Below, in pieces: positions 1 through 64,000 of a stretch of 64,000 nt of DNA (position 1 is its first letter; each line of letters starts with the position of its first letter). A program made the position numbers and the translations under genes. The notes beneath the pieces are model-generated. The model saw only the letters and a program-made list of their open reading frames with translations, was not told where the DNA came from and searched no databases. Source of the stretch: a virus (Duplodnaviria > Caudoviricetes); IMG/VR virus record IMGVR_UViG_3300047160_001842, positions 8,435 to 72,434 of that record; one strand, 5' to 3'.

Positions 1-16
1 AAGAGTTGGTGAACGA

Positions 17-44
17 ATTATAACGCAGTTTCTGGCTTTCTCAA
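17..44 (-). promoter_or_regulatory. sigma70-type early promoter TTGAGA-N16-TATAAT, firing out of the left window edge
   Basis: Reverse complement of 39-44 (tctcaa) and 17-22 (attata). Confidence 0.7.
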
Positions 45-113
45 AATCCCTTCATTTCTGAGGGGTCTTTGCTAGCAGTTCCCGTCGTTTCCTTCGTTTC
101 CTGCTATGCCTCA

Positions 114-141
114 AGTATAACGCAGTTTTTGAAAATCGCAA
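114..141 (-). promoter_or_regulatory. sigma70-type early promoter TTGCGA-N16-TATACT
   Basis: Reverse complement of 136-141 and 114-119; shares aacgcagttt with the promoter at 17-44. Confidence 0.65.
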
Positions 142-148
142 AGTCCTT

Positions 149-922
149 TCATGACGTAGGGTTATTGCTGAGCCGGACTGCCGAGTTCACCGGGCGATTG
201 CCTTCCACACCCGGCACAATCTCGATTGCCGCGCCGCGTACACGTCCGGCCTGCAGGGCGTCCCAGCCCTCGTTGCCTTTGACTTCGAAGGGCTTGGCCG
301 TCCCGTACTTCACATTGCCGAAGTGCTTGCTGACGGCGTCCTTCTTGATGATCATCAGCGCTGTCCCTGATCCTACGTGGGTGATGGTGTCGCGCTCCTC
401 CGTCATCGCCTTTAGCCGCTCGGCCACGATGTTCGTTGCACCCTCCTCGAATGTCCGGAGGAGCTGGGCGACTAGTTTCCCGTACTTCGCCTTGCACCAA
501 TCCTGTCCGAGCTTCTTAATGGTGTTCGTTAGGCGGGAGTACATCGCCTGGGCCAGCTCCACGTCCGATTGGTAGCCCATGAAGACGATCCGCCGACCAA
601 CACGCGGTTTGCCGCTGACTCCGGCGTTGTAGAACCCGCCTTCGAACCGCGCCTGGCAGTCGTTGAACTGGGCGATCCGGACGGCCAGGCCCTCGACAAA
701 CCGGCTGACGTCAGGCATGTACGACTTGGTGGCTGGGCCGGTCATGAACGCTTCGGTGACTTCCTTTGAAACGTCGAATTCGCTGACCTGGTATTTGTCC
801 ATCAGCGACCGTGCGCGCCCTGCGGCAATCGCGGCCTCGTTCGGGCTGGAGGCATCTGCCGCCATCGCGAGGAGCTTGGCGATGCGGTCCTTGATCTTTT
901 CGATATCGATATGTTCAGTCAT
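149..922 (-). CDS. DUF2786-domain protein
   Basis: N-terminal KIKDRIAKLLAMA...PNEAAIAAGRARSLMDKY is the DUF2786 pattern. Confidence 0.75.
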   Translation of the reverse strand: MTEHIDIEKIKDRIAKLLAMAADASSPNEAAIAAGRARSLMDKYQVSEFDVSKEVTEAFMTGPATKSYMPDVSRFVEGLAVRIAQFNDCQARFEGGFYNAGVSGKPRVGRRIVFMGYQSDVELAQAMYSRLTNTIKKLGQDWCKAKYGKLVAQLLRTFEEGATNIVAERLKAMTEERDTITHVGSGTALMIIKKDAVSKHFGNVKYGTAKPFEVKGNEGWDALQAGRVRGAAIEIVPGVEGNRPVNSAVRLSNNPTS

Positions 923-948
923 TCTTTTCTTTCTGGTGGTGATCGATG

Positions 949-1401
949 TTAGCGCTTTTTGATGGCGTCAAGTGAACGTTCGTCAGCGAGGACGGCGCGC
1001 AGCCCGTGGTGGAGGTTCTGCGGCAAATCGTCCAGCGACACCCACGCCGCCTCGTCCGTTTCCCAGTTCAGCACAGGGCAGAATTCCCGGTCAACGATGG
1101 CGAGGAAGTTGTGATAGGTGAACGATCCGGATCGGAACACCAGCAGCTGGCGGAGGTCCACCGCGCCGAGATATCCGCACTCTTCCGTCATCTCGCGCAG
1201 CGCGGCTGTCTCCGGGTCGTCGCCGGGATTCAGCGCGCCTCCCCAAGTGCCGTAGGTGCCTGGGTGTTCGCACTCGTCGCTCCGGAGAGGGAGGAGGATG
1301 CGCCCGGTGTCCTTGGCCACGATCACGCAGCCAGCGCCAGCCTTCCCGTAGAAGCCGGTGCGCTGGAGCGCTTCGAAGTGTTCGGTTTCGTCTTCGATCA
1401 T
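949..1401 (-). CDS. Nudix hydrolase
   Basis: Nudix box GGALNPGDDPETAALREMTEECG (G-x5-D-x7-RE-x2-EE-x-G). Confidence 0.9.
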   Translation of the reverse strand: MIEDETEHFEALQRTGFYGKAGAGCVIVAKDTGRILLPLRSDECEHPGTYGTWGGALNPGDDPETAALREMTEECGYLGAVDLRQLLVFRSGSFTYHNFLAIVDREFCPVLNWETDEAAWVSLDDLPQNLHHGLRAVLADERSLDAIKKR

Positions 1402-1688
1402 TTCTTGCCCTTGGATAGTCGTTGGAGGATAGGATCGCGCTTCTCAGCCGCCTTCAGAAGGGCGTTTGCCTTCTTGAGGTGCTTGATGATCTTGTCCTGA
1501 TTCTCGCGTGTACGCGGGCAATCGACGGCGAGTTGCTTGGCGGTCGTTACGTGGATGGCTGCGCGATAGTGTCCGTTCGTACGGAGTTCGGCGGCGAGGT
1601 CTGCGAGGGCCGGCACAACGTTCACCCAGTGGACGTATTTGAAGCGCGGGATTGCCTCGATGAGGTCTTTGATCTTGATCATGATCAC
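1398..1688 (-). CDS. hypothetical protein
   Basis: ORF overlap-coupled to both neighbours; start could be 1682. Confidence 0.6.
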   Translation of the reverse strand: MIMIKIKDLIEAIPRFKYVHWVNVVPALADLAAELRTNGHYRAAIHVTTAKQLAVDCPRTRENQDKIIKHLKKANALLKAAEKRDPILQRLSKGKK

Positions 1689-1900
1689 TCGCTGATGCCA
1701 CGGAGGGCGCGGCTTCTTGCGTAGGCGTCTGCCGTGAGGCCTTGGTGGTACTTCGCGCTCTCCCGCCCGAACCTTTCCTGGAGGCCCTGGCAGAAAGCGA
1801 AGTCCAGGGCCGCGCCGTTCTGGGAGGTGATCGCCCGTTGGCGCTGCATCTCGGCTTGGTTTGCCGTGCGCCGCTGGCGCTCTTGTTCGCGCTTGTTCAT
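1685..1900 (-). CDS. hypothetical protein (MNKREQERQRR...)
   Basis: ATG at 1900 abuts the stop of the upstream gene; 71 aa. Confidence 0.6.
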   Translation of the reverse strand: MNKREQERQRRTANQAEMQRQRAITSQNGAALDFAFCQGLQERFGRESAKYHQGLTADAYARSRALRGISE

Positions 1901-1901
1901 C

Positions 1902-2123
1902 TCAGGCCACCACGTTGAATTTGAAATGGATGCCTTCTTGGATGGCGCGTTCGCCGATGAAGACCGGGAAGAATCGACCGTCCGTGTGCGTTGCGATGAA
2001 GTACGTTTGCTGGCGCGCGAAGTCGCGATCACCATAGAACTTTTCGACTGCCTTCTGTGCGTTCTCGCGGGTTGCGTAGGTCTTCGAAGGGGTCAGCTGG
2101 ATCAGGGCTTGGGCGATTTTCAT
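1902..2123 (-). CDS. early hypothetical protein (MKIAQALIQLTPSKTYATRENA...)
   Basis: RBS AAGGAA and ATG at 2123, directly after a promoter. Confidence 0.75.
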   Translation of the reverse strand: MKIAQALIQLTPSKTYATRENAQKAVEKFYGDRDFARQQTYFIATHTDGRFFPVFIGERAIQEGIHFKFNVVA

Positions 2124-2149
2124 TTCAGTTCCTTGGTTGGTATGGCTCA

Positions 2150-2176
2150 ATTCTATACCATTTCTGAGAATCGCAA
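2150..2176 (-). promoter_or_regulatory. sigma70-type promoter TTGCGA-N15-TAGAAT
   Basis: Hexamers read from the reverse complement; the 15-bp spacer is short, so the exact -35 is uncertain. Confidence 0.5.
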
Positions 2177-2190
2177 AGCCCTTTCTCACG

Positions 2191-2403
2191 TCATGGGTAT
2201 TTTCTGCTGAACGTCGCCGTTCGCCGGTAGCACTTCGCCACCCGGTCGTACTCCATGTTGTCTGGCGCGGCCTCGATGTACGCGCGGATATCGAGGCTCG
2301 CTTGCGGAGTGGATAGGTCAAAGAAGCGTTCGATGGCGCTCCGGTTGACCGTTCCATACTCCTCTAGCATAACGTCGATGAACTTCAGCCGCCACTCTTT
2401 CAT
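2191..2403 (-). CDS. stand-alone winged-HTH resembling the N-terminal DNA-binding domain of CapW/BrxR-type WYL regulators
   Basis: RLKFID...GTVNRSAIERFFDLSTPQASLDIRAY...APDNMEYDRVAKCY; no WYL domain follows (70 aa). Confidence 0.7.
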   Translation of the reverse strand: MKEWRLKFIDVMLEEYGTVNRSAIERFFDLSTPQASLDIRAYIEAAPDNMEYDRVAKCYRRTATFSRKYP

Positions 2404-2480
2404 TTCGGGCCTTTCGGCAGAGGAGGCTTGGGAACCGGCATAGGGTCGCGCGGTTCCTGCGGCAGTGGGATGATGGTCAT
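2400..2480 (-). CDS. 26-aa proline-rich peptide MTIIPLPQEPRDPMPVPKPPLPKGPK
   Basis: Translated by hand; ATGA overlaps with both flanking genes. Confidence 0.55.
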   Translation of the reverse strand: MTIIPLPQEPRDPMPVPKPPLPKGPK

Positions 2481-2731
2481 TCTGTCGTCACCTCGATTCC
2501 GTGAACGTCTCGCATGTACTCTTTGAGTCCATCCAGATCGGGCACGCCCGTCAGCAGCGTCTCATACACAACGCCGCCAGCGCAATTGGAGAGGGTGCCG
2601 GATTCGTCCGGCGTCGGCAGCAGCGCCATGTTGTAGAGCGCGACGTACACCACCAATGCCGTCTCCTCGCTGGAGCCGACCGCTTCGATAGCCGGAAGGC
2701 TGCCGTTGGATTCCGATTTGATAACGAACAT
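2477..2731 (-). CDS. hypothetical protein
   Basis: RBS GGAG then ATG at 2731 (MFVIKSESNG). Confidence 0.65.
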   Translation of the reverse strand: MFVIKSESNGSLPAIEAVGSSEETALVVYVALYNMALLPTPDESGTLSNCAGGVVYETLLTGVPDLDGLKEYMRDVHGIEVTTE

Positions 2732-2735
2732 GATT

Positions 2736-2834
2736 TCAATCTCCACAGATGAGGGTTAGGATGATCTTGGCGACGCCATAGAAGACGCCCGCCACAACAG
2801 CGGCGATGACTAGAAGGATGAGGACGGCGCCCAT
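2736..2834 (-). CDS. 32-aa single-helix membrane peptide
   Basis: Hand translation MGAVLILLVIAAVVAGVFYGVAKIILTLICGD; fills the gap between two genes exactly. Confidence 0.6.
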   Translation of the reverse strand: MGAVLILLVIAAVVAGVFYGVAKIILTLICGD

Positions 2835-2835
2835 G

Positions 2836-3051
2836 TTAGCCCTTCTTGATGTTAACAAAGGTCGCCAGCGCGCTGATGTACTTGTCGGCATTCTCGATGA
2901 GGTGGTTGGTGAGTTCGTGCGGCTGCATATCTCGCCACCAAACGCCCTCCACCAGGACCTCTAACGGTCTGCGGCGGTCAACCTCCCACTGCGCCTTGCG
3001 CTCCTGAAGAGAGGCCAGCTGGGCCTCGTCCTCGAATGTCCAGCCTTCCAT
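2836..3051 (-). CDS. hypothetical protein
   Basis: RBS AGGAG, ATG at 3051 (MEGWTFED). Confidence 0.65.
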   Translation of the reverse strand: MEGWTFEDEAQLASLQERKAQWEVDRRRPLEVLVEGVWWRDMQPHELTNHLIENADKYISALATFVNIKKG

Positions 3052-3052
3052 C

Positions 3053-3352
3053 TCACTCCTCCATCCGAGCGTTGAGGTTGTTGATAAGGGCCTCGCGGAT
3101 GTCCTCGTCATCGAACACATCGACGGGCATCAGCACGCCAGTATCGAGGTCGTAGAACGTCTGCGGCTCGACGGATTCCAGCGACACGAGGAAAGCGCCC
3201 TTGACACCTCCAAGGTCGCGCTCCAGAATCTCACCCTTGCAATCGTGCTCGATGACGGCGCTGAACTCCTTCACGAAGTCCTCCGGCGCGTTCAGATTCA
3301 AGTACATCGGCTCGTCGCCGGTTTCGTACATCAAAATGACGTATTCGGTCAC
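3053..3352 (-). CDS. acidic hypothetical protein
   Basis: RBS AAGGAG, GTG at 3352. Confidence 0.65.
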   Translation of the reverse strand: MTEYVILMYETGDEPMYLNLNAPEDFVKEFSAVIEHDCKGEILERDLGGVKGAFLVSLESVEPQTFYDLDTGVLMPVDVFDDEDIREALINNLNARMEE

Positions 3353-3362
3353 AATGTTCTCC

Positions 3363-3665
3363 TTAGAGCGGGCTATATGCCGCGACGTTGGTTTGGATGA
3401 GGTTGCTGACGGAGGTGTACGCGCCGACCGGAGCGCCCCACTGCTGTTCCGGATATCCGCCGGTCTTGAGTCTGCCGTACTCCCAGGAAGGAACGGCCTT
3501 GACTTTTTCCAAGAAGCGCTCGGCGCGGCGTCGATCCTTGAAAACTGCCGCGTGGGCGATGGTTTCCCAGAAGCTATCCGAGCAATCCCGGTAGATTCCT
3601 TGGATTTGGAAACCGGCAATCCCGGCGATGGTAACCTGCTTGATTTCGAGGTTGCGGATGGTCAT
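3363..3665 (-). CDS. early hypothetical protein (MTIRNLEIKQ...)
   Basis: Same leader and RBS as gene 1902-2123; first gene after a consensus promoter. Confidence 0.75.
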   Translation of the reverse strand: MTIRNLEIKQVTIAGIAGFQIQGIYRDCSDSFWETIAHAAVFKDRRRAERFLEKVKAVPSWEYGRLKTGGYPEQQWGAPVGAYTSVSNLIQTNVAAYSPL

Positions 3666-3691
3666 TTCAGTTCCTTGGTTGGTATGACGCA

Positions 3692-3720
3692 ATTATAGGT
3701 CAGAAATGAACGTTCGTCAA
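3692..3720 (-). promoter_or_regulatory. strong sigma70 promoter TTGACG-N17-TATAAT
   Basis: Near-perfect consensus with 17-bp spacer. Confidence 0.85.
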
Positions 3721-3726
3721 TACCCT

Positions 3727-4053
3727 TCATTCTGGTCTGATATTCAGAAACTCGCCGTGCTTCTCGCGCGCCTCGTCCACGACTAGCAGGTGGGCCTCCA
3801 GCGCCTTATCGTACCCCTCCACGATGATCGAGCCGTTGTCGCCGATCCTGACCGGCATCAGTTCGGGCGGGAAAGCGTAGGACGGATTGACGCCCGCCAC
3901 GAGCATGTGCAGCGAGCGCTTGCGCCAGAGGTCGCCGCCCTTCGTCAGCGTCACCTCGCCGTCCTGCCATACCTCGTACACCATGGAGTCCGCTTGGCGC
4001 TCCGGCTGGTGGAGGGATAGGAACCGGGTTAGGTTCGTTTCTTGTGTGTTCAT
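3727..4053 (-). CDS. hypothetical protein
   Basis: ATG at 4053 (MNTQETNLTR), 108 aa. Confidence 0.6.
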   Translation of the reverse strand: MNTQETNLTRFLSLHQPERQADSMVYEVWQDGEVTLTKGGDLWRKRSLHMLVAGVNPSYAFPPELMPVRIGDNGSIIVEGYDKALEAHLLVVDEAREKHGEFLNIRPE

Positions 4054-4139
4054 CTTGGATAGAATGTGTTCGGTTGGGACGAGTCGGCGCGGCTGGAGCC
4101 TAGCCCCAACCCGCCCGTCGATGGTTCCTAGCGGGCCTC

Positions 4140-4733
4140 TCACCCGAAGAAGTTGCCACGGCATATCGGGCCGATCCCAAGCTCAATCGAGAGCGCGTTG
4201 GTGAGCGTCCGGCTGCAGACAGAGCAGGAGCCGTACTGACGCCCGTAGGCCACGGAGGTTTCCTCCGGATGTCCGCAAGCGTCGATGATGTCTGCTTCTG
4301 CCTCGACATCGCATTCGTAAGAGCGGAAGAAGTGACCGGCCTTGACCTTCCCGAGGTAGGTGCCGGCCTCGTCCTTGACGTAGAGCGCTCCGGCGTTCGA
4401 TCCGAAGGCTGGCGCCTGCGAGATGACGTAGGTGGCTCCGGCCTTGCTGAAAAGGCGCATCTTGGGGCGGTTGATCCCGTTTCCGTTGGCCCTCTCGAAA
4501 GCCTTCTCAATGAGAGATACGTCCACGGCGGATTCCGGCTTAGGCGCGGCTGGGGCCTTCGGGGCGGCGCACTTCTTCGCTGCCGCCATCTGACGCTCCG
4601 TGAGGAGTTTTCCGTGGTTGACTTGATCGCGGAGCGAAAGGGCGAATTCGAAGTTGGTGTTGTTCCACCACTTCGCGATATCCGGATGAACATCCTCAAA
4701 AGCGAGGAGGAAGGTGGTCTTGCTATCGGTCAT
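4140..4733 (-). CDS. DUF6011-like zinc-binding protein
   Basis: C-terminal YGRQYGSCSVCSRTLTNALSIELGIGPIC motif. Confidence 0.75.
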   Translation of the reverse strand: MTDSKTTFLLAFEDVHPDIAKWWNNTNFEFALSLRDQVNHGKLLTERQMAAAKKCAAPKAPAAPKPESAVDVSLIEKAFERANGNGINRPKMRLFSKAGATYVISQAPAFGSNAGALYVKDEAGTYLGKVKAGHFFRSYECDVEAEADIIDACGHPEETSVAYGRQYGSCSVCSRTLTNALSIELGIGPICRGNFFG

Positions 4734-4760
4734 TCTGATCTTTCTAGAGTTGATGTCCGG

Positions 4761-4789
4761 ATTCTAGCGCCATTTCTGACGCTAGGCAA
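4761..4789 (-). promoter_or_regulatory. sigma70 promoter TTGCCT-N17-TAGAAT
   Basis: Reverse complement of 4784-4789 and 4761-4766. Confidence 0.7.
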
Positions 4790-4795
4790 GGAATT

Positions 4796-5482
4796 TCACT
4801 CAACCAGCTCAAATTTGTACGACTTCCCGCCAAACTCGAACGTCTCGACGCCCGCCGCCTTGAGCTTGAGGCGGAACCGGATGTGCTTGGAGACGGGGAG
4901 GTTGAGGCTGTGGAAGGCAGCGAGCGTCGATTTGAACTCACCGAGCAGTTCGCCGTCTTCGTCGGTGACGTTGACGCCGTGGCGGGTGAGTCGTTCGGCG
5001 CGGACGGTCGGAACCTGCCAGCTGATCGATACGCCCAGGCTGTTGGATGCGCGCCCGATGTGGTTGCGCGGCGGCTCTTGCTTCTTGTTGGACATCGCGC
5101 CGAGTGCGCCGCCCATGTGGCCGAAGGTATTGACGGAGTGGTCTTGCTCCTCCTCGTCTTCCTCCTCCGGTTCGCCGTCCTCCTCGACGGACATCGACTT
5201 GACGTTGGTGGATTGTTCCGCCGCCTTGATCTGAACCGGCTCGCCCGTCTCGTCGTCGGTGAGTTCGCCTACGAAAATCATCCCCTCGTCTGGGAAGACT
5301 TCGCCTTCTTTCCCTTGGAAGTATGAAGCGAGCTTTTCGACTAGGACGTTGACGCGCTTTTCGGCGGTCTTACGGTCTGCGAATTTGTTGACGGGCTTAC
5401 CGTCCTGGAGGCGGACTGCGTGGGTGTTGTAAAAGGAAATGAGGTCCGCCATCTTGGCTTCGGTGATCGCGATCTGTTGCAT
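4796..5482 (-). CDS. early hypothetical protein with acidic low-complexity linker
   Basis: 228-aa ORF with RBS GGAAG after a promoter. Confidence 0.75.
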   Translation of the reverse strand: MQQIAITEAKMADLISFYNTHAVRLQDGKPVNKFADRKTAEKRVNVLVEKLASYFQGKEGEVFPDEGMIFVGELTDDETGEPVQIKAAEQSTNVKSMSVEEDGEPEEEDEEEQDHSVNTFGHMGGALGAMSNKKQEPPRNHIGRASNSLGVSISWQVPTVRAERLTRHGVNVTDEDGELLGEFKSTLAAFHSLNLPVSKHIRFRLKLKAAGVETFEFGGKSYKFELVE

Positions 5483-5544
5483 GTGAACTTCCTTCTCTCT
5501 TGGGTTGACTTTCTTTTTGGCTCTTATCGAACCGGCGTGACGCT

Positions 5545-5573
5545 ATTATGGCCCCTTTTCTCTCACCTGTAAA
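5545..5573 (-). promoter_or_regulatory. sigma70 promoter TTTACA-N17-CATAAT
   Basis: Reverse complement of 5568-5573 and 5545-5550. Confidence 0.75.
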
Positions 5574-5707
5574 CACTTTTCTTGATTTGCATCAAAAAAT
5601 TTTCGCTATCGGGTGAGAACTCGGTGATAGCTAGGGCCTATTGATGTACGGTCCACGGTGATCTTCGGCTAGGATCGGTCGTAACACCGTCCTCTAGAAC
5701 ACCTCCC

Positions 5708-7144
5708 ATGGGCCTCCCCCTTCTCAAGCCGACACTCCCGTTTCCAGAAGCGTCGAATTCACCGTCATATTATACGCTGAACGTCGCCCTTCGTCCATTC
5801 TGGGCGGCTCAGGCGCGGCACAAGATTCTTTATGGCGGGCGGGCATCCTCCAAGTCGCACGATGCCGCTGGGCACGCGATCTTCCTGGCGGCAAACTTCT
5901 GCGTGAAGTTCATGTGCGCGCGGCAGTTCCAGAACCGGATCAGCGAGAGCGTCTACACGTTGCTGAAGGACAAGATCAACACAAGCCCTTACAAGCGTGA
6001 GTTCGAAGTCCTCAAGACCAGCATACGCCACAAGCTGACCGGCAGCGAATTCCTGTTCTACGGTATCGCGCGGAACCTTGAGGAAATCAAGTCCACTGAG
6101 GGCGTCGATATCCTCTGGCTGGAAGAGGCTCACTATCTGACGGAGCTTCAATGGCAGGTCATTGAGCCGACGATCCGTAAGGACTGCTCGCAGGTCTGGC
6201 TGATCTTCAATCCGGCAGAGTTCACCGACTTCGTGTACCAGAACTTCGTCGTCAATCCTCCGGCAGACAGCATTGTTCGCGAAATCAACTGGCGTGAGAA
6301 TCCATACCTCTCCCAGACGATGCTCAAAGTCATCTATGATTACTACAAGCGCGAGCCGGAATCCGCGCGGCATGTCTACGGTGGCGAACCGAAGATGGGC
6401 GAGGACAAATCGGTCATCCCGCTCAAATACATCATTGCCGCCATTGACGCTCACAAGAAGCTCGATTGGACTGCTGGTGGTCAGCGGACCATCGGCTATG
6501 ACGTTGCCGATGACGGAGAGGACAAGAATGCTTGGGTCGAGTCCCACGGCAACATCATCATGAAGGCGGAGGAGTGGCAGGGCCTGGAGGATGAGTTACT
6601 CAAGTCGTGTGCGAAGGTCTACAACGTGGCCGTCCTCGCCAACGCGAACATTGTCTGGGACTCTATCGGCGTGGGAGCGTTCGCTGGATCGAAGTTCGCC
6701 GACCTCAACGCCGAACACAAACGCAAGGTCGTGTACGAACCGTTCAACGCTGGCGGCGCTGTGGAGAATCCCAAGGGCGCGTACATGAAGCTGCCGCACG
6801 TGACGATCACCAACGGTGAACACTTCAGCAACATCAAGGCGCAGAAGTGGGATGAGGTCGCCATACGCTTCCGGAGGACCTATGAGGCGGTGGAGCTTGG
6901 CGTCAAGCACCCGCTCGATGAACTGATCAGCCTCAACTCTGAGACGCTGGGCGCGACAATGCTGAAGAAAATTCAGCTGGAGCTGGCCTCGCCGCAGAAG
7001 GATATCGACAAGATGGGCAAGTTCAAAGTTGAGTCGAAAGAGGATATGCGCGAGAAACGCGGCATCAAGTCCCCCAACGTCGCCGATGCCCTCATCATGT
7101 CAATGATCCGGGTGAAGCGGAACCCTTCTACGTTCTTTGGTTGA
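5708..7144 (+). CDS. terL: terminase large subunit (PBSX-like)
   Basis: YGGRASSKS Walker A, WLEEAH Walker B, C-terminal nuclease GYDVADDG...KSPNVADA. Confidence 0.95.
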   Translation: MGLPLLKPTLPFPEASNSPSYYTLNVALRPFWAAQARHKILYGGRASSKSHDAAGHAIFLAANFCVKFMCARQFQNRISESVYTLLKDKINTSPYKREFEVLKTSIRHKLTGSEFLFYGIARNLEEIKSTEGVDILWLEEAHYLTELQWQVIEPTIRKDCSQVWLIFNPAEFTDFVYQNFVVNPPADSIVREINWRENPYLSQTMLKVIYDYYKREPESARHVYGGEPKMGEDKSVIPLKYIIAAIDAHKKLDWTAGGQRTIGYDVADDGEDKNAWVESHGNIIMKAEEWQGLEDELLKSCAKVYNVAVLANANIVWDSIGVGAFAGSKFADLNAEHKRKVVYEPFNAGGAVENPKGAYMKLPHVTITNGEHFSNIKAQKWDEVAIRFRRTYEAVELGVKHPLDELISLNSETLGATMLKKIQLELASPQKDIDKMGKFKVESKEDMREKRGIKSPNVADALIMSMIRVKRNPSTFFG

Positions 7145-8228
7145 TCCAGCCTCGCGCGACGGTCAACACCTGCTCGTCAAAGTGCTTCTTGAGAGCGGTT
7201 CCGTCGCTGAGGTTGGCGTTGGCCCAACTCGTCAGAAACTCGGTGGGCGTCTGAACACGGATCGACTCGTTGCGTCTGGACACCATCGGCGCATAGTCGC
7301 CAATCACGCCGTGCGTGGTCGATCCAACGTACACCGTGTTCACCATCCCCTTCTCGATCATCCGCTTCAACTCTGACGGACTCTCGGCGAGTAGCGCGCC
7401 GGGGTGGCGCTTGTCGAACAGTTCCATCAGCGCAGCCTTGATCAGTTCTGGCGACGAATACCTGGCATAGTAGAGGTCAGGGACGTCATCGTAAATCATC
7501 TGCGCCACTTCGTCGTGCCGCTTCGATTCGTACCACATGTCGCGCGTCAGACAACGCAGGTCCCAGTCGCTGACCGTCTGCCGGTCGCGCTCCAGCGAGA
7601 TGAACTCAGGCTTGACGTTATAGCCAAACTTTAGGTTGTGCTTGTCGCTGATGAGCAGTGAACCCACGTAGAGTTCACCGGGCCGGTCCAGCAGGATATC
7701 GCCCTTCATCGTCGGGATGGTCTGGCCGACTTCCGGCTGCATCTTCAGGCAGCAGCGCTCAATCGTCGCTCTGTCGGCATCGCTCAACCCTTCAACGATG
7801 AACGTCAGGCCGGTTCGCGAGCGCTTCTCAATGACCTCCTCGATGCACAGCAGATCGGTCCCATAGTTCTTGTTCATACGGAACATCGGCGTCCACGTGC
7901 GCTCGTTGTTGTAGATCGTGACCGGGTGGCCGATCCGGGTCAGGACCAGCAGGGCTATCTTGAAGCCCTCTCCGAACGAGCCGATGGCGCCTGAGTCGTT
8001 GGCCTTGCTGGTCGATCCGAGCAGGAGGTGATGCGGCTCCAAGCGTGAGTGCTCGCTTTTGAGCTCGAACGCCCATCCGCCGTCTTCTGCCGCAGGAATG
8101 AACGAGTACTGGAACGGCGAGTTGCTATCCAGAGAATTCTGGATGAGTTCACGCGCAGCTTCTGCCAAACCCCAGTGACTCACGTAGTCCTTGACGAGAC
8201 TCAACTCATACACTTTGTTTCCGAACAT
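7128..8228 (-). CDS. GHKL/HATPase-fold ATP-binding protein
   Basis: Bergerat motifs ARELIQNSLD and GSFGEGFK. Confidence 0.75.
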   Translation of the reverse strand: MFGNKVYELSLVKDYVSHWGLAEAARELIQNSLDSNSPFQYSFIPAAEDGGWAFELKSEHSRLEPHHLLLGSTSKANDSGAIGSFGEGFKIALLVLTRIGHPVTIYNNERTWTPMFRMNKNYGTDLLCIEEVIEKRSRTGLTFIVEGLSDADRATIERCCLKMQPEVGQTIPTMKGDILLDRPGELYVGSLLISDKHNLKFGYNVKPEFISLERDRQTVSDWDLRCLTRDMWYESKRHDEVAQMIYDDVPDLYYARYSSPELIKAALMELFDKRHPGALLAESPSELKRMIEKGMVNTVYVGSTTHGVIGDYAPMVSRRNESIRVQTPTEFLTSWANANLSDGTALKKHFDEQVLTVARGWINQRT

Positions 8229-8231
8229 TTC

Positions 8232-8573
8232 TTAGCTTTCTTCTGGCAACGGGATGATCTTGTATTCGCGATCCGGGTTGATGTCCTGGAACGTCTTCAT
8301 GGACGACTCGGCATCCTCGCGCGAGTACGGGCCGATGAGAACCCACTCCGTCCAGACCATGGCGGAGGAGTAGTTGGCGCCGTCATAGCAACGCCGCTGT
8401 GGATCTGTGTTCACCTCCACCTGCTGACGGAAGTAGAGTTCAACCACTTCCTTCTTCAGCGGCAGGGCGATCTGGGCACTGCCGATCAGCGCGGCTACAG
8501 CCGCCATGCTGCGATTCTTTCGGGCCACTGACTTGTCCACTCCCGGCCCGATGCTGTATGTCTTGGCGGCCAT
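8232..8573 (-). CDS. hypothetical protein
   Basis: RBS AGGAG, 113 aa. Confidence 0.65.
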   Translation of the reverse strand: MAAKTYSIGPGVDKSVARKNRSMAAVAALIGSAQIALPLKKEVVELYFRQQVEVNTDPQRRCYDGANYSSAMVWTEWVLIGPYSREDAESSMKTFQDINPDREYKIIPLPEES

Positions 8574-8581
8574 GTACGCTC

Positions 8582-8644
8582 CTACATCACAAGACTGGTG
8601 ACGAGATAGATCACGGCCACGAAGGCGATTGCTTCCGCGTACAT
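8582..8644 (-). CDS. 20-aa hydrophobic peptide MYAEAIAFVAVIYLVTSLVM
   Basis: Hand translation; RBS AGGAGG upstream; fills the intergenic gap. Confidence 0.5.
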   Translation of the reverse strand: MYAEAIAFVAVIYLVTSLVM

Positions 8645-8645
8645 G

Positions 8646-8960
8646 TCACCCTCCTGCGCTGCCGTAGTCAACAACGATGCCGCGAGCGACGCGCCTGACC
8701 GTATAGATCAGAACGCCGTTATCGTGAATCTCCGCTCGCGCGTGCTCCTCCTCGAACACCCGAACCACGGCGGCGCGTATCGCCCCCTTCTCGCTGGCGC
8801 TCGCGCCGTGGGCGCTGTGTTCGCCGCCACGCGCCGTCCCGTAGTACAGCGTCTTGTACGGGCGGGCGGCTCGCGGCTTCGTTTCCACGAGGTGGAGGTG
8901 TGGCCGCTTCGTTCTCGCGCGCCCTGTTTTCGCTCTCTGGTCTTTCTGTGCTGTGTTCAT
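8646..8960 (-). CDS. basic hypothetical protein
   Basis: ATGA-coupled to the upstream gene. Confidence 0.6.
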   Translation of the reverse strand: MNTAQKDQRAKTGRARTKRPHLHLVETKPRAARPYKTLYYGTARGGEHSAHGASASEKGAIRAAVVRVFEEEHARAEIHDNGVLIYTVRRVARGIVVDYGSAGG

Positions 8961-9274
8961 CGCTTTAGTACCTCACTAACTACGGTCAGAAAATCCCGCT
9001 CGCCACGTAGGCTGACGAGTCGGGAGCCTTCAACGCGACAGATGAAGAAGTCTCCATAGATCGGAATCAGCCCCATCGTCGTATTGACGGCGAAGCCACT
9101 GGACCGTTCTTTGAGAATCCCCTCCTCGTCGCAGATGCACACAAATCCTTGGCGCATCCGGATCAACTCGATGTACCCGCCGACTGCATCCTGCAGGGTC
9201 TTCAGATCGTCGTTGATCTTTTTGATTCTAGGAGTTTCACCGACGATGCAGTGAAGTATTTCAAGCTGCGGCAT
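8957..9274 (-). CDS. DUF3846-like protein
   Basis: DLKTLQDAVGGYIE...ICDEEG...IYGDFFIC pattern. Confidence 0.75.
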   Translation of the reverse strand: MPQLEILHCIVGETPRIKKINDDLKTLQDAVGGYIELIRMRQGFVCICDEEGILKERSSGFAVNTTMGLIPIYGDFFICRVEGSRLVSLRGERDFLTVVSEVLKR

Positions 9275-9449
9275 TGACTGTTCCTACGTTGTTACCGTAG
9301 AGCGCCATCCACGCCTTGATGACGGTGTTCGACTCGCAGGGCGTCAACCCCTCGTCCTTCAGCCGCGACTGGGTCGCGTGAATGGTTCGATCCTCGTCAG
9401 CCATGCTATCGACGATGGCGAGAAAGTGGTCCATTACTTCGCGGATCAT
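9261..9449 (-). CDS. hypothetical protein
   Basis: 62-aa ORF in a tight operon. Confidence 0.55.
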   Translation of the reverse strand: MIREVMDHFLAIVDSMADEDRTIHATQSRLKDEGLTPCESNTVIKAWMALYGNNVGTVNAAA

Positions 9450-9671
9450 TTAATCCTCCGTGGTGGTAGAAGCGACCACAACCATGTCACGCTCACCCTC
9501 GATGTTCAGCTGAACGAATTGGGCGTCAGTCATTCCGAGTTGTGGACAGTGGGCCAGAGCTTCGTTATCGACGGCGGTGACGTCGATTCCGACACTCCCA
9601 AGCCGGTCGCGACGATCTTTGACGGCTTCATCGCCGTGTATGTAGTTGAGCCTGGCTGTAACGATTCTCAT
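9450..9671 (-). CDS. hypothetical protein
   Basis: 73-aa ORF in a tight operon. Confidence 0.55.
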   Translation of the reverse strand: MRIVTARLNYIHGDEAVKDRRDRLGSVGIDVTAVDNEALAHCPQLGMTDAQFVQLNIEGERDMVVVASTTTED

Positions 9672-9699
9672 GTTCGGTTTCTTGGTTATCGTCGGTCAA

Positions 9700-9936
9700 T
9701 CACCGACCGTTTGAGTATACGCCAGATGGGTGGCCGCTGAGTGATCCTTTCTCGCGCTCCAGAGTGACGGTCTTGCCGCAATGGACACAGATTGCCTCGC
9801 GCTCGCTCGTCTTCCCGGTGGCAGGATCGAACGCCCACTGCCACTTGTGTTCGCGCTTGGCTGTGTCGCAGCGACTGTGGACCTCCCACTGTTCCAGCGG
9901 CATCGGCTTCTGTCCAGGATTCAGTGTCGCAAGCAT
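9700..9936 (-). CDS. small Cys/His-containing protein
   Basis: RBS AGGAG; CVHCG motif. Confidence 0.55.
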   Translation of the reverse strand: MLATLNPGQKPMPLEQWEVHSRCDTAKREHKWQWAFDPATGKTSEREAICVHCGKTVTLEREKGSLSGHPSGVYSNGR

Positions 9937-9982
9937 ATTCTGCTCCTATTGAGTGGGAGGATATCTTATGAGTTGCAAACAT

Positions 9983-10006
9983 GGACACGCGAACATAGGC
10001 CATAAT
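9983..10006 (+). promoter_or_regulatory. putative late promoter GGACAC-N12-CATAAT
   Basis: Same hexamers and spacing recur at 15145-15168. Confidence 0.6.
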
Positions 10007-10040
10007 CCTCTGCGCTCGACAACTTCGATCACCTACGCCT

Positions 10041-13000
10041 ATGTTCAAAAAGATCGCCACTTGGCTCAACCCCAAGCAGGACTTTGTCGATGAAGCGAAA
10101 ACGCCGACTCCACCGACAGAGGCCAAGGCAGTCGATCCTCTCGATCCACTTGATGCAAAATCACGGCACACGCCGTGGCCTGAAGACAAGCTTGCCTTGG
10201 CCTTCGTCAAGGTTTCTGAATTCCCCACTTTCGACGGCCTTGCTGGCGGTGAAGTCCAGCAGGCGCGCGTCATGGATGGCGCCATCGCGAAGTCGAAAGC
10301 CACAATGGACATGCTCAGCGGCTCCAACGATAGCGAAGGGTCGCTGGGGCTTGCTATGAAGGGTGGTGGCTCGTTCCTCGGCGTTCCGGAGTCTCTTGGC
10401 CTCTGGTATATGTCGCAGGGCTTCTTCGGCTACCAGGCTTGCGCAATCATCGCCCAACATTGGCTCGTGGATAAGGCCTGCTCGATGTCCGGCGAAGATG
10501 CCGCGCGTAACGGGTGGGTTCTGTCCGCTCGCGGCGGTGATGAGGATTTGTCCAAGGAAGATCACGACAAGCTGCTGGCTGAGGACAAACGATTCAAGAT
10601 CAAAGAGAACCTGGTGGAGTTCAACCGGTTCAAGAATGTCTTCGGCATTCGCATCGCCATCTTCAAGGTCAAGTCGTCCGATCCGCTCTATTACGAAAAG
10701 CCGTTCAATCTCGACGGCTGCGGCATGGGCTGCTATGAGGGCATCTCCCAGGTGGACCCTTACTGGATGACGCCTGTGCTGACTTCGGCTGGTTCCAGCG
10801 ATCCGTCCACCATCGGCTTCTATGAGCCGCAGTACTGGGTGATCAACGGCAAGAAGTACCACATCAGCCACCTCGCAATCGTTCGTGGGCCGCAGCCAGC
10901 AGACATTCTGAAGCCCACGTACATCTTCGGCGGCATCCCGCTCACCCAGCGCATCTACGAACGGGTGTATGCAGCTGAGCGGACGGCCAACGAGTCTCCG
11001 CTGATGGCAATGTCCAAGCGGACAATGGCCATCCACGCCGACCTCGACAAGGTGTTGGCCAATCAGTGCGAGTTTGAGGAACGTCTCGCCCTGTGGATTA
11101 AGTACCGGGACAATCACGGCGTGAAGGTGCTTGGGACTGAAGAGTCCATGGAGCAGTTCGATACGTCGATGACGGACTTCGATTCCATCATCATGAACCA
11201 GTACCAACTGGTGGCGGCAATCGCGCGGACTCCGGCCACGAAGTTGCTTGGGACCTCGCCGAAGGGCTTCAACGCCACCGGTGAATTCGAGTCCAAGAGC
11301 TACCACGAGGAGTTGGAGAGCATCCAAGAGCACGTGATGCAACCAATGCTGGAGCGGCATTACGAGTTGTCTGCGCGCTCGATTGGCCTCCAAGTGCAAC
11401 TCGACGCCGTTTTCAATCCTGTCGATTCCGTCTCCACCAAGGAACGCGCCGACCTGAACAAGCTCAAGTCGGACATGGGCGTGGCGCTCATCAACGCAGG
11501 CGTTATCTCGCCAGAAGAGGAGCGCCAGCGTCTGCAAGACGATGAGCACAGCGGCTATGACCGCCTTGCGGAAGGACAAAGCGCTGAGACGGAGCCGGGG
11601 ATGTCGCCGGAGAATCTTGCGGCACTCCAAAAGGCTGGCGCCGCAGAAACGGCTGCAGAGAATCCAGCCGCTCCGAACCGGCCCCAACCCGGCGCGCGGG
11701 CGGACGTTGTAGAAAGTGTTCCTGGCCAATCGCCTGGGACGCTTGCGGCCCTCCTCCCACTCCTCCTCTCCGGTGTGTCTACGGACCCAGGAAAGCCGCC
11801 CGCCGACCCCACCATGGCAGCGCTGCTCCTCGTTCTGGCGAAGATGGCTGGCGCGACGGCTCCGGCGAATGACTCACCCACGAACGGATTCAGCGTTCAA
11901 CCGTCAGTCAAAGGATCGGTTAAGGGAGGCATCCAGCGCGGCATTGCCCAGGATGACGGCGAAGTCGTCCGAAAGATGCCGCAGCACAAGTTGCCGAAGA
12001 TGCGCTTGAACGGCCTCAACCTCGTCATCGAGAATCCGCGCGGAACGATCCGCACCGGTATCGATCTTGACGGCGTGGAGTGGGCTTCTCAAATGCCCGA
12101 CCACTACGGGTTCATCAAGGGATACATGGGTGCGGACGGCCAGGACGTGGACTGCTTCATCGGCCCCAACCTCCGTGCCAAGTACGTTTTCGTAATCTCA
12201 CAAAAGTGCCCTGAGACCGGTGAGTTTGACGAGTACAAGTGCATGTTGTGCTACGATACACCGGCGCACGCGGTCGCGACCTACAACATGGCGTACACGC
12301 CTGACTGGGACGGCTTCGATAGCCTGCTGGAGCCGATGGACTGGGACGAGTTCAAAGAGTGGCTGGAGTCTGGCGCGGCTGCAGAGGCTCCGGTGCATAC
12401 GATATCCATGGCAGATGCGGCCGAGTGGAAAGAGTCCGATCACCCGCGCGCCAAGAACGGTCAGTTTGGATCGGGTGGCGGCGGTGGAGGTGGCTCCAGC
12501 AACAAGGGCGGTCTGGGCTCGGAAAAGGCTGGCGGCCCCACGGCACTCAACAAGAAGCTCGGCGCCAAGAAGGACGCCCTGCCCGCGCTCGCGAAGTCGC
12601 TGCACGAAAAGACAGGCAAGATTCCATCATCGGCTGAGTTCCACAAAGCCGCAACGGAGATGGGCTTCAACATCATCCAGGCTCAGTCGGACAAGTACCT
12701 GAAGATGTACAAGCCGGGTGCTCCCGCTCCGTCAGCGCAAGCGGTCAAAGCTGCGGCTGCGGCACCGCTTCCGCCCGCCTCCGATCCGAAGCCGCCAGTG
12801 GCGCAACCGGCTCAGACGGTCCAGGCCGATCACAAGAAGGAATCGGCTGACCTTGCGAAGTTCTACAAGAAGGATTCGCCCACTGCGCTGGCCGAGTGGT
12901 ACGCTGGCGCCGTCGGATATCCCAAGGAAGGAGTCTACAACGGCATAGCCTACTTCAAGGCTGCGAGCGGTCAAAAGGTGAGCTACAAGGAAGACACGGA

Positions 13001-13742
13001 CACCTGGATGGCCATGGGTCCGGACAAGAAGGTGTTGGCACAAGGATCAGGCGTCAAGTCGATGATGGAGTGGGCTGCAAAAAATCAGCAACCAGCCACA
13101 GCGCCAGCATCGACCACCGCGCCTTCCGCGACGGTCCACAACACGTCAACCGAAAGCGCCAAGACCTATGGCCACTCGGCTGTGCCGTATGAGAAGTTCA
13201 CGTTCTCGACAAAGGGCATCGCTACTGAGAGTGCGTTCACTTCGAAGGTCAAAGAAGCTATCAAGGTCTATCGCGGCAGCGGATACAGCACGATCAATGA
13301 CGCGATGCGATATAGCGCGCACTTCGATCCAGACACCGTCAGTCCGCAAACGATGGCTCACATCCTGAACCTCCAGCGCGCGTTCGCCCAAGTGCCGCCG
13401 ACGCAGAAGGATGCATCTGTCGTTCGCAAGATCAAGACGGATGCCCTCAAGGCGCTGGCCAAGGATGCCGGAGTGAAAGACCTCAAAGACCTCGCACCTG
13501 GGATGGTGTTCCGCGAGTCCGGTGTTATGTCCACGTCGCATGGCGAGATTGGATGGAGCGGGGACGTTAAGCTATCGATCAAGATTCCGAAGGGCTCAAA
13601 GGCAATCGACCTTAGCGAGACGATCAACACAGGTGAGCAAGAGGTGATGCTACCTCCGGATTCGAAGTTCAAGATCACCAACGTCACCAACACAAACGGC
13701 AAGCACCACATCGAGTGCGAGTTGTTGCAACACCACCACTAA
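10041..13742 (+). CDS. portal protein (DUF1073/anti-CBASS-annotated-like portal family) with C-terminal cargo: pyrophosphatase-like domain, HPR motif and ADP-ribosyltransferase
   Basis: N-terminal ~510 aa portal motifs (LAARTP.TKLLG.SPKGFNATGE..., position after terL); GADGQDVDCF PPase motif; WKESDHPRAKNGQFG; R1129, S1164-T-S, E1199-Q-E ART motif. Confidence 0.88.
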   Translation: MFKKIATWLNPKQDFVDEAKTPTPPTEAKAVDPLDPLDAKSRHTPWPEDKLALAFVKVSEFPTFDGLAGGEVQQARVMDGAIAKSKATMDMLSGSNDSEGSLGLAMKGGGSFLGVPESLGLWYMSQGFFGYQACAIIAQHWLVDKACSMSGEDAARNGWVLSARGGDEDLSKEDHDKLLAEDKRFKIKENLVEFNRFKNVFGIRIAIFKVKSSDPLYYEKPFNLDGCGMGCYEGISQVDPYWMTPVLTSAGSSDPSTIGFYEPQYWVINGKKYHISHLAIVRGPQPADILKPTYIFGGIPLTQRIYERVYAAERTANESPLMAMSKRTMAIHADLDKVLANQCEFEERLALWIKYRDNHGVKVLGTEESMEQFDTSMTDFDSIIMNQYQLVAAIARTPATKLLGTSPKGFNATGEFESKSYHEELESIQEHVMQPMLERHYELSARSIGLQVQLDAVFNPVDSVSTKERADLNKLKSDMGVALINAGVISPEEERQRLQDDEHSGYDRLAEGQSAETEPGMSPENLAALQKAGAAETAAENPAAPNRPQPGARADVVESVPGQSPGTLAALLPLLLSGVSTDPGKPPADPTMAALLLVLAKMAGATAPANDSPTNGFSVQPSVKGSVKGGIQRGIAQDDGEVVRKMPQHKLPKMRLNGLNLVIENPRGTIRTGIDLDGVEWASQMPDHYGFIKGYMGADGQDVDCFIGPNLRAKYVFVISQKCPETGEFDEYKCMLCYDTPAHAVATYNMAYTPDWDGFDSLLEPMDWDEFKEWLESGAAAEAPVHTISMADAAEWKESDHPRAKNGQFGSGGGGGGGSSNKGGLGSEKAGGPTALNKKLGAKKDALPALAKSLHEKTGKIPSSAEFHKAATEMGFNIIQAQSDKYLKMYKPGAPAPSAQAVKAAAAAPLPPASDPKPPVAQPAQTVQADHKKESADLAKFYKKDSPTALAEWYAGAVGYPKEGVYNGIAYFKAASGQKVSYKEDTDTWMAMGPDKKVLAQGSGVKSMMEWAAKNQQPATAPASTTAPSATVHNTSTESAKTYGHSAVPYEKFTFSTKGIATESAFTSKVKEAIKVYRGSGYSTINDAMRYSAHFDPDTVSPQTMAHILNLQRAFAQVPPTQKDASVVRKIKTDALKALAKDAGVKDLKDLAPGMVFRESGVMSTSHGEIGWSGDVKLSIKIPKGSKAIDLSETINTGEQEVMLPPDSKFKITNVTNTNGKHHIECELLQHHH

Positions 13743-13744
13743 TC

Positions 13745-14044
13745 ATGCCGCAGCTATATCAATCGGCGGAAGACCTCAACTCTGAAGCCGTCATGGAGAC
13801 GGTTCTCGCAGCCACAAAGGCAGGCCTAATTCAGCAAGTCGTTGACGAGGGCCACGTGTTCTGCGCCAGGCCGGATTCGATGGAGCTTGTCGATGTCTTT
13901 CCGGACGGCTCTTGGGAGTACCAAAACGCCCTGGAAGACGGAGACATGGTCACGATGTCCGGCGCCAACGCAATGCTGCTGGCCATGTACCTATCCAGCG
14001 ACGAAAACAAAGCCTTGTTCGAGAAAGAGCAGGGCGGCGAGTAA
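13745..14044 (+). CDS. small acidic protein, candidate immunity/antitoxin for the ART
   Basis: 99 aa, 19 D/E versus 4 K/R; starts 2 nt after the ART stop; its TAA overlaps the next ATG. Confidence 0.6.
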   Translation: MPQLYQSAEDLNSEAVMETVLAATKAGLIQQVVDEGHVFCARPDSMELVDVFPDGSWEYQNALEDGDMVTMSGANAMLLAMYLSSDENKALFEKEQGGE

Positions 14045-14901
14045 TGGCGTTCCAAGCGCGCAAGACTCGTGAGCGGAAACGCCCTGATCCAGTCGGACAG
14101 GGCAAGCCGCTTACGCCAAGCGCGCCGATCCGCATTTGGTATCAGAACCAGATGTGGTCGGTTGTGAAGCCGATGCTGGAGGACTATCGAACCACCATCA
14201 AAGCGGCCCTAGAAGACCCAGAGGTGGCTCGTTTCTATGCGATGGACGATACCTCTACCATCCTTCAACGAACGCTCAACGCGCTCAACAAGAAGTGGTC
14301 TGATATCTTTCGCGGCTTCGCTGCTCAACTGTCGCCGAAGTTTGTTGCGAAGGTGGACGCGCAATCGAAGTCGTCAACGTGGTACAGCCTCAGCGCGGCA
14401 GGTGTCGAGCAGCCGCGCCAAGCATACACAGAGTCCGTCGCCAACACCCTCCAGTCGTCCGTGGACTTCAACCACACTCTGATCACCAAGATTCAAGAGG
14501 ATGTCCACGAGGAGCTTTACAACTCAATCATGCTTTCGCTGACCTCTCCGAATCCGGAGGAGCAGGGTATGAGTGGTATCCAGAACGCCCTCAACAAGGT
14601 CGGCATCACATCGAAGAAGCGCGTGGACCTTATCGCCCGCGATCAGAACAGCAAGGTGTATACGTCCCTGGCCACTGAACGCATGCGGCAGAACGGCGTT
14701 GAATACTTCGAGTGGATGCACTCTTCTGCCGGCAAGGTGCCGCGCCAGACCCACGTGGACAAGGATGGAATGGTGTTCCAGGTGGACGATCCGCGCCTGT
14801 GGACCGGTCCAAAGGCAGACCAAGGCCCACCGGGCTGGGCAATCAACTGCCGGTGTCGCATGAAGCCCCTTATCGGATACAACCCGGAAGACGACGAGTA
14901 G
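14044..14901 (+). CDS. head morphogenesis protein (MuF/SPP1 gp7 family), no toxin extension
   Basis: LIARDQ...YFEWMHS...RQTH...PPGWAINCRC motif. Confidence 0.9.
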   Translation: MAFQARKTRERKRPDPVGQGKPLTPSAPIRIWYQNQMWSVVKPMLEDYRTTIKAALEDPEVARFYAMDDTSTILQRTLNALNKKWSDIFRGFAAQLSPKFVAKVDAQSKSSTWYSLSAAGVEQPRQAYTESVANTLQSSVDFNHTLITKIQEDVHEELYNSIMLSLTSPNPEEQGMSGIQNALNKVGITSKKRVDLIARDQNSKVYTSLATERMRQNGVEYFEWMHSSAGKVPRQTHVDKDGMVFQVDDPRLWTGPKADQGPPGWAINCRCRMKPLIGYNPEDDE

Positions 14902-14913
14902 TTGGAGGTCAAT

Positions 14914-15120
14914 ATGCCGCTGATTCAAAGCTCATCGAACAAGGCCAGGTCTGAGAACATCGGGCGCGAGATAAACGCAGGCAAAGACCCAAAGCAAGCT
15001 GCGGCCATCGCCTACTCCGTCCAGCGGAAGAATGCCGGTGATATGGCGGCAATAAAGGCCAAGATTCGAGATGCCGTGAAGGTGCTTCGCGCGCTCGATG
15101 CCGCGTTGTCCAAGAAGTAA
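14914..15120 (+). CDS. small basic head-module protein
   Basis: MPL..SSS....[18 protein letters not shown] pattern typical of DUF2213 head modules. Confidence 0.7.
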
Positions 15121-15144
15121 TAGTGACGCACATTTCGTCGGCTA

Positions 15145-15168
15145 GGACACTAGCTGCCGGGACATAAT
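15145..15168 (+). promoter_or_regulatory. putative late promoter GGACAC-N12-CATAAT
   Basis: Identical architecture to 9983-10006; 10 nt before the protease ATG. Confidence 0.6.
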
Positions 15169-15178
15169 ACACGGCGAC

Positions 15179-16681
15179 ATGCCAGCATCCGCCCGCCAAC
15201 AAGACCCCAACGGCTTCCTCCTCGTCAAGGGGTGCCCCATTTCGTCTTACGGCGTCTTCGAATACTCAGCCGCGCAAGTCGGCCTGAAGGATGGCGACCC
15301 CAACCGCATTGTGAACGTGTATCGTCCTGAGTCGGCGATCACTGACCCGAATTTTCTGGCGAGTCTCGACAACATCCCTCTCATCAACGATCATGAGATG
15401 CTGTCCGGATTCCCCGGCGACGAGTCTGCCACCGCACCTGAAGAGTATGGCGTTGACGGAGTTCTGTATGGCGTCCAATACTCTCAGCCGTGGGTCAAGG
15501 GCGACCTGAAGATGTTCTCTCGCTCGATGCAAGAGGAGCTGGACAGCGGCAAGAAAGACCTTTCCCTTGGCTACACGTGCGACTTTGTGCTGAGTGATGG
15601 GACGTTCAACGGAACGCCCTATGAAGTCATCCAAACGGACATGCGAGGGAACCATATAGCGCTGGTCGCAGCTGGCCGCGTCCCAGGCGCGCGAGTCCTC
15701 GATAGCCGACTTTCGAGCAAGACGGTACGCTGCTACGATCACCTAGATTTTCATCCACCAACGAAGGAAAGCCAAATGGCAAAACGTAAGGCCATGGATG
15801 GCGATGCGGTCGCCAATCTCCGCGCCCAGCTCAAGGCTCTACTGCCGGCCTTTGAGCAGTTCCTGAACGAGGAAGCTGCCGAACCGGCCCACGCCGATCC
15901 TGCTGCAGCCGCTGCGGCCACCCCGGCTGCTGCCGCCGAGTCTGCCGATCCGACCGCTGCTGCACCCGCCGCTCCTGTCGCCGATCCGGCTGCTGCAGCC
16001 GCTCCGGCTGAAGCTGCGGCACAACCCGCTGCGGCACAACCCGCTGCGGCTGGCGCTCCCGATGCAAGCGCGCTTCTGGCGCAGCTCCAAGAAATCTGCA
16101 ATCAGCTCAAAGCCCTCACGGGTGGCGAAGGTGGTGGCGGTGAAGAAGGTGCAGGTGGCGACCCCACTGCCGCGCCGAACCCTGAATCAACCAACAGCGA
16201 GGGCGATCAAATGCCGGAAGCAAATCAACCGGGCGCAGAAACGCCCAGCGAAGATGCTGTGCAAGGTCTTGCAGAAGACCCCAACAGCCACAAACTCAAC
16301 GTGGACAGCGCCGAGTCCGGCGCGACCGGCGAACAAGGCCAGGCATCGCCCGGTCCCGCCGCTGGTAAGCACACCGGCCAAGACGCTGCCCTGCGCGCCG
16401 TCTACGCCGACACCGCTGCCAAGAACAAGCTCTATGACCGCCTGTCCAAGGTGGTTGGCGCTTTCGACGCGGCGCTGGACATCCCCACGGCAACCGCCGC
16501 AGATGTCGCCTCGTATGGCCTCAAGAAGTTGAACCTCAAGGCTGCGAAGGGCCAAGAGTTCACCGTGCTGGATTCGTACCTGCGTGGTGTCGAGTCCGCA
16601 CGTTCCGCCCCCGTGCAGCGCGCCGTCGCGGCTGATGCCGCAGCCGAAGTGCCTGCCATCGCTGCCTATTTCAAGGAGTAA
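15179..16681 (+). CDS. prohead protease/scaffold (DUF2213 family)
   Basis: PLINDH, LSLGYTC, GNHIALV..GR motifs; long Ala/Pro/Glu-rich C-terminal part. Confidence 0.9.
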   Translation: MPASARQQDPNGFLLVKGCPISSYGVFEYSAAQVGLKDGDPNRIVNVYRPESAITDPNFLASLDNIPLINDHEMLSGFPGDESATAPEEYGVDGVLYGVQYSQPWVKGDLKMFSRSMQEELDSGKKDLSLGYTCDFVLSDGTFNGTPYEVIQTDMRGNHIALVAAGRVPGARVLDSRLSSKTVRCYDHLDFHPPTKESQMAKRKAMDGDAVANLRAQLKALLPAFEQFLNEEAAEPAHADPAAAAAATPAAAAESADPTAAAPAAPVADPAAAAAPAEAAAQPAAAQPAAAGAPDASALLAQLQEICNQLKALTGGEGGGGEEGAGGDPTAAPNPESTNSEGDQMPEANQPGAETPSEDAVQGLAEDPNSHKLNVDSAESGATGEQGQASPGPAAGKHTGQDAALRAVYADTAAKNKLYDRLSKVVGAFDAALDIPTATAADVASYGLKKLNLKAAKGQEFTVLDSYLRGVESARSAPVQRAVAADAAAEVPAIAAYFKE

Positions 16682-16687
16682 TCAACC

Positions 16688-17311
16688 ATGGGACTGCAAC
16701 AAACCGTCCAACGTGCCTACACCGGTGGCTTCGCAGGCCAACTGGTGGCGGATGGCCCGCGCCGCGCCAAGCCTGCGCGCATCAGCTCCGCTACCATCGG
16801 TGCGGATGCGAACCACTCCACCAACCACATGAGCCGTGCATTCGGCTGGAGTGGTGAGATTCCGTCCGGCGCTGCCGGTCAGGCTCCGGTGGGGGTGGGC
16901 TACGTCGCAACCGTCGCAGTCGGCACCGGCCCCTTCTTCGGCATCCTCGGCCAGCCCACCAGCTACGCCCTCCAAGGCTCGGCAGGCAACTCGCTCGCTC
17001 CGACGATGGACCTGGCCATCGGCACCGTGGGCGAATTCTTCGACATGGCCACCGGCCTGATGGTCGAACTCTTCAACGACACGACCGCTGCGAAGGCTTC
17101 GGCTTTCGGCGATCAGGTCGCCTACTGCTCGGCTGCAGGCGATGCGAACGGCGTGCCGCTGGGCGGTCTGATCGGCGTGGCGGCAGGCGCTGCTGCTCCG
17201 GCAGGCTACACGCTCATCCCGAACGCGCGCATCATGCGTCCGCTGTCGGTCCCTGCATCTGCGGCTGGTGCGGCTGTGTTCGCGCTGACCGTCATTCAAC
17301 TCACCGAATAA
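16688..17311 (+). CDS. head decoration/cement protein
   Basis: Sits between scaffold and MCP; MGLQQTV...G.AG...DGP.RA start. Confidence 0.7.
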   Translation: MGLQQTVQRAYTGGFAGQLVADGPRRAKPARISSATIGADANHSTNHMSRAFGWSGEIPSGAAGQAPVGVGYVATVAVGTGPFFGILGQPTSYALQGSAGNSLAPTMDLAIGTVGEFFDMATGLMVELFNDTTAAKASAFGDQVAYCSAAGDANGVPLGGLIGVAAGAAAPAGYTLIPNARIMRPLSVPASAAGAAVFALTVIQLTE

Positions 17312-17327
17312 GAGGAGCGGTTAGATC

Positions 17328-18488
17328 ATGCTGCAACTTTCTCGCACCCGCTCCAGCCTCAGTGGCCGCAAAATCGCACGCGGTCCTCTGGCGATGGACG
17401 CGAAGGACATCACCGCCGCAGCGGTGAACGAACTCGCCAGCAAGTTCGGTATCGTCTTCGATCACTCGATCGTTGCCGACCAAATCCGACTGCTCGGCGC
17501 CACCAACGGAGACAACAGCGGTCGCGCGATGGACGCGGTTGCGTTCGTGGCTCCGGTCACGACCGGCTCCATCCCCACGCCGGTGCAGTTCCTCCAGCAG
17601 TGGCTCCCTGGCTTCATCAAGGTGATGACGTCCGCTCGCAAGATCGACGACATCATTGGCGTGAAGACCGTGGGCGGCTGGGAAGACGAGGAAATCGTCC
17701 AGGGCATCGTGGAACCTGCCGCGACGGCCACCGAGTATGGGGACATGACCAACATCCCGCTCGCCAACTGGAACACCAACTTCATCAAGCGGACCATCGT
17801 TCGCGGTGAGCTGGGCATGCAAGTCGGCCTGCTGGAAGAAGGTCGCAGCGCAGCGATGCGCCTGTCGAGTGCCGAAACGAAGCGCCAAGGCGCGGCTGTC
17901 GGCCTCGAAATCTTCCGCAACGCCATCGGCTTCTATGGCTGGAACGCTGGCAACAACCAGACCTACGGTTTCCTGAACGACCCCAACCTGCCGGCGTACA
18001 TCGCCAGCTCGGTGGCGGGCGGCTGGAACTCGGCTGCTGGTACGTTCCAAGGCATCACCGGCGACCTCCGGATGATGATCGTTCAGCTGCGCACGCAGTC
18101 GCAAGACCAGATCGACCCCGAAAAGGTCGAGATGACCCTGGCGCTGCCGACCGACCGCGTGGACTACCTGTCGGTAACGACCGACTATGGTGTGAGCGTC
18201 CGCGACTGGCTCACGCAAACCTACCCGAAGGTGCGCGTGGTGTCTGCTCCGGAACTCATCAACGCCAACGCTGGCGCGCACGTTGCCTACCTCTTTGCAG
18301 AGGAGATCGACAGTGCCGTGGACGGCAGCACGGACGGCGGCGAAACCTTCGCCCAGCTGATCCAGACGAAGTTCACCACCCTGGGTGTTGAGAAGCGCGC
18401 CAAGTCGTATGTCGAGGACTACTCGAATGCGTCTGCAGGCGCACTTTGCAAGCGTCCTTGGGCAGTTGTCCGCGTCACGGGCATCTGA
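17328..18488 (+). CDS. major capsid protein (DUF2184 family)
   Basis: [15 protein letters not shown]...[10 protein letters not shown] motifs; followed by a terminator. Confidence 0.9.
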
Positions 18489-18511
18489 GCTTCGGCCGCT
18501 CTAGAGTGTGG

Positions 18512-18540
18512 ACGGGAGGCCAGGTGCGCCTCCCGTTTTC
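18512..18540 (+). terminator. intrinsic terminator after the MCP
   Basis: ACGGGAGGC/GCCTCCCGT stem followed by TTTT. Confidence 0.8.
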
Positions 18541-18546
18541 ACAGGG

Positions 18547-18570
18547 AGACACTTGGACATAGGGTAACAT
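18547..18570 (+). promoter_or_regulatory. putative late promoter AGACAC-N12-TAACAT
   Basis: Immediately after the MCP terminator; same spacing as 9983 and 15145. Confidence 0.5.
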
Positions 18571-18653
18571 TCCTCTTGTACGCGCGAATATCCGCATGTA
18601 TCGAGGGCGAAGGCTTCAGGGGCCAACGCCACGTAAACCACAAGGACTGAACC

Positions 18654-19115
18654 ATGACCAAGTATGTTCTCTCAACGATGACCAATTCGGTGTCGTATCG
18701 CAACTATCGGTTTGTCGGCGACCGCAACGCCACGCAGAATCAGGCGCTGTTGCCGATCCCCACGGACACCGTGGTGATTCGCGGCGGCGCAAACCGCCCC
18801 AGCCAAAAGGGCGGATTCGGTGAACAGGCAAACGATCTGAACGGCAATGTGCTGTGGACGCCGCGCGGCGTGATCACCGTGCTCACCGATGAAGAGTATG
18901 ACCGCGTCAAGGACCACTGGCTGTTCCAAAAGCATATGGCAGGCGGATATCTGGAGGTTGTGAACGAGGATGTTCACGGCAACCACAAGAAGGTCGCCAA
19001 GATCGCCGCCGCGATGGAAGGGCAAGACCCCGGCGCACAGTTGACCAAGGATACGCTCGCACAGCGCATCAAGGTCAAGACCCCCGACAAAGAAATCAGC
19101 GTTGAAGGCTACTAA
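18654..19115 (+). CDS. conserved post-capsid virion-module protein
   Basis: Position and RBS; function not recognised. Confidence 0.6.
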   Translation: MTKYVLSTMTNSVSYRNYRFVGDRNATQNQALLPIPTDTVVIRGGANRPSQKGGFGEQANDLNGNVLWTPRGVITVLTDEEYDRVKDHWLFQKHMAGGYLEVVNEDVHGNHKKVAKIAAAMEGQDPGAQLTKDTLAQRIKVKTPDKEISVEGY

Positions 19116-19117
19116 GA

Positions 19118-19570
19118 ATGCCTGCTTACAACGACGCAAACTTCAGGCTGCTCTTTCCGGCCTTCGCCGATGCGACGAAGTGGCCGGAGCCGTTGTTGTC
19201 CGGGTACTGGGACATGGGTACGGAGTTCATCAGCGTGAATGACTGCCCGTGTCGCATCCTTTCTGGCGCGTCCTTGCAGATGGCGCTGGACTTGATGTGT
19301 GCGCAAATCGCGACGCTAATGAACCCGAATGCCGCAGATGCAGGCGGCGCGGCAACTGGCAGCGGCATCGTTACCAACGCCTCGGTCGGTGCAGTGTCCG
19401 TTGGCGTGATGGCGCCGCCGGTGAAAGATATGTGGGAGTACTGGCTGGGTCAGACCCCATATGGACAACAGTTGCTTGCACTTCTGAAGATGAAGGGCGT
19501 GGGCGGCTTCTACGTTGGCGGTCTGCCGGAGCGTTCGGCTTTCCGTAAGGTCGGTGGAGTGTTCTACTGA
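19118..19570 (+). CDS. head-tail adaptor (DUF4054-like)
   Basis: FRLLFPAF...SVGAVSV...QTPYGQQLLALL. Confidence 0.8.
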   Translation: MPAYNDANFRLLFPAFADATKWPEPLLSGYWDMGTEFISVNDCPCRILSGASLQMALDLMCAQIATLMNPNAADAGGAATGSGIVTNASVGAVSVGVMAPPVKDMWEYWLGQTPYGQQLLALLKMKGVGGFYVGGLPERSAFRKVGGVFY

Positions 19571-19953
19571 TGCTCATTCCAGGCGCAAACCTGCTGAATC
19601 TCGCGCATCGCCTCATCTCGTGGCAGAAGGTCAAATACTTCGTCACGACTGGGCGGACTCTCAACGCGGCAAAGCAGTGGGTTGCGACCTATGACGCTGG
19701 TAAGGACATCAGCTGCTCCATCCAGGCCATCAATCGCAGCACATACGTCGCGATGGGCCTGGACTTCAATGTCCTCGCAGTAAACATCTTTGCGCCTCTC
19801 AACTTGATCGACCTCCAGCGCGACTCCAGCGGCGATCAATTCGAGTACAACGGCGACCGCTACAAGATGGCAAACGGACAGAATTGGTTTGAGCAAGACG
19901 GGTGGGCGACTTGTATGGCGGTCAGGATCGGCCCTGTGGTTGCTGCGCCATGA
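19570..19953 (+). CDS. head closure/neck protein
   Basis: Synteny and size. Confidence 0.6.
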   Translation: MLIPGANLLNLAHRLISWQKVKYFVTTGRTLNAAKQWVATYDAGKDISCSIQAINRSTYVAMGLDFNVLAVNIFAPLNLIDLQRDSSGDQFEYNGDRYKMANGQNWFEQDGWATCMAVRIGPVVAAP

Positions 19954-20519
19954 AGGACAACGACCTGATCGCCCTCTTTTCGTCTCAGCTTGAGGCCGCG
20001 CTTGCCATGGCCGGGTGGAGCTACACCGTCATCCAGAGCCAACAACCGACGCAACAGGGCATGCCCAGCGCGCCATTCGTCTTCTTTGAGAAGCTGTTTG
20101 ATCATGAGTATGGCTGGCCGATGTCGTCTGGCTATACGCTCAATTCCGTTGCACCTCCTGGGATGGCTTTGCCGGACTTCCAACAGGCAGAAAAGCAGTG
20201 GGTGGAATCGACGTTCCAAGTGTCCGCAATGGTCATCCAAGACCCTGTTGACTTGTCGATTCCGACGCCATCGGATGTGTGTCACTATCTGAAGCAATAC
20301 CTCAACGCGCGGCAAACGATCTATGCATTCAGCCGCGCGGGCGCTCCGATTCTCCGCATCACCGACATCCGCAATCCGAAGTTCACCGATGACCGGATGT
20401 TGATTGAAGCGAACCCGAATTTTGACGTTGTGCTTCAACACCTCCGCATCATGGACTTTTCTGTTCCAGGGTCGGACATTGTCGTTGGTGACGTCTACGG
20501 CATATCGGAAGGGGTCTAA
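19950..20519 (+). CDS. tail terminator/collar protein
   Basis: Synteny; ATGA overlap at 19950. Confidence 0.55.
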   Translation: MKDNDLIALFSSQLEAALAMAGWSYTVIQSQQPTQQGMPSAPFVFFEKLFDHEYGWPMSSGYTLNSVAPPGMALPDFQQAEKQWVESTFQVSAMVIQDPVDLSIPTPSDVCHYLKQYLNARQTIYAFSRAGAPILRITDIRNPKFTDDRMLIEANPNFDVVLQHLRIMDFSVPGSDIVVGDVYGISEGV

Positions 20520-20520
20520 T

Positions 20521-21027
20521 ATGGCGGCAAAACCATGGGGCCACTCGGAGATCATCAAAGAGCAGGTCAAGAAGCTAAAGGCCATGAAAGGCTACAGCGT
20601 ATCTGCTGGTTGGTTCGAAACCGCACGCTATCAAGCCGCGAAAGGCGTGCCGCAGCAGATGGTTGGTGTTCCAATTGCCACCATTGCGAAGATCAACGAG
20701 TACGGAGCCTCGATCCAGCGCGGCAAGACGAAGGTGATCATTCCGGCCCGCCCGTTCATGCGTCTGGCTGCGCAGAGCGTCAAAAAGAAGGGGCCTGACG
20801 TCACCCGTAAGCTCGCCAGGAAGATTGTGGACGGCAAGATCGACATCAAGCAAGCCCTCGCACAGCTCGGCATGTTTATGGAAGGTGAGATTGTGAACAG
20901 CATCAAGAATGGTGGCTGGGTGCGTAACGCGCCGTCAACCATCAAGAAAAAGGGTTTCGACAAGCCTCTGATCGACACCGCCCAGATGTGGCAGAGCGTC
21001 TCATCGAAAGTTTCCGAACCAAAGTAA
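20521..21027 (+). CDS. neck protein (HK97 gp10-like)
   Basis: INEYG...IPARPFMR...NAPSTIKKKGFDKPLIDT. Confidence 0.8.
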   Translation: MAAKPWGHSEIIKEQVKKLKAMKGYSVSAGWFETARYQAAKGVPQQMVGVPIATIAKINEYGASIQRGKTKVIIPARPFMRLAAQSVKKKGPDVTRKLARKIVDGKIDIKQALAQLGMFMEGEIVNSIKNGGWVRNAPSTIKKKGFDKPLIDTAQMWQSVSSKVSEPK

Positions 21028-21042
21028 ACCAGGAGTATCCAA

Positions 21043-22563
21043 GTGATCAGCCAAAGTCGTTATATCAAGATCATTTCTGGTGTTGGTGCCGGGGCAGTCG
21101 TCGCGCAGCGGCAACTGATCATGCGCGTCATCACCCAGAACGCAACCCTGCCGCCCGGTCTGGTTGCGGAATTCGCCAATGCAGAAGCAGTCGGCGCGTA
21201 CTTCGGCACCTCTTCGGAGGAGTACAAGCGCGCGGTCGCATACTTCTCGTTCATCAGCAAGTCGATCACCTCGCCACCGCGCATCTCGTTCTCGCGCTGG
21301 GTGAGCGCAGCGATTGCGCCGATGATCGTTGGCGACTCCATCGAAAAGCAGTTGTCCACCTTCACGCCTATCACGGCTGGCACTCTGCGCCTCCTCAGCG
21401 GCTCTACGACTGTGGACCTCGGACCTCTGGACTTCAGCGGTGCCGTTGACCTCGCAGCCGTCGCGGCTGTCGTCCAAACCGCTGCGCAAGCGTCCGGGAA
21501 CGCCCAGCTGGCCACAGCTACGGTGACGTTCAACACGAACACCAACCAGTTTGTCCTGACCGGCTCCACGCCGGGGGCGGGCACCCTCCACGCGGTCGTC
21601 TCCGGCCTGCCTACGGATGTGTCCGACGAGCTTGGCTGGACCACGGGCGGCACGGTCAACGTACCGGGCCAAGGCGCTGATACGCCGGCAGATGCTGTGG
21701 GCAAGTCCACGGACATCAGCAACAACTTCGGCTCGTTTGTCTACGCAACGCCGTCCACGCCGCTGACCAACAGCCAGATCGTTGATATTGCCGCGTGGAC
21801 CGACCTGCAGAACAACTTGTTCATGTATTCGCTCGCGACTCCGCTGGCGAATCTGCAGACGCTCTATGCGCTCATCAAGGGCTACAGCGGCGTGGGCATC
21901 AACATCCTGTCCGCCACGCAGGCCAACGACTTCATCGAGCAGTCGCCTTGCGAAATCCTCGCGGCCACGGACTACGATGCGCCGAACGCTTCGCAGAACT
22001 ACATGTTCTATCAGTTCCCGAAGCGGAACACCACCGTGAGCGACGACAACACGGCAGACACCGTGGACGCATCGCGCGGCAACTACATCGGCGTCACGCA
22101 GTCCGCTGGCCAGCAAATCGCGTTCTACCAACGCGGAGTGCTCTGCGGCGGTTCCCAAGCCGCTGTGGACATGAACACGTTCGCGAACGAGATGTGGCTG
22201 AAGTCGGCCTTCACCACGGCCTTCTTCCGTCTGTTCCTGAACGTGCCTGAAGTGCCTGCCGATCCGGTCGGCGAAGCAATGCTGCTCGGCGTCATGAACC
22301 CGGTCATCACGCAAGCGAAGCTGAACGGAGTCATCTCCGCCGGCAAGACAATCGACGCGGTGCAGCAGCAGTACATCAGCCAAATCTCGGGCGACCCCCA
22401 AGCATGGCGGCAAGTCCAGACTCTGGGCTACTGGTTGAACATCTCGTTCTCCAGCCGCACAAACCCGGATAACGGCCTGACGGAGTGGGTGGCCAAGTAT
22501 CAGTTCATCTACTCGAAGTCTGACGCGATCCGCGCCGTCATTGGCTCGGATGTGATGATCTAA
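21043..22563 (+). CDS. contractile tail sheath (DUF3383 family)
   Basis: 506 aa; YFGTSSEEYKRA..YFSF; followed by tube gene. Confidence 0.9.
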   Translation: MISQSRYIKIISGVGAGAVVAQRQLIMRVITQNATLPPGLVAEFANAEAVGAYFGTSSEEYKRAVAYFSFISKSITSPPRISFSRWVSAAIAPMIVGDSIEKQLSTFTPITAGTLRLLSGSTTVDLGPLDFSGAVDLAAVAAVVQTAAQASGNAQLATATVTFNTNTNQFVLTGSTPGAGTLHAVVSGLPTDVSDELGWTTGGTVNVPGQGADTPADAVGKSTDISNNFGSFVYATPSTPLTNSQIVDIAAWTDLQNNLFMYSLATPLANLQTLYALIKGYSGVGINILSATQANDFIEQSPCEILAATDYDAPNASQNYMFYQFPKRNTTVSDDNTADTVDASRGNYIGVTQSAGQQIAFYQRGVLCGGSQAAVDMNTFANEMWLKSAFTTAFFRLFLNVPEVPADPVGEAMLLGVMNPVITQAKLNGVISAGKTIDAVQQQYISQISGDPQAWRQVQTLGYWLNISFSSRTNPDNGLTEWVAKYQFIYSKSDAIRAVIGSDVMI

Positions 22564-22585
22564 GCACAGGAAAGAGAGAAGCAAA

Positions 22586-23053
22586 ATGGAAGAAATCAGC
22601 GTATTTGGCCTGACGGCAAATATCGTCGCGTCCAACACCTTCCCCAACGGGTTTGTGGTGACGGCGTTTGCCGATGACGGCGACCCTCTCGACAGCTCTG
22701 ATCTGGAAGTCGCCGACACGGCCATGGGTCCGAACGGCGACGGCCTGACCTGGAGTCGCCCGATGATGGTGGACTGCGCGGTCAACGTCATCCCGCAATC
22801 GCAGGACGACTTGAACCTGCAAGCCCTCGTGGACGCAAACCGCGTGGCCAAGGGGAAGTCCTCGGCGCGCGACATCATCGGCATCGTGTGGCGCTATCCC
22901 AACGGCACCACCGTTACGTTGTCCAGCGGCAAGCTGGTCAGCGGCCCGGTTGTTCCCTCGGGTACGTCCGCTGGCCGGATGAAGTCGAAGCGTTACATGT
23001 TCCGCTTTGAGCAAGTCTCGCGACAAACCTCCTCCGCAGTCGTGGCTGGTTGA
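22586..23053 (+). CDS. tail tube protein
   Basis: ASNTFPNGF.VTAFADD.DP pattern; position after the sheath. Confidence 0.8.
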   Translation: MEEISVFGLTANIVASNTFPNGFVVTAFADDGDPLDSSDLEVADTAMGPNGDGLTWSRPMMVDCAVNVIPQSQDDLNLQALVDANRVAKGKSSARDIIGIVWRYPNGTTVTLSSGKLVSGPVVPSGTSAGRMKSKRYMFRFEQVSRQTSSAVVAG

Positions 23054-23376
23054 TGCTGCTTATCCCGCTGGTACAGGTTCCGAATCAGACGTTGTCGTTT
23101 AATGCCGACAACGTCCTTTGGACCGTGCATGTATATCAGGCCGCGAAATTTGTTTGCGCTGATATCTCTATCAACGGGACGGCAGTGTTCAATGGCGTTC
23201 GATGCTTCGCCGGGACCAAGCTCTTGCAGTACGGGTACATGACGGCCCCGAGCCTCGGCAACTTCCTCTTTGACGAGGATGCCGACTGGACAAACTTTGG
23301 AGCATCCTGCAATCTGTACTACCTGAGCCCCGGCGAGATGTCGCAATTCGAAGCCGCAATGAGGAATTGGCATTAA
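23050..23376 (+). CDS. small baseplate (plug-like) protein
   Basis: IPL..VPNQTLS start typical of myovirus baseplate plug proteins. Confidence 0.6.
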   Translation: MMLLIPLVQVPNQTLSFNADNVLWTVHVYQAAKFVCADISINGTAVFNGVRCFAGTKLLQYGYMTAPSLGNFLFDEDADWTNFGASCNLYYLSPGEMSQFEAAMRNWH

Positions 23377-23738
23377 TGGCCACGTTGACGATCCAAGCTG
23401 ACGAGAACAACGACATTGCGCTGGAAGACGGTCGCAACATCTCGTTCATCAGCGGCTCGGATGCGTGCGCCCAGAACCTCCTCGAAAAGTCGCTCATGCG
23501 GCTGGGTGAGAACGCCTACGACACAACGGATGGCGTTGACTACTTCGGCACCATCTTTGCGCCGCAACCCAACTTCGATGACGCGCGACAGTCCATCATC
23601 AAGAACCTTCTTGAGTGTCCCGACGTCATCAGCATCCGGTCGCTGACGATCAACGTCACCGGAGATGTTTTCACATACGTCGCGCAGATCAATACGATCT
23701 ACGGACCAGTCAATGTCAACAACTCAGTGAGTGCCTAA
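23376..23738 (+). CDS. baseplate wedge/sheath initiator (gp25-like)
   Basis: Q.L...LGE..YD...GVDY pattern. Confidence 0.7.
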   Translation: MATLTIQADENNDIALEDGRNISFISGSDACAQNLLEKSLMRLGENAYDTTDGVDYFGTIFAPQPNFDDARQSIIKNLLECPDVISIRSLTINVTGDVFTYVAQINTIYGPVNVNNSVSA

Positions 23739-23740
23739 TC

Positions 23741-23965
23741 ATGCCGCTGCACGCTACCCAAATCGGACCCGGAACCGTTCTGTTCACGGCAAAGAAGTCT
23801 CCGCCGCCTCCGTCCACGGTCGTTACCACGACTCCTCCTGCGCCGCCGCGAGGGCAACTGCCCGCTGCAGTCGTTCAGTTCGCCACACAGACGCTCGCGG
23901 CTGAACCGGTCGCTGCTGGCGAACCGCCGCCGCCTGTGGTCCAGAACGCCATCGTATTGGGCTAA
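23741..23965 (+). CDS. small proline-rich hypothetical protein
   Basis: ATG at 23741, 74 aa, fills the gap in the operon. Confidence 0.45.
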   Translation: MPLHATQIGPGTVLFTAKKSPPPPSTVVTTTPPAPPRGQLPAAVVQFATQTLAAEPVAAGEPPPPVVQNAIVLG

Positions 23966-23971
23966 GTCGCG

Positions 23972-24472
23972 ATGATCGATATCAGCACTGCGGGAAGTGG
24001 GATAACCATTTTCTCGCTCAATAGCTTCCCGGTTGGGTTCCAACTGCGCTCGTTCGCGGACGATCAAGAAGCGCTCGATATCGAGGACACCGAAGTGGCC
24101 GGTTACGAACGCCTCTATGATGGAAACATCTTTGCGTTCGATAAGACCTCTCCAATTCTGCTGTCGGTCGGCGTCATCCCGAACACATCAGACGACATCA
24201 ACCTGAAGATCATTCTTCAGAAGCGCAAAAGCAACAACACGCAACTCGCGCTTCTGGATACGGTCACGATGGTCATCGGCTACGCTGACGGTGGCCGCGT
24301 GGTGTTGTCTGAGGGAACGATCCTTGGCGGCTCAATTGCGGACAGCCTCACTTCGAACGGCCGCAAGAAGTCCAACCGCTACCACTTTGCATTCGGTTCG
24401 TTTGACGGATTCCAGAGCTTCAAGCAGTTTGCTGCGAATGTGGTGGAGACGGGCCTGAGCCTGTTGCTGTAA
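23972..24472 (+). CDS. tube-like baseplate/tube initiator protein
   Basis: Paralogue-like similarity to the tube (SFPVGFQLRSFADD vs TFPNGFVVTAFADD). Confidence 0.65.
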   Translation: MIDISTAGSGITIFSLNSFPVGFQLRSFADDQEALDIEDTEVAGYERLYDGNIFAFDKTSPILLSVGVIPNTSDDINLKIILQKRKSNNTQLALLDTVTMVIGYADGGRVVLSEGTILGGSIADSLTSNGRKKSNRYHFAFGSFDGFQSFKQFAANVVETGLSLLL

Positions 24473-25014
24473 TGGCAGATAGCATTCTCTCAAGCGTTCT
24501 CTCTAAGCAGTCTTTCTCTCTCAAGAGCGACAAGACCGGACAGGACGCAGCTGAGAATCTGAAGGTGATCGCCGTCAACTTCCACTATCGCGCTCGCCCC
24601 ATGCGGCATATGCGCGAAGACGGCACCAGCATCGTTGACTCGAAAGTCGTTGATCCGGCCCTCGTTGAGATCGACGCGATCTGCCCGACACTAGACTCCA
24701 TCAACAAGATCAACACCGCGCTGATGGACCGGACGAGCACCTACACGGTCACGTCCAAGGGCATCCAACTTCGCGATGTGTCCAACGAGCACTTCGAGTT
24801 GCGGCAGACTCCGGATATGCTGTCTGCCAGCCCGATTCGCATCACGCTCAAGCAGCTGCTGCGCCAAGGCGGAGTCGCAAGCGGAGTGGTTGTTGAGCAG
24901 CCGGCAGACTCCTCGATGTTCTCGCGCGGAATTCAGTCGGTGGCCGCTGTGACGACTCCGGTGGACAATGCGTTCTCACGGGTGATCGGAACCTCTTTGC
25001 CGCCATTGCAGTAA
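24472..25014 (+). CDS. baseplate/tail hub-associated protein
   Basis: Synteny; similar to the next gene. Confidence 0.5.
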   Translation: MADSILSSVLSKQSFSLKSDKTGQDAAENLKVIAVNFHYRARPMRHMREDGTSIVDSKVVDPALVEIDAICPTLDSINKINTALMDRTSTYTVTSKGIQLRDVSNEHFELRQTPDMLSASPIRITLKQLLRQGGVASGVVVEQPADSSMFSRGIQSVAAVTTPVDNAFSRVIGTSLPPLQ

Positions 25015-25662
25015 ATGTCCAATACGATCCTCACGGCCAACTTCAGCCGCCCTCAGTTTATCGCCACCAACGAGGTGACGAATGCCGAGATTTGGCGCGG
25101 CTTGGCCGTGGTCAGCGCTGAGATCGATCCTTCTGCCGCAGTGACGGAGATGCCGATTGCGGTTGACGGCCCGAAGGATTCGAACACAACGGTCCAGATT
25201 CAAGAGGCCGATCTGCGTGCAACAAAGATCATCCAGCCGGTGCGGCTGAAGGTCCAAGCGGTCATCAGCGACCTCTCGGTCATCGAGAGCATCATTTCAC
25301 TGTTGAATGGCGACACCACAACGCTCTCGGTCAACACCAAGTCAATTATTACGCGCAACCTGCTTCTGACTGACGTAGGAATCCAGCAAAGCGGTGAGAT
25401 GACTTCTGCCGCGCGTGTGTCGATGATGTTCGAACAGGCCCAACCGCCAGCAGGCGAGGGCTATAATCCCGAACAGCCGGCAGACGCCTCGGTGTACGGA
25501 ATCGGGTTCCAAGACCTCAGAAACGTTAGCGCACTAGGATCGCTCATGAAGTCGGTTACTGCCGCTCTTTCTCGCCCAGTTGAAGTGGTCTTTGGACCTC
25601 TTATCAACATGCACGGCGGGCCGGTTGCTCTTGACCACCCAACCCAGGGGCAAATCGCATGA
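25015..25662 (+). CDS. baseplate/tail hub-associated protein
   Basis: Synteny. Confidence 0.5.
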   Translation: MSNTILTANFSRPQFIATNEVTNAEIWRGLAVVSAEIDPSAAVTEMPIAVDGPKDSNTTVQIQEADLRATKIIQPVRLKVQAVISDLSVIESIISLLNGDTTTLSVNTKSIITRNLLLTDVGIQQSGEMTSAARVSMMFEQAQPPAGEGYNPEQPADASVYGIGFQDLRNVSALGSLMKSVTAALSRPVEVVFGPLINMHGGPVALDHPTQGQIA

Positions 25663-26519
25663 GCGTGCATGTGTACGTCCCCGGCGAGATTCTCACCGCC
25701 GCAAACCTCAATGCCTCTTTCGACAGCAAGGCGGACGGCACCAACACGAGCATCGACGGCGGTGTAATTCAGAACATCGACAAGATATCGATTGTCGGCG
25801 CTTATCCCTCTACCACGCCGACCACCGGCGCTTTGACGGTTGTTGGCGGAGTCGGCATCCAAGGGGATACTCACACCGCCGGTCTGATCGTCAGTCAGAA
25901 CAACACCCCCTCTACGTCCAAGACTACGGGTGCCTTGGTTATCCTTGGCGGGGCTGGAATTTCCGGCGACGTATACCTAGGGTCCAACCTCTCCGTCGCT
26001 GGCCAGCTGAACACATCCGGTCCAGCCGGATTCGCCGATTCCACGGCCTCGACTACTCCGGGGACAGGCGCGGTCGTCGTTACGGGCGGCGTCGGTGTCG
26101 GAGGAGCGCTCAACGTGGGCGGCGCGGTCAAGTCTGGTGGGGTTATCACAACCACCAACGCAACTGCGTCTACGACACCAGCAAACGGCGCTCTCGTGGT
26201 TTCTGGTGGGGCGGGTATCGGCGGCGACATCAATGCTGGCGGAAACATCGGCGTCGGCGGAACGATTGATGTGACCGGAGTTGCGACGTTCCACGCGGCA
26301 GTCAACCTTCCCGGCGCTCCGGGTGGAGTGAACGAAGCCGCGAACAAGGGATATGTCGATTTGGTCGCAGGCTCCGTCGCATCCGCAGCGGTGCAGAAGG
26401 CTGGCGATACCATGACCGGCCCCCTCGTCCTGTCCGGCGACCCTACTGCCGCACTCGGCGCGGCTACTCGGCAGTACGCAGATGCAACCGCAATCACTTA
26501 CGCAATCGCACTGGGATAA
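25659..26519 (+). CDS. fibre shaft/anchor protein with beta-repeats
   Basis: Four ST..TGAL.V.GG.GI.GD repeats, LSGDPT..L.AATRQYAD shaft motif, C-terminal YAIALG. Confidence 0.75.
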   Translation: MSVHVYVPGEILTAANLNASFDSKADGTNTSIDGGVIQNIDKISIVGAYPSTTPTTGALTVVGGVGIQGDTHTAGLIVSQNNTPSTSKTTGALVILGGAGISGDVYLGSNLSVAGQLNTSGPAGFADSTASTTPGTGAVVVTGGVGVGGALNVGGAVKSGGVITTTNATASTTPANGALVVSGGAGIGGDINAGGNIGVGGTIDVTGVATFHAAVNLPGAPGGVNEAANKGYVDLVAGSVASAAVQKAGDTMTGPLVLSGDPTAALGAATRQYADATAITYAIALG

Positions 26520-26522
26520 CCA

Positions 26523-26849
26523 ATGGCCTCAGTCCTCAAATCAGCTTTCATCCCGGGCGTCGGAAGTGGCGCGCCAACGGTCTGTCTAACGGCGGGTGCC
26601 GCAACCACCATCACCATCATCGGTCTGATGATGGCGAACGTATCGGCAAACCCGATCAAGGGAACGGCCCAAGTGAAGCGCGGCGCGACCGTCGCGAACA
26701 TCATCGCCGGTGGCCCCATCCCGAACGCGAACACGATGTGCCCTGTCGGCGAGAACGGGAAGATTGTGTTGATGCCGAATGATATTCTCCAGTGCATCAC
26801 CGACACTGGCACGATGGACGTTGTCGTCTCCTACCTGGAGCAGACATGA
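26523..26849 (+). CDS. small fibre adaptor-like protein
   Basis: IIGLMMAN...PIP...KIVLMPND.L...DVVVSYLE pattern seen after AIALG-ending fibre proteins. Confidence 0.55.
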   Translation: MASVLKSAFIPGVGSGAPTVCLTAGAATTITIIGLMMANVSANPIKGTAQVKRGATVANIIAGGPIPNANTMCPVGENGKIVLMPNDILQCITDTGTMDVVVSYLEQT

Positions 26850-27934
26850 GCTACATGGGTCCTGACCAGATTCAGGGCAACCTGCCGCCCAACTCGGTTC
26901 CTGCCGGTGTGTTGCAGGCCGCGTCTGTTGCGTGGCCGAATCTGACACCTGACGTTCAGTCGTTGTTCGTCGGGATGAAGAATCGCATCATCAATGGCGA
27001 TTGCAGAATCGCACAGCGCGGCAACAACGCCTCGTTCGCTGCTGGCATCTCAGGGTTCGGTGGGCCGGATCGCTTTGGCTGTGCGAATCAGGCTTCAGGC
27101 ACCTTCGTCCAACAGCAGACTTCGACGTTCACTGTCGGCACAAAGACGAGAACTGGCGTCCAGCAGTTTGTGTCTGTCGCCGCTGGCGCATTCTCAGCAG
27201 GGCAGTACTGGGGCGGCATTCAACAGGTGATCGAAGGCTATAACGCATTCGACCTCATCGGCCAGCCGGTTGCTATCTCGTTCTGGTTTGGTGCCATTCC
27301 AAACGGGACGTATGGTGGAGTTCTGAGAGACGGCACAGGAACCCTCACATTCCCGTTCACGTTCAACTACAACGGCGGCGGAACGATGCAACTCGTGTCC
27401 GTTTTGGTTCCGGCGATACCTGCAAACGCAGTCGTGCCGATGAACAACGCCAGTGGGCTGATCCTCACAATCGGAGCGGTCAGCGGAAACACATTCGTCG
27501 CTCCATCGTCTGGTGCTTGGATTGCTGGCAATTACCTCCAGCCGCCTGGTGTGATGAATTGGTCAACGGTGGTGAACAACTGGATCGGGTTGACCGATCT
27601 TCAGCTTGAGGCTGGCGTCATCTGCACGCCATTCGAACGTCGCCAACAAGGCCTAGAGGTTCTGTTGTGCCAACGCTACTATCAAGTGATAAGCGACTTC
27701 CTGTGCGGCGGATATCAAGGTGCTGGCGGCATTGTGTACGCTGACGCAACCCTGCCGGTTCCGATGAGAGCTACGCCATCAGGAGTCCTGTTGAATGCAG
27801 CAACCTACTTCAACGCCTCTGGATACTCACTCAATTCGGCCAGCAACAGCAAATTCAGGACGTCAATAACTATCGGATCGGCAGGATATGGTTATGGGTA
27901 TGGTGCCTCAATAGGCTTTCTTGCGGAGTTGTAA
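26846..27934 (+). CDS. receptor-binding/fibre paralogue 1
   Basis: KNRIINGD...QLEAG..TPFERR...CQRYY...MRATP...AEL domain. Confidence 0.75.
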   Translation: MSYMGPDQIQGNLPPNSVPAGVLQAASVAWPNLTPDVQSLFVGMKNRIINGDCRIAQRGNNASFAAGISGFGGPDRFGCANQASGTFVQQQTSTFTVGTKTRTGVQQFVSVAAGAFSAGQYWGGIQQVIEGYNAFDLIGQPVAISFWFGAIPNGTYGGVLRDGTGTLTFPFTFNYNGGGTMQLVSVLVPAIPANAVVPMNNASGLILTIGAVSGNTFVAPSSGAWIAGNYLQPPGVMNWSTVVNNWIGLTDLQLEAGVICTPFERRQQGLEVLLCQRYYQVISDFLCGGYQGAGGIVYADATLPVPMRATPSGVLLNAATYFNASGYSLNSASNSKFRTSITIGSAGYGYGYGASIGFLAEL

Positions 27935-29481
27935 TGTCCTATATCGCAGGCAACCCCAAAGCACTCGGCACCCGGCAAGTCTGGGAGGGCGCAGCTGTCG
28001 CCGGTCAACGCTCCATCGTCATTCCTGGCGGCTTCACCCCAGGAAGCTGCGATGTGTTCGTTGGCGGCGCAAACCTTCTCAGCTCTGATTACGTCGATAG
28101 CGACGGCGGGCAGATTCTCCTCAATTCCGGTATGGCCGCTGGGACGGCGTATCGAGTCGTCCTGATGCCGCGCTTCAGTGGTATCGTGCAGAACACGCCG
28201 CGACTGATCACGGACGGCGCAGCGACTGCCGGCCAAACGATCATTCCAATCCCTGGCGGCTTCATGGGCGGCGCAGGGATGACGGATGTTTTCGTCAACG
28301 GAATCGCACTCACGGCTGGGGCCGATTACGACGACACCAGCGGCACGCAGATCGTCCTCACGAAGGGGATGAACGCTGGCATGCAGTTCCGGGTGGCATC
28401 CTATGCACCAGGCGTCTCCGTTCAGCCAGTAGGTGGCCAACTAGCTGGCTTCCGCAACAGGATAATCAACGGGGCTTGCACGATCAATCAGCGCGGCACA
28501 CTTAGTTCTGCGAATCCATTCGGCGGTCCTGATCGATACTGGATGCAGGTCAGCGGTGCTGGCGGCGCGTTCAACCAGTCTCAAGGCACGATCACGTTTG
28601 GCGGAGTCGTCAAGCAGGCAGTCGTTCAGACGGTGACCACGCCGGTCGCCGACTTGTCTGCAAGCAAGTACTGGTCCGGCATAACGCAGTGGATTGAGGG
28701 CTTCAACGCCTACGATCTGATCGGCAAGCCGCTGGCCGTTTCGTTCATCTTCCAGGCAAGTATCTCAGGCAACTACTCGATCAACCTGAGAGACGGAACG
28801 GACGCAAATTCTTACGTCACCACGTTCAACGCCGTCGCTGGCGTTCCTCAGAAGGTGACGGTGATTGTTCCGCCGATTCCGTCTAACGCTGGAATTCCAA
28901 ACAGTAACAGTCGCGGCTTGGTGATCTGGATCGGCGCGCAGAATGGTGCAACGCTCGTGATGCCACCGGCTCAGCTCGGTCAGTGGGTGAACGGCTTGTA
29001 CCTCACAGCCAACAACATCGTTACCTGGGGCCTCACGAGCGGCGCGACGATTGCCGTGGCCGAGCTTCAGGTTGAGCCGGGCACTGTCGCAACGCCATTC
29101 GAGAACAGGCCATATGGGTTGGAGCTTTCCTTGTGCCAGCGCTACTTCGCAAAGACGTATGGCGTGGGGCTTCTCCCAGGAAGCGTGAACAGTGTTGGCC
29201 AGGTCGGGATTCTCGGCATGTCCACAGGCGCGGCATCATACTGGGGTGTGAATTGGAAGTTCCCAGTGTCGATGCGCGCTACGCCAAGCGTCACCGTCTA
29301 TAGCCCATCCACAGGCGCAGCTGGTGTGATGCAACTCGTCGGAACAGGCGACATCGGGGCCGTAGCAATCAACATCAGTGATTCGGCATCGATGATCCTC
29401 ATCAACAACGGCAACGTCTACACGCCTGGCAGCGGCAATCCTGCTTACGCACAAGCCATTGCAGTGGCAGAAGTACCATGA
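27934..29481 (+). CDS. receptor-binding/fibre paralogue 2 with two N-terminal tandem modules
   Basis: Two GAxxAGQ..I.IPGGF..G..DVFV.G..L....DY.D..G.QI.L repeats, then an RNRIING...CQRYF domain. Confidence 0.75.
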   Translation: MSYIAGNPKALGTRQVWEGAAVAGQRSIVIPGGFTPGSCDVFVGGANLLSSDYVDSDGGQILLNSGMAAGTAYRVVLMPRFSGIVQNTPRLITDGAATAGQTIIPIPGGFMGGAGMTDVFVNGIALTAGADYDDTSGTQIVLTKGMNAGMQFRVASYAPGVSVQPVGGQLAGFRNRIINGACTINQRGTLSSANPFGGPDRYWMQVSGAGGAFNQSQGTITFGGVVKQAVVQTVTTPVADLSASKYWSGITQWIEGFNAYDLIGKPLAVSFIFQASISGNYSINLRDGTDANSYVTTFNAVAGVPQKVTVIVPPIPSNAGIPNSNSRGLVIWIGAQNGATLVMPPAQLGQWVNGLYLTANNIVTWGLTSGATIAVAELQVEPGTVATPFENRPYGLELSLCQRYFAKTYGVGLLPGSVNSVGQVGILGMSTGAASYWGVNWKFPVSMRATPSVTVYSPSTGAAGVMQLVGTGDIGAVAINISDSASMILINNGNVYTPGSGNPAYAQAIAVAEVP

Positions 29482-30524
29482 CCCAAGCACAATCAGCCGC
29501 AGTCGATCTAACCCAAGTGTTCGCGCTTGGCGCGCTGTCGTTTCGCAATCGCATCATCAACGGCGACATGCGCATTCCACAGCGCTCGCCGCTCGCCGCT
29601 GTTGCCACTACTGGCTGGGCCTATGGGCAGTGTGATCGGTGGTCCTCATACACCAGCGCGCCATCGACGGTGGCCAGCATGGCCGCAGCTTCTGGCGGCG
29701 TGTTTGGCGTCTCGAATCGCTGGTGGACGAAGTACACCGTGACCACGCCTCCGAGCGATCTGACCGGCAACAATATGATCGTGCCGTTGTGCCAGATCAT
29801 CGAGGGCGTCAATTGCTTTGATCTGAACTCCTCTCCGATTGCAATCTCATTCATCTTCAACGCTTTCGTGGCCGGTCAGTACAGCGTTGCGGTGATGGTC
29901 ATGGGTAACGGCAACGTAACTCAAGGCGTGTACGTCACGACGTTCAACTATGCGACTGCACAAACGCCGCAGGTTGTAAAGTTGATCATTCCTCAAATGC
30001 CTGGCAGCTTCGCCCTCGCAAATGACAGCGGCAACGGCATCAGGCTATCGATCGGCGCGATCAATACAGGAAACTTTCAAGCCTCTGCGCCACAAGTGAA
30101 CAGTTGGGTTCCTGGCAGCGGCGCGTACTCTGCGCCTGGCAACGTCAACTGGGCGGCCAATGCAAACAACTGGGTCATGCTGACTGACGCTCAGCTGGAG
30201 ATGGGTGCTGTTTGCACACCGTTCGAACGCAGGCCGCAGAGCGTGGAGTACGCGCTGTGCCAGAGATACTATCAAACGGCTCGCGGCGAGTTGGGTGCGT
30301 ATGCCCCATCTGGCGGAACGATCACAGGCTACATGAACTTCATGACGATCATGCGCGCATCGCCAACTGCTGCAGTCGTTGGAAGCGTCTCCTACAACAA
30401 CACCAGCGGCTATGTCGTGGACACCGCCACTCCGACAGGATACCGTGTGTATGCTCTCGTCACGACTGCCGGTGTCGGATTCGTCACGGGCACAAGCCTA
30501 TCTTTCAACGCGGAGCTATCATGA
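29478..30524 (+). CDS. receptor-binding/fibre paralogue 3
   Basis: FRNRIINGD...QLEMG..TPFERRP...CQRYY. Confidence 0.75.
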   Translation: MTQAQSAAVDLTQVFALGALSFRNRIINGDMRIPQRSPLAAVATTGWAYGQCDRWSSYTSAPSTVASMAAASGGVFGVSNRWWTKYTVTTPPSDLTGNNMIVPLCQIIEGVNCFDLNSSPIAISFIFNAFVAGQYSVAVMVMGNGNVTQGVYVTTFNYATAQTPQVVKLIIPQMPGSFALANDSGNGIRLSIGAINTGNFQASAPQVNSWVPGSGAYSAPGNVNWAANANNWVMLTDAQLEMGAVCTPFERRPQSVEYALCQRYYQTARGELGAYAPSGGTITGYMNFMTIMRASPTAAVVGSVSYNNTSGYVVDTATPTGYRVYALVTTAGVGFVTGTSLSFNAELS

Positions 30525-30706
30525 CCAAGAAGTACACCATCCAGAAACATCTCATGGGTGAAGTCATCATCCTGGAAGAGGACGATCAGCCTACCAAGTT
30601 CATTCCTTTTGACGAAGGCAACATGGACTATGTCGCCTATCTCGCTTGGGTTGCAGAAGGCAACACAGCGCCTGTGAACGATATCACCCCGCCGCCTGCC
30701 GCTTAA
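30521..30706 (+). CDS. tail fibre assembly chaperone-like protein
   Basis: FIPFDEGNMDYVAYLAWVAEGN motif; 61 aa. Confidence 0.65.
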   Translation: MTKKYTIQKHLMGEVIILEEDDQPTKFIPFDEGNMDYVAYLAWVAEGNTAPVNDITPPPAA

Positions 30707-30708
30707 TC

Positions 30709-31683
30709 ATGAGCCAAGCCCAAGACCTCGCCACGTTGTCGCAGTTGTTCTCTGCGCGTGCAGTTCCTTTCCGGAATCGCATTATCAACGGGGACCACCG
30801 CGTCAACCAGCGCGGCGGTGGCGCCACTGTCGTCGACTCGTATTCGTATGTCGTTGACCGTTGGTACGTGGCGGCGAATGGCGCGGCAGTAACGGCAAAC
30901 AACAATGGCGGCGCGGTCGGCGCAGCTGCACAAAGCCTCGTCGCAAACGGCGCGGCAGGGAACACAAACGTCAGCATCGGCCAACGTATCGAGTCGCGCA
31001 ATATCCAAGACCTTGCTGGGCAGAAAGTCACGCTTTCCGGATATCTCTACGCCACGCAGGCGCTGCAACCCGTCCTGACGCTGAACACACCTACGGCACA
31101 GGACAACTTCGCCTCGATGAACGTCGTCGCTGGCCCGGCCTTGCCGCTGATCGTGCCGAATGCCTGGAATTATTTCCGCGTCACCGCGACACTTGCCGCG
31201 AGCGCGTCGAATGGGCTACAGGTTGACTTCTCGTCCGGCGGCGCGGTGGGTGCCGGCGTCTCATACGCCATCGGCGCGATCCAGTTGGAGGCAGGGGAAA
31301 ACCTTAACCCAGGCTTCGAGATCATCCCATTCTCGGAGTCTCTGGCTCGCTGCCAGCGGTACTTCTTCAGCAGCTATCCTGTAGGCTCTTTCGTCGGAGC
31401 CAATGACATCGTCAATGCCATGCGCGGAATCGCCATGGACGCCAACAACATCGTAATGTTCAACCGTCTGCCAGTTCCGATGAGGGTGGCGCCGAGTGTG
31501 AGCATATTCAACCCAAGTAACGGAACGGCAAACCAGGCGCGCAATTCTGCTTCCGGTGCAGCCGCCGGGATCACAGGAGTCAACCCTTCTGCACTGGCCG
31601 GTGCCTACAGCTTGACGAGTTCAGGCGGCTTCACGGCGGGCAACCCATATGACTTTCACATCTACGCCAGCGCGGAGTTGTAA
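30709..31683 (+). CDS. receptor-binding/fibre paralogue 4
   Basis: FRNRIINGD...QLEAG...CQRYF...MRVAP...AEL. Confidence 0.75.
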   Translation: MSQAQDLATLSQLFSARAVPFRNRIINGDHRVNQRGGGATVVDSYSYVVDRWYVAANGAAVTANNNGGAVGAAAQSLVANGAAGNTNVSIGQRIESRNIQDLAGQKVTLSGYLYATQALQPVLTLNTPTAQDNFASMNVVAGPALPLIVPNAWNYFRVTATLAASASNGLQVDFSSGGAVGAGVSYAIGAIQLEAGENLNPGFEIIPFSESLARCQRYFFSSYPVGSFVGANDIVNAMRGIAMDANNIVMFNRLPVPMRVAPSVSIFNPSNGTANQARNSASGAAAGITGVNPSALAGAYSLTSSGGFTAGNPYDFHIYASAEL

Positions 31684-31694
31684 AGGAGAATGCC

Positions 31695-31871
31695 ATGGTC
31701 CAGTCGATTCTCATCACGCTCGTTCTCGCAATCCGCAGACTCCGCCGCGCGTTGAACCTTCCGACTGCCGACCTATCGAAACGTGAAGGCCCAGTGTCCA
31801 ATGGCGTCCGCGTCGCAGAGGAGGCTCTGGGCGTTACGCAACCGCAGTCGCTGGACAAGGACAAGCAGTGA
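31695..31871 (+). CDS. 58-aa protein with N-terminal hydrophobic helix, possible lysis accessory (holin-like)
   Basis: Hand translation MVQSILITLVLAIRRLRR...; RBS AAGGAG; stop overlaps the lysozyme start. Confidence 0.45.
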   Translation: MVQSILITLVLAIRRLRRALNLPTADLSKREGPVSNGVRVAEEALGVTQPQSLDKDKQ

Positions 31872-32368
31872 ACACAGGACCATACCTCAAGGCCATCGGG
31901 CACTACTATGAGAACCTCAAGAACAAGGCTTATCCCGATCCTGCTACTGGCGGCGATCCTTGGACTTGCGGCATCGGATGCACGGGCGTCGATTCAGAAG
32001 GCAACCAGATCACAAAGGATACCTACTGGGACGACGACAAAGCCCTGTTCGAGTATGCCCACCGCATCGATAAAGAGTTTGGCCCCGGAGTCTCCAAGGT
32101 TGTTCGCACCCCTCTCAATCAGAAAGAGTACGACATGCTGGTGGACCTTGCGTTCAACATCGGCATTCCTAACTTCAACTCCAGCACGCTCCTCCGCAAG
32201 CTGAACGCAGGCGACCGTGCAGGCGCGGCTGAACAGTTCCTCGTGTGGAACAAGGGCGGCGGGAAGGTGATGAAGGGGCTGCAACGCCGCAGGTGGGCAG
32301 AGCGCCACGTGTTCCTCGGCGGCGAACCGGCAGACGGTATCGCAGAGGCGTTGGCGAAGTACCCTTGA
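31868..32368 (+). CDS. endolysin, GH24 phage lysozyme
   Basis: YE.LKNKAYPDP...WTCGIG, FNIG..NFNSSTLLRKLN, GLQRRR.AE. Confidence 0.9.
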   Translation: MNTGPYLKAIGHYYENLKNKAYPDPATGGDPWTCGIGCTGVDSEGNQITKDTYWDDDKALFEYAHRIDKEFGPGVSKVVRTPLNQKEYDMLVDLAFNIGIPNFNSSTLLRKLNAGDRAGAAEQFLVWNKGGGKVMKGLQRRRWAERHVFLGGEPADGIAEALAKYP

Positions 32369-32411
32369 AAGTTGTGTCCTCGAACACCCAGGCAACGGTA
32401 GACTAGGCGCC

Positions 32412-32813
32412 ATGAATATCGAGCTGTGCACGCCAAACGGCACCGTCCGCCGAGTCGCAATAGAACAGTTCGGTGCAATGGACGGGTGGGACATTCAAGA
32501 GCGCTTCGTCAGGTTTGCCGCAAGCAAAGACGCCAAGCTGCGGAAAGAGTACACAATGGAAGTGCTCAAGTACGCGACAATCCTCACCGCTGATGGCGGC
32601 AAATTGCCTCTGACAACGGACGCACTCATCAACAATCACCTTGGCTCTTGGGAGAACGTTCGTGACGTCTTCGAAGAAGTCTTGCGGCAGAACGGGATCA
32701 AACCCGCAGAACACTGCCGTCGCGCAAACTACTGGGTGGATGCCGGATCGGCCATGGCCACCTCGTTCGTTGCCGAAGTCTCAATCAAGATCAACGAATT
32801 CGTTAAGAGATGA
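32412..32813 (+). CDS. tail assembly chaperone-like protein
   Basis: Upstream of the TMP; paralogue of 32810-33238. Confidence 0.55.
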   Translation: MNIELCTPNGTVRRVAIEQFGAMDGWDIQERFVRFAASKDAKLRKEYTMEVLKYATILTADGGKLPLTTDALINNHLGSWENVRDVFEEVLRQNGIKPAEHCRRANYWVDAGSAMATSFVAEVSIKINEFVKR

Positions 32814-33238
32814 CCGACCTCGCCACAAACCAAATTTCGGTGACCACCAGCGCTGGTGACCGTATCGTCACACTCAATGTCTTTCCGGCACTGGAAGGAT
32901 TCGAGCTTGACCGCCGATATCGCACAGACTACAAGGTCCAGCCGGATCGCCACGTGCGGCGAGAGTACACGCTGGCCGTCCTCTCCCACGCCGAGTGCAA
33001 TGGCGCGTCTCTGGCCACTCCTGACCACATCAACGCATCTCTGGAGAGCTGGAAGAATGTCGAAGCGGTGTTCCAGGCGGTGCTCAATTTCAACGGCGTC
33101 GATCTGGAGCTTGAAGAGGAGAAAGCGCGGTGGTTTGAGTATGCTGGCTCTGAGCTTGCCGCGACGTTCATTGCAACGACGACGCAACTCATGGGTCCTT
33201 TCCTGACGACCCTTGAGGAGCCAACGTCAAATGGCTGA
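32810..33238 (+). CDS. tail assembly chaperone-like protein
   Basis: Shares A.EG...R.EYT..VL...IN..L.SW.NV..VF..VL..NG with the previous gene. Confidence 0.55.
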   Translation: MTDLATNQISVTTSAGDRIVTLNVFPALEGFELDRRYRTDYKVQPDRHVRREYTLAVLSHAECNGASLATPDHINASLESWKNVEAVFQAVLNFNGVDLELEEEKARWFEYAGSELAATFIATTTQLMGPFLTTLEEPTSNG

Positions 33239-35354
33239 TAATGTCGAAGAGTTCATCCTCAAGTACAACGTTGACGTAGCGGAGACGCTGCGGCGACTCG
33301 ACGCACTCAACAGTAAGCTCGACAAGACCGGTCAGAAGGCCAAGCAGAGTGTCGGCGGACTCGGCACTGAGATAAAGACCGTTGCCAAGGAATTCGTCGC
33401 GGCTGGCGCGGCGATCTATGGCGCGTGGATGACCATCAGCAAGGGCATCAGGATTGCTACGGAGGCGATGAAGGACTACAACGAGCAATACTTGTTGTCC
33501 CGTCGCTCCGGTGTCGGCACACTCGCGCTGGAGGGGGTGAGTCAGAACATGTCTCGGGCGTCCGGAGGGTTTGTTGGCCGCGCGGCGTCCAGACAGGCCC
33601 TGGAAGCCATCAGCAGTGTGGTGAACCAAGCATACACCGACCCCACCCGCATGAACATGCAGAACGTCAAGTTGCGCATGATGGGTATCTCTCCGACCGG
33701 CAAGAATGGCCTGGTGGCGAACTCCGGCGAAGTTATGGACCAGCTGTCGAAACGCTGGTCAACGATGACGAAAGAGATGGCGCAAGCAGAGGGTGAATTG
33801 CTTGGCCTCACGCCGCAGGCCACGGATGCCATGCGCGCCCTCGCCGGTTCCGTAACGGACACCACCAACGTAACACTCGTGGCGGCAAAGCGCCAACAGG
33901 AAGCCGCAGAAGCCGCAAAGAAGCTCAACGATGCCACCGAAGGCTTCTCAACGGACATTCAAACGATCACGAAGGTCATCACAGACGAGTTGATGAAGCC
34001 GCTCGCGGACGCGGCGAAGAAGCTGCAAGGCAGCTCTCACTCGTTCGCCACGAAGTTGAATGACGAAGGATCGAAGGGCTTCACCCAGCACGCCGGTCGC
34101 TACTTCCAAGAGGTTTGGAAGCGCATCAAGGCAGGCGAAGGTCTGCCAACCGATCTGAAGGACCAAGAAGCCCTATGGGACAAGACGAAAGAGCAGAAGT
34201 CTGAAGCTCAGGTCAAGGAAGAGGCAAACCAAGTCAAACAAATCACCGACGAGCAGCGGAAAGCCGCCGACATTCAGCACGAAGCCGCGCAGAAGCAACA
34301 GCTCACGGCGAATCAATTTGCAATGGCCGTCGCGGCCATGCCCGGTTCCATCTCGATGCAACAGGCCATCGCGGCGTGGGCCGGAGAAGCGGCTAAGGGG
34401 GCTACCTCGGGAGGCGCGGGAAGTCCCAGCGGAACACTTTCTAGTGGAGGCGCGGCGGGTAAGGGCGGCGGAGCGGGCGGGCACGGGCCGGTAGTTGAAG
34501 CCTTGATGTCGCACGGATGGACGCAGGAACAGGCCATCGGTATCGCAGCCAATCTCAAGCATGAGAGTAACTTCGATCCCACCGCAGTCGGCGACAGCGG
34601 CAAGGCATATGGCATCGCCCAGTGGCATCCGGATCGTCAGGCGAAGTTCAAAGAGTTGTACGGCAAGGACATTCGCGGCTCCACGATGCAGGAGCAGGTT
34701 GCCTTCGTGAACTGGGAGCTGCGGAACACTGAGAAGGGCGCGGGCGACCGTCTCGCCAACGCTCGTGGTGCAGGTGAAGCCGCGTCGATTGTCTCGCAGT
34801 ACTACGAGAGGCCCGCAGACCGGATGGGCGAAGCCGCGCGACGTGCAGCAACGGCTCAAGGGATGGCTCCTACTCCTCGTGGACGGTTCGGCTTGAGCGA
34901 AGCGCAGCGCTGGCAGACGGGCGCGTCAATCGCAAACCAAATCCACATGAGCCCAGAGCAGTTCATGCGCGAGACGGCCTCCGGAAAGGGTGTTACGTCA
35001 GGGGATGTTCAGTACGGCATTGATGCCCAGCGGAAGGGCATGATCAACAACATCTACCGGCTGGAGAATGAGATCAAAGCCTACGAAGCCGCAGGCAAGC
35101 CGCAGATGATGCATCAGAAGGAGCAGGAGCTGTTTGCGATGAAGCAGCAAATGCGCGGCTTTGAGCAGTACGCCGGTGGCTTCCTGGACACTGCAAAGGT
35201 GGGCGGCGCTCAACGGACAGAAGGCATGCCGCCAATCCAAATCATCGTCAACGGAACAACTGATCCGCGCTCCGTGGCAGAGCACGTGAAGCAAGTCCTC
35301 GGACAGGAGATGCACAAAGTCGTCAACGACACAAGCAGAAAGCACGTGTCATGA
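33231..35354 (+). CDS. tape measure protein with phage-tail-lysozyme domain
   Basis: Long helical N-terminus; GIAANLKHESNFDPTAVGDSGKAYGIAQW lysozyme motif. Confidence 0.88.
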   Translation: MADNVEEFILKYNVDVAETLRRLDALNSKLDKTGQKAKQSVGGLGTEIKTVAKEFVAAGAAIYGAWMTISKGIRIATEAMKDYNEQYLLSRRSGVGTLALEGVSQNMSRASGGFVGRAASRQALEAISSVVNQAYTDPTRMNMQNVKLRMMGISPTGKNGLVANSGEVMDQLSKRWSTMTKEMAQAEGELLGLTPQATDAMRALAGSVTDTTNVTLVAAKRQQEAAEAAKKLNDATEGFSTDIQTITKVITDELMKPLADAAKKLQGSSHSFATKLNDEGSKGFTQHAGRYFQEVWKRIKAGEGLPTDLKDQEALWDKTKEQKSEAQVKEEANQVKQITDEQRKAADIQHEAAQKQQLTANQFAMAVAAMPGSISMQQAIAAWAGEAAKGATSGGAGSPSGTLSSGGAAGKGGGAGGHGPVVEALMSHGWTQEQAIGIAANLKHESNFDPTAVGDSGKAYGIAQWHPDRQAKFKELYGKDIRGSTMQEQVAFVNWELRNTEKGAGDRLANARGAGEAASIVSQYYERPADRMGEAARRAATAQGMAPTPRGRFGLSEAQRWQTGASIANQIHMSPEQFMRETASGKGVTSGDVQYGIDAQRKGMINNIYRLENEIKAYEAAGKPQMMHQKEQELFAMKQQMRGFEQYAGGFLDTAKVGGAQRTEGMPPIQIIVNGTTDPRSVAEHVKQVLGQEMHKVVNDTSRKHVS

Positions 35355-35899
35355 GGCAAACCAAAGAGATCAAGTTGTTCGGGCAGCGCTATCGCCTCTC
35401 GCAGATATCTGCGGCAGAGGGCTTCCGGTACATGAATGTGAAGCGCGATGCCACTGACGAGTTGATGGCGTTGATTGATGAGACGGCGATCTACGTGGGG
35501 GGCCAGTGGCAGCGGCTGACGAAAGAGAACATCGACAACTACGTCAAAGATGCAATCGACGTCATGCAGCCGCGACTGGTGCTCAAGGCTCTGGTTAAAG
35601 AGTTGAATGACTATAACTTCGGCTTCCTCAACACTCGCAAGACCTTCCGCGTCCCATCCTATCTGCGGCCTGATCATGACTATGAAGTGCGGCAAATCGA
35701 GGGCGAGAGTCCGGTGATGGGTGTTCTTATCTCGGAGGGCAAGGCCACTCTCCGTGAGCTTCAGGAGTATTACTCACTGGAGGATGCCTTCAAGATTTAC
35801 GACATCCTGTTCGTTGAGAAGCTGAACAGCGCAGAAGCGCACCACGAAGCAGTCAAGAAGACGAAGTCCAAGAGCGGGAAGTCAACTCATGCCTATTAA
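35351..35899 (+). CDS. tail assembly chaperone-like protein (G/GT type)
   Basis: LSQISAAEGF N-terminus; ATLRELQEYYSLEDA C-terminus. Confidence 0.55.
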   Translation: MRQTKEIKLFGQRYRLSQISAAEGFRYMNVKRDATDELMALIDETAIYVGGQWQRLTKENIDNYVKDAIDVMQPRLVLKALVKELNDYNFGFLNTRKTFRVPSYLRPDHDYEVRQIEGESPVMGVLISEGKATLRELQEYYSLEDAFKIYDILFVEKLNSAEAHHEAVKKTKSKSGKSTHAY

Positions 35900-36764
35900 G
35901 AAGCGTCGAATCAAGGTCACGCTAGACATGCAGGATGGCCAGCTGGTGCTGGACGAGTCGTTGGAGCTTCGCGTTGCCATCCACAAGGACTGCCTCTCGA
36001 TGCAGGCGACCTGCGACATCGATGTAGTCAACCTTACCGTTAGCCAACGTGAGTATCTGCTAACGAACTTCAGCGCTTGGAATGTCCGGTTGGCCCAGAC
36101 CGGAGTCACAACCAATCCGGTGTACGTCAACGTCAAGGTGGAAGTCGGCTACGACAACGACACGGCATTGGTATTCACCGGGCAAGTCGTTGAGACATCG
36201 CTTGTGTCGCCGCCGCCGAACGTTTGTGTGCGCCTTCACTGCGCATCGCGGCAGATCGACAAGACAAAGGACACCGCGCAGCCGCCATCGTCCAGTGTCA
36301 CGACCTTCAAAGAGTACGTCCAATGGGCGGCGGACCAGATGGGTGTTTCGCAAGCGGACTGCCAGACCACGCATGACGACGAGGTGATCCCAGGCATGTT
36401 CCGATCTGCATATGACGTGCAGGCTCTGATCTGGGCCATCCAGTCGGCGTTCGATCCTCACGTGGTGGCTTACATCGACAACGACCGACTGACGGTGCGT
36501 GAGATAAACGTGCCGCTTGCTGAAGAAGGCATTGTGAACGTCAATGAGTTCATCGGCATTCCAACTTGGACCTCGTATGGATCGACATTCACAGCCCTCT
36601 TCGATCACCGCATTCATTTGGGCGGCTTGGTTAAGCTCCACAGCTCCATGAACCCAAGTCTGAATGTGACGAATTCGTGGCTGGTGTTCGGGATCGATTA
36701 CGAGCTTTCCAGCCGTCACGAGTCCTTCTACAACCGCGTGACTTGCTATCTGCCGGCCTCCTGA
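35889..36764 (+). CDS. baseplate hub protein
   Basis: Synteny; VEVGY...VFTGQV pattern. Confidence 0.7.
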   Translation: MPIKKRRIKVTLDMQDGQLVLDESLELRVAIHKDCLSMQATCDIDVVNLTVSQREYLLTNFSAWNVRLAQTGVTTNPVYVNVKVEVGYDNDTALVFTGQVVETSLVSPPPNVCVRLHCASRQIDKTKDTAQPPSSSVTTFKEYVQWAADQMGVSQADCQTTHDDEVIPGMFRSAYDVQALIWAIQSAFDPHVVAYIDNDRLTVREINVPLAEEGIVNVNEFIGIPTWTSYGSTFTALFDHRIHLGGLVKLHSSMNPSLNVTNSWLVFGIDYELSSRHESFYNRVTCYLPAS

Positions 36765-36807
36765 GAGGCGTGTCCACAGGTACATTCGACATATACTCGA
36801 CGGCGAC

Positions 36808-37596
36808 ATGGCGCTCCAGAACAACCCCATTCTAGGCACAAGGCCGGATGAGCTTTCATTCGCCAACGGCATGCGCAAGCTGATGGAGTTGAATAAGCAA
36901 AGCGCAGACGGCCTTATGCCTGCGCGAGTCGTCTCATACAACCGCGCAAAGAACACAGCGGTGATCCAGCCGCTGATCATGCTGGTGGATACGAACGGCA
37001 ACACGCGCCTGCGCCATTCGCTTGAAGACGTGCCTGTGTTCTCGTTCGGCGGCGGCGGATTCCACATCAACTTTCCTCTCCAACCCGGCGACCTCGGGTG
37101 GATCATGGCGGCTGATCGGGACATATCCCTGTTCATGAGTACGCTCGATGCCGCAAAGCCAACGACGACTCGCAAGAAGACGTTTGGTGACGCGTGGTTT
37201 ATCCCGGATGTGTTCTACAAGTACACCATTGCCGGTGAAGACGCTAGTGCGATGGTGATCCAAGCGCTGGACAGCACAACCCGAATTTCGATCAGCAACG
37301 GCAAGGTAAACATCACTGCGCCGACCTCCGTCAAAGTCGATACGCCCATTGCGACGTTTACCCACGACGTTCACATCCAAGGCAAGTTGACAGTGGACCA
37401 GGACACAGCCCTCAACGCAAACCTCACCGTCATCGGGCTAACCTCGGTACAGGGCGGATTCATTGCCGTTGCAGGCGCGGGAACTGTCTGCACACTTCCG
37501 AACAACACGACCATCGGCGGCATCGTTGTGTATGGCCACGGTCACACCCAGACTGCCGTTGCTGGCCAGCGCACTTCCGGCGGCATGGTTGCCTAG
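36808..37596 (+). CDS. baseplate central spike (Gp138/gpV-like)
   Basis: PARVVSY...V.QPLI, FPLQPGDLG, C-terminal HGH iron-binding tip. Confidence 0.88.
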   Translation: MALQNNPILGTRPDELSFANGMRKLMELNKQSADGLMPARVVSYNRAKNTAVIQPLIMLVDTNGNTRLRHSLEDVPVFSFGGGGFHINFPLQPGDLGWIMAADRDISLFMSTLDAAKPTTTRKKTFGDAWFIPDVFYKYTIAGEDASAMVIQALDSTTRISISNGKVNITAPTSVKVDTPIATFTHDVHIQGKLTVDQDTALNANLTVIGLTSVQGGFIAVAGAGTVCTLPNNTTIGGIVVYGHGHTQTAVAGQRTSGGMVA

Positions 37597-37604
37597 GACT
37601 CAAT

Positions 37605-38867
37605 ATGACCGCATCCTACTCATACCTAATCAACACCGGCACAATTGCCGTAGATTCGACCGACCTCCTCAGCGATGTGGAAGCTGAATGGCAGCTTGCC
37701 TTCGGCTCCTCGCTGAATGTGGACGCATCGACGCCGCAGGGTACGATGATCGCGGCTGAGACGACAGCTCGAATCAGCGTGATGAAGAACAACGCCGATC
37801 TGGCGAATATGCAGAATCCCAACCTCGCATACGGCACGTTCCTCGATGCCATCTGCGCGTTGCTTGGTGTGGATCGCGGCGAGAACATCAGCACGACCGC
37901 GACGGCTGTTCAGATCAACGGCACTTCCGGCACGGTCATTGCTGCAGGTTCGCGCGTCAAGACGGTCAATGGCGACATCTTCGTGCTTCTCAACCAAGTC
38001 ACCATCCCATCGGGCGGCACGACTGTCGGCACATTCCAATCGCAAGCCTATGGAGCCATTGCAGTTCCTGTCGGCGCAATGACGATTATTGATGGGGTGA
38101 TCGGATGGGGCAGCGCCATCGTTGTCGGAACGACGACCGTTGACCCAGGCTCTACCCAGTCAACAGACGCGCAACTGAAGAACAAACGGAACCAGCAACT
38201 GTCCGTCCAAGGAACCGGCTCCAGCGCCTCGATCCTTGCGCGGGCGATGAACGTCCCCAACGTCACCTCGGTCAATGTCGTAGAGAACAACACCAGCGCG
38301 GCGGGAACGGTCAACGGTGTCACCTTCACCAATGGCAATGCCGTGTGGGTTTGCGTGGCCGGGAATCCGGTACTTGCTGATGTTGCAGCCGCGCTCTACG
38401 CCGCGCACAACAGCGGAACGGCGTGGGACTTCGGCGGCGCGGGCAACGGTGTTCCGGTCAACTCGCCAAACGGCATCTCAGTCCAAGACCCAAGCACCGG
38501 CAAGCTATACAACGTCAAGTTCACCACGCCTATCCTTTACGACACCTACATCCATGTGGACGTCAAGCAATCGCCATCAGCGTCTCCTGGGGCCACGGAG
38601 ATTCAGAAGGTGATACTGGACTTCTGCCAAGGCCTGCTGGGCGGCGAGGCGGGCTTGGTGGTCGGGGCTTCCCTGTCTGCCTTCGAAGTCTCCGGCGCGG
38701 TTGCGCGTGCGTATCCTGGCCTATACGTCCAAAACTGCAAGGTGGCCGCAGTCCCGGTTGGATCGGCCGCGCCTGTGTATCCTGGCGGCTATGCGTTGGA
38801 ATGGGTGGCAACTCCGTTCCAACAAGGCGTTCAGCAGATTGGCAACATTGCGGTGAATCTGCTATGA
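37605..38867 (+). CDS. baseplate J-like wedge protein
   Basis: STPQG.MI, NPNLAYGTFLDAI, VVENNT motifs. Confidence 0.88.
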   Translation: MTASYSYLINTGTIAVDSTDLLSDVEAEWQLAFGSSLNVDASTPQGTMIAAETTARISVMKNNADLANMQNPNLAYGTFLDAICALLGVDRGENISTTATAVQINGTSGTVIAAGSRVKTVNGDIFVLLNQVTIPSGGTTVGTFQSQAYGAIAVPVGAMTIIDGVIGWGSAIVVGTTTVDPGSTQSTDAQLKNKRNQQLSVQGTGSSASILARAMNVPNVTSVNVVENNTSAAGTVNGVTFTNGNAVWVCVAGNPVLADVAAALYAAHNSGTAWDFGGAGNGVPVNSPNGISVQDPSTGKLYNVKFTTPILYDTYIHVDVKQSPSASPGATEIQKVILDFCQGLLGGEAGLVVGASLSAFEVSGAVARAYPGLYVQNCKVAAVPVGSAAPVYPGGYALEWVATPFQQGVQQIGNIAVNLL

Positions 38868-39763
38868 CCATGATTCCGTATGATCCGGCGATCACGCGTG
38901 CCCTGCGTTGGCAGCAGAACAAGGCGCCGCGCATCACATCGGTCCTCAACCAGAAGCAACAGTGGTACGACCGCTACAACACCCAGTTCTGGGAGCAGTG
39001 GCGGACGGGCATATTTGACCTCAGGACGGCCAACCCCTTCGGACTCGCTGTCTGGTGCATCATACTCGGCTTGCCGCTGGATATCTTCAACTTCGAACCG
39101 CTCACGAATGCTTGGGCATACGGGATTCAGCGCGGCAACTACATCGGCCCTCTTCCAACGCTGCCTCTGAACGTCACGACCGGCCCGACCTTCTATGCCA
39201 ATGGCGTGGTCGATCCCACAGCGTCACTCAACGCAGCGACCGGCCATGTCCACTACTCCGCGCCGCCGCCAGTGGGTGCTGCCTTGTCTTGGAGCGCAGT
39301 CGTCACTGAGTCGGGCGGAGACATCACATTCAATCGCAATCCCATAGGAGTCGGCGACGGCGTGCAGAACGATTGGTTGCTTCTTGATCCGGCCCACTTC
39401 AATGACGTGGGATACAACTTCCAAGGCGGCGGCGACCAGTCGGTGTCGCTGCTCTCGGATGTGCGCTATGCCTGCCAGTTGCGGTATGTGGCGCTCGTCT
39501 CCAACGGCAGCCAACAGTGGATCAACCAGATGCTGAAGTACATCTTCAACAACAATGAAGACTGGGACTTTGCCGGCAAGAAGTATTTCTATCTCACAGA
39601 CGCGACTGAGGATGGCTCTGTGCTCGCGGATATGACGATGCAATATCACATCGGCGCGAACATGCCGCTGTCCGCCCAGTTCATCAACTTGCTGAACAAC
39701 CGGCAGTACGGCATTACGCCGCAGCTTTCTGGCGTTCCTTACACCGTGATCCAGGACCCATAA
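38864..39763 (+). CDS. baseplate wedge protein (DUF2612-like)
   Basis: FDLRTANPFGL.VW.IILG motif after baseplate J. Confidence 0.75.
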   Translation: MTMIPYDPAITRALRWQQNKAPRITSVLNQKQQWYDRYNTQFWEQWRTGIFDLRTANPFGLAVWCIILGLPLDIFNFEPLTNAWAYGIQRGNYIGPLPTLPLNVTTGPTFYANGVVDPTASLNAATGHVHYSAPPPVGAALSWSAVVTESGGDITFNRNPIGVGDGVQNDWLLLDPAHFNDVGYNFQGGGDQSVSLLSDVRYACQLRYVALVSNGSQQWINQMLKYIFNNNEDWDFAGKKYFYLTDATEDGSVLADMTMQYHIGANMPLSAQFINLLNNRQYGITPQLSGVPYTVIQDP

Positions 39764-39764
39764 T

Positions 39765-41093
39765 ATGCCCCTCATCATCCCACCACTGATCCAAACGCCG
39801 TTCGCGGACTCCGGCGACAAGACCACTGTTCCACAGACAGACCCAAGCGGGTTTGTGAGCTTCTTGACCGGGTATACGCCTGACTATGAGCTCAACCTTG
39901 CTTCCGGCGACCCACAAGCAAAGGCCGTGGAGCGCGGGATTCAGAACTATCTGTTCAACACCGGTACGCTGGCCACGAAGGCCTGGCAGACAGCCGCGCG
40001 TCCGCCATGGTACAACACCATGCCCGGAGGCTATGCTAAGTGGGCAGAAGTGGTGTACGACACCGGCGACGGCAACCCCAAGCCTTTCCGCTCGCTGGTG
40101 TCCGGGAACGTCGCCGCGCCGGGAAGCTCGCCCAACTGGGAGTACATCCAAGGCTCCGGCGAGATGATCAAGAACATCCCGATGCCCAGCGGCGGTGCGG
40201 GTGGCCCTGGTACGTACCTCATCACAGTCGCAACGGACTTCAACACGATCACCGGCAACGGCTCGTGGCAGTTCCAAAGCGATGCAATCGTCACAGGCTC
40301 TCCGAACTCTCCTCAGAATGGCGGCAACCAGGCCCAAGCTGGTATGCTGGAGGTGTCCTCGTGGGCGAACGGCGCCAACGCCTACGTCACCCAGTTCTAT
40401 CGCGACAAGGCCGGACTCGGGTGGATGCGCGGCGCGGTCAACGGCATCTGGACTGGTTGGAAGATTTGGGCCGCAGCCAACCAGTTTGTGGTAGGCGAGA
40501 TTCGCATGTGGAACGGGACCGCGACGCAAGCCGCGATCACAGCCGCGTGGGGACCGGGTTGGCGGCTTTGCGATGGTACGAACGGGACGGCCAACCTCAA
40601 GGACCGATTCATCATCGGCGCTGGCGGGACGATTGGCGCGACCGGAACGACTGGCGGCGCGTCGGCTGTTGCTCTGGCGATAGCCAATATGCCGGCCCAC
40701 AACCACGTTATCAACATCGGCGACCCCGGACACGCACACAGCGTTTACGATCCGGGGCACAACCACGGCGTCAGCGACCCTGGGCACTCACACGGGGTCG
40801 CTGACCCTGGGCACAACCACTCGTTCAACGGCGGTGCGATTGCAGTTGCCGGCTCGGCTGGCGGCTTCTTCATGACGAGTGGCGGTGCAACCGGGACGTC
40901 AACAAACGGCACCGGGATCAGCATCTACGGAAACGGGACCGGGATCGGCATTGCTGCGAGCGGAACCGGCATCGGCATTTACGCCAACGGCACTGGCATC
41001 ACCGCCAGTTCCAACAACACTGGTAGCGGGACGGCCTTCAGCATCATGCCGCCATACTACGCTTTGTGCTTTGTTCAATACACAGGAGCTTAA
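39765..41093 (+). CDS. main tail fibre with collar domain and HxH needle tip
   Basis: PFA.SGD N-terminus; W.LCDGTNGT.NLKDRFIIGAG collar; five HxH motifs; PPYYAL.F C-terminus. Confidence 0.88.
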   Translation: MPLIIPPLIQTPFADSGDKTTVPQTDPSGFVSFLTGYTPDYELNLASGDPQAKAVERGIQNYLFNTGTLATKAWQTAARPPWYNTMPGGYAKWAEVVYDTGDGNPKPFRSLVSGNVAAPGSSPNWEYIQGSGEMIKNIPMPSGGAGGPGTYLITVATDFNTITGNGSWQFQSDAIVTGSPNSPQNGGNQAQAGMLEVSSWANGANAYVTQFYRDKAGLGWMRGAVNGIWTGWKIWAAANQFVVGEIRMWNGTATQAAITAAWGPGWRLCDGTNGTANLKDRFIIGAGGTIGATGTTGGASAVALAIANMPAHNHVINIGDPGHAHSVYDPGHNHGVSDPGHSHGVADPGHNHSFNGGAIAVAGSAGGFFMTSGGATGTSTNGTGISIYGNGTGIGIAASGTGIGIYANGTGITASSNNTGSGTAFSIMPPYYALCFVQYTGA

Positions 41094-41095
41094 TC

Positions 41096-41428
41096 ATGTC
41101 CTTCAGCATCAAGGTTACCAATCGCAGCGACTCGTACATCAACCTGGACGGCGGCGAAGTCAACGCCGACATCCGCCCCGGCGACAGCGCTGAACTCCAC
41201 TTCCAGGACGACGACATCATTGTGGTGACTCGTCACGATCCGATGGCAGCGGCAGAGTCGGACGAGTCAGAAGGTGAGCCGCTGGCGCCCCCTCCGGTGA
41301 ACGGACAACCGGACGGTACGAACCCGCCTGCTGGCGGCGACACGAATACGGAAGGCGATGGAGTCGGCTCTGGCGGAACGGATCAGGCGAAGGATACGCC
41401 GCCCGCCGATACAGCCGCGTCCAACTAG
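41096..41428 (+). CDS. acidic hypothetical protein
   Basis: RBS AGGAG, ATG at 41096. Confidence 0.6.
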   Translation: MSFSIKVTNRSDSYINLDGGEVNADIRPGDSAELHFQDDDIIVVTRHDPMAAAESDESEGEPLAPPPVNGQPDGTNPPAGGDTNTEGDGVGSGGTDQAKDTPPADTAASN

Positions 41429-41541
41429 AACGTGTTCTGACGGGCTTTCCCGGCCCGGTCTAGGCTACCCTACGCCGAGCCGGGAGAATGGCTTAAAAAC
41501 CATCCAAACGGACACTCTTTTAAGCCTGTTCCCGAAAAGCT

Positions 41542-41577
41542 AACGGCCCTCGCTAGTTGCCTAGAGAGGGCCGTTTT
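41542..41577. terminator. bidirectional intrinsic terminator between the late (+) and replication (-) operons
   Basis: AACGGCCCTC/GAGGGCCGTT stem followed by TTTT. Confidence 0.8.
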
Positions 41578-41590
41578 AGTGTTCGGAAGG

Positions 41591-42481
41591 TCAGAGGTCT
41601 TCGCTACCCCGGATCGCCTCGAATACGCCGTGTCGCGGCACGTCCACCACGCCATGCGGGAAGTATTTGTAGCGCGCGAGCCTCCCGATGTAGTCGTTGG
41701 GGTTCTCCCAAGCCTTCTTCCGGTCCTTGTGGCTGAGTCCGGAAGCAGAGATGCGGAACTTGCCGTAAGTCGGCGTCTCCACCACAAACGCGCCGACCAT
41801 CCCGGTGCCCACTTGCGCGTCCTTGGACACCGACTTCTTCGCGCGCCCAAGCAAGTCCTCTTCACTCTCGGTAAGGTTCTCCACCTGCTCTTCAAGCGCG
41901 ACAATTGTGGCCTCCTCGGACACAAAGCGCTTCACCTTCAGCAGAAGGTTCTCGACCAGAGTTGACCGACCGAACTTGTAGTGGCCGTTGGGGTCGCGCA
42001 GCATGACCCCTTCGAAGCCTTGGTCAACTGCCAGACTTTCGAAGGCCAGCATTGATTCAAGGTTCATGACCGGGCGGTGCGTCAGGAGGACCAAGCGCGG
42101 ATGATTGATCGCGGCCACTCGTTCAGCCGCGCGTTGAATCCGCTCGCGGAACGGCGCGCGTGGATCGGTACGGTCATCAAAGATGTACCACTTCACGTCC
42201 GGTTCGCCGATCTTCTTGCGAACCGGGCCGGAGGTGTTGTGAAATGCGTTTCTGTCGTTCCACGGCCCGACGATGAGTTCACCGTCAAGGCAATCGAAGT
42301 CCAGTCCATCGAACTCGTTGCGGGTGAAGTCGTTGAGAACTGGAGTGCCGCTGCTCGTCCGAATCTTCCCCTCAGCGCTGAACGCCCGATAGCCATCGAG
42401 CTTGAAGCTGGCCAGATACGGGAAGCGCAATCGCGCCTCCTCGTAATCCTCGGCCTTCATCGGCTTATCAATGAACGCCAT
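41591..42481 (-). CDS. lig: ATP-dependent DNA ligase
   Basis: KLDG adenylation motif, LDGEL, FEGVMLRD, LLKVK. Confidence 0.93.
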   Translation of the reverse strand: MAFIDKPMKAEDYEEARLRFPYLASFKLDGYRAFSAEGKIRTSSGTPVLNDFTRNEFDGLDFDCLDGELIVGPWNDRNAFHNTSGPVRKKIGEPDVKWYIFDDRTDPRAPFRERIQRAAERVAAINHPRLVLLTHRPVMNLESMLAFESLAVDQGFEGVMLRDPNGHYKFGRSTLVENLLLKVKRFVSEEATIVALEEQVENLTESEEDLLGRAKKSVSKDAQVGTGMVGAFVVETPTYGKFRISASGLSHKDRKKAWENPNDYIGRLARYKYFPHGVVDVPRHGVFEAIRGSEDL

Positions 42482-43127
42482 CTTTGAACAGGAAGTCCAG
42501 AACCAGCTTGCTCCAGTTCTCATAGCCCTCGGTGGACTCCGGCTTCTGGATGAGTCCGACCGTCTCCAACTCCTCCTCGCGGCAGCGCACGGTGAAGCCG
42601 TCCGGAATCCGGATGGACATCAGAATGCCGTAGTGAACGCGCCCGACTTCGTTGGAGGTGTCGTTGATGATGCCGAGCATGTGCGGGTACATGCCTTGCT
42701 GGACCGCAGGGGCCAGGTCTTCCAGCGAGAGGTCCACGCCGTCCTTCGTGAGCACCAGCTCCTCGTTCAGCTCGCGCGTGATCGCGGCGGCGATGGTCGC
42801 GAGCGGATGAATGATGCTGGCGTCGCTGAACTTGACGTCATTCGCGTCGATGTGGCCGCCGATGCCGATGGAGTAGTTGCCTGCCAGCCGCTGCTCGCCA
42901 ACCTTCGCCGTCCGACGATAGGTGAAGATGCCGGTGTCGTTCATCACGACGACATACGGGAGGGCTTGACCAAACTCCTCGTTGATCTCCAGCTCGTGGC
43001 GGCGACCGATGAAGAGTGAACGCTCAGCGCGCTCTTTCAGATCGGCAATGCCCATGGGCGTGATGCCATCGCCTACTTCACCGAATTGCTTCTTGTGAAA
43101 GGCGACGATGTACTGTGGATGTTTCAT
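42468..43127 (-). CDS. Nudix-fold phosphoesterase (COG4112-like)
   Basis: QALPYVV...YRR...EQRLAGNYSIGIGGHID...RELNEEL...VGRVHYG. Confidence 0.8.
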   Translation of the reverse strand: MKHPQYIVAFHKKQFGEVGDGITPMGIADLKERAERSLFIGRRHELEINEEFGQALPYVVVMNDTGIFTYRRTAKVGEQRLAGNYSIGIGGHIDANDVKFSDASIIHPLATIAAAITRELNEELVLTKDGVDLSLEDLAPAVQQGMYPHMLGIINDTSNEVGRVHYGILMSIRIPDGFTVRCREEELETVGLIQKPESTEGYENWSKLVLDFLFKDGVH

Positions 43128-43136
43128 GGTTTGGAA

Positions 43137-43222
43137 TAAAAAGGGGCGTAGTGCGCGGGAATCTCCTGGCGGAGGGAGGAGGTAGAAGAAGACGCCAGGA
43201 GGGCAATGGCCGCGCACGCCCC
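43137..43222 (-). ncRNA. structured intergenic RNA element/terminator with anti-SD loop
   Basis: Three stacked stems, 21-nt pyrimidine loop containing ACCUCCU, 3' U-tract. Confidence 0.45.
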
Positions 43223-43231
43223 GTAAGTGGT

Positions 43232-44104
43232 TTAGAAGCTGTCTGCCTTCTGCGCTTCGCCGGACACCTCGCCAGCATCGCCAGCGGATGGGTCCTTCGA
43301 ACGGTCAACCTTCACGTCGCCAGCCGCGACGGCGTTGTAGAAGTCTTTCGCCAGTTGGTAGATGTCCTTGTCGGTCACCATACCTTCCAACTCAAACTTG
43401 GCGCCGGACCACGAGCCTTTCTCGTTGGACAGGCCCACGGTCGTCATCCGCGCGATGTTCGCGAAGGTCGGAGGGGTCCGGTTCACGCCGCCAACGTTGA
43501 CCTTCTTCTGCTGGAGAGTCGTCATCAGCATGCGGCTGGACTTGATCTGGCTGGACGAGAGCGAGATGATCGCTTGTCCCACTTCCTTCGTCTCTTCATC
43601 GATGACGAGGACGTAATGCGAGCGGGTGTCCGCGTAGTAGTCCGACTTCTTCGGGTTGACTTCGCCCTTGTCGTCCTTCACGAGCGGGCGATTGTCCACG
43701 ATCTCGATCTTGCCGCTGGCCACGATCTTGTCGAATTCCTCCGGCGTGATTTCACCCTTGAAGCCGCCTTCGCCCTCGCGGCCACCCCAGAGGATGTACG
43801 AGCGGCGGAAGAAGCACGGAATGAAGGTCAGGCCGACCTTACCGTCAATCAACTTCCCGGTGACGGTGTTGTAGAGCATCCCAGCCTTCGCACCTTCGAT
43901 GTGCTTGGGGTCGTCTTCGTCAACCATCGGCGACATCTTCTGGAGAATCTGGATAAACGGAATCGCATACGAGTCCTTGTCCGCGTTCTCGAAACCTTGA
44001 TTGCCGCCGAAGTCGCTGGCGTCCATGAAATCGGCCGCGACTGCAATGCCGGTGTTCGGCTTCACTGCGACTTCGGTGCTTGCTGCTGCGTTTTTGGTAG
44101 CCAT
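43232..44104 (-). CDS. putative ssDNA-binding/recombination protein
   Basis: Position in replication cluster; IPFIQILQ.MSP pattern; acidic C-terminus. Confidence 0.5.
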   Translation of the reverse strand: MATKNAAASTEVAVKPNTGIAVAADFMDASDFGGNQGFENADKDSYAIPFIQILQKMSPMVDEDDPKHIEGAKAGMLYNTVTGKLIDGKVGLTFIPCFFRRSYILWGGREGEGGFKGEITPEEFDKIVASGKIEIVDNRPLVKDDKGEVNPKKSDYYADTRSHYVLVIDEETKEVGQAIISLSSSQIKSSRMLMTTLQQKKVNVGGVNRTPPTFANIARMTTVGLSNEKGSWSGAKFELEGMVTDKDIYQLAKDFYNAVAAGDVKVDRSKDPSAGDAGEVSGEAQKADSF

Positions 44105-44110
44105 TTGGCG

Positions 44111-44686
44111 TTAACCTTTCTTTGGTGCTTTGGGAGGGGTGATCTTTGCAATCCGGAACTCGAAAACGCCGAACGTTTCAAGTGGAATCTTGTCGCCAGC
44201 TTCTAGTCGTTCCTTCACGAACGATTTTAGCGTGGATGGGTGAACGGAGTCCTTTATTTCCGCGTCAGTGTAGCCAGCGGCGATGAGGGCTTGGCGGGCC
44301 TTTTCCGCCTCTGCGGCTTCGCCCTTACCAAAGTTCACAGCCACAGCGGTCTTAATGATCCCGTCATAGTCGTGGGCGCGTAGCCAGCCAAAGGCTTCGG
44401 GCTTCCGCTCCTCGGAGATGGAACACTTGACATCTTCCTTCACGGATATCTTCGCGCCGTCAGACATCTTGAAGTCTTCTAGACCCAACTCCTCCATGAT
44501 GTCCGGGATACGTTCACGGAGGATTTTGTCGAGCTTGTCTTGCTTCTCAGCGAGCGCGGCTTGATCGGCGAGGAGTTGGCCTTCAAGGTCTTTGGCCTCG
44601 GCGGCGAGTCCCACCAACCGTTCGATGGTTGGGGCTGGTTTCTCGGCGTCTTGTTGATCGTCTTCGAAGTAGTCGATGGTGCTCAC
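44111..44686 (-). CDS. conserved replication-cluster protein
   Basis: Coiled N-terminus; AFGWLR.H...GIIK...VHPSTLKSFVKE pattern. Confidence 0.55.
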   Translation of the reverse strand: MSTIDYFEDDQQDAEKPAPTIERLVGLAAEAKDLEGQLLADQAALAEKQDKLDKILRERIPDIMEELGLEDFKMSDGAKISVKEDVKCSISEERKPEAFGWLRAHDYDGIIKTAVAVNFGKGEAAEAEKARQALIAAGYTDAEIKDSVHPSTLKSFVKERLEAGDKIPLETFGVFEFRIAKITPPKAPKKG

Positions 44687-45018
44687 AGGGTAACCTCCAA
44701 AACGATATAGCCGTTTCGCTTCCTATCCCATTTGAGCATCTTCAAGCAGTCCACTTGTCGAAAGATGAGCGACGAACAGATCGCAATGATCGACGGGTCG
44801 CCGACTGCCACGAAGTAGTCGTCAGGCGTGTAGTGCTTGAGGACGGCCTTGGCCTTCGATACGACGAGTGGGATGAACAGCGGGTTGTCCTCGCGCGAGA
44901 GGACGGGGGTCAGCGTGCCGTAGGTGGCCGCGTCGGTGAAGTCATACGCTGGTGCCATTCTCTCGTGCGTCGGGTCCCACCGCTCGATCAGCTGTGGGAT
45001 GTATACCTTGGGTAACAT
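44683..45018 (-). CDS. hypothetical protein
   Basis: RBS AGGAAA; ATGA-coupled downstream. Confidence 0.65.
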   Translation of the reverse strand: MLPKVYIPQLIERWDPTHERMAPAYDFTDAATYGTLTPVLSREDNPLFIPLVVSKAKAVLKHYTPDDYFVAVGDPSIIAICSSLIFRQVDCLKMLKWDRKRNGYIVLEVTL

Positions 45019-45068
45019 TGTTTTCCTTTCTGGGTTAGCGCGGCTCTATTATCTATGGTATCTGGTGA

Positions 45069-46547
45069 TCAGCCGAGTGGAATCCCGTCGATAACGTGAT
45101 CCGCAATGGCATTCTTGCTTTGGCGCGACTGGGCCGCGTCCTCGTCAATAGTGTTCTCGGCAATGAGGTCAATGTACAGGACGGAATCGCCCTTAGTCCC
45201 GATGCGGTGGTTGCGGTCTTCCGACTGGCTGCGAATGTCGTTATCGAAGTCACAGCTGTAGTAGATCGATGTCTGCGCCGCAGTCAGCGTGATGCCCGCA
45301 TACGCGGCTTTGTTGCAGACGAATGCGGTGTACTTGCCTGCTTGGAAGTCGTCAATGGCTTTCTCACGGTCGTCGTCGCTGATGTCTCCGTGGTACTCGA
45401 CAGTGGTGATTCCCTGCTCGTTCAGCTTCTCAATGATCTGGCGAATCTCCTCTTTGTAGATGGCCCATACGATGAACTGCCCTTCCAAGTCGTCCACGAC
45501 ATCCAAGAAGGCTTCCATGCGCGGGTTCTCGTCCGCTGCAATCAGTTCCAGCTGGCCTTGGACGTAGATGAACCCGGAGGTCACCTGCTTCATCTTCTGT
45601 CGCGCCGCGATGGCTTCGAACGACTGCGGCCCAGCGCTCTTGGAGACGTAGCTGTAGTCGGCTTGCAACTCGTCATAGACCTTGCGCTGCTTTTCGCTCA
45701 GCTCGAATGGCCTGACCTCGTACACCTTCGGCGGCAAGTTGAGGACATCGGACTTCCTCACGCGGAACGTATGCGGCTGGGTGAGGTTGTAGAGCTTGTC
45801 CAGATTCCGGTACATCTTGTTGCCAGCTTCATCGGTGTCGACGACTTGAGCCCAAGCAGCCTTCGGCCCCATCTTCTTTATCAAGCCCATCATCTTCGGT
45901 GAGCGCGGGTCCAGCAACACAGCAAATTCGGCCACGAAGGCGCGATAGCTCTTGGTCCCTAGCAACCCCTCCTTCAGGAAGTCGAATTGGCTGTAGAGGT
46001 CCATAGGAGCCTTCGCCAGTGGCTTCCCGGAGAGGATGCGACGGGCGGTGGCCTTGCGGGCGGCTTCGATGCAGTAGATGGTCCGCTTGGCCTTCGGGTT
46101 GCCGATCTTCTTGGACTCGTCGCACACGGCCAGCGTCTTGTACGTGGTGACGAACTTGTCCACAACCTCGCGGCCACTCTCCGTCAGCATCATCTCAAAG
46201 TTGACGGAGAGGACACGTAGCTTCCGCTCCTCGCCCTCGTATTGCTTTGCGTACAGCCGCTCCATCGAGGCTTTCTGTCGCTTCGTCTTGATAGGGCCAT
46301 CCCAGCTATGGCAGATGGTTGGAACGGACATGTGCGTTGGAATCTCACGGAGCACCCAGTTGGAGTGCGGCCCTTTTGGAGCGAACACCACCATGGCCTC
46401 GATAAGACCCTCCAGAAACAGCCGCTCAGCGTCCGCCATGGTCATCCACGTCTTGCCGGTGCCCATCTCTGCGAACAGCGCAAAGTTGCGCTTGCGAGCC
46501 GACACCTCAAGGTAAGTCAGCTGATGGTCCATTCCAGTCGTCTTCAT
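45069..46547 (-). CDS. SNF2-like SF2 helicase
   Basis: EMGTGKT, CDES, LSGKP, GITLT, QSEDRNHRIG. Confidence 0.92.
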   Translation of the reverse strand: MKTTGMDHQLTYLEVSARKRNFALFAEMGTGKTWMTMADAERLFLEGLIEAMVVFAPKGPHSNWVLREIPTHMSVPTICHSWDGPIKTKRQKASMERLYAKQYEGEERKLRVLSVNFEMMLTESGREVVDKFVTTYKTLAVCDESKKIGNPKAKRTIYCIEAARKATARRILSGKPLAKAPMDLYSQFDFLKEGLLGTKSYRAFVAEFAVLLDPRSPKMMGLIKKMGPKAAWAQVVDTDEAGNKMYRNLDKLYNLTQPHTFRVRKSDVLNLPPKVYEVRPFELSEKQRKVYDELQADYSYVSKSAGPQSFEAIAARQKMKQVTSGFIYVQGQLELIAADENPRMEAFLDVVDDLEGQFIVWAIYKEEIRQIIEKLNEQGITTVEYHGDISDDDREKAIDDFQAGKYTAFVCNKAAYAGITLTAAQTSIYYSCDFDNDIRSQSEDRNHRIGTKGDSVLYIDLIAENTIDEDAAQSRQSKNAIADHVIDGIPLG

Positions 46548-46954
46548 TCTAGGCTTTCTAGCAAATGGTAAATTGGTTTCTTGCCGATGGCGATTGCAGT
46601 GGTGACTAGCTGGTCTGCGGTCATCGCCTTCAACTCAAGGTCCGGATCAAGCAGGTAGTATTCCTTGCTGACGCGGAGGAGGACGAAGGCGCGGCCATTC
46701 CACCACTTCCACTGCCGCATGAACGGGACTTGTCCCGGTTCGAACGCGCCCAGCAGCGGATATGTCTTGGACTTGGCCGGCCAGTCCGCCAACGCCTTAT
46801 TCTCCAGCCAGAAGGATACCCCGGCGCGGTTGATCCCAATGACGTCACACATGCCGTCAACACACTGGTTCTCGACACGGAACAACTTCAGCTTGGCTGG
46901 GTCGATATCGCATGAGAACGAATCCCAGGCGCGTTGCTCAGGCAGTCTCGACAT
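46544..46954 (-). CDS. PD-(D/E)xK nuclease (VRR-NUC/resolvase-like)
   Basis: RVEN...GMCDV...WLENK. Confidence 0.75.
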   Translation of the reverse strand: MSRLPEQRAWDSFSCDIDPAKLKLFRVENQCVDGMCDVIGINRAGVSFWLENKALADWPAKSKTYPLLGAFEPGQVPFMRQWKWWNGRAFVLLRVSKEYYLLDPDLELKAMTADQLVTTAIAIGKKPIYHLLESLE

Positions 46955-49748
46955 CGCCGTCCAGTCGCTTGATTCCGATGACGTTAAACATCTGGTATTC
47001 GCTCAGACGCTTCACCTTGATCAACCACCAGCTACCCTTCGGCGCACCTTCGGCGATGGCCTTGCCGTGGGACAGGTACATGTCGCGACCAATCCGGAAC
47101 CGCAGTGCGGAGTCTGACGAGTCATCAACCATAAACATGTCCAGGAAGATCGTTTGACCCTTGTAGACCTTCCCGCCGCGCTTTTTCACGCGGATCGGCT
47201 CGTTGGCGTCGGAGATGGTCTTGCTCATCAGCTTCGCGATCACCAAGCTGGTAACGCCATCCACGCAATCGGCCATGTTCATAATCGGCCTGCCGGACGT
47301 AACGCCAGCAAGCGCAGGGTCGCGGTAGTAGTGACCCCACTTGGTGTGCGCTTCGGCGAGGTCTGCATACTTGATCTCAGCGTTGGTGAGACGGTCCTTG
47401 TCCTTCTGAGTGAGTGTGCCCGCCTCTCGCTTCTGGACATAGGACAGCGCCTTGACCGGCCCATATCCCTTTGCATTCTGGATGCCTCCGATGAGTCGCC
47501 CGTCCGCCACCTTCCAATTCATGTCGCTGAAGTCCGGATCAATAGGCGTGTACTCGATCCCTTCGCGGCTGATCTCACGGAGAATCGCGATTGTCTGCTC
47601 ATCGTCCTTCGCGGCACGGAGGGAAGCTGCAGCGTACTCCAGAGGGAAGTAACGTTTGAGATAGCAAGTCCAATAGGTGACGATTGCATAACTGACGCTG
47701 TGCGACTTGTTGAAGCCCCAGGCTCCGAAGGTCGCCATTTCTGACCATATTTTCTTGGCTTCGGCTTCGGGGATGCCATTCGCCACAGCACCGGCCACGA
47801 AGTCCTGGCCGAGCTTGTTGAAGTATTCCTCGCCCTTGCGCCCAGACATCGCCTTACGCACGGTGGAGGTCTTCTGCCAGTCGAATGAGCCAAGCTCTTT
47901 CACCATCGACATGATCTGCTCTTGGTACAGAATCACGCCATAGGTGTTGCTGAGATACTTCTCAAGTTGCGGCACATCGTAGGTGATCGGCTCTTTTCCC
48001 GCCGCGCGTGCAATGTAGCGCTGGGCCATACCGGAGGAGAGCGGGCCGGGTCGCGCCAGCGCTGTGAGATGGTCGATCTTGCTGAAGTCGTCCACGTTCA
48101 CGGAGCGCGTAACGGATCGCACCGCATCGCCTTCGAATTGGAAGATGCCGGACACCTTATCCTCGTTGAGGATATCGAGCACGGACTTATCATCCAGCTT
48201 CAACCCGTACAACTCCTCTGCGGTGATAACACCGGCGTCCTCGATCACTCCGAGTGTCCGAAGGCCCAGGGCGTCAATCTTGAGCAAATTGAGGTATTCA
48301 GAGTCGGGCTTATCGATCTGCGCCACGCCGTCTTCCGTCACAGTGCAGTAGTCCGTCACCGGATCGTTACACACAAGGATGCCAGCCGCGTGGACGCCGG
48401 AGTGCGATGGATGAATCTCGATATCACCCATGCAGGCGGCAGCTTTAGGCCACTTGAGTTGGAAGTCCTTGCCAGGCTCCGTCTTCGTCATGGTGTCCTC
48501 CAGACCCTTCCCATAACGCTCGTCAGCGGACGAGTATTCGATGAGCGAGTTTCGGATGTTCGAAGTCTCCCAGACTGCAATGCCGAACTTCTTGCCGACT
48601 TGCGCGAGCACGGACGCGGCCTTGAGGGTGTTGATGTTCCCCAGCTTGGACACGTTATCTTTGCCGTACTTGTTCTGCAGGTACTCGAACACCAGGTGGC
48701 GCTTCGTGTCGGTGAAGTCGATGTCGATATCCGGAAGGTCTGCGCGGCTGATATCGATGAAGCGATGGAAGAGGAGCTGGTGCGGGAGCGGATCGACTTC
48801 AGTGATGCCGATGAGGTAACAGATCAAAGAGCCAGCGGAGGAGCCGCGTGCAGGTCCGACCAGCATATGCTCCTTGGCGTAGCGCACGAGGTCCGACACC
48901 ACCAGAAAGTAGCTGTCGAACTTCTTGAGTTTGATCTGGTCTAGCTCAAGCTTGAACCGCTCCTCGTACACCTGAGTCCACTCGGCGATATGCCCACGCG
49001 CTAGGCGGGAGGCTTGGCCCTCGCGGGCGAGCGCTTCTAGGTCGCCGTCCAAGTAGATAAGCGGAGCCTTGGCTAGGATGTGTCCCTGGAGGCTTTCGGC
49101 GACGGCGCGGGTATTCGCCCCAGCCTCTTCGAACTCGTCTCTGGACATTACCTCTTGGAGGACGCTCCACATCTCCTCCTCGCTCGCAATCCACCTCATG
49201 CCCACAGAGTCGCGAACCTCCCAAGCGTGGGCGAACGGCTCGTGCTTCTTGTCCGGCATGTCGTTGTATGACGTCAAAACCATCGGCTTGCCTGTCTGTC
49301 GCGCTAGTCGGACGGCCTTGGCTGCGTGGAGGTAAGAGGACGGGTTAACGTCGATGTAATCGTATGCGTCTTCAGGAAGGTCCAGGGCGCCACCGATGAA
49401 GCGGATGAGACCTGGGGCTGCGGCCAGTTCCTCCGGTGTCGCTCCGCCATTCCTAACCACGCGGCTGGTGAAGTTGTAGAGCTTCTTCGTATCGGTGGCG
49501 AGCACCCATGCGACAGGCTTGAATCCGTTGTCCGGGTTGATGATCGGGACTTCCATCCCGAACATCGGATGCATCTCGGCTTTCTTGAGTGCCTGTTCGA
49601 AGCGGACATGACCCCAAGTGCCGTGATCGACTAGACCAGCGCTGGTGACGCCTAGCTCCTTCAGTTTGGTCACTATCTCCGGCATTCGCCCGTAGGCGTT
49701 GCGGTAGGAGTAGCCTGAGCGGACGCGGAGTTGCGGCAGAGTGGTCAT
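46938..49748 (-). CDS. dnaE: DNA polymerase III alpha-like (family C)
   Basis: GPARGSSAGS, DLPDIDIDF, LLKIDALGL, FNKSH motifs. Confidence 0.95.
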   Translation of the reverse strand: MTTLPQLRVRSGYSYRNAYGRMPEIVTKLKELGVTSAGLVDHGTWGHVRFEQALKKAEMHPMFGMEVPIINPDNGFKPVAWVLATDTKKLYNFTSRVVRNGGATPEELAAAPGLIRFIGGALDLPEDAYDYIDVNPSSYLHAAKAVRLARQTGKPMVLTSYNDMPDKKHEPFAHAWEVRDSVGMRWIASEEEMWSVLQEVMSRDEFEEAGANTRAVAESLQGHILAKAPLIYLDGDLEALAREGQASRLARGHIAEWTQVYEERFKLELDQIKLKKFDSYFLVVSDLVRYAKEHMLVGPARGSSAGSLICYLIGITEVDPLPHQLLFHRFIDISRADLPDIDIDFTDTKRHLVFEYLQNKYGKDNVSKLGNINTLKAASVLAQVGKKFGIAVWETSNIRNSLIEYSSADERYGKGLEDTMTKTEPGKDFQLKWPKAAACMGDIEIHPSHSGVHAAGILVCNDPVTDYCTVTEDGVAQIDKPDSEYLNLLKIDALGLRTLGVIEDAGVITAEELYGLKLDDKSVLDILNEDKVSGIFQFEGDAVRSVTRSVNVDDFSKIDHLTALARPGPLSSGMAQRYIARAAGKEPITYDVPQLEKYLSNTYGVILYQEQIMSMVKELGSFDWQKTSTVRKAMSGRKGEEYFNKLGQDFVAGAVANGIPEAEAKKIWSEMATFGAWGFNKSHSVSYAIVTYWTCYLKRYFPLEYAAASLRAAKDDEQTIAILREISREGIEYTPIDPDFSDMNWKVADGRLIGGIQNAKGYGPVKALSYVQKREAGTLTQKDKDRLTNAEIKYADLAEAHTKWGHYYRDPALAGVTSGRPIMNMADCVDGVTSLVIAKLMSKTISDANEPIRVKKRGGKVYKGQTIFLDMFMVDDSSDSALRFRIGRDMYLSHGKAIAEGAPKGSWWLIKVKRLSEYQMFNVIGIKRLDGDVETA

Positions 49749-49915
49749 TTGCGGTGCAACTCCTGCTCAAGGCGGCGGATTGCTTGGGACATGGCCGCCA
49801 TAATCTCCGTTTGGTGATCGATCCTGCCGCGCAGGAACTCGGCGTAAGCATAAACGCCAATGATCGCCCAAACCAGAGAGAAGAATGCCCAGTTGTCAAA
49901 TATCCAATCAATCAT
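49745..49915 (-). CDS. 56-aa membrane-anchored coiled-coil protein
   Basis: WAFFSLVWAIIGVYAY transmembrane segment followed by a heptad tail. Confidence 0.55.
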   Translation of the reverse strand: MIDWIFDNWAFFSLVWAIIGVYAYAEFLRGRIDHQTEIMAAMSQAIRRLEQELHRK

Positions 49916-50465
49916 TTTTCTTTCTTTCGAATGACTCGTACACACCAAGCGTCTGGCAGACTTTGTGGAGAAGCAGCACGTCATCGACGGCCCTGTGCTT
50001 CTGGACGTACTCGCCAACCAGAGTGTTGTATAGATCGGTCAGACGCATGCGGCGTCCATACATGTGGAAGGTCTGCTCCACCGTGCAGATTTCAATCTGA
50101 TCCGTCCACCCCACATCGACCAGCGTCAGGCCTATCCTCCGCAGATCGAAGTCAAGCATACGCTTGTCGAAAGAGAGGTTGTGGGAGATGATTACGTCAG
50201 CCGCGCTGAAGTACGCCTTGAGGGCATCGAGATTATCAGAAAAGGGGCCGTAGCCCCTCAAGTCGTCATTCGTCAATCCGGTGATGTCCGTGATGATCTG
50301 CTCGATCTGGATCTCCGGGTTGCAGATGAACTCCGTTGTACTGATGACCTCGTTGCCGTCCGTAAGGATGCCGCCGAATTCAATTGTCTTCGGCTGCTGG
50401 CCCAACCGGGCGTCACTGTGAAGTGGGAGGCCGGTCGTTTCCCAGTCGTGAACGGCGAAGATCAT
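49908..50465 (-). CDS. DEDDh 3'-5' exonuclease (epsilon-like)
   Basis: HDWETTG, SHNLSFD, HRAVDDV. Confidence 0.92.
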   Translation of the reverse strand: MIFAVHDWETTGLPLHSDARLGQQPKTIEFGGILTDGNEVISTTEFICNPEIQIEQIITDITGLTNDDLRGYGPFSDNLDALKAYFSAADVIISHNLSFDKRMLDFDLRRIGLTLVDVGWTDQIEICTVEQTFHMYGRRMRLTDLYNTLVGEYVQKHRAVDDVLLLHKVCQTLGVYESFERKKND

Positions 50466-50468
50466 GGC

Positions 50469-50969
50469 TTAGGCCGGATACGGCAAGCGAACGATGAACT
50501 TCAGATCAACACCGAGAATCTTCCGGGTATCGTAGATCACATAGTTGTAGCGGCGCGAGTCCTTGATGGCCGGGTTGGTGTGGCCGTTTGTGAAGACTTC
50601 CTGAGCAATGCGAATGCCGTGCTTCTGCATCACTGCAGCAAACTCGTCCAGCTGCTCGCGGGTGACGTGCATGCCGAGGTGTGAAACCGCTCCGACGCCA
50701 GACACGGTGCCCTTGGCGATGGACTCGTCCATCCAATTGTGCCCCTTGCTGTAATGGAGCACTTCCAGCTCCAGCGGCTTGTCGGAACCGGACTGGTAAT
50801 TGAATGCCAGATCGGCCTCGTTCTTGCCGTCCGAGCCGAACACTTGGCCTGCGGCGGTCACCGTGTCGTAGACCCAGTCATCCAGGCCGAGGTCTTTGAG
50901 CAGGAGAAATGCCTTGTTCGTTCCGAGGCCTGGGAAGAGGGCGATTTGTTCTATTTGGAATTTGAGCAT
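50469..50969 (-). CDS. VOC/glyoxalase-like protein
   Basis: IEQIAL...LELEVLHY...SHLGMHV...YVIYDTR..LGVDLK, a VOC-like beta-alpha-beta pattern. Confidence 0.6.
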   Translation of the reverse strand: MLKFQIEQIALFPGLGTNKAFLLLKDLGLDDWVYDTVTAAGQVFGSDGKNEADLAFNYQSGSDKPLELEVLHYSKGHNWMDESIAKGTVSGVGAVSHLGMHVTREQLDEFAAVMQKHGIRIAQEVFTNGHTNPAIKDSRRYNYVIYDTRKILGVDLKFIVRLPYPA

Positions 50970-50972
50970 TGT

Positions 50973-51647
50973 TTACTTTCCGAATGGGATATCGCAGCCG
51001 GACAGATAGAGGCTGTTGCCGCTGCTGAGAAGGTTGGTGATCAAGTCTGCGACGGCTTCCGGGGGTGTCTCCAGACCGTGCATCAGGGCCTTGCGCTGGT
51101 ATTCTCGCGCGTACTCCGGTGTCCAGCCGCGCACTCGCTGAACGTTCTCCTCGATGGACTTGGACATGCCGGTGCCGGCCAGCTTGTTGGGGCTGACGCT
51201 GAAGACGGTGATGCCGTACTTCGGCGTCAGTTCGTGCGCCATCTGCTTGGTGATCATCAGCGCTGCGGCCTTGCTCGCGTTGTATGAGAGGCTGCTGGTC
51301 ATAGGGATGTGCGCGGCGTTGGACACAATGTTGATGACCGTGCCCTTGGATGCCTTCAGCTGCGGTAGGACAGCCTGCGTCATCCTGACCATCGAGAATG
51401 CGTTGACGTCCATCAGGTGAAAGAAGTCATCTTGGCCGACTTCTTCAAACCAACGGTTGTCGTTGATGCCTGCACAGTTGATGAGGCAATCGACGCGGTC
51501 AAGACCCATAAGAAAGGCAGACGGGCAGCGCACGTCATCGCCATCTGCATGGTCGTAATCGATGACGATGTGGTTGGCCGCGATCAGCGCCTGGGCGATG
51601 GCTTTGCCCAGTCCGCTGCCGGAGCCGGTGACGATAACGTGCATCAC
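50973..51647 (-). CDS. short-chain dehydrogenase/reductase (SDR)
   Basis: TGSGSGLG, NCAG, YNASK. Confidence 0.93.
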   Translation of the reverse strand: MMHVIVTGSGSGLGKAIAQALIAANHIVIDYDHADGDDVRCPSAFLMGLDRVDCLINCAGINDNRWFEEVGQDDFFHLMDVNAFSMVRMTQAVLPQLKASKGTVINIVSNAAHIPMTSSLSYNASKAAALMITKQMAHELTPKYGITVFSVSPNKLAGTGMSKSIEENVQRVRGWTPEYAREYQRKALMHGLETPPEAVADLITNLLSSGNSLYLSGCDIPFGK

Positions 51648-52495
51648 AACACCTCGATTCGGTGAGCCTGCTTGGCCACGAGGTGTTCCACCATCGCAGC
51701 ATACACGGCGATGTCGCGCATGGAGTCTTCGTGGGTCAGGCCGCTGTTGGCGAAGCGGGTGAGCTTGACGATGATCAGCTCAAAGAGATGGTACAGGTGG
51801 TGGTCGTCGTTGGAGCGAATGGCCACGCCGTTCGGGAACAGCGCCTTCATCACGTTGCCCACGTTGACGGCATTATCCTTGTAGACGGCGTTGCGTTGCA
51901 TGAACGTCGATGCGGCCTGCTGGAGGATGTGAGCCACGCTGCCGGTGACTTGCATTGCAACTTCCGTCATCTGGACAGGGCCGGCCATCGCGATGCCGTC
52001 CGCGTTGAGCACGCACGCGTTGAAGCCCTTCGAACGGTACACATCGACCACATCCTGACGGTCATCGTAAGCCGCGACGACTGGCCGACCGTTCTTGATG
52101 ATGAAGTCGGCGAAGTCGGCCTTGACCATGTGCGCTGGCCGGATGTCACCTTGCGTCCGCATCAGAATGCTGAAGTCGTTTTCGATGGAGATGCCGAAGT
52201 TGGACTTGATCCACGCCGCAGACTTCTCAGCGACACTGAACGGACGCCCGGTGGCGAAGAAGATGATGTGGCCATCGGCGATGTGTTGGCGGAGGACAGC
52301 CGCGCCCGGTGCGAGGACCGGGTCACGGTCGCACACATCGTGGTAGGAGTCATATGCATCCTGGCCCGGTGTGGAACCTTCCTGCGCCTTGGGAAGTAGG
52401 TGTTGGCGCCAGCGGTCGTCGCTGATGCAGCCGTCCAGATCGAAGATCGCAACCTTGCGGTTGTCGTCTGCTTTGGTCATTGCGGGAGTGGTCAC
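51644..52495 (-). CDS. HAD-family phosphatase fused to a DUF1599/Nmad1-like domain
   Basis: DLDGC HAD motif I, YDDR motif IV; C-terminal RNAVY...KLTRF...HEDSMRDIAVYAAM. Confidence 0.75.
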   Translation of the reverse strand: MTTPAMTKADDNRKVAIFDLDGCISDDRWRQHLLPKAQEGSTPGQDAYDSYHDVCDRDPVLAPGAAVLRQHIADGHIIFFATGRPFSVAEKSAAWIKSNFGISIENDFSILMRTQGDIRPAHMVKADFADFIIKNGRPVVAAYDDRQDVVDVYRSKGFNACVLNADGIAMAGPVQMTEVAMQVTGSVAHILQQAASTFMQRNAVYKDNAVNVGNVMKALFPNGVAIRSNDDHHLYHLFELIIVKLTRFANSGLTHEDSMRDIAVYAAMVEHLVAKQAHRIEVL

Positions 52496-52800
52496 AGAAT
52501 TCCTTTCGGGTTTTTGATGGTTCTCAATTCATAGCCGAGCATCGGCCAGATTTGTTCCAGCGCTTTCTCACGCGCATACTTGCGGCCCAGTTCAGGACTG
52601 AACTCTTGTTCGTCCACCGGGCCTTCGTTCACGCCAACGAGCTTGGTCCCGTTGACTAGGACGATGATGTAGATGGTGACGTGGTTGATGTTGGCTTGCG
52701 GCAGCGTTGGCCGGTCCATCGCCTTGTCGGCGGTGAACCAGTACTCTGCCAAGATCAGGCTGTCGATGTACGCCTGAGTGTTCTTGTCGGGGCGCTTCAC
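52492..52800 (-). CDS. phage protein of the N4 Gp49/Sf6 gp66 family
   Basis: VTI..IVLVNG...VG...VD...FSPELGRKYAREKALEQIWPMLGYELR. Confidence 0.75.
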   Translation of the reverse strand: MKRPDKNTQAYIDSLILAEYWFTADKAMDRPTLPQANINHVTIYIIVLVNGTKLVGVNEGPVDEQEFSPELGRKYAREKALEQIWPMLGYELRTIKNPKGIL

Positions 52801-53774
52801 CCGGCGCTCTTTCCGTCGCCGGTAGCTACCGGGTTGTTGGTTTGGAGAGGCGTGGCCCAGAACACCTTTCGCAATTCCTCTTGCTCTGATCGAAGGTCCA
52901 TCCATGGGCGGTAGAAGGTGCATTTCTCGCGACCATAGCGCGGGAAGGCGCACTGGCCTGTCGCAACACACGAGACTTGGATGAGAGGATCGGCCCACGG
53001 GTGGACCTTTAGAACCTCCTCACGCATCAATCTGAATGCATTCTGGTATTCTCCGCCAGTCCGGACACAAAGCCGCACCTTGGCCATATCGCTGAGGGTA
53101 CGAAGGCTGAACTTGGCTTGAATGTTCGTTGCGAAGTTGGATGGGAGGATCGCGCGTGCATCCTGCAGGTCCGCGCCAGCGCTGAGCAGTTCTTTGTAGG
53201 AGGCTTCGGCGTCGGCCACGGCGTCATGCCATATGGTCGCCAGCGTCTCATCGTTCAGGAACTTGTCCGGCTGAACGATCTCATTCACTTCCACAGCGCG
53301 GCTGGACTCCTGCTGGTACGCGCCCGCTCGCGTGCGGACGAGTTGATGAGTCATGTTCTTGGAGACGCCCTCGATATTGAAGATGTAGTCCACAAAGTCA
53401 AAGGGGCTACGGATCGTATCAAGCATGTACTTGTACGCATCGTATAGCTCGGCTTCGGACATGTCTTCAGGCTTCTTGCCGCGCAGGCGTGTCGTCTTGG
53501 TGCCCACCAGCATTTGGAGGGCGTCTGGGGTGTATCTAATCAGACTGACTTTCACGGTGTTCCTTTCTAGGTAGTCCTTGATCCACTGCTGGACCTCGTG
53601 TGCTGCCGCGATGTACGCGGCGGATGGGGTTTTTGTAATCTCCTGGCCCGGTACGTATGCAGCCCAGATTTTATCCCTGAGATACTTGGGGAGTGTAAAC
53701 CAGTGATCGCGACAACCCCACATCGACGGTGGGACTGCGCGCGGGCATCCGGGCCAATGGCAGGTGTGCTTCAT
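52797..53774 (-). CDS. thyX: flavin-dependent thymidylate synthase (ThyX)-like protein with in-frame N-terminal CHxxGC...CxxHW module; internal GTG start at 53555
   Basis: HQLVRTR-x7-S, ARAILP, KVRLC motifs; RBS AGAAAGGAA before GTG 53555. Confidence 0.8.
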   Translation of the reverse strand: MKHTCHWPGCPRAVPPSMWGCRDHWFTLPKYLRDKIWAAYVPGQEITKTPSAAYIAAAHEVQQWIKDYLERNTVKVSLIRYTPDALQMLVGTKTTRLRGKKPEDMSEAELYDAYKYMLDTIRSPFDFVDYIFNIEGVSKNMTHQLVRTRAGAYQQESSRAVEVNEIVQPDKFLNDETLATIWHDAVADAEASYKELLSAGADLQDARAILPSNFATNIQAKFSLRTLSDMAKVRLCVRTGGEYQNAFRLMREEVLKVHPWADPLIQVSCVATGQCAFPRYGREKCTFYRPWMDLRSEQEELRKVFWATPLQTNNPVATGDGKSAG

Positions 53775-54019
53775 TTGATCGCCATCTGCATCTTGGTGTA
53801 GGCATCCTTGAAGGTGCCATGGGCAGACCACGTGGAGCCTTCAACGTGCAGCCAGCGACCGTTCATCAGCCGCTCCGTGGAGATGTAGTAGTGTCCCTTG
53901 CCGCCGATGATGTCGTCAGCGAATGGGCCGTCTTGCCGCTGCGTGATGACGTAGCGTGTCGTGTTCAGCGGCGGGAGAACAAAGTGCCAGATGACTTCGG
54001 AGAGGATGGCTTCGGTCAT
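53771..54019 (-). CDS. hypothetical protein
   Basis: Coupled by overlaps at both ends. Confidence 0.6.
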   Translation of the reverse strand: MTEAILSEVIWHFVLPPLNTTRYVITQRQDGPFADDIIGGKGHYYISTERLMNGRWLHVEGSTWSAHGTFKDAYTKMQMAIK

Positions 54020-54216
54020 TTACTCCTCGCGGCTTCGGTGTTGCTGGCGAGCACGACTTGCGCGAGCTTCTGTGCCTGCGGCTGTTCCAACTCGACATGG
54101 AGGATCAGAGCGTCATCCGTTATCGCTCCGGCTTCGCTGTAGTTGAATCCCGCCGCGACGAGATTGCGAGAGAAAATCGGTAGCTTCCACTTATCGATGG
54201 CAATGGCGGCTTTCAT
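54016..54216 (-). CDS. hypothetical protein
   Basis: RBS GGAGG. Confidence 0.6.
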   Translation of the reverse strand: MKAAIAIDKWKLPIFSRNLVAAGFNYSEAGAITDDALILHVELEQPQAQKLAQVVLASNTEAARSK

Positions 54217-54498
54217 TCACCCTCCGGTGTTGCTGTTGTCGCGCGTTGGGAAATTCATGTCGTCGTCTGGAGCCTTGTGCGGTCCCTTGACCATCATGAA
54301 GTTGTGGCCATCGCGCTTGATGTCGGTGATGCTGCCGCAGACTTCGCACTTGCCGCTGGTGTAGAACGTGTTCGCCACGTCCATCGTCTGCTTCATGCCG
54401 CATTTGGCGCACTTGAACTGCTGATAGCAGTCAATGGTTGGATCGTTCAGGAGGTCGTTGACCTGATCGAGGACTTGTTGAAATGGATAGAGGTTCAT
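54217..54498 (-). CDS. zinc-ribbon protein
   Basis: CAKCG and CEVCG pairs. Confidence 0.65.
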   Translation of the reverse strand: MNLYPFQQVLDQVNDLLNDPTIDCYQQFKCAKCGMKQTMDVANTFYTSGKCEVCGSITDIKRDGHNFMMVKGPHKAPDDDMNFPTRDNSNTGG

Positions 54499-54508
54499 TC
54501 TGGTCTTT

Positions 54509-54685
54509 CTAGGGTCGCAGTGAATAAATGCGGGTGTAGAGACGGCGCAGCCAATCAATCTCAACCTCCGATAGAGGAGTTGCCTTGTCGTGCAGCCGCG
54601 CCAACTCTTTCGACTCTTCCTGAGTCATATAGCTGGTGCCGTTGAGGACGTTGAGCTTACTGATCATCTGTTCCGTCTCGTTCAT
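54509..54685 (-). CDS. 58-aa hypothetical protein
   Basis: Hand translation MNETEQMISKLNVLNG...; RBS AGGAG. Confidence 0.55.
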   Translation of the reverse strand: MNETEQMISKLNVLNGTSYMTQEESKELARLHDKATPLSEVEIDWLRRLYTRIYSLRP

Positions 54686-54694
54686 CTTTGGCTC

Positions 54695-55621
54695 CTATTT
54701 AGCAAGAACCAAGCGCCTATCGTAAGCGCTCGCGGCGATCAGCTTCTGAACTATTCCAATATCCTTGATGATGTCGTCCAGAAGGATATTGCGCCAGCAA
54801 GCAAACCTGCCAATACTGAAGACATTGAACTCCACCGAGAGCTTGTGGAGGAGCGCGCGGCGGACATCGTTGTCGATGTTCACAATCTTCCCATAACGCT
54901 GGTTCACCTGCTCGATACGCTCCACCTCGTTCGGGCTGATCCCGAAGGCGCTGCATACATAGCCCAAGTCGTCGCTACCAGTGAATGCTGCAGCGGCGTG
55001 TGCCTGCTCGATGATGAGTAGATCGCCGGTGATACTCGCCCGGTACACACGGACATTCGGCTGAGGAAAGTAGATCGTTTGGTGGAGATCGGAGCCGCGC
55101 CGCAGGCGATACCGGCTTACTTGGATCGGAGAGGCCTGAAAGGACATGTCCGATGGGGCCGCCAAGCCACACGCGGCCAGGATTGCAGGAAGAGGTATCG
55201 TGGAGATAATCGCGTGGCTCTGGTCACGTTCTACGCGGTCCAAACGAGTGTTCAGACGGATGCGGGCGCGGTGTCGATGGACCAGTCGCTCGTGGAAGTC
55301 CTCCGGCGCGATGTAGCGAGTCTCTGACTTGAGGTTCCAGATGCTTCGATCACCGGACATGAAGCCAATAACCTTCTCAGCGTAGAGGTTCGCGAGTCGC
55401 GGCGTACACTGCATGTAGGTCGTTCCCTCATACTGGATCGCCTTGTGAACGGTGACGGGCTTGAAGGGGATGCCAGTGGCCTGCGCGACGGCCTCGCTGC
55501 GAAAGCGCAGTAGGGCCTTGTGTTCTGCGTTGCCGTTGCCTGCCTCGTGAATCGGGATGTCCGGGATATGGCAGGCTGCGATGAGGCCGGACAGACCGGC
55601 GCCAATGATTTTGGCGGACAT
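54695..55621 (-). CDS. FAD/NAD-binding oxidoreductase (UDP-galactopyranose-mutase-like fold)
   Basis: IIGAGLSGLIAA...HE dinucleotide fold; ISTIPL; SIGRFACW. Confidence 0.75.
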   Translation of the reverse strand: MSAKIIGAGLSGLIAACHIPDIPIHEAGNGNAEHKALLRFRSEAVAQATGIPFKPVTVHKAIQYEGTTYMQCTPRLANLYAEKVIGFMSGDRSIWNLKSETRYIAPEDFHERLVHRHRARIRLNTRLDRVERDQSHAIISTIPLPAILAACGLAAPSDMSFQASPIQVSRYRLRRGSDLHQTIYFPQPNVRVYRASITGDLLIIEQAHAAAAFTGSDDLGYVCSAFGISPNEVERIEQVNQRYGKIVNIDNDVRRALLHKLSVEFNVFSIGRFACWRNILLDDIIKDIGIVQKLIAASAYDRRLVLAK

Positions 55622-55635
55622 AGAACTCCAGTTGG

Positions 55636-55672
55636 AAAAGAAAAAGCCGCCCCATTTTACTGGAGCGGCTTT
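55636..55672 (-). terminator. intrinsic terminator
   Basis: GCCGCUCCA/UGGGGCGGC stem followed by UUUUUCUUUU on the minus strand. Confidence 0.75.
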
Positions 55673-55695
55673 GTACAGGCGAGTGCCTTGGTGGC

Positions 55696-56547
55696 TTAGG
55701 CGGCAGCGGCTTGTTCGCCTTCGGTCACGGCCTGTCCAGCAGACTCGCCCTTGGCGGACTCGTCTGCTGGTGTGATGAAGTCCAGGTGGCTGGCTTCTTC
55801 GAGCTTGCTCAGGTAGCTGCGCACGCTGGTGCCGTAGAGGAACGGCTTGCACTCGGTCGCCAGCGACTCGATGGACACCGGCACGCCCGGTTGCGCGACC
55901 GACTTGATGTAAGCCAAGACGCGGCCACGAATCGAGGTGGCTTGCGGGTTGCTGATGCCGCTGCCTTCGGGCAGGAGGACGATGTGCGTGGCCTTGGTCC
56001 GGCGCTCGCCGTTGACCTTGGTGGAGTCGCGGCGTTCGGACCACTTGGCTTGGCGCTGCTTGACTTCGTCCTCGCGGGCTTGCTTGCGAGCGGTCACGGC
56101 TGCTTCCTTCTCGGCTGCTGCCTTCACGCGCGCTTCTTCACGGTCGGCCTTTTCCTTGGCCTTCGCTTCTTCGCGTTCCTTCGCCGCCTTGGCGCGCGCT
56201 TCTTCACGTGCAGCCGCGCCTTCGGTGCGGGCCTTCTCACGCTCAGCTTCGCGCGTCTTCGCGGCTTCCGCGCGTTCAGCTTCACGCTTCTTCGCGGCTT
56301 CTTCGCGCTCAGCTGCCTTGGCCTTGTTCGCTTCTTCGCGCTCAGCCGCCTTCTTCTGGTTCTCGGCTTCGCGCTCGGATTGCTTGGCCTGCTGGTCCTT
56401 TTCGCGCGCTTCGGCCTTGGCCTTGCGTTCGGCTTCGATCTTCTCAGCCTTGGCCTTGCGGGCGGCTTCGGCGTCTGCGGCCTTCTTGGCCTTGTCTTCG
56501 TTTGCGGGCTGGGCCTTGCCCTTCTGGGCTGCTGCGGCTTGGTTCAC
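55696..56547 (-). CDS. Lys/Ala/Glu/Arg-rich coiled-coil protein with C-terminal wHTH-like domain
   Basis: RBS CAGGAG and GTG at 56547; ~170 aa charged helix, then SIRGRVLAYI...YLSKLEEA.HL. Confidence 0.7.
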   Translation of the reverse strand: MNQAAAAQKGKAQPANEDKAKKAADAEAARKAKAEKIEAERKAKAEAREKDQQAKQSEREAENQKKAAEREEANKAKAAEREEAAKKREAERAEAAKTREAEREKARTEGAAAREEARAKAAKEREEAKAKEKADREEARVKAAAEKEAAVTARKQAREDEVKQRQAKWSERRDSTKVNGERRTKATHIVLLPEGSGISNPQATSIRGRVLAYIKSVAQPGVPVSIESLATECKPFLYGTSVRSYLSKLEEASHLDFITPADESAKGESAGQAVTEGEQAAAA

Positions 56548-56620
56548 GGATAGCTCCTGTTTCGTCGGTTGGGTTGTGGTGAGGGGATTGTAAGGTGGAG
56601 TGGCCAGAGTTGGAGTGTTC

Positions 56621-57778
56621 TTATCTGCCTGCACGGCGATAGACCGTAAGGCGCGTGGCAGCGCGGGTATACGCTGTATATCGGAGCTTCGCCACATCGC
56701 CCATCGGCTCATCGATAACGAGGACATTAGGCCACTCGCTACCCTGGCTCTTGTGTACGGTACAGGCATACCCGTAGGCGAAGCCGCCGATGGCTTTAAC
56801 GGCCTCTTTCGCCACCTCACCGTCATCGCTGAAGGACGCGGGATTGAACTTGACCTTGCGGGTCTTCCCGTCCGTCAGCGAGCGCAAGAAAACGTACATC
56901 ATATCCTCCGGCTCATTCGCGCCGATATCGTATTCAGGTACGTCCTCGAACTTGATGATAATCCCTTGCTCTCCGTTCATCATCCCGTGCTTGTGCTGGT
57001 TGAACGTGCACATCACCTTTTCACCGATCTGGGGAATCGGGCTGTCGGCGAATCCGAGCTTTTCGCGCACGCGGCGGTTGATCGCTACGCGCGTATTGTT
57101 GTACGAGACGAGAATCTGAGCATCTTCGCCGGAGTGTTCCATCAGCATGTCCAGATCGGCGGAGCCGGTCCTCACGCGGACATCGTCATACTCGCGGTCA
57201 GGGAGGGTCTTGCCTTGGCGAACGAAACCAGCCGCGCGGATGATGTTCGACTCGGCCTTCTGACGAAGGATTTGGGTGAGTTCGAAGTCCACGTGGTCCG
57301 GCGTGAGGGAGTAAGGAGCCTTGACCGGAGGGAGCTGGCCCAGATCGCCCAGCGCCAGAATCGGGATACCGTGGCGGCTGACGGCGTTGAAGTCGTATTC
57401 GCCCACCATCGAGGCCTCGTCCATCACCACGAGGAGCGGGAGGATGTCCAGAGCGTCTTTCTCGTGAAAGATGGGATCGCCTTCCTCATCCTCGCCGCGC
57501 GGGTTGTAGGCGAAGGAATGGAGTGTCCGCGCGCCCTCGCACCCCTTATCGCGCAGGCGGGCCGCTGCTTTACCGGTCGGCGCGATGTACGCGATGGAGC
57601 GGTGATTAGGTACACACTCCTCCGCCGCCGCGCGGGCGATGGTGGTTTTCCCGGTCCCGGCGTATCCTGTGAGGAAGAAGGTTTGTTTACGGGTGAGGCC
57701 TGCGCGGAAGGCGGTGTACCAGCTCTTGATGGCTTGGATGGCCGCTTGCTGTTCTTCGGTGAAGGTGATGTTCGTCAT
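56621..57778 (-). CDS. RecD/Dda-like SF1 helicase
   Basis: GYAGTGKT, APTGKAA, DEASMV, GDLGQLPPV, TVHKSQGSEW, YTAYTRA. Confidence 0.93.
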   Translation of the reverse strand: MTNITFTEEQQAAIQAIKSWYTAFRAGLTRKQTFFLTGYAGTGKTTIARAAAEECVPNHRSIAYIAPTGKAAARLRDKGCEGARTLHSFAYNPRGEDEEGDPIFHEKDALDILPLLVVMDEASMVGEYDFNAVSRHGIPILALGDLGQLPPVKAPYSLTPDHVDFELTQILRQKAESNIIRAAGFVRQGKTLPDREYDDVRVRTGSADLDMLMEHSGEDAQILVSYNNTRVAINRRVREKLGFADSPIPQIGEKVMCTFNQHKHGMMNGEQGIIIKFEDVPEYDIGANEPEDMMYVFLRSLTDGKTRKVKFNPASFSDDGEVAKEAVKAIGGFAYGYACTVHKSQGSEWPNVLVIDEPMGDVAKLRYTAYTRAATRLTVYRRAGR

Positions 57779-57823
57779 GTTCAGGCCTCGTTTGGCTCGT
57801 TCAGTTGTGGAGCTTTGAGTATC

Positions 57824-58648
57824 CTACTTTTTAATGTCGTCGCCAAAGTATCGAACCGGGCTGCACTTCTCCGACATGATGAGCCTCTTGAACTTCGGGT
57901 AGTGCACAGCGTGGCGCTTATCAAAGGTCCCATACCTCAGTGTCCGCTCGTCCAGTACGCGCGTGGTGAACTTGATATCCACTAGCTCGTATGGGCCAAA
58001 CACCAAGATGTGGCGCTCATCGATCTTCGGCACAGGATGATCGACACGACCGGTGGAGTGGTCCGTGATGTATCGCATCGCGTTCTTATACTCAACGCGA
58101 AATAACTTGCGACGCTTGCCGTCAATCCACCACACATGGCCATCATTGAACTTGTCCGTCTCGCTGTTGGCGCCATATGCCCATTTCTCGTACATAGACA
58201 CGGTGTAGTCCTCTGCAAGCTTGACTTCGGATATATCCTTCAAGATAAGCCACGTCATCGCCGCGCCATCGTGAGAGCAGTGGTTCAACGTCCGCGCGAT
58301 CTGCTCATCAGGCACTAGGGTCACGCCCTGCACTTCGAACATCCACGGCTTTCCACTGGGCCGCTGCACAAACACGTCGGCAATGCGCTCTCCAATAGGC
58401 TCTTCAATCGAGGCCGCTTCACCAAAGAAGTCGCGAATGTAGCACTGCGCCTGATAGTGCTCCTCCGACATCGCCTCGCTATACGGGCAATCACACCCTG
58501 GGGCGTGATTGAAGTGCGGTGTGCGGCGACCAGAGCCTATGTGAAGATGCATCGGCCACTTGCAATGTAAACAATGAAACGGCCCTTGGTCTCGATCTGC
58601 GTTTGGCGCGAATGTGCGTGTGCCGTTGCGGCAGACAGCGTACAGCAT
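57824..58648 (-). CDS. CoiA-like zinc-finger PD-(D/E)xK nuclease
   Basis: CLHC...PHFNH...SEEH...RIADV...FEVQ. Confidence 0.75.
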   Translation of the reverse strand: MLYAVCRNGTRTFAPNADRDQGPFHCLHCKWPMHLHIGSGRRTPHFNHAPGCDCPYSEAMSEEHYQAQCYIRDFFGEAASIEEPIGERIADVFVQRPSGKPWMFEVQGVTLVPDEQIARTLNHCSHDGAAMTWLILKDISEVKLAEDYTVSMYEKWAYGANSETDKFNDGHVWWIDGKRRKLFRVEYKNAMRYITDHSTGRVDHPVPKIDERHILVFGPYELVDIKFTTRVLDERTLRYGTFDKRHAVHYPKFKRLIMSEKCSPVRYFGDDIKK

Positions 58649-58739
58649 TGAATGTGTCCTTAATGGGTACGATGAGAGGCGTGTAGGTTACGCTGCTGCG
58701 TGTGAACGAGGCGTAAGCGCTGGCTATATGGCACACCTA

Positions 58740-58763
58740 GACCACAACCCCTCGGAGTACGAT
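58740..58763 (+). promoter_or_regulatory. putative phage-type promoter GACCAC-N12-TACGAT before the primase
   Basis: Same spacing and ctaG prefix as the GGACAC motifs. Confidence 0.4.
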
Positions 58764-58793
58764 CCCAAGCCCAAACCCTAACCAAGAAAGACA

Positions 58794-59864
58794 ATGGACG
58801 AGCAACTAAAGCTTTGTACAGAGTTTCTGACTGAGCTCGGCAGAGGACTACCAGACACAGAACGGGTGATGGTAGGATATGCCGCAGAGGCAACAGTCAA
58901 AACCGAATCAGACGGAAGGAAAATCAACAAAGGCTGGTGGCCAGAGCCGTGGAGGCTTGGTAAATACATCAAAGAGACTGGAAATGCCTACGTATCGATA
59001 TCCTCGTCAATAAAGACGCCAAACGAGAAAGGCGAGATGCGCTTCTGGCGTGGCGAAGCATCCTTTGGCCACGGTCTAGCGCTGATGGTTGACGACATCG
59101 GTGACGGTAAAGGATCGAAGGGAGGGTTGTCCGTTGCGACGGTAAGCTTGATGCTGCCACCGACAGCGGTGATCGAGACTTCGCCAGGAAACCACCAGCT
59201 TTGGTACTTCTTCGATGAGCCTGAAGCAAACATGCGACGGTTCAAGAGCTTCCTGGTGGGATTCGTCAAGAACGTTCTCAGCGAGCGCGGCGGTGATAGC
59301 ACGATTCGAGATGTATCACGCTATGGCCGCATGCCAATCGGCATCAACAACAAGCGCATCGAGGCCACGTGGGAGCTCAAATATGGTGAGAAATGCCCAG
59401 TGCGGCTGCTTCACGCCAACTACAGCAACCGCTACTCGATGGATGATATCGCCAAGGCATTCAAATTCACCATCGTTGAGCCGCCTCCACCACGCGAACC
59501 AACAGAAGATGAAATGGCAGAAAAGCCGGTGAACGACTACCTTCTGGCGTGTGCTGTTGCAATCCTCACCAAGGCCAAGATGGGAGAGGCTTCAGGCGGA
59601 AAGGTCACCAAGAACATGAGCGGCAAATACCGGATTAAGTGTCCATGGGGCGACGAGCATACCAATGGCGATCGTGGGGGCGCGTACTTCCGTGGATATA
59701 TCCCAGGCGCAGAGCATGAATACGTCTTCGGGTGTGCTCATGATACTTGCCGCAAAGATAACAAGCGCACTTGGTCGACATTCATCGACTTCGTGGTCAT
59801 GCCATCAATCATTAGAGCACTGAACAAGGCAAACGCAGAACATGAACAGTACACAATCGGATAA
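58794..59864 (+). CDS. RepB-family (AEP) DNA primase with C-terminal Zn-binding region
   Basis: LMVDDIG, ETSPGNHQLWY, RYGRMP.G.N.K, CPW..EH...C.H..C. Confidence 0.85.
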   Translation: MDEQLKLCTEFLTELGRGLPDTERVMVGYAAEATVKTESDGRKINKGWWPEPWRLGKYIKETGNAYVSISSSIKTPNEKGEMRFWRGEASFGHGLALMVDDIGDGKGSKGGLSVATVSLMLPPTAVIETSPGNHQLWYFFDEPEANMRRFKSFLVGFVKNVLSERGGDSTIRDVSRYGRMPIGINNKRIEATWELKYGEKCPVRLLHANYSNRYSMDDIAKAFKFTIVEPPPPREPTEDEMAEKPVNDYLLACAVAILTKAKMGEASGGKVTKNMSGKYRIKCPWGDEHTNGDRGGAYFRGYIPGAEHEYVFGCAHDTCRKDNKRTWSTFIDFVVMPSIIRALNKANAEHEQYTIG

Positions 59865-61596
59865 TGGCGGCCAAAGCTATCTCAGGCGGCTCTCAGCCGG
59901 TGAAGGTGCAGTAGCCGATGATGACGATGCCAATCTTCCTGTGCAAGAGAAAGAAGATGCAAACAGCAAAATGGCCTTCACCAGACAGAAGGATGAGCTT
60001 GAGCGTGCGCGTCTGGAGGATTTAAAGGCCATCAGAGAGCAATATCCGAAAAGCCTGTTGTTGAGGATGAAGAAGTGTCGCGCCAACAACAGGATTGACA
60101 TCGCTGATAGGTTGAGGGATAAGGAGACCGGTGAGTTTGTCCCAAAGCTCACCGAGTTGAACCTTCTTCGCATCTATGATGCGCTGTTTATTGGCAAGAC
60201 GATTGCCGACGTTCACTGCGATACCAGTCGTCGCATGATCGTAGATGAGAGTGGAAGACAGATTGATGATGTCTGGAGTCCGCGCGAGTTGATGGAGGCC
60301 ATCCAGGTAGTCGGCTTGCGTAGCCAAAACGGGTCGCTTAGCGCGGCAATGGTGAAGAGGACGTTGCGAACGTGGGCGCTGGCCAATCAGTTCAATGACA
60401 TCTCTGAGCGCGTGAGGACCAAGCTTGAGGAGGTGGAGTGGGATGGGGCGTCGCGGCTGGAGGCGTATCTGATCAAGACGCTTGGGCTGGAGGACTCCGC
60501 AGACAACAGGCTATTCTCCAAGTACTGGTGCTTGTCGCTGTATAACCGCGTGATGCACCCAGGTTGCTTGGCGCCGATATCCATGGCCATGTTCGGATCG
60601 ATGGACGCTGGTAAATCGCACTTCCAGAACATGATCTGCCGCGAGCTTCTTTTCAACAAGAAAGCCGCGCCTGTTACGTTCGATCCGAATATGGACAAGA
60701 AGCAATTGTTCCGTGATATCTATGGAATATCAATCATTGCCACGATTCCTGAAATGACTGGCTTTGGAACAGGCGACCTTCGAAAGATGAAGGCGATCTT
60801 GACCGGCACAACTGATACATTTGACCAGAAGTTTGGGTTCAGTGATGCATGGCCGCGACAGTTCATCTTCGTGATGGATGGCAATAGGTACGCAGGCCTG
60901 TTCCGAGATAACGACGACACCAATGCGGATGGAAGGTCGCAGGGCGAGCGGCGGTGGTTTCCTGTGTTCGTAGGCCAGATTCCTGGGGCTTCTGGCGAAG
61001 TGCGTTGGGACCAGAAGTTCAAGGTTGATTTTTCAGAGCAGTTTGGGCTTGAGCTCTGGCAGGTGATGAAGGAGTGCGACAGTTGGATGGCTTCTCATGA
61101 TATGGATGGGTATGAGAAGTTGGTGATGGAGACTACTGCCATGGTCAAAGAGTTCAGCCGCCGTGAGAAAGAGGCCGGACAGGGGACAGTCAAGGATGAG
61201 ATGCTGGATGAATTGTTCCCGCGTGTTATGTATAGGGCGGTGCAATCTGCTGGTTGGATTGGATCGCTTGCGGCGGATGGTGGGAAGGTGCGTGGGTTGT
61301 GTGTGTTTAGTGGTGACGTGATTGCCGCTTATAAGATGTTGGAGGGGAGGCCGATATCTCCGCAGAAGCTGAACAAGAAGATTGCTTTGATGAAAGACTC
61401 GCACCGTGGTAGGTTTTCTGCAACCAATGTGACTGCTTTTGTGTTCGAGGGTGAGGAGTTTTCGGCGATGGAGGATGGGCGGGCGGAGGGTGGGAAGGAG
61501 CTTGCCGAGGCGTTCTGGCGGAAGTATGTGAGCGAAGTTGTGCCGGATTCTGACTATGGCCAGACTGATGGTGAGAAGTCTAGGGATGGGTTTTGA
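59842..61596 (+). CDS. VapE/VirE-like SF3-related helicase
   Basis: GSMDAGKS Walker A, PRQFIF, RRWFPV. Confidence 0.85.
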   Translation: MNSTQSDNGGQSYLRRLSAGEGAVADDDDANLPVQEKEDANSKMAFTRQKDELERARLEDLKAIREQYPKSLLLRMKKCRANNRIDIADRLRDKETGEFVPKLTELNLLRIYDALFIGKTIADVHCDTSRRMIVDESGRQIDDVWSPRELMEAIQVVGLRSQNGSLSAAMVKRTLRTWALANQFNDISERVRTKLEEVEWDGASRLEAYLIKTLGLEDSADNRLFSKYWCLSLYNRVMHPGCLAPISMAMFGSMDAGKSHFQNMICRELLFNKKAAPVTFDPNMDKKQLFRDIYGISIIATIPEMTGFGTGDLRKMKAILTGTTDTFDQKFGFSDAWPRQFIFVMDGNRYAGLFRDNDDTNADGRSQGERRWFPVFVGQIPGASGEVRWDQKFKVDFSEQFGLELWQVMKECDSWMASHDMDGYEKLVMETTAMVKEFSRREKEAGQGTVKDEMLDELFPRVMYRAVQSAGWIGSLAADGGKVRGLCVFSGDVIAAYKMLEGRPISPQKLNKKIALMKDSHRGRFSATNVTAFVFEGEEFSAMEDGRAEGGKELAEAFWRKYVSEVVPDSDYGQTDGEKSRDGF

Positions 61597-61603
61597 TGTG
61601 GTC

Positions 61604-64000: not shown

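Follow-up and report, generated by a model that had tools for sequence, protein, structure and literature searches.

A CapW/BrxR-type winged helix without a sensor in the early region of a soil phage: a possible non-inducible repressor of host defense operons

Introduction

Many anti-phage systems are switched by WYL repressors (CapW, BrxR, and their relatives), and the purpose of this induction is a matter of current work. CapW and BrxR bind DNA as domain-swapped dimers, in which the linker, WYL, and WCX regions keep the two chains together (PMC9122588), and CapW is released by a single-stranded DNA (ssDNA) signal (PMC11662680). Binding by full CapW dimers occurs at only 0.3-3 µM (PMC9122588, PMC11662680). 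The contact of each BrxR head with DNA covers 11 bp and buries about 870 Å2. For Escherichia fergusonii BrxR, a single half-site is enough for both binding and repression (PMC9122601). Parallel WYL repressors can lack crosstalk.

Sensing of ssDNA was shown in 2024, and the priming of survivors has been described in a 2025-26 preprint. For E. coli CBASS, de-repression is unnecessary to stop a first lytic infection (PMC11662680). Induction of V. cholerae BREX is likewise dispensable against a first lytic infection and primes the survivors for later attacks.

Here we describe a phage protein that consists of the DNA-binding head of these repressors and nothing else. In the literature we found no paper describing a phage-encoded CapW/BrxR head without a WYL domain.

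Results

A 70-residue protein with the CapW/BrxR fold

The gene belongs to a lytic-type soil phage (G+C 58%) whose record of 72,434 bp shows direct terminal repeats and is estimated to be 100% complete. The window that we analyzed is the 64,000-nt stretch from base 8435 to base 72434 of this record, and coordinates refer to the window unless stated otherwise. The terminase and head genes have about 70-75% DNA identity to those of Pseudomonas PB1-like myoviruses and Serratia phage SMP. On the minus strand, an open reading frame of 70 codons at 2191-2403 (ATG start; stop codon at 2191-2193) encodes a winged helix-turn-helix (wHTH) protein, P0001. Its translation contains the motif, from RLKFID through K.Y, that an initial annotation had likened to the N-terminal wHTH of CapW/BrxR regulators. 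Six further metagenome contigs encode copies identical in protein sequence.

Both sequence and fold bear out this likeness. With phmmer, the matches of P0001 in the PDB are CapW from Pseudomonas aeruginosa (7TB5, E = 5.7e-14), Stenotrophomonas maltophilia (7TB6, E = 2.5e-11), and Rhizobium leguminosarum (9C5G, E = 3.1e-11) and BrxR from E. fergusonii (7QFZ, E = 0.0065), all ungapped and all on N-terminal chain residues ~12-92. The Pfam family precomputed for P0001 in the protein collection is WHD_BrxR (PF26109). There was no significant match in a Pfam set without PF26109, in PADLOC, or in NCBIfam (best NCBIfam E = 0.11), and a PHROGs scan gave a single, non-significant match (phrog_12251, E = 0.22). 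The AlphaFold2 model, built on an alignment of 32 short homologs, has a pLDDT of 97.1 and a helix-helix-helix-wing arrangement: helices at residues 2-16 and 21-28, the recognition helix at 32-45, and wing strands at 50-53 and 58-61. Foldseek superposes it on 7TB5 with a TM score of 0.97 and an rmsd of 0.5 Å; 7TB6, 7QFZ, 9C5G, and 7T8K follow, and unrelated winged helices appear only from E values of at least 0.01. The HMM and structure comparisons that the initial annotation had proposed as a check thus lead to the family that it had named.

Over the three CapW structures (7TB5, from P. aeruginosa PA17, 7TB6, and 9C5G), P0001 has 41-48% identity, TM scores of 0.94-0.97, and rmsd values of 0.5-0.7 Å. 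The recognition helix is nearly identical, and the R/S/Q/S residues that bind DNA are the same. BrxR (7QFZ, 7T8K/7T8L) shares the WHD_BrxR head and its fold (TM 0.87-0.95) but is more distant from P0001 than CapW is, with 29% identity and the weakest of the phmmer scores above, and its SRQQ reading motif does not occur in P0001.

The sensor is missing from the whole phage

No WYL domain had been noticed in or next to the gene, and its absence extends to the complete phage. The WYL model of Pfam (PF13280) has no match in a six-frame search of the whole 72,434-bp record. When three full-length CapWs are compared with the whole phage by tblastn, only their first ~80-90 residues align, at genome positions 10631-10861; there is no other match with E below 0.3 and no WYL remnant 3′ of the wHTH gene. 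The stop codon is followed instead by a promoter and an unrelated 73-aa gene. A WCX domain is absent as well, the sequence of P0001 stopping at residue 70. Since the published limits of R. leguminosarum CapW are 1-70 for the wHTH and 71-136 for the linker (PMC11662680), P0001 ends at the boundary of head and linker.

P0001 is a CapW/BrxR-type wHTH without a sensor. Relative to CapW it has no linker, WYL, or WCX, and so neither the ssDNA sensor nor the domain-swapped dimer; the same domains are missing relative to BrxR. With only one of the three defining domains, it falls outside the wHTH-WYL-WCX regulator family and belongs to the WHD_BrxR domain family and to a stand-alone, phage-borne lineage.

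Short forms constitute a lineage of their own

A protein that lacks two of the three domains of its parent family might be the functionless, decaying remnant of a captured full-length capW, an origin that we regard as very improbable. We searched 1.84 billion representatives exhaustively with phmmer and obtained 502 matches at E ≤ 1e-3. Among the best 150, about one-third have lengths of 65-115 aa and match up to their own C terminus. These short forms have a common C-terminal F-x-R-x-(W/Y/F)-P (FSRKYP in P0001), and more than 60 of their representatives, clustered at 50% identity, stop at the same boundary. Such a common end argues against decay, as do the separation of the short-form lineages from the long forms (see below), the occurrence of the identical protein on several independent metagenome contigs, the lack of any WYL trace 3′ of the gene, and the confidence with which the model folds.

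All 13 relatives on IMG/VR contigs, which were found with a six-row alignment (a single-protein scan gave none), are short forms. Among 22 relatives in GTDB genomes, 20 are full length or nearly so and one more (L039) is cut by a contig end; the last, from a contig of a Frateuria MAG, is a short form with phage-type genes on both sides. When a maximum-likelihood tree is built from the head domain, one clade (SH-aLRT 96) takes in 55 of 56 long forms and also two rows that represent long forms cut at contig ends. The short forms are placed outside it, and the short/long label requires four changes on the tree compared with ~40 when the labels are shuffled; the tree comes from a quick search on 79 columns and leaves the deep order unsettled. 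Judged from these sequences, P0001 belongs to a separate stand-alone lineage and is not a recent truncation.

Among cultured phages (50,697 records, searched by tblastn with three different short homologs), the sole match is in Stenotrophomonas phage Sonora (Mesyanzhinovviridae): CPT_Sonora_088, a protein of 75 aa that is annotated as hypothetical and encoded among small overlapping genes. Other short homologs, too, are found in arrays of small co-directional ORFs. The stand-alone phage proteins (CPT_Sonora_088 and those of loci L005-L017) share with P0001 the length class, the C-terminal boundary, and the setting in small-gene arrays; like it, they have no Trp15, have Tyr16, and are basic at positions 61 and 67. 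They are, however, only 38-66% identical to it and lie in unrelated phage backbones, and a comparison of plus-strand ORFs found no neighboring gene common to the 14 phage loci.

DNA-reading residues are conserved in short and long forms

In S. maltophilia CapW, the substitution R32A and the triple substitution S42A/Q45A/S47A each abolish operator binding (PMC9122588). The equivalent residues in an ungapped alignment are R21, S31, Q34, and S36 of P0001, so that all four are kept. Column-by-column comparison of 61 short and 56 long homologs shows a matching residue at similar frequency (mostly ≥90%) in both classes at R5, R21, S31, Q34, S36, D38, Y42, N49, Y52, K57, and Y59. Nine successive residues (STPQASLDI) are identical in P0001 and in the CapWs of Chromobacterium and Dechloromonas.

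Every one of the 56 long forms has Trp15. Short forms have His, Gln, or Glu at this position, and Tyr16 is typical of them; P0001 has Glu15 and Tyr16. Further changes from the long to the short class are Glu7 to Arg, Arg12 to Leu, Asp23 to Ala, Ala61 to Arg or Lys, and Pro67 to Arg. The loss of Trp15 would correspond to the loss of the surface that packs on the rest of CapW. As a class, the short forms are more basic than the long ones (P = 4e-4, the rows not being independent). We considered that the extra positive charge might offset the avidity lost with the dimer; this is true of the class and not of P0001, whose net charge over the domain is 0.

These residues bear on a reading in which P0001 acts on the host other than at defense operons, either by reprogramming non-defense genes at sites that may or may not be CapW-like, or by contact with a protein. 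It might, for instance, take the place of a head in a CapW/BrxR dimer of the host and so disturb regulation. The head of CapW packs on the WYL domain of its partner (PMC9122588, PMC11662680), so a free head could in principle compete there, and the wHTH-WYL-WCX proteins include the DNA-damage regulators PafBC and DriD (PMC9122588). Yet the polar residues that take the place of Trp15 in short forms suggest that the CapW-facing surface has been given up, and the strong conservation of the DNA contacts suggests that selection has acted on DNA binding. We regard such an action as improbable.

Full-length relatives share an operator beside defense operons

Most full-length relatives have in their upstream region an imperfect palindrome, ACG(T/C)ATA-N5-TATACG(T/C), and a second site (GCGTAAAG-TTTTT-ATACGT) is often present ~30 bp further on (~32 bp). 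In loci L019-L039, an operator-like palindrome ACGTATA-N5-TATACGT lies about 30-130 bp upstream of capW; it is found in Pseudomonadota, Acidobacteriota, and SAR324, with capW on one side and a divergent Wadjet or CBASS operon on the other. We built a half-site matrix (PWM) from 19 of these upstream sites, and in the untrained loci L024, L037, L038, and L039 (one SAR324, Geothrix, and two Bryobacterales) its best match is again just upstream of capW. The published probe for CapW of E. coli upec-117 contains CGTATA-ATAAT-GCTACG (PMC11662680). This site fits the same consensus and overlaps a TATAAT box, an overlap that has been reported for CapW sites (PMC9122588).

The divergent neighbors are Wadjet genes (JetA/JetC) in five loci and CBASS genes in two, with a cyclase and a phospholipase in one and a cyclase and TRIP13 in the other. 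On account of these neighbors and of the common operator, we take the bacterial proteins that carry the P0001-like reading helix (STPQASLDI) to be repressors of defense operons. That the closest full-length relatives stand beside Wadjet or CBASS, with one operator common to several phyla, is newly seen here.

The early region has its own promoters and repeats

The wHTH gene lies in an early region with a set of minus-strand sigma70-like promoters, as seen in a promoter scan. The nearest consensus promoter upstream of it is a strong one at 3692-3720 on the minus strand (TTGACG-17-TATAAT, 11 of 12 matches); being the nearest, it probably drives five small genes and the wHTH gene as one co-transcribed unit. 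A weak Shine-Dalgarno-like AAAGG can be read at 2410-2414 (minus strand), six bases before the ATG. Right after the wHTH stop codon, at 2150-2178 on the minus strand, promoter alignment and repeat families D2 and D4 place another early promoter, with a TAGAAT -10 box and the 9-mer TCAGAAATG in its spacer. This promoter would mark the 3′ boundary of the unit and drive the 73-aa gene that follows. The same cluster contains genes for a DUF2786/DUF7168 protein (149-922), a NUDIX hydrolase (949-1401), and a DUF6011 protein (4140-4733), together with many small ORFs that have no recorded family; for the genes upstream of the wHTH gene, no Pfam family is on record.

Two blocks of 41 nt, at 2115-2155 and 3657-3697, are duplicates of each other with 88% identity and contain the -10 box, leader, and ribosome-binding site (CATACCAACCAAGGAACTGAAATG) of two early genes; promoter-leader cassettes have therefore been copied within the early region.

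The gap of 73 nt that immediately precedes the wHTH gene has an RNA folding energy of -19.8 kcal/mol and contains a hairpin or inverted repeat, GGAACCG-N13-CGGTTCC (2431-2457, minus strand; repeat family D17), that may act as an RNA element or as a binding site. It has a relative at 4011-4037: both GGAACC...GGTTCC hairpins occupy intergenic gaps of early operons, and no U-tract follows.

The 9-mer TCAGAAATG (CATTTCTGA on the plus strand) occurs in five exact copies compared with 0.47 expected, at 53-61, 2159-2167, 3700-3708 (minus strand), 4771-4779, and 47736-47744. It lies in the spacer between the -35 and -10 boxes of three early promoters, inverted in one of them. The repeat is a real feature and might be the site of some phage protein. 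As the common target of the wHTH family it was rejected, being phage-specific and without likeness to a CapW half-site.

No CapW-type operator is found in phage DNA

With the PWM, the best match in the whole 72-kb phage reaches 12.1 bits, inside the range of 8.9-16.8 bits attained by 30 shuffles; the training sites reach 17-25 bits in 17 of 19 cases. Nor does the PWM find a CapW operator near the gene in the 13 other phage loci or in Sonora. The half-site RCGTATA occurs 10 times in the window compared with 3.5 expected, a number reached by one of 100 shuffles. The copies are scattered, and only one, at 5771-5777 within the terminase gene, coincides with a promoter-like site. That site (TGGACG-17-TATAAT; 5769-5797, minus strand) points into the early region from inside the start of the gene for the terminase large subunit (5708-7144, plus strand), and its -10 region, GCGTATAAT, looks like a CapW half-site joined to a -10 box. 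Elsewhere, at 61714-61723, a perfect 10-bp palindrome, ACGTATACGT, amounts to two abutting CapW-type half-sites without spacer; it is probably a chance occurrence. A search for palindromes common to the phage loci gave none above shuffled sequence, with an insensitive test in which the bacterial loci, as positive control, were also weak. The lack of the operator in the phage loci is a second new observation, and a third is that the motif CATTTCTGA does not follow the gene family.

Small HTH proteins of phages are usually regulators of phage genes. P0001 might accordingly be the phage's own transcription regulator, setting the time of early shut-off or acting on its own operon in the manner of Aca proteins, with a likeness to CapW that reflects ancestry only. 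The over-represented TCAGAAATG in promoter spacers, one copy of it inverted, would suit a protein that binds as a monomer; the hairpin sits directly upstream of the wHTH gene; and the half-site RCGTATA has its mild excess. Against these stand the lack of a CapW-type palindrome anywhere in the phage and, in the insensitive comparison above, of a palindrome common to the phage loci beyond chance. The wHTH gene is the last of its operon and not at a divergent promoter, and no conserved neighbor gene offers itself as a regulatory target. Furthermore, TCAGAAATG is absent from 11 of the 13 other loci with a gene of this family, whose products nevertheless have conserved DNA-reading residues, and it is unlike the CapW half-site; for these reasons we do not link it to P0001. 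Regulation of the phage's own genes is on balance unlikely.

The initial annotation had offered, as its alternative, an Aca-like autoregulator acting on CATTTCTGA. We find no support for this, as there is no palindromic operator at the promoters of the gene and in other phages the motif is not associated with the family. With the anti-CRISPR-associated (Aca) HTH autorepressors, P0001 shares the character of a small phage DNA-binding protein among accessory genes. It differs in its HTH family and seems to differ in an operon promoter (3692-3720) that shows no operator-like palindrome or CapW-type site and in the lack of a recognized anti-defense gene upstream; the hairpin at 2431-2457 could still be a binding site.

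Discussion

P0001 differs from its CapW relatives in setting as well as in length: They adjoin a defense operon and have a palindromic operator over the promoter, and it is the product of a phage early gene with no cognate operator nearby. Since the residues for CapW-like recognition are kept and the operator is missing in the phage, the target may well lie off the phage, at CapW-type operators of the host. We consider it possible, at somewhat under even chances, that P0001 is a non-inducible repressor aimed at such operators, and we favor this target over self-regulation of the phage. The location of the gene in an early array with sigma70-like promoters agrees with the proposal.

The course of events might be as follows. 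P0001 would be made early, from host-type promoters, as a sequence-specific DNA-binding protein that has only the winged helix of CapW/BrxR. Because the residues that contact bases and backbone are kept, it most likely reads the half-site of the CapW clade (TATACG-type; in hosts, ACGTATA-N5-TATACGT over the -10 box of the defense promoter). With the linker, WYL, and WCX all missing, ssDNA could not release it. It would then stand in for the host repressor, or compete with it, and operons under CapW/BrxR control (CBASS, Wadjet, and others) would be kept at or below their basal level during and after infection. The binding to a host operator, the oligomeric form in which it takes place, and the benefit to the phage are what we infer from these comparisons.

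This is in essence what the initial annotation had suggested when it proposed a jammer of defense induction. Its sensor-less wHTH stands, and the function, which was and is conjectural, has become more plausible through the contact residues, the operator of the relatives, and the lack of any such operator in the phage.

Several considerations weigh on the other side. A lone head without linker, WYL, and WCX may bind too weakly, given the modest affinity of even the full dimers, and the net charge of 0 also counts against P0001. The large surface buried by a single BrxR head, and the sufficiency of one half-site for BrxR, weigh in the opposite direction. Because in E. coli and V. cholerae a first infection is stopped without de-repression, blocking induction would bring the phage an indirect benefit. 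Operator specificity is perhaps narrower than the conserved residues suggest, since parallel WYL repressors can lack crosstalk. Wadjet, the commonest neighbor of the close relatives, acts chiefly on plasmids.

Because the operator of the CapW clade is conserved across phyla, one small protein could serve in many hosts. More tentatively, then, the sensor-less head might be a broad-spectrum transcriptional anti-defense factor that locks CapW-controlled operons off in many hosts and blocks the priming of survivors, a broader proposal to which we give less credence than to repression as such. If it held, such heads would make up a new class of counter-defense that acts on regulation instead of on the effector, the first known at the level of the WYL repressor, and a natural tool for asking when induction matters. 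The near-universal operator of the CapW clade beside Wadjet and CBASS makes the idea directly testable, and a cultured pair exists in Sonora and its host S. maltophilia, a species with a characterized CapW. Should P0001 bind phage DNA only, it would be an ordinary small phage regulator of unusual ancestry.

Phage H-NS-like silencers offer an analogy in the proposed logic only, that of a phage copy of a host silencer keeping host genes off; their fold is unrelated and their binding is not sequence-specific. The link between the two is adjacency in one lineage. At L042 (5684-6300) and L043 (248-864), a 101-aa H-NS-like gene (PF00816) lies directly upstream of a 99-aa stand-alone WHD_BrxR gene, and the pair may constitute a two-gene module of DNA silencers.
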